A stretch of 64,000 nt of DNA. Origin: Eledone cirrhosa (lineage: Eukaryota). A model generated the notes under the pieces. The model made no database searches. It saw nothing but the letters and a program-made list of their open reading frames with translations, and was not told the DNA's origin. Shown here piece after piece: positions 1 through 64,000 of this stretch (position 1 is the stretch's first letter; each line of letters starts with the position of its first letter). Where the stretch lies: contig OZ024741.1 of assembly GCA_964016885.1 (NCBI GenBank), positions 350,300,001 to 350,364,000 on the forward strand. The letters run 5' to 3'. Position numbers and translations under genes: made by a program.

Positions 1-11155: not shown

Positions 11156-11330
11156 GAAAAGTATAGAAATTATTGTGAGCAAGAAGCAAACAGTATTCCA
11201 TAATATATAAGTGACTATACGTCAAAATGGAAAGATAGTTAACGTAAGATGTGGGAAAATAATTCAAACTTAATCAGGATATAGATTCATCCACAGAATT
11301 TAGTGAAATCCAGGGAAATATATATATATA

Positions 11331-11361
11331 TACACACACACAAACACACACACACACACAC

Positions 11362-11448
<87 letters not shown>
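11331..11448. repeat. (CA)n microsatellite
   Basis: Direct reading. Confidence 0.97.
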
Positions 11449-11450
<2 letters not shown>

Positions 11451-11596
11451 CATATATATATATATTTGTATATAGAATTACACACATACATATGTATACA
11501 TATCAAAGTATATGTGTCAGTGTGTGGGATACTGTGTACATGGGATACAACTATAGTGCACCCAAAAATATTTGTATTATATTATATTGTGAATTA

Positions 11597-11785
11597 AGGG
11601 CGGTGGATTGGCAGTATCGGTAGAGGGTCGGACGCCATGCTTTGCAGCAAAGAGTTACGGCCCTTTATGGTCTCAGTTCAAATCCCGCCGAGGTTAACTT
11701 TGCCTTTCATCCTTACGGGGTCGATAAAATAAAGTACCAGTAATGTACTGTGTAATTGCTGGCCTTGTGCCAAAAGTAGAAATAA
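11597..11785 (+). mobile_element. tRNA-derived SINE S1 (Pol III A/B boxes plus conserved core)
   Basis: A box tggcagtatcgg, B box gttcaaatcc, core gaggttaactttgcctttcatccttacggggtcgataaaataaagtaccag resembling Nin/Deu-type SINE domains. More than 10 copies in the window. Confidence 0.88.
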
Positions 11786-12448
11786 ATTATGCCAGTTACA
11801 GGGCTGTGTATATTGTAGGACTTTTAATCGCCTATAGATGAGTAATTATGAAGATTATATATGGAATATATAGTTTTATCTTATAAACCTAAACATAATT
11901 TGCCTAGCTACACACGGATAGAACATTGTGTCGGTGTATTTGCATATGTATGTATGTTGGAGAATACATACACATACATAAACACACACACGCACATATA
12001 TCAATGTTGTTTGGGTTTATTCATTTGTCTGTATATGTACGATTAATATTAGAATGTGCATATATATGTGTTAAACATTTACTGTATGGTTAGTTAGTTG
12101 CATATAAACTCATATAGAGTCCATAACTCCCATGGGTCACCTTGAACCAATCCTCTGCGAAACACGCATACCAGGTCGATATGCAATAAATATTTTTTAT
12201 ATGTAAACGAAACTTCCTCTTTTTTTTTTTCTATTATATACATTCTGCCTGTGCATGGATTGCTCGATTTGGTACCAATACCAGTATTTTACCGTACTAC
12301 CTACACTATATATATAGTGTTCGGGTTCGATCTGTAACAGATCTTGCCTCGAGCTGATCGGCGGAGAAACATATGTAATATGTTAATAAATGTGAGATGA
12401 TGCAACACTGATTCCTCGTTCTTGATAATATATATATATATATATATA

Positions 12449-12633
12449 TAATTGTTTCTACTTTAGGAACAAGGCCAGCAATTATCCAGTACATTACTAG
12501 TACTTTATTTTATCGACCCCGTAAGGATGAAAGGCAAAGTTAACCTCGGCGGGATTTGAACTCAGACTGTTAAGGGACGTAACTATGCTAGGAAGCATGG
12601 CGTCCAACCCTCTACCGATACTGCCAATTCACC
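12449..12633 (-). mobile_element. S1 SINE
   Basis: Full-length match; 3' end in (TA)n. Confidence 0.85.
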
Positions 12634-12667
12634 ATTAATATTAATATATATATTAATATTAATATAT

Positions 12668-12790
12668 GATGATTTCTCCCGAATGAAACAGTTCTAGTCC
12701 TGTAGAAGCTTTTTCTATATTAAATATTTATACTCTGCTTTGCTGTACCCTACTTACTGTGATTACCTCCGATTGAACCAGGGATAAACT
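12668..12790 (+). mobile_element. 5'-truncated copy of family C, beginning inside the HHR core
   Basis: tgatgatttctcccgaatgaaacagttctagtcctgtagaa matches 4206-4246; similarity continues to the 3' end. Confidence 0.75.
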
Positions 12791-12803
12791 TATATATAAA
12801 TAC

Positions 12804-12962
12804 ATACGAGGTGGGTGCTGAAAAGTTCCTGGCTTGATCGCTGGCCCAATATTCTGAGTTTTTCTTACAAGGGTTAGAAAAACTGAAGGACCGTTGCAAT
12901 AACCGTGTGAATCTGAGAGGAGGATGTGTTGAATAAAATCACAATTAACTGATCTTCCTGTA
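12804..12962 (+). mobile_element. Mariner-derived remnant
   Basis: TIR-like tacgagg..gctgaaaagttcctggct followed by EFFLQGLEKLKDRCNNRVNLRGGCVE*, resembling the mariner transposase C-terminus F..GI.KL..RW.KCV...GDYVE*. Confidence 0.7.
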
Positions 12963-13354
12963 AGAGATGATTCCAACGAGATCATTCGGTGTGAGCTATT
13001 GTCTCTGTAGTAGGCTTTCATCCCATAAAGTTCCATTGAAGATTCTAATTGAGCTACAGAATTATATGTGTATGTGTTTTGAACAATTAAATTATAACAA
13101 AACGAAAAGATAGGTTCTTAATTACTTAATTGTTTAACGATCATTGCAGAAGGTTGATTAATCCCGATAAATCAGTGTTTCTGAGGAATACGGTGTAATG
13201 GAGCTAGGATATCGAGACTAATAATAGGCGGTGGCACAACCACTCTGTTAGTCAAGATACCGATTTATCATGATCAATCAACACTCAGAAACGATCGTGA
13301 AACAATGAATTAATTAAGAACTTATCTTTGCCTATTGTCTTATATTCATTGTTC

Positions 13355-13387
<33 letters not shown>

Positions 13388-13773
13388 ACACAGACACAGA
13401 TACACACATATAGAGACGCACACACACACACATACAGACGCACACACACACACAGATACACACACACACATACACACACATATATATATATAGACATAAA
13501 GTATTTTCACCGTTTCTTTTTCCTTTCTCTTTCTCTCTACCTACCCTACCTAACTGTATACCAACCTACCAAACGGCTGACCAACTCTCCGAACTACACA
13601 TAACGACCGACGCCCTCCGTAACTCTGATACAAACTTTCCTCGACTGAATGAATAACCAATGGATGTATATACTAATTCTATACAACCAACCAACCGGTC
13701 AACCAATATTTTGTCGCAACTTTGCTTCGAACTATAACGCCGATGAACATCAACAACCACTACAGTATCTAGA

Positions 13774-13956
13774 ATGGGACTTGCGAAACTTTTCCTTATC
13801 TACTCCAGCTTGTGTACTGTATGTCTTCTGCCGTTTCACCACGATGAAAGACGCTTTGTGAGGGCTGAGAACATCATCCTCAATAAAACCCAGGATAAGG
13901 ACGGAGACAGGAGCAAGCGGGCGGCAGCAGTTATCCGAAACACTTCTCAGGCGAAT
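13774..13956 (+). CDS. Candidate first coding exon of a secreted/membrane pre-pro-protein
   Basis: agaATGG start context, hydrophobic N-terminus (MGLAKLFLIYSSLCTVCLLP), RSKR furin-type site, N-glycosylation sequons NKT and NTS. 61 codons end exactly at a consensus GTAAGT donor (13957, phase 0). Non-repetitive and GC-richer than the flanks. Confidence 0.5.
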
Positions 13957-13976
13957 GTAAGTCGACCAACCATTTG

Positions 13977-14018
<42 letters not shown>

Positions 14019-14255
14019 CTTTTCCCTTCTTTCTTTCTCTCTTTCTTTTTACTTCTTTCTTTCGTTGATTCCTGTTTATTTTTGCGTATATTATTATCAA
14101 TGTTCGATATAACCCATACGTACATATGTATATATATGTGTGTGTGTGTGTGTGCGTGTACGTATGCATACTTACACACACAAACACACACACACACACA
14201 CACACTCACACACATCATTTTCGTTTAACGTCCATCTTCCACGCTAGCATGGGTT

Positions 14256-14299
<44 letters not shown>

Positions 14300-14874
14300 T
14301 AGCATAACTTATCTCATTTTATAAATTTCTCTCCTATCACTCATTTTCTCTTCTTTTCCTTCCATTTACTTTTTTCTCTCTCCTCCCCTTCTCTAGTCCT
14401 ATCTACCTATCTATCTTGATATCGGTCAGTCTGTCTACACAACCACTACTAGTTTTAGTTCTATATTATTATTTTCAATATAACTACTATTTCATTATTT
14501 CTCTATCTGTCTTTCTTTCCCCACCCATCTCTCTTTTGCTGTCTTACTACACACACACACACACACATTCACACAAGCATAAATACATACACAGATACAC
14601 TTTGACTTTCTCTCTCTCTCTCGTTCCTCTGTTGCTCTTTTTACTTTACCTCTAAACATATCTTTCTCTCAGTCTTAGCTCCTCTTTCTCCTGTAATCTC
14701 TCCCAACTTATTTATTTACTTTCTCTAAGCTAGATTTTTTTCTTCTTCCTCACACGCATTCATCCTTACAGTTGTCTCTATCTATCCCTCAAACCCCGCT
14801 TACTAGTTTATACTACATCATCTTTACTCACTTCCTACCTCTCTATCGTTTATCTACCTTTCATTCAATCTCCT

Positions 14875-15131
<257 letters not shown>

Positions 15132-15557
15132 GGAGTCCTCGATCTAACCATCTTTCTATCAACCTTTTTTCCTCCCCAACTTTCTCGGGGTTCTTTCTTC
15201 TTATTTCTTCTTATTTCACTCCTGGAGCTCCAGCTTTTAACCCATTCATATATATTCCAGGATACTTAAGAATGTCTGTATGCTAGTGCAACTGTGTGCC
15301 TCTGCCTATATTTCAGTGTTGTATGTCTAAAGTTATGTGTTGCGTCAGTGTATGTGTGTATGTTTATATGTGTGTATATTTGCGTGAATATATTTGTATG
15401 TGTTTAGTATGCACGTATATGCATGCGTGTATATATCACATATGTATGTTTGTATAAATGCATACATGTATGTCAGAGTGTATATAAATATATATGTATA
15501 AAACATTAGATAGTTTGATGTAGATGTTATAAAATAGTATCCAGATAGACACTGATA

Positions 15558-15748
15558 TATAACAAAGATGGTGGGGTAAGGTACCAGGTGGACTATAACG
15601 CACCAGAGTACTCGATACTTGGGGTAGTAGAGTGGGTAATATGAAAAGATTCAGGACACCGACGGCTGAGCTCCGGCCGTTTCGACAGCTAGATCTAGCT
15701 TCCGAAACGGCCGGAGCTCAGCCGTCGAGGTCCTGAATCTTATCATAT
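15558..15748. mobile_element. Fold-back element (family F) with arms made of an HHR 3' half
   Basis: Palindrome 15639-15748 centred on agctagatctagct. The arm reads GAAA cggc cggagctca gccg TC. Extra terminal sequence lies on the left. Confidence 0.8.
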
Positions 15749-15760
15749 ATATATATATAT

Positions 15761-15862
15761 AGTAATAATAATAAATTTGAAGACTAAAATCCAAAGAAGA
15801 TCCCGTTAAGAGTGAAAGCAGCGATTCTTTGCTTAAACTTTAATCTGTTATTTTAATAAATA
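15761..15862. mobile_element. Internally deleted mini-copy of family B
   Basis: The first ~37 nt match 2269-2305 and the remainder matches ~2859-2927; TA-flanked. Confidence 0.8.
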
Positions 15863-15870
15863 TATATATA

Positions 15871-16037
15871 TATAACGAGGGAATTGTGGTAAGGAACCAG
15901 GTGAACCATAACGCACCAGAGTACTTAATACTTAGGGTAGTAGAGTGGGTGATAGGAAAAGGTATGACCCCGACGGCAGAGCTCAAGCCGTTTCGACGGC
16001 TATTTCACGAGTGCCGTCGGGGTCATACCTTTCCTAT
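15871..16037. mobile_element. Second family F fold-back element (diverged subfamily)
   Basis: Left part homologous to 15558-15684. Inverted arms at 15952-15978 and 16012-16037. Minus strand reads GAAA cggc ttgagctct gccg TC. Confidence 0.75.
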
Positions 16038-16226
16038 ATATATATATATTATATGGAGTGTCTGCGGTACGAAGACCGGCAAGCGCAGAAATCAGAATAT
16101 TATTCGATGCCTGATGAGATACCGACTGAGTATATTAATGTGGTAAAAGTCTGACCACCAACTCGGAGTTTCAACTTGTAGAAGCTTCTAGATATTCCAT
16201 ACTGAAACCGCACAAGTTCGCGTTCT

Positions 16227-16287
<61 letters not shown>

Positions 16288-16482
16288 TGTGTGTCTTCTT
16301 GTTTTAATCATGTACCAGAATCACGTCTCCAGTATATTTTCCCTGTGGACTTTGTGTATGACCGACCGACTGACCACTACTTAGCCACCAACACCAACGT
16401 CCTACGTCAATGTATATTTGTTATTTATTTATCTATTTATTTGCTTTCCAGCCGAGGGACTGAGGTCACGCTGAGGCATACG

Positions 16483-16578
<96 letters not shown>

Positions 16579-16587
16579 TGGCCTCAG

Positions 16588-16618
<31 letters not shown>

Positions 16619-16623
<5 letters not shown>

Positions 16624-16945
16624 GTTTCTACTTTTGGCACAAGGCCAGCAATTATCGCAGTGTATTACTGGTACTTTATTTTATCGACCCCGTAAGGATG
16701 AAAGGCAAAGTGAACCTCGGCGTACATGTATGCATACATACATGCAAACATATATATATAATTGTTTCTACTTTTGGCACAAGGCCAGCAATTATCCCAG
16801 TGCATTACTGGTACTTTATTTTATCGACCCCGTAAGGATGAAAGGCAAATTTAACCTCGGCGGGATTTGAACTCAGAATGGCAAGAGCCGTAACTCTATG
16901 CGTCAGAGCATGGCGTCCGACCCTCTACCAATACTGCCAATCCAC
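16619..16945 (-). mobile_element. Two tandem S1 SINEs (partial 16619-16721; full 16760-16945)
   Basis: Family match; each 3' end abuts (TA)n. Confidence 0.85.
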
Positions 16946-17444
16946 ATAATGTGACTAAATCCGTAGTTTTATGGAAAAGGCAGTGACAATGTTGATTATA
17001 GTGATACCAATGTTATCTCTATTCGTGATGATGATGATGGTGATAATGTGTAATTTTATTCATATAAATAGTAGTTAAATTATATACGCTTTTGATTGCA
17101 GGCGTGATGGTGTTTCTGGTCCAGTCTTGTTCCTATAAACTTACCATGAAAATGAAAATCATTTCAAATATGACCACCCTGTCTTTGTTTGTATATCTAG
17201 CGTTACCTTGTCAATGAAGTATAATATGATGAGGGATTTGGCTGCTATTTCTAGCAAGTCAATTAAACAAGTAGAGTTTCCAGCTGTAAATGATGATGCT
17301 GATAGCTGTGCTATGTGTGTTTATCTTTATAAAGAGTACTTAATATGTATGCGCAATTAATTGCATCGGCTATTGTTTTCTGTGTCTGTGTATTTGTATA
17401 GTGATCTAATGTGGCTATACGTATAATGACAATGGTGGTTTATA

Positions 17445-17474
17445 GTATTTTGTATGTGTGTAATTGTAATGCTG

Positions 17475-17543
<69 letters not shown>

Positions 17544-17680
17544 TTTTGTATGTGTGTAATTGTAATGCTAGTAGTAGTAGTAGTAGTAGTATTTTGTATG
17601 TGTGTAATTGTAATGCTAGTAGTAGTAGTAGTAGTAGTAGTATTTTGTATGTGTGTAATTGTAATGCTAGTAGTAGTAGT
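17445..17680. repeat. Minisatellite: 28-nt unit tattttgtatgtgtgtaattgtaatgct plus variable (AGT)n, 4 copies
   Basis: Direct reading. Confidence 0.9.
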
Positions 17681-18109
17681 GGTGGTGGTGGTGGTTGCTT
17701 AGTCCCGGGTCAATGCTGGTCGAATAGAATTATAATGAAATGCATTCCAGCCATAACCACCCCGTCTTTTTAAACTTATATAAAACTAGATTTTCTTAAC
17801 CGTATGTATGTATTTTCCTTGTGTATGTTGAATAGGGTTACATGCTGAAGGAATTTGGCTGCTATTTCTAGCATGTCCGGCAACTACGTAGATATTTCCT
17901 TGTTAGTTTTGTAGTGATGGGAGTAGTTTGGTTTAATTAGGTTGTTTGCAATTGATGCGAGTGTATAGTTTGTGTATGTTTGTGTGTGGAGCGTCCAAGA
18001 GGATGATCGTGCACATATAAATGTTACTGAACGAAAGGGTTTGTTGTAGCTGCTGTTGTTGTGATAATAGTATCTACTAATAACGTTGCTTTGTGTACTG
18101 TTGTGTGTT

Positions 18110-18172
<63 letters not shown>

Positions 18173-18299
18173 CATGGTGTAAGGTGGTGATGTAAATAGT
18201 ATGATGGTGGTGGAACTGGTTGTTATGATAGTTGTGGTATTTATGATGGTATAGGCTATGGGAATACTAGTTTTAGTAGTCGTATGTATAAAAAGCAAT

Positions 18300-20460
18300 A
18301 GTGGTAGTGGTTTATGGTGGTAGTGGTGATGGTGGTGGTGGTGGTGGTTATGGTGGTGGTTATGGTGGGGGTTGTAGTGGTAGTGGTTTATGGTGGTAGT
18401 GGTGATGGTGATAGTGGTAGTGGTTATGGTGGTAGTGGTGGTGCTGGTGGTTATGGTGGTGGTTGTGGTAGTGGTGGTGGTGGTGGTGGTGGTTATGGTG
18501 GTAGTGGTAGTCATTATGGTGGTAGTTTTAGTGCTGGTGGTTAGGGTGGCTGTGTTAGTGGTTATGGTGGTAGTGGTAAGGGTTAGGGTGGTAGAGGTGG
18601 TAGTTATAATACTAGTGTTAATATTAGTATCAATAATAAGCAGTGATGGTGGTCAGTCATTGAATTTTTCCTTCCTTCCTTCTTTCTTTCCTTCCTCTTT
18701 TGTGTGTTTCTTTATTACGTTTATATTTTAATTAACACGAACAGATCCTCATTTACGAAAATATTATACATGCCAACAACACACACACACGCGCACACAC
18801 ACATCATACGCATCCACACACAAACATACACACATACATATATACACATTCTTTCTCTGTCTGTGTATGTTAACCCACCTATCTTTTTAATTAACACACA
18901 CATGCCTATAGCAGAGTTTCCTTCTCCCCCTCTCTGTCTCACTCCCCCTCTCTTTCTCCTCCTCTCTCTCACTCTCTCTCTCTCTCCCTTTCTTTCTCCC
19001 CCTCCCCCTCTCTCTCTCCTACGTCTATATGAAGTTAGTCTCCTTCCTTTTCTCCCTCCCTCTCTCACACACACATACACATAACATCATGACAACACCA
19101 TCTCTCTTTGTATCTCTCAATCTTTCCCTCCTCTCCTTCTATCTCTCCTCCTTCCCTCTACCTCTCCTCCATCTCTCTATCTCCCTTCCTCTGTATCTCT
19201 CATTCCCCCTCTCTCTCACTCACTCTCTCTCTCACTCTCTATCTCCCTATCTCCCTTCCTCTCTATCTCTCATTCCCCCTCTCTCTCTCTCACTCTCTAT
19301 CTCTCTCACCCTTCTCTCTGTATCTCTCATTCCCTCTCTCCTCCACCCCCTCTCTCTCTCTCTCTCATTCCCTCTCTATCTATCTCTCCTCCTCCCATCT
19401 CTCCCTCAACACACCACAGTTTAATCGTTAGTGGTCATGCAGGTAGCATTGGTTTCGGTCAGGCTGTTAGTTATCTGAAAGTTGGAATTAAGTAGCAAGC
19501 CGGCTAGACTACAGCTGATGGTGTTAATGTTGTGGTTGGTGTTATGGTAGTGGTAGTGGTGGTGGTGGTGAGGTGCTTGTGGTGATTGTGGTGGAGGCGC
19601 TGGTAGTGGTGGTGTTGTTGGTTGCGGCGGCGATAATGGTGGGGTGCATGTGGGTGATTGTGGCGGCGATGGTGGTGATGGTGTTGGTTGTGATGGTTGC
19701 AAGAATGGTGGAGGTGGTTGTGGTGGTGGTGGTGGTGTTGGTTGCGGCGGAGGCGCTGGTGGTGATGTTGTTGTTGGTTGCGGCGGCGATAATGGTGGAG
19801 TGCTTGTGGTGATTGTGGCGGCGATGGTGATGGTTGAAAGAATGGTGGTGGTGGTGTTGGTTGCGGCGGCGATGGTGGTGGGGTGCTTGTGGTGATTGCG
19901 GCGGCGCTGGTGGTGATGGTCTTGATAGTGATGGTGTTGGTTGAGATGGTTCTGGCGATGGTGGTTGCAAGAATGGTGGTGGCGGTTGTGGTAGTGATGG
20001 TGTTGGTTACACCGGTGGTGATAGTTGTGATAGTGGTGGTGGTGGTGGTGGTGGTGGTATGAGGTGATTCTGGTGACGGTGGTATGGTGGTGGTTGTGAT
20101 AGTGGGAGTCGTGGTTCTGGTGATGATGTTTGCAAGAATAGTGGTGGCGGTGAGGGTGGTGGTTGTAGTGGTTCTGGTGATGGTGGCTGCGAGAATAGTG
20201 GTGTTGCTTGCGGCGGCGATGGTGGTGGTGGTGGTGGTGGTTGTAGTGGTTTGGTGATGGCAGTGATGGTGATGGTGATGGTGATGGTGGTTGTGAGGAT
20301 GGAGGTGGTGTTGAATGTGATAGTGATGGTGGTTGTAGTGGTGATAGTGGCTGTGTGGGTGGTGGTTATCGTGGTTGTGAGAATGGTGGTGGTGATGGTG
20401 GTTGTGGTTGTGGTTGTTATGTTGATGGTAGAGACAGCGACGGTGGTGGTAGTATTATGT
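18300..20460. repeat. GGT-rich and CT-rich low-complexity tracts
   Basis: (GGT)n-like at 18300-18600 and 19530-20460; CT-rich at 18920-19410. Confidence 0.85.
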
Positions 20461-21099
20461 TGCTAGTTCGGATAGATGCTAGATGCATAGAGCTGGTTGT
20501 TTAATATCAACATTATATGTGTGTGTGTATGTGTGTATGTATGTATATGTGTGTATGTATGTGTGTGTATGTATGTATATGTGTATTCTTTTTTTATTAT
20601 TATTCATTATTAAATTCTTGTTCCTGTTCTTCGTTTTGCGGTTGCTATTATCATCAGCAACAGTAGTAGTAGTAGTAGTAATAGTAGTAGTAGTAGCAGC
20701 AGCAGTAGTAGCAGCAGCAGTAGTAGTAGTAACAGCAGCAGTAGTAGTGGTAGTAGTAGTAGTAGTAGTTTTTATGTTCGGTATATTTATCTCGGTGGGT
20801 CGTTTTAAGTTAGTTGAATGTAGTCAGTGATAGGGACAGGCAGACAGACAAATAAAGAGAGAATGGGTGTGAATCAGAGAGAGAGAGAGAGAGAGAGAGA
20901 TAGTGTGTGTCTAGATGTGTGCGAGTGTGTGTGTATATATGTGCGTGTGTGTGTGTAAGCCTGACGTTCGGTCCGTCTTTCTTCGGACACTTAAGTAGAT
21001 ATGTGCTGTGGCGTTCAAATAAAGAGTAAACTTGGACAGTTCTAAAATCCATAGACACACACATACGGACATACTGACACGCACACTTATACATACTAG

Positions 21100-21790
21100 T
21101 ACACACATGCCAATATACATACACACATGCCAATATACATACACACATGCCAATATACATACACACATACCGATATACATAGACACATACCGATATACAT
21201 ACACACATACCGATATACATAGACACATACCGATATACATACACACATACCGATATACATAGCCACATACCGACATACATACATGCCTACATACATACAT
21301 ACATGCCTACATACATACATGTATGCATGCCTACATACATACATACATGCCTACATACATACATGCCTACAAACATTACATGCATGCATGCCTATATGCA
21401 TGCCTACATACATACATGCCTACATACATTACATGCATGCATGCCTATATGCATGCCTACATACATACATGCCTACATACATTACATGCATGCATGCCTA
21501 TATGCATGCCTACATACATACATGCCTACATACATTACATGCATGCATGCCTATATGCATGCCTACATACATACATGCCTACATACATTACATGCATGCA
21601 TGCCTATATGCATGCCTACATACATACATACATGCATGCATACATACATGTCTACATACAATCATACATGCATGCCTACATGAATGCCTACATACATACA
21701 TACCTACACACATACATACATACATAAATAGATACATACATGCATGTCTACATACACACATACCTACACACATACATAAATAGATGCATA
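21100..21790. repeat. Minisatellites (20-bp unit, then 53-bp unit) built on CATA/CATG
   Basis: acacacataccgatatacat-type units at 21100-21280; 53-nt acattacatgcatgcatgcctatatgcatgcc... about 5 copies at 21373-21625. Confidence 0.85.
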
Positions 21791-22122
21791 CATGCCTACA
21801 TAGATACATGATGGCTGCCCCCTCGTTATCGAGTATGGCCATTGCACGATATACCATTATTGATAATTATTAATTAATTCTATCGTGCAATGCCTGTGCG
21901 TGAAGATATATTTTAAAGTGAGGAAAGACTGTGTGCATACATACATGCATACATACATACATGCCTACATACATGCATGCCTACATACATACACACATAC
22001 ATACATGTGCAGAGAGACAAGAGTATAGGTTAAACAAGCTACAAGTTAAGGACCCACAATTGTCAGGAAATATCTTCAATTTTTGTGAATCCTTAAATCC
22101 AATTCTGCATACATACATACAT

Positions 22123-22445
22123 ATGGTGGCTGCCAACTCGTTTTCGAGTACGGCCACTACTTTATATCCATGTAGGAGAACCCCTACCGATGCGCTGAAC
22201 GAGTGTGACATTTTAGTCCAGCCAGCGACTTGAAAACTCTGGTACAAACACTACACTTGTGACAATTATTGACACATAGTGCTGGGCCCATGGTACCATG
22301 TGACGACAAGTGCAGAGAGATCTCCAGATATAAAACAATGCCTGTGCCGTGAAGCTTTTATAGTGAGCAAAGGCACTGCACAAAGCCAGTCCCACTCTCT
22401 TAACCAAGATGATATTTACCAAAAAGAAGAACAAGTCAACATCAT
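22123..22445 (-). mobile_element. 5'-truncated copy of the RTE-derived non-autonomous element
   Basis: Matches the 3' ~320 bp of 38012-38622; (CATA)n on both sides. Confidence 0.85.
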
Positions 22446-23177
22446 ACATACATACATACATACATACATACATACATACATACATACATACATACATACA
22501 TACATGGAATGAATCTCCATTGGTTTCGACGATGAGTGTGTCAGTTGTTTATGAAATGGAAGTGCAAGTGGCTGAATATTCCACAGACATGTGTAGCTAT
22601 AACATCAGGGAGTCAGCATGACACAGTTTGTGACAAGGCTGGTCCGGTGGATATGTTCTTTATTTATCGACCCTGAAAGGATGAAAGACAGGATTAGAAC
22701 TCAGATCACAGTAAGCCGAAATGCCCTAACGAGTGCTAATTCACCACCATGCGCGCATACAGAGGCAAACACAAAATATGCTTCCCTCTATCCTGATTAT
22801 GGATTCAACCATTCTTATTATAGAGACATGTGTATGTTTTAATTCTAGTCAGGCGAACTGGCAGGGCCGCTTATGTATTGGATTAAAAATATCCCAGCAT
22901 TTGATCCGGCTCACTGTATTCTGACTTCAAATTCCGGAGAACTCAAAATTGCTTTCGATAAATAAACTACCAATCCAGTAGTGGGCCAATTCTTCCTCTC
23001 CTCTCTATCTCTTACTTTCGCTGGAAGAAATGAACTATTATGACCTGGAAAGGGATAGGCTTCGCCAAGTTTAAGATGTCCCCAAAACGGCATATGGCTG
23101 GACAGCCCTTTTACGATTCCACCATGGTTTAAGGTTCTTTCTCTTTCTTTTTTTTTACTATAATTATATGCATATCT

Positions 23178-23345
23178 GAGGCGGTGAATTGGACAGAGTC
23201 GTGAGAACGTCAGATTGAATACTTTACCGTATTCACTCCGGCTCTCTCTGCTCTGATACCAAATCCTATCGAAGTCAACTTTGGCTTTCATCCTTTCGGG
23301 GTCAATAAAAAAAAGTACCAATCCTGTATTGGGTACTGGAATTGA
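23178..23345 (+). mobile_element. Diverged S1-type SINE
   Basis: ggcggtgaattgg head and ggctttcatcctttcggggtcaataaaa..agtacc core. Confidence 0.65.
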
Positions 23346-25376
23346 TTCTTCCTCTATATCGATTTCCCACTTCTCTCCCTCATTTTATCCTCTTCCCTGG
23401 AAGAAACAATGTATGTTACGACACCCTCCCCCACACGTCTCTACCAGGAGTTACGGGTTAATACACACATGCTCACGTCTAGAATGCTTTATAGTAGGAA
23501 TATTAAATCCACTTCAATATTATACTGGTAATTTATTCATATTCATAAAAAAATATTTATATATTTTGCATTATCTCTGTTCTTAAACATCTCATTTATT
23601 TATATATATATATTTATTTATTTATTTAATTAGTCAGTTAGTTTGTTTGTTAGTTAATTATATGCATTATTGGAATACCAGTACCACCCACTAGCTGTAC
23701 GAGTGAATTATCTATTACTACTACTACTACTACTTCTACTACTACTACTACTACTAGCAGAAGTAGTTACACCTAATACCGTTTCTGATTAATCAAAGGC
23801 ATTCCAGTTGTGACCATCCTGTCATTTTAGGGACCATCTAAGATTACATCACCCAAAATCTTGCTATTACTCCAGCCTCATAGAGGCTCTCTTATATACA
23901 CATATATACACCAGGTCCGAACACAAAACATCTAATCTATCACTGCCTCTGTCTCTCATGCTTATGATCAAAAATATTCAAGCCATAAAAATTGCGTCCT
24001 TTTAGAGATATATTAAAATGTCCTCTTGTATTTTTCAAAACGATGGGTGTGCATTTAAGACAGAATTCCTTACTATTTCTAGCAGTTCAAGCATCCATGT
24101 AAATGATGTTTTTGGTGCTGCAACTGGTGGGTGGTATTAAATCTAATACTCATATTGGCAGCCTTTTATTGAATACTCTTGGTCATGGTATCATATCTGA
24201 TACTCATGGTGGTGATATACCTAATAATCCTGGTCGTGATATCATATCTATACTCCTGCTAGGAATTATAACCGGCAGATAGTATCAGCATTGGAAACAG
24301 CAATGGGAACATAATTTCCTTGGTCTGCTCTAATGATCAGCTTCATTTTGCCGTAGTTTTTCATGGTTGTGGCATAGCTAATATTCCCCGTAGTGATATG
24401 TATGCACACTCCAGGCGTAGGGTGTAGTAATGAAACCACGTGTGCCGGGGCCGAAAATTATTGTGTTCCCACACAGCACCGTTTTTACTACTAACCAACA
24501 CATAGTGTGCAATCTGATATACGGATTGTATTTACTAAATGCAAATTCTGTAAAATCATCGAGCGAGTATCAAACGGCGATCTTAGACAAATTCAATTTG
24601 TCTGGTTCGATAAATATATATATGCAGAGTGGGATTTACGTAAAAGCTAAACAAGCTATAGCTTAGGCCCCCCACTTTCTTGGGGCCCCGAAAAAAAAAA
24701 AAAAAACGGTGTGTACATTTCCAAAATATAAGATAAAAAAGAACTAAAATTATGCAATAGTTTTAAATAGTTTTGTGCTTTAATATTGAGCGTTTTTGCA
24801 GTTTTTATAACATTTTTTATAACATATTATATTTAATACTTCATATTTACTACTTTATATATATATATATATATATATATAACGCCTTAACACATGTAGT
24901 TTGTTTTTATCTGATATTTGGTTTGGTTTTCTCTAAAGTTTTTCTAACAGCAAATGTTCCAACATAAGTTAGTTTTAGGTGCAGTAATGAACATCAACAG
25001 CCTAGTAGTACTAGTAGTATTAGTAGTAGGAGGAGGTTAGTGATGTCGTTTGTGGGCGTGGTAGTGTATTTGCTGCCGCGATAGCTGTAGTACTAATATT
25101 AGCATTTTGTTCTGTCATTTTCGAAGTTTGGATTACCTGCAGCTGGGTTGGTTTCGATGATGGTGGTGATAGTGGTGGTAAGGATGTGTGTGATACACAA
25201 ACTTTCATACCATAGCATTTATCTCTTATCGTTCTGACCTTTTATCATGCCTCCCTTTCTACTACACCTTTTCTCCTAGTGGTTAGTATTTTCTCTACAT
25301 CCTTCTGCTAACGAGCCTCTGCATGGTCACTCAACCTCCTAGACTACTACTACTACTACTACTACTACTGCTGCTG

Positions 25377-25413
<37 letters not shown>

Positions 25414-25968
25414 ATACCAACACCAACCATTTTTCTTCTTTCTCCACCACATGGTCAACTGCATTACACACGTCACTCTGTTCATCAAAATTACCACCCA
25501 CCATCATGAATTTGACCATAATATTAAACATTACTACTACTACTACTACTACTACTTCTACTACTCATCCATCATGACAATGTCATCATCATCAATATCC
25601 CCACCATTATCATATTAATCGCCGCCGCCGCCGCCGTCATTGTCTTCATCATTATGATAAAAGCCTGCTTTTCGTTCGATATAAAATCCTGCTGTGTGTT
25701 AGTGATGAAGTTTGGATTTAATGGATTAAGTATGCAGACGTTTATTAGCCATTAGGGAGGTCTGCTTCAACTTATTAAAATGTCTGAATCATCAACACAG
25801 TTTCGATTGCCTCTTCATTATTTCACCACCCCTACACCAGTAATTTGTTAATATCAAACGAATTGATGGACAGACCAATATTTCTTTTACATTAATTGAG
25901 ACCAAAAATATTTTTATACGCATCGTTATTATGCCCATTTAAAATACACACGAAAAACAAAATGTTGC

Positions 25969-26007
<39 letters not shown>

Positions 26008-26246
26008 CGTGTGTGTGAGCGCACGTATGTGTCTACGCACACTGACACACGTGGAGAAGCTTCAAGCTAAACTGCACACGCTTGATGCAAGTCTGGACAC
26101 ATGCTTTTCCTCTTTAATAGAGATATTGCATAGATAAAAAAGTGACTACCTTCTTGCTATTTTTCAGTTCATAAATAAACCTTAAAAGAAATTAGTGGGT
26201 ATGTAAGTCTAATACATATTCTGTCTTTGTTATTTCTCATCCTAAA

Positions 26247-26680
26247 GGGCGGTGGTTTGGCAGTATCGGTAGGGAGTCGGACGCCATATTTTGCAGCATG
26301 GAGTTACGCCACTTTACGGTCTGGGTTCAAATTCCACCGAGGTTAACTTTGCCTTTCAACCTTACGGGGTCGATAAAATAAAGCACATACTGGGGTCGAT
26401 TTAATCGACTTTCCCCTCCCTCCAAAGTACTGGCCTTGTGCCTACACTAGAAATCGTTATATCTCAATTTACTTATATTGTTCTCTACAATATTAGATTG
26501 TGCAACTGCTCTGAGGTCTTGGATTTTTAACTTCGATTCTCTCATTGAGTGATCATAGAGCCGCATGATCGAATGCCGCCGAGGTTAACTTTGCCTTTCA
26601 TCCTTACGGGGTCGATAAAATAAAGTACCAGTAATGCACTGGGTAATTGCTGGCCTTGTGCCAAAAAGTAGGAACAATTA
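26247..26680 (+). mobile_element. S1 SINE (26247-26460) and partial S1 SINE (26575-26680)
   Basis: Family match. Confidence 0.8.
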
Positions 26681-26689
26681 TATCTAGAT

Positions 26690-27090
26690 ATCTTTTGATC
26701 TACAACGCGGAGGTCCTTTCCGTTCCCCAGTATGGAGTAGAAACGTGGCGCCTCACGAAAACCCTGGCAAAGAGGACCAACGGCTTTGATAGCATAACCT
26801 TGAGGACCAGCGAGAATATCAGATGGTACTATCACATCTCCAACGAAGAGCTGTGTGCGCGCCACGCATCAGCCCGCAGCCTCACGCCTCATAGCCATTC
26901 ATCACATCCACTGGTACGGACGTGTCCTCCGCCTCACGTCAGGACCTAACTCTCCAGCAGCGGTGGGCTAGAAAAGGTCCCGTGGCAGGCCTGCACCAAA
27001 TGGCTCGACGTGATTTAGAAAGATCTCCAAATGTTCGACGTCACATTGACCGCCAGTGTGATCGACGGAATCCCTATAAATCGGTGGTTT
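26690..27090 (+). mobile_element. RTE-clade LINE 3' fragment (decayed)
   Basis: IYNAEVLSVPQYGVETWRLTK...IRWYYHISNEELCAR, then HWYGRVLRL in another frame; typical RTE post-RT motifs (LLYG.ETW, W...VSNEE, W.GHV.R). Confidence 0.8.
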
Positions 27091-28040
27091 CGTATATCGT
27101 CGCAGTCTAATGAATAAGGCCAGTAAAAGAATATGTGTGTGTGTGCATGTATGTCAGTGTATAAAAATCTGTTATTGCAATTGTGTCGGTATTGTAGCTA
27201 CAATGCACCCGTGAACAATTGGAATTATGGCCTTCATAAAATTATTTTCAGTTTCATGATATATTTGGTAGGGTCATAAGATTTCCATGATAAAAAAAAA
27301 ACCCTTTCAACTTGCCTACATTCACTTGAAGGTGAAATGTTCCCAAAATATGTTTTTAGCACGATTGCGCAATATTCATTAGTTATGCAAAACAATCAGT
27401 CAACAAAAATATAATTTTGAAATAACAAACAGAATTAATTCTATAATCTTTATTGAAAACAACATCGTTAATGGAAAATAACCTGATTGAATACTTATGT
27501 TACAATAAGCACAATATTTTATATCTTTGGATTAGACATGCTCGCTTTATTTTCTTTCTATAAAATGTGCAACCTTTTAATCAACCTTCTATATAGAAAG
27601 TGGCTCGACAGCTTCATTCGGCAGTTTTACCTAGATTATATTGAGTTTGTTTGGAACTAGATTAAAGTATAACTCTACAATGATAGTCATCTCATAAAGT
27701 GGTGTCTAGAATTAGTTCCACATATATATATATATATACAAGATATGACGCTAGTGAAATCTTTTATTCATTGAATTTTATATAAGGAATCACGTCACAG
27801 CATCCGAACAGTGCTTCCATAAATTGTCTTGTAGCCACACAACGGCAAAATAATTATTTCATAATTACGTTGCTGATATTTTGTTCTTTTATAGCGTTTG
27901 AAAATACATGAATTAATAATCTAAATCTTTTAATATTGGTGAAGTGATCGATAAGAATGTGGTTTGAAAGAGGAGAAAATGTTTCTCTTCCGTCCTCTTT
28001 TCCCTTTCTATCTTTCTATTTTTTTTTTTATTTCTCATTC

Positions 28041-28080
28041 TATATTCTGATGAACGACTAGCGTCAGAAACGTTAAGACT
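28041..28080 (+). ncRNA. Degenerate minimal hammerhead motif
   Basis: tt CTGATGA a c gac tagc gtc a GAAA cg TT aa. Intact core and ACGT palindrome, but stem I pairs weakly. Confidence 0.4.
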
Positions 28081-28177
28081 ATTCCTTGTATATTAAGCAT
28101 GAAACTAATATCTTCATTGAACCTCATAGTCTGTTGTGTTTTCTTTTCCGTACAGTTTTCACACACATATATCTATA

Positions 28178-28220
<43 letters not shown>

Positions 28221-28222
<2 letters not shown>

Positions 28223-28355
28223 GAGTACTCAATGCATGGGGAGTTCCAGATTGGATATAGAGAAATGTAAAATCCGGACTGCGGCGCCAAGCTGTTTCGG
28301 CTCGCTAAATACATAAGGCTAAACCGCTTGGCACCGCGGTCAGGATTTTACATTT

Positions 28356-28358
<3 letters not shown>
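28221..28358. mobile_element. Fold-back element related to family F
   Basis: Inverted arms at 28260-28297 and 28321-28358 containing (G/T)AAA ccgc ttggcacc gcgg TC aggat. Shares gagtactc.at.c.tgggg with 15607-15624. Confidence 0.7.
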
Positions 28359-28403
<45 letters not shown>

Positions 28404-29299
28404 ATATACAGATTGATAAATACACCAGTTGTATACTGAGGGGTTATGACGTCAATACCAATAATCTGAAACAGTTTCCGTAAATGTTATTGTATCTATA
28501 ACAATGTATTTGAATTTGACCTGTTATATTATCCTCTCTACTCCCTCCCCTCTTCCTCCCCTCTCTCTCTCTTTCCCCTTCTCTCTCTTCCCCTTCTCTC
28601 TCTTCCCGTCTCTCTCTTCCTCTTTCCTCTCTCTCTCTTCTTCTCGCTCTCTCTTCCCCTCCCTCTGGTTCTCTGTCTAATTTACACTCGCGTGTTTGAA
28701 TGTCGTATAATCTTAGATTAATCAAATATAATGGAATGACCAGAAATAGCGATGGTCTGCATCGATAAGAATCAGTTGAGTAAACAAACAAATATACAAA
28801 TAATTAAATAAAATTTCATGTCAGTGAGTCGGCAGCAGAAGGAGAAGAGCTGGTGGTGGTGGAGGAGGTGTGTGTTGGGGGGGGGGGGGGGGGGGGGGGG
28901 CTATCTCTCTCACGGAGATGGATGTCAGATTAGTTGTTATAAATTACCGAAATGGGCCAACGTATAATCGAAATACATCCCTCGATAAGTATATGTTGGA
29001 CAAGCAAGATATATAATAATATCTGGCTATAAATGTTGACAGCGGAGACTTGTAGTGACCAGAGAACATTAATAGTGTCTAGCGAGCAGTACCGCGGTAG
29101 TTGGAGAGGAGAGGGTCAAAATAAAGGATGGTGGTCAAAGATGGAAATAGTTGCTTCTTGTATCAAGATGACGTATCTGATTTGGTCTGATGCTTTCAAT
29201 GTCTGTAGAGACTGTGAATTATTGGTGATGTGGATTACTCTCCTCCTCCTACTCCTCTGCCCTTGTTCCTCTTCCGCTTCTTTTTCCTCCTCCTCTTCT

Positions 29300-29740
29300 T
29301 CTTCGCCGATTTATCACTAGGAGACACGCATTCCAGAAGCTCCCATCAGAAGCAGCCCTCTCCAATTGATCCAGGCTGGATCCCCATGCAAGGCCAGCCG
29401 ATCTCATTGATGTTATTCACCCATCCTGCTTGTGGTTTACCTCTAGGGATCATGTCGGTTGGCTTTGTCTGTAAAATCTGCCCAGTGATTCTAACCATAT
29501 ATTGATATTATTGGAACTGTGATTTTTCAGTTCAGAGATGCAGCGGCTCTGCGTGGATGACTCACTGGTTTCCGAGCAACCCACCCTATCGAGTAACGTT
29601 ACACCAACGTTCCTTTGGAGGAACTCCATTTTGGCAGCTTGTATTCACGATCGTATTCTTTCGGTCATTACCCAAGATTCATGACCATAGATGAGGGTAA
29701 GCATGAAAACCGAATGGAAGATAGCGAGTTTAGTTTTTAC
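29300..29740 (-). mobile_element. RTE-clade LINE 3' fragment (decayed)
   Basis: Minus strand gives YGHESWVMTERIRS*IQAAKMEFL and PRGKPQAGWVNNINEIGWPCMGIQP. Confidence 0.8.
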
Positions 29741-31084
29741 ACCTACCTCTTTTCTTCTGTGTTGTATCTGGCGCGTTACTGCAACAGCTCCTACAATTCT
29801 TGCATTTATTTCAGTTTCCTGCCTTGCAGCACTCGTGGAAATGGCTTAAAGTCTCCCTGAAATCACGAAGAGGGAGTTGACTAAGTAAAATGTCTATTTG
29901 TAGCCAGTACAGGTCATAGGAAAGGCAGCTATTTTGGAGAGTCGGAAAGAACCCTTTGGAATGTGTGCTGTGAGTTCAAATCTCATCAAGGTTAATTTTA
30001 AATTAAATACATTCAAGGTTGATAAAATAAAGTACCAGCGAAGTACCGAATATAATTTACGAAGATCTCCCCATTAATTTGGCTTTGTAGTTTGTGTGTT
30101 CATTCTCGTCACTATCATGGGGTCGTGAGTTCGGTTTCCGGCGGGACATTGTGGCCTTAATCAAGGCACTATATCTTACTCAGCTGGAAAGAAAATTCTT
30201 TGTAACTGTAATTCAAATAGCCTGACATGCACTATAATGTCATGCCGAGTTTCAGTGATAACTAAACAATGTTATGGCTACACGGTGTTTGGAATGCTCA
30301 ACCAGGCTGTTCCGTTGAAGAATTGGAAGAATGGTCGTCGAAACCGATGGGAGCTTAACATAAAAGCCATTCGATTAAATCTGTTCGATGAGCCAGAGAT
30401 TTGAAATTCGAAAATCACACTTGATAAACTCAGTTTCAGATACATTTGACAAATGTATTCTATCTAATATAGGCTCGTATTCACGAATACCTTTTACTTT
30501 TGAGTCGAATATAATAGCGTACCTTAGCGATTCAACAAATATGTACCTAACTAGAATAAGAACATAGCTCAATATGATCGATTAAAACTTTAAAAGCAGT
30601 GCTTAACTATAGCCGCAAGCAAGTGAATGAAAGGAAAACATGTAAAAGATTAGATAGTGCCAGAAAGTAGATGAAAAATTCTCAAGAAAAAAAAAAATAC
30701 TAGACAACTTACACATCCGTTTATAACATGGTTTTTACGTAAAATCCAGCATAACTACAATTTGGTTACCTCCCCATCACCACAACCATTGCATAAATTA
30801 ATATTTCATAACTTGTTTTATAAAATCGTGCATTGATACGTTTGTCAATATCTAGATTACGATTATGGTAATCATTTTTTTTTCTATTCTTTTTGCAATT
30901 AATAGTTGTTCAAATGATAATAGGTTCTTGTAAAAAATCGATGACATTATTCTCGTTGGTAATATTCATTATCAACACAAATTGGAAGCTGGTGATGATA
31001 ACATTTCCGAGTTTACATTTTATTCTTCTACAAATGTAGACTAGAAGTAGTTAGTCAAGGAAAAGCATTAATGAACGAAAGTAT

Positions 31085-31290
31085 ACAATAGTGGCTTTTG
31101 ATTAAGAAATAAGTTTAATAATTTTCGGGAAGGGGTAAGTCAATTAAATTGACCCCAGTGCGGTACTGGTAATTTATTTCATTGACCCTGTAAGGATGAA
31201 AGGCAAAGCTAACCTCGGTGGAATTTGAATTCAGAACGTAAAGGGACGTAAATCTATGCCGTGAAGTATGTTGTCCGACGCTCTACCGAT
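31085..31290 (-). mobile_element. S1-type SINE
   Basis: Core gaccctgtaaggatgaaaggcaaagctaacctcgg and B box. Confidence 0.75.
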
Positions 31291-31604
31291 AATGAAAATA
31301 TTTAAAAAGTAATTTCATTTTGACTTCTCCAACATAATCGTACACATTTAAAAACGTATCTCTGCATGACTTCATTTAAGATATACATCACTAAGAAAGT
31401 TATAAGGAAACACATTTGGTAGAGCAATATTTTTATTTAATAAATATATTAACATATTTCACTTCATGTAATAAGTTCTGAAAATATGCTCCTAATTTTA
31501 CTAAGCTGTTTATATAAAAACAAAGCGGAACAAAAAAAAAAGAAGAAAAGGAAAAGAAAAAGAAAAAAGATTCAAACAACGAAAGAAAGGTAAACGGGGA
31601 GGGA

Positions 31605-31900
31605 TAAATACCACACCACACCGCAGTCAGAGTGGTGCCTCAACCATGCTCCACGGACAAAATGGTAAAGACATTACAGCGAAGAATGGACAGAGACAGC
31701 CGCTGCAACAGCCACAAAATCCCTCGCTACTCTCTCCTGAAGCGGACCGCCATCTTTCCAATTTTACCGAGGAAACCAGCCATGTGAAAATCAAGGACAT
31801 CGGACGTCTCGAAGGAGACCGGTACAAAAAGGAAGTGGTCGGTCAAGCCTCGATATTTAACTATTTCCCCCTCATTTGCATTGCGGGCAGCAAAGCTTGG
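31605..31900 (+). pseudogene. Possible highly decayed Penelope/Poseidon-like GIY-YIG remnant
   Basis: Stitching frames gives ..HGQNGK/TLQRRMD..R....H..F...HVKI.D...EGDRYKKEV....I...FPS, loosely resembling YIGET.K.L..RM..H / V.ILD.E..W..R.V.EA..I...PSLN. Confidence 0.3.
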
Positions 31901-32353
31901 TTTGTGACCAAAGTGACAAGGCTGGAGGCGGCAAACGAGTCGCAGTACTTCGCGTCCCAAATTAGATATTAGCCTCCCTCGAAAGAGAAAAGGGCTAATC
32001 CCTCGATGCCCCAAATTCTCCCAGTTAACTTACATTGAAGTCAAAAATAGTTTTCTGTGCTATTCCAGGAAAGTCATCTGCAGTTGTCTGCCATCGTATC
32101 AAAGTTGGTCGTGGTCACAGTTAGATTTCATTCATTTGAATGCTACAGATGAAATCGGAGTTAAACACTAGTATTTATACCTAGGTCATTGTGATTCATG
32201 AAAAGATTAACCCGGCTAACATTGAACACTTAATCAGTATATTAAGCCGCTTGCACCGAATCCCCTTTACTATCCATAAAGAAAACAATTCCCAATTGAT
32301 AAACAATCACACTTCAGTAACGATACCTGAAATTTCAGCTTTTGTCTGAAGTT

Positions 32354-32551
<198 letters not shown>

Positions 32552-32969
32552 TGGAGAAGTTTCAATTGGCGGCTGTGTAAAAGGTACTACATGCATTCAA
32601 AATGCATCACTTAGGTCAATGTTAGAGTTGTTCAGCTTTGGAATTGTAACTAAAGCAGACGATAATTTATGAAAGTTCATGACCTATAACAATAGGTCAT
32701 TAGAAGTAGGGGATAAGTTATAAGTTATGCTAGCCTTCGTTATATGTTAAAAATATAGCCAGCGGCTATCGGTCCATCCATACTGGCGACAAGGCGTCTA
32801 GAAAATACATTCATATTCATCAGAATAACAATAGATTATTCGGTACCACTATCATCATAATCTAAGTCGTCGTCATCCTCACCGCTATCATAATCACCAC
32901 CACCACCACCATCATCATTATTAACATTATTTTTGTTATTTTATTACTATCTAAATGCTCCTCCTTCTT

Positions 32970-33036
<67 letters not shown>

Positions 33037-33070
33037 CAGCAACAATACTGTTGTTACCACCACCACCACC

Positions 33071-33119
<49 letters not shown>

Positions 33120-33145
33120 GCAACAACACTGTTGTTACCACCACC

Positions 33146-33198
<53 letters not shown>

Positions 33199-33210
33199 CA
33201 CTACCACCAC
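32970..33210. repeat. (TAC)n/(CAC)n compound repeat with a duplicated cagcaacaa.actgttgtt spacer
   Basis: Direct reading. Confidence 0.9.
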
Positions 33211-33559
33211 GACATCGATAAAACATATCTATCTATTATGAGCTCTATGGAACTGTAATCTAAAAAGATGAACCATTTCTCGAATCACGTGAGCCTGTCT
33301 CGCTTTGGTTTCTACAGTGACAAACCCAATAACATTTTTTTAATCACTTTCAAATATGAACCTGCTATATTGTAGATTAACTTTGCAAGGGACATAGCTG
33401 TTTAAAAGTAGGATAGTATGTAAATGAAACCAAGGGCGCAAAACGTTTCCAGCATCAGGGAAAGCATGATATTTTCATATATATTAACAATTTTCTACAT
33501 GCTCACAATAAAGTTGAAATCTGTTTGGGTGTTACATCAATTCTTTATAACACAGTCGC

Positions 33560-33870
33560 TTTCTGACAGGTTTGCAGTCGAGCCCATGGCAGTGGAGAAT
33601 TCTGGTGTCCTTGGCCCTAGGGTCACCTCCCTGCTCACTACTTTCGGCACAGAGTTAGCTACATGCAGGTGTGAGCCTCGCGACCTGGAATTGCTCTTCC
33701 AGCGCGTCTTCATCATCATCCTCCTGCGAAACGCCTTCCCTATTCTGTCCGCCGGAGCCACGGGGTGGCCAGTATGTGGGGCCCCATTTGCTCACAACAG
33801 TGAGAGATGGGCAGAGCGGTGGAGACGGAGGCAGTGTCAGTGGGAGTTTGGTTCTTTTGTGTTCGGACCT
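33560..33870 (+). mobile_element. 3' end of a restriction-like-endonuclease non-LTR retrotransposon (CRE-like)
   Basis: FAVEPMAVENSGVLGPRVTSLLTTFGTELATCRCEPRDLELLFQRVFIIILLRNAFPIL matches the CRE-type C-terminus F.P.AVET.G..G.......LG........DPRE..FLFQR.S..IQRGNA..IL. Confidence 0.7.
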
Positions 33871-33926
33871 GGTATATATATATGTGTATATAAGAGAAAA
33901 TGAAACAGAAAACTAAGAATCTATAT

Positions 33927-34235
33927 CAGAGGTTCTCAAACTTTTGGGGCCACGTAATACCCTCAGCGCCCCCACCCCTATTTCCAGAGAGACCTGCCTA
34001 CATGCAAATTGTAAATAATATATAATAAATAAAATCGTTAATTTATATATAATAAATAATATAATATATACAATATGTAAATATATATCATATAGTTTTT
34101 ATTTTACTATATTTATATATTGTATGTATCATTTGATATTTAATATACTATTTTATCCTCTCTACCGCCCCACCACTCCGTTAGGCCCCAGCGAGCCTTC
34201 TCAACGCCCCCCAGTACCCAATTTGAGAACCTCTG
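33927..34235. mobile_element. hAT (Charlie-like) MITE with 8-bp TSD
   Basis: TIR cagaggttctcaaa / tttgagaacctctg; TSD atctatat at 33919-33926 and 34236-34243. Confidence 0.92.
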
Positions 34236-34789
34236 ATCTATATGATTAACTTATTCTCATAAGATAACCAGGTGTGTGGGGGAGGGGGGATGCACATAAT
34301 GATTGCAGTCCCGCTCTCCCTGCCTAGAGAGATTACTGCGGCTAATTTCAATCTTCAACACTCTGACAAGGATTACTGGATCCGTTTTTCAACTTGAAAA
34401 ACCTCTCTATTTCTTTCTTTCCCTCTCTTCCCCCGCCCCCTCCGCTCTCTCTGAATTGCAAAATCCCAATGATATCTTTGCACACTTCATTTTCCACGAA
34501 ACCCTTTCACTTCTTCCTGTCGAAAGCGGCCCTTTCCAGCGTGAGCAACGGTATTCCGGCAACCTCTCGAATATAATCTTTTCATCTCTTGGGAGGTCTA
34601 CCCTGTGACTTCTTCCCAGGAAATTCGCTTTTATAAGACTTTCTAACATAGCTATCATCTCCTCCTATGATGACATGACAAAACCAGTTTAACCTCTTTT
34701 TTATTAGAGTGTGACTAACTGTTTTCACTTCAAGATATTTTCAGATATAAGCCATTCTGACTATGTCTCTCAATCTCTTGCCTTGAGAT

Positions 34790-35050
34790 AAGGGTGTTGG
34801 ATTTACGATCATAATTTCGTGGGTTCGAATCCTAGGCTGGGTTGCGTGTTGTGTTATTGAGCAACACTTAATTTCACGTTGCTCCAGTATACTCAGCTGA
34901 AAATGAGTACCACCAATAACTGGGGGTTTAATCCTGCGATGGACTGGCGTTCTGTAGTGTGTGTGTGTGGGGGGGTGGGGGGTCTTGTACTCTCAATCGC
35001 TTCTCGGCATGAAACCAGGATAAGCACCGGCCTAACGAGCCTTAAATGGC
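34790..35050 (+). mobile_element. S2 / V-SINE-like element
   Basis: B box ggttcgaatcc, core gtgttgtgtt.ttgagcaa.cactt, tail ctgcgatggactggc...gaaacc.ggataagc. Confidence 0.7.
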
Positions 35051-35507
35051 TTAAGACAGGCTTTAGACTTTAGAAGCTCCTCAAACTATAAGATTTTGCA
35101 TGTTTTCTTTTCTCAATGTCCAGGTTTCACAGTCATAGATTGCTATGGGGATAAGAGCGCAGTACATGACGACTAAACATATGCTTTCATCGGTATCCTA
35201 TATGATGGTATCCGATTAATCTGCTACGATTAATCCGATACCATACTGAAACTCAGACTACTAATAAATATATATGCTAGGTTGCCATGGATTTTAAGTA
35301 ACATAAACTACCTCTATATTTACATATCGGGGCCAATACTTTAGTCATTGTAATTCACACTCAGACAACGACCCCCCCCCCCCCCCATATATATATATAT
35401 ATATATTGGGTGTGTGTGTGTGTGTGTGTGTATTCATTTTATTAAGGCTAAATAGTGACTTTTGTTACTCTGGAGTTGCTTGTTTATCACAGGGTCATCA
35501 GAAAAGA

Positions 35508-38011
<2,504 letters not shown>

Positions 38012-38622
38012 GTCAGGTCACCAGTTGGTGCTACTGGTAACATGTATTCCAGTACAACCTGTCCCATGGTCGGGTCGTTGGCGACTAAACTGGCAACCCC
38101 ACCAAGGTTTCTTGGTGAGGAGGGTGACTTTGGACATCCTGCAGGACTAAAAACAAAACCTGTCAAAAGGCAAAGGAGCTCTTAAGAGTCAATGGCCATC
38201 CAAAATCACCGGGAGAGATGACCCCTTAGCCTTTGTCAAGGCAGAATTCTAGGAGAAGGAAAACTCTGATATAACACCTGCAACCCTGATGGTATCCAAT
38301 GATGTTGACTTGTTCTTCTTTTTGGTAAATATCATCTTGGTCAAGAGAGTGGGACTGGCTTTGTGCAGTGCCTTTGCTCACTATAAAAGCTTCACGGCAC
38401 AGGCATTGCTTTATATCTGGAGATCTCTCTGCATTTGTCGTCACATGGTACCATGGGCCCAGCACTATGTGTCAATAATTGTCACAAGTGTAGTGTTTGT
38501 ACCAGAGCTTTCAAGTCGCTGGCTGGACTAAAAAGTCACACTCGTTCAGCGCATCAGTAGGGGTTCTCCTACATGGATATAAAGTAGTGGCCGTACTCGA
38601 AAACGAGTTGGCAGCCACCATG
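38012..38622 (+). mobile_element. ~610-bp non-autonomous RTE-derived element (5' leader plus 3' end with C2H2 zinc-finger remnant, ATGT tail)
   Basis: Near-identical full-length copies at 57881-58492 and 58608-59216. The 3' part encodes [17 protein letters not shown], resembling the RTE C-terminal zinc finger, and is followed by (ATGT/AT)n. Confidence 0.8.
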
Positions 38623-38830
38623 TATATATATATGTATGTATATATATATGTATGTATATATATATGTATGTATATATATATGTATGTATATATATATGTA
38701 TGTATATATATATGTATGTATATATGTATGTATATATATATATGTATGTATATATATATGTATGTATATATATATGTATGTATATATGTATGTATATATG
38801 TATGTGTATGTATATATATATGTATATATG

Positions 38831-38861
<31 letters not shown>

Positions 38862-38880
38862 ATATATATATATATGTATG

Positions 38881-38940
<60 letters not shown>

Positions 38941-38994
38941 TGTATGTATATATATATGTATGTATATATATATGTATGTATATATATATGTACG

Positions 38995-39032
<38 letters not shown>

Positions 39033-39110
39033 TGTATGTATATATATATGTATGTATATATATATATATGTATGTATATATATATGTATGTATATATATA
39101 TATATGTATG

Positions 39111-39181
<71 letters not shown>

Positions 39182-39202
39182 GTGTGTATATATATATGTG
39201 TG

Positions 39203-39237
<35 letters not shown>

Positions 39238-39264
39238 GTGTGTATATATATATGTGTGTATATA

Positions 39265-39389
<125 letters not shown>

Positions 39390-39402
39390 ATATATATATA
39401 TA

Positions 39403-39453
<51 letters not shown>

Positions 39454-39456
<3 letters not shown>

Positions 39457-39824
39457 CTCACATGTACATATGTATATTAGCATATGTCTATATATATATA
39501 TATATATATATTATATGAACACACATGTACATATGTGTATTAGCATATATGTATATATATATATATATATATATTATATGAACACACATGTACATATGTA
39601 TATTAGCATATATGTATATATATATATATATATTATATGAACACACATGTACATATGTATATTAGCATATATGTATATATATATATATATATATTATATG
39701 AACACACATGTACATATGTATATTAGCATATATGTATATATATATATGAACGCACATGTACATATGTATATTAGCATATATGTATATATATATATGAACG
39801 CACATGTACATATGTATATTAGCA

Positions 39825-39876
<52 letters not shown>

Positions 39877-40002
39877 CGCACATGTACATATGTATATTAG
39901 CATATATGTATATATATATATATGAACGCACATGTACATATGTATATTAGCATATATGTATATATATATATATGAACGCACATGTACATATGTATATTAG
40001 CA

Positions 40003-40064
<62 letters not shown>

Positions 40065-64000: not shown

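What the first reader, a model, noticed from the sequence alone, without database searches (positions are those of the whole stretch)
15558..28358. Three related elements each fold back at hammerhead stem II
Seen: at 15639-15748, 15952-16037 and 28260-28358 the long arm contains an HHR 3' half (GAAA-stem III-GUC-stem I strand). The inversion point lies immediately 5' of GAAA, where stem II would be, and CUGANGA is missing. The three are diverged relatives, so the events look independent. Inference: nascent cDNA snaps back at the stem II hairpin and RT copies its own product. This would be a specific mechanism for PLE inverted ends that also disables the ribozyme.
Basis: partly seen in the sequence, partly recalled or inferred. 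Interest (0 to 1): 0.8.

Follow-up and report, generated by a model that had tools for sequence, protein, structure and literature searches.

The report
Paired run-off copies of Penelope retrotransposons
The three palindromes are head-to-head pairs of short fragments of Penelope-type retrotransposons, and in the two families with good samples most fragments stop at one start-site-like motif inside the element's ribozyme, likely because two separately primed DNA copies run off the front end of the RNA rather than one copy folding back on itself.

Summary
The palindromes and hammerhead 3' halves are real. They are ends of Hydra-clade Penelope-like retrotransposons; a young intact relative of element 2 (784-codon RT + GIY-YIG frame, 3531-bp tandem unit) lies elsewhere in this genome. 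Intact members carry a full hammerhead with a U3-A8 core (UUGANAA, not CUGANGA) and a 54-56 nt stem II.

The proposed snap-back at stem II is not supported. Of 374 arm ends, 12 lie just before GAAA, 223 at -19..-12 (peak -18/-17), and only 35 pass -22. The wall sits on a conserved initiator-like TYAGTY, with an excess of non-templated G (cap-like). 97 of 100 inverted pairs join one tailed and one tail-less arm, and either arm may reach further, which one folded cDNA cannot give. Three-piece copies show jumps from the wall or from +24, the predicted ribozyme cut. No long ORF copy examined starts at the wall.

Best reading: twin priming at two fixed sites near the RNA's 5' end, run-off, then joining. 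The architecture is known; the wall, the strict pairing and the jumps were not found in the papers searched. No RNA data were available.

The parts
15560..15695 (-). Element 1 tailed arm (family 1), positions -12 to +124; GAAA G at 15683, stem III, GUC, stem I 3' strand, short end site B near 15639, 79-nt tail to site A at (TA)n
15692..15748 (+). Element 1 tail-less arm, -12 to +45 (site B); GAAA G at 15704; shares the GATC at 15692-15695 with the other arm
15873..16006 (-). Element 2 tailed arm (family 2), -12 to about +122; GAAA G at 15994
16007..16011 (.). Element 2 centre, 5 nt not assigned to either arm
16012..16037 (+). Element 2 tail-less arm, +17 to +43; has no GAAA
28220..28300 (-). 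Element 3 tailed arm (family 3), from about -2; decayed stem III; tail shorter than in other family 3 copies
28299..28358 (+). Element 3 tail-less arm with the whole natural 21-nt stem II, decayed GAAA, stem III and GUC; ends at (TC)n

Best explanation
These are head-to-head pairs of 5'-truncated fragments of Hydra-clade Penelope-like retrotransposons, likely made when two cDNAs, primed on opposite strands of a (TA)n target at two fixed sites near the RNA's 5' end, run off that end and are joined. Shown by sequence: two fixed 3' ends (B at +43/+45, A at +122/+124); nearly always one of each per pair; a sharp 5' wall at -18/-17 on a conserved TYAGTY inside stem II of a U3-A8 hammerhead; a smaller set of pieces starting at +24; same-direction jumps from those ends. 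Inferred: -18 is the capped Pol II start, so the 5' ribozyme copy is never transcribed whole; +24 is the 5' end left by ribozyme cleavage; both cDNAs usually use one RNA; their 3' ends are joined by end-joining or a template jump with 0-3 nt homology, occasionally helped by stem II or stem III complementarity. Inferred with less support: long copies come from templates with no end at -18 (circles, multimers or seamless jumps).
For: Wall: of 374 parsed arm ends (family 1: 131, family 2: 141, family 2b: 102), 109 lie at -18/-17, 223 at -19..-12, 12 at -3..+1 and 35 pass -22; in the youngest family none of 102 falls between -23 and -110. Copies with no inverted partner also start there (for example L153, L196, L201, L264, L465, L466, L470). 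TYAKTY matches with A at -18 in all three yardsticks, against 19 matches in the 3531-nt unit; YYAGT stays constant in a diverged part of alignment A1; consensus from PMC4581360. Base before A-18, naturally T or C: G in 9 of 25 arms against 13 of 102 elsewhere in family 2 (p=0.015), 6 of 11 in family 2b; an extra G marks capping in L1 (PMC11702581). Pairing: 55 of 57 and 42 of 43 pairs are A+B, none A+A (about half expected if independent). Either arm reaches further (28 vs 23, 16 vs 16, 34 vs 18). Same template: arms agree at polymorphic +42 in 35 of 40 pairs against 21 shuffled. Nine three-piece copies have an ORF piece followed in the same direction by a piece from -12..-21 (6) or from +24 (3), and in those 3 no piece reaches upstream of +22. 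Two internal RT start sites, both strands extended and a predicted dimer are reported for a lizard PLE (PMC11167929); an internal Inr/DPE promoter in the pLTR for Drosophila Penelope (PMC2377424).
Against: No RNA evidence: the start site, cap and cleavage are read from DNA only. The wall is smeared (-22 to -12, second peak of 39 ends at -12). The commonest single junction in family 2 (-18 joined to -12) leaves a 6-nt loop (11 of 41 centres), which a fold-back turn would also give. C precedes A-18 more often than G in family 2 (16 vs 9; 13 of the 16 are at junctions where it is the partner arm's last base). In the first 100 rows, G at -19 is only 10, against about 21 non-natural contexts with T. 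DPE and MTE matches are partial (5 of 6; 9 of 12 for family 1, counted by eye). Family 3, the family of element 3, shows scattered ends and no sharp wall in 60 loci read by eye. The cluster at +18..+25 (21 of 46 ends) is confounded by stem III homology. In vitro, cleavage was not needed for the lizard PLE and no reads began at its cut (PMC11167929).
Confidence: 0.66

Rival explanations
1. Two primings as above, but -18 is an RT stop or RNA processing site (protein footprint, tertiary contact, nuclease cut), not a transcription start.
For: YYAGT could be conserved as an RNA motif; the ends are smeared; the G excess is modest; no RNA data.
Against: Pairing state at -18 differs between families; 0 of 29 independent ORF-spanning copies stop there against 243 of 278 arms that reach -11; extra G; initiator match.
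Confidence: 0.15
2. Hybrid: the cDNA runs to the RNA's 5' end and then turns back or jumps onto a cDNA strand, as R2 proteins do, and this makes the junction; a second primed cDNA still supplies the other end.
For: 11 of 41 family 2 centres have a 6-nt loop; snap-back after full-length cDNA is reported for R2 (PMC11371274); the arms share variants.
Against: 14 of 41 centres have only 0-2 unpaired bases, too tight for a hairpin turn. It changes only how the junction forms.
Confidence: 0.12
3. One reading: one nascent cDNA snaps back at the stem II hairpin and copies itself.
For: Junctions that use stem II complementarity exist (L171, L172, L174, element 3), and a few use stem III (L141, L160, L286). 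Self-priming was proposed for PLE palindromes, on an antisense template (PMC3846280).
Against: Rare (3 real of 4 hits genome-wide for family 1), and the loop is on the tail-less arm each time; the tail-less arm holds at least 10 nt absent from the tailed arm in 17 of 55 family 1 pairs; only 12 of 374 ends lie next to GAAA.
Confidence: 0.04
4. The palindromes are a MITE-like unit, or long inverted insertions whose centres were deleted after insertion.
For: Old family 1 copies have many deletions; deletion between stem II repeats could give L171-type junctions.
Against: Centres differ copy by copy; unpaired copies share the wall; the youngest family has the sharpest wall; the arms continue into an RT/GIY-YIG frame.
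Confidence: 0.03

Closest known systems
Hydra-clade C-terminal EN+ Penelope-like elements (PMC8557442, section 11)
   Same: RT then GIY-YIG in one frame; RWR, DKT, CxCX5C, CxxC and CxH motifs; (TA)n target; hammerhead in the terminal repeat; partial tandems; inverted 5'-truncated copy with an optional tail.
   Different: Tail 79 nt rather than 30-40; unit 3.5 kb rather than under 3 kb; hammerhead with U3-A8 core and 54-56 nt stem II; a fixed 5' wall inside the ribozyme is not described in the sections read.
Poseidon element PAc of Anolis (PMC11167929)
   Same: Two internal RT start sites that define the tail, near the ORF start and downstream of the hammerhead; both target strands extended; predicted dimer.
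   Different: That work does not explain inverted ends or 5' ends and saw no reads at the cut; here genomic pieces start at +24.
Penelope of Drosophila virilis (PMC2377424)
   Same: Internal TATA-less promoter with initiator in the pLTR; full copies preceded by a truncated upstream copy.
   Different: No intron tested here; a link between start site and truncation wall is not stated in the parts read, which call pLTR regeneration unexplained.
L1 twin priming and cap-derived G (PMC11702581); R2 snap-back (PMC11371274)
   Same: Second priming from the other target strand gives head-to-head inversion; extra G at complete 5' ends.
   Different: In L1 the two cDNAs copy adjacent stretches from variable sites; here both sites are fixed and the cDNAs mostly copy the same 60 nt.
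PLE hammerheads with U3-A8 core in Schistosoma (PMC4209133)
   Same: Type I hammerhead, U3-A8 core, opposite-strand pairs 100-700 bp apart; circular RNA template proposed.
   Different: Those are minimal dimer-type motifs; this one has a 5-bp stem III and a long bulged stem II.

Membership tests
Hydra-clade PLE | Single ORF with RT and C-terminal GIY-YIG endonuclease | tested here: met
   784-codon frame with YRDD, VIY...YIG; family 1 remnant L169. Pfam gave no hit; Atlas neighbours at 0.99 carry HTH_animal in 25-38% of members.
Hydra-clade PLE | RWK-type motif, DKT, CxCX5C linker, CxxC and CxH, no CX2-5CxxC linker | tested here: met
   RWR at 104, DKT at 184, CNCPDRSIC at 639, CNLC at 737, CKH at 765; CX2-5CxxC absent (definition).
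Hydra-clade PLE | Placement in the Hydra clade on an RT tree | not tested
   No reference proteins were fetched.
Hydra-clade PLE | Insertion into (TA)n; tandem or inverted copies with optional tail | tested here: met
   Family 3 ends mostly in (TC)n, and its ORF was not traced.
Type I hammerhead ribozyme | Core C3/U3-UGAN-G8/A8-A, GAAA, NUH and three stems | tested here: met
   UUGANAA with N = U, A, C or G; stems I-III pair in 95.6% of cells; 3 stem II pairs change on both sides; slid controls 28-53% (12 related sequences, so covariation reflects few events).
Type I hammerhead ribozyme | Self-cleavage after C+23 | not testable with these tools
   Indirect only: pieces starting at +24 in L492, L506, L507 and L499.
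Pol II core promoter (Inr-type) | Initiator consensus with A+1 at the RNA start | tested here: inconclusive
   Motif matches at -18 in three subfamilies; the RNA start itself was not observed.
Pol II core promoter (Inr-type) | DPE at +28..+33 or MTE at +18..+29 | tested here: inconclusive
   5 of 6 DPE, 9 of 12 MTE (family 1), counted by eye against the table.
Twin-primed inversion | Both arms templated by RNA from opposite target strands | tested here: met
   Each arm can hold sequence the other lacks; 8 of 55 family 1 pairs barely overlap.
Twin-primed inversion | Target-site duplication around the pair | not tested
   Flanks are (TA)n, where a duplication cannot be read.
MITE | Fixed internal sequence copied as one unit, no RT-coding parent | tested here: not met
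   Centres differ per copy and the parent encodes RT.

The most novel reading that the evidence does not exclude
These PLEs start transcription inside their own hammerhead, so only the 3' copy can cut, and that cut removes the 3' priming sites. RT can then prime only near the 5' end. Capped RNAs give the tens of thousands of short paired run-off arms, while ribozyme-cut monomers (+24 to +23) are copied round as circles or by a jump to their own 3' end, which rebuilds the pLTR and the tandem arrays. That would tie inverted ends, the tail, pLTR regeneration and the ribozyme into one cycle.
Probability: 0.4. Interest if true: 0.82.

Novelty: new variant of a known kind. Interest (0 to 1): 0.6.

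Why it matters
How PLEs make inverted ends, regenerate their pseudo-LTR and use their hammerhead are stated as open in the papers read (PMC2377424, PMC3846280, PMC8557442, PMC11167929). This genome holds a very young intact family (10,183 exact matches of one end, 146 of the tail-to-ORF junction) whose insertions record where templates end. It gives base-level predictions (start at A-18, cut before G+24, priming at +43 and +122) that one 5' RACE and one in vitro assay can test. The element class, the inverted-plus-tail layout and the U3-A8 core are already known.

Tried and rejected
Rfam scan of the window at E<=5: the 150 rows shown of 806 were all microRNA models over simple repeats or one hairpin, none a hammerhead. 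The inverted-repeat finder was swamped by microsatellites. Pfam found nothing for three fragments or the 784-aa frame. RNA search: no RNA holder listed. The two runs laid are contigs and cannot show starts; they only repeat opposite-strand joints and loose ends near the wall, and may be the source material. A 41-nt duplication of -18..+23, expected from a blunt jump from the cap to the cut 3' end, was not found in 524 held loci. A 3' splice site at AG(-18/-17) was considered: it would not leave free ends, and no shared upstream exon appears at junctions. A wall near -37 in family 3 is only a hint from a few copies read by eye. The Terminon paper was not held. Look-ups of earlier scan findings returned nothing. 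Literature searches for the specific model found no paper stating it; most subscription papers are outside the library, and supplements were searched only for PMC8557442 and PMC11167929 (first places only).
Full report
Coordinates below are relative to the G of the hammerhead GAAA (+1), on the element's sense strand.

Observation. The three inverted pairs are present. Their long arms read GAAA, stem III, GUC and a stem I strand on the minus strand. The junctions are not immediately before GAAA. Element 1 has both arms ending at -12 on a shared GATC. Element 2 has -12 joined to +17. Element 3 has about -2 joined to -21, with the natural stem II kept on the tail-less arm. The window lies in a 3.0-Gb genome.

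What the elements are. Walking upstream from element 1's family reached L169, which holds RT and GIY-YIG remnants, a 1.1-kb 3' UTR and the hammerhead, ending in (TA)n. A protein search found a young relative of element 2, here family 2b, with an intact 784-codon frame in 3531-bp tandem units. Its motifs match the Hydra clade description; no tree was built. Long copies carry the whole ribozyme: stem I ACCCC/GGGGU, core UUGANAA, stem II of 54-56 nt, stem III of 5 bp, predicted cut after +23. Three stem II pairs change on both sides between subfamilies. The U3-A8 core is known from Schistosoma PLEs (PMC4209133, parts 1-2 of 4 read). Family 3 has the same core type with a 21-nt stem II. The head-to-head layout with an optional tail is known (PMC8557442 passages; PMC3846280 passages and Discussion).

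Where arms end. Samples were anchored away from the junction. Family 1: all 77 exact tail matches; L099 dropped as a family 2 body; 55 pairs parsed and 21 without a parsed partner, some with a decayed one. Family 2: 90 loci from the first 100 rows of 6195; one mis-fetched, 5 duplicates, 84 unique. Family 2b: 70 loci from the first 100 rows of 10,183; 59 unique. The anchor arm in families 2 and 2b must cover +10..+43. Pooled, 374 ends: 47 at -18, 62 at -17, 39 at -12, 223 in -19..-12, 12 in -3..+1, 35 beyond -22. In family 2b none of 102 lies between -23 and -110.

Why not a hairpin stop. Position -18 is unpaired in the family 1 fold and paired in family 2. Of 50 of the 146 copies that run from the tail into the ORF, 38 continue to the end of the DNA held (29 independent insertions), and all 38 have 5' ends at -60 or further upstream. 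Two more are long copies with internal deletions, starting at +23/+24 (L499) and +70 (L512). By contrast 243 of 278 sampled arms that reach -11 stop by -22. The same stem II is thus crossed freely after a full lap. The predicted product of fold-back on the natural stem II gave 4 hits, 3 real.

Why two cDNAs. The tail cannot be copied from a tail-less cDNA, so a one-cDNA model needs the tailed arm to reach furthest. The tail-less arm reaches further in 34 of 55 (family 1), 28 of 55 (family 2) and 16 of 42 (family 2b, beyond microhomology) pairs. In 17 of 55 family 1 pairs it holds 10 or more bases the other lacks, and in 8 the tailed arm starts at +38 or later. In the 3 stem II joins and in element 3 the loop is on the tail-less arm. 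Pairs are A+B in 55 of 57 and 42 of 43, never A+A. Arms agree at +42 in 35 of 40 pairs against 21 shuffled, which fits one RNA or one master copy but does not itself separate the models. Two internal start sites and extension of both strands are shown in vitro for a lizard PLE (PMC11167929, parts 1-2 of 4 read).

What the wall likely is. A-18 is the A of TTAGTT, TTAGTC or TCAGTC, which fits initiator consensuses (PMC4581360 passages). The looser TYAKTY occurs 19 times in 3531 nt and at -18 in all three subfamilies; these are related, so this is one observation, not three. An extra G precedes A-18 in 9 of 25 family 2 arms (13 of 102 elsewhere) and 6 of 11 family 2b arms; L292 has it on both arms. 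In L1 such a G reflects the cap (PMC11702581 passages). Against: C is commoner than G in family 2, the first 100 rows hold only 10 G, downstream promoter motifs match only in part, and family 3 shows no sharp wall. Drosophila Penelope has an internal promoter in its pLTR (PMC2377424, parts 2-3 of 4 read).

Jumps and the ribozyme cut. Of the ten short tail-to-ORF copies, nine are three-piece: an inverted arm, an ORF piece ending at +184..+568, then in the same direction a piece from -12..-21 (six) or from +24 (L492, L506, L507); the tenth (L508) is primed at +307. All nine keep one A and one B end. In the three +24 cases no piece reaches upstream of +22, as if the template began at the predicted cut. 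This points to RT leaving a template end and resuming on the same or another RNA. Ends also cluster at +18..+25 (21 of 46 between +2 and +41), but stem III homology explains part of that.

Model. Shown: fixed ends A and B, A+B pairing, the wall, +24 starts, jumps, and passage of long copies through the wall. Inferred: capped start at -18, cleavage at +23, twin priming on one RNA, joining with 0-3 nt homology. Speculative: long copies arise on circles, multimers or by seamless jumps; circles were proposed in PMC4209133. How the junction closes is open: 14 of 41 family 2 centres have 0-2 unpaired bases and 11 have 6; snap-back at a template end is known for R2 (PMC11371274 passages).

Novelty. 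Class, layout and core variant are known. Searches and passages of bioRxiv 10.64898/2026.07.22.740005 and PMC6431247 gave no statement of a start-site wall, strict A+B pairing or jumps from the cut. Subscription papers and most supplements were not seen. Verdict: a real, mostly known feature with the wrong mechanism proposed, leading to a better and directly testable one.

Noticed in passing
window 4520-4930: Head-to-head pair of another PLE-like end with an intact minimal hammerhead (CUGACGA, palindromic stem III) on both arms and a tail on the right arm.
   Followed up: partly
window 6300-6655: Near-perfect head-to-head pair of a further family, with CUGAUGA...GAAA on both strands (6402 minus, 6565 plus); shows that inverted ends need not cut the ribozyme.
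   Followed up: partly
window 16111-16230: CUGAUGA followed about 85 nt later by GAAAC and a stem III-like hairpin: a possible decayed hammerhead with a very long stem II beside element 2.
   Followed up: no
window 28047-28075: Minimal hammerhead-like motif (CUGAUGA, short stem II, GAAACGUU) of a repeat also seen in flanks such as L084, L174 and L212.
   Followed up: no
window 1638, 5761, 52131 (minus strand): Related repeat ends with CUGA(U/C)GA next to (TA)n and no clear GAAA-stem III nearby.
   Followed up: no
window 50726-50861: Long imperfect hairpin with about 40-nt arms; weak microRNA model hit below threshold.
   Followed up: no
L325-L326 (G000:C1:437.20 Mb); also C1:91.48 Mb, C2:51.28 Mb: Tandem arrays of the intact 3531-bp family 2b unit, several with open 784-codon frames.
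   Followed up: partly
G000:C2:356030068-356031895: Seven matches of the tail-to-ORF junction at 299-bp spacing: a possible satellite or retrozyme-like array from the 5' end of family 2b.
   Followed up: no
L110, L310, L324: A subfamily with core CUGAGAA (C3 opposite A8), between the canonical and U3-A8 cores.
   Followed up: no
window from 52291: A run of N begins here.
   Followed up: no
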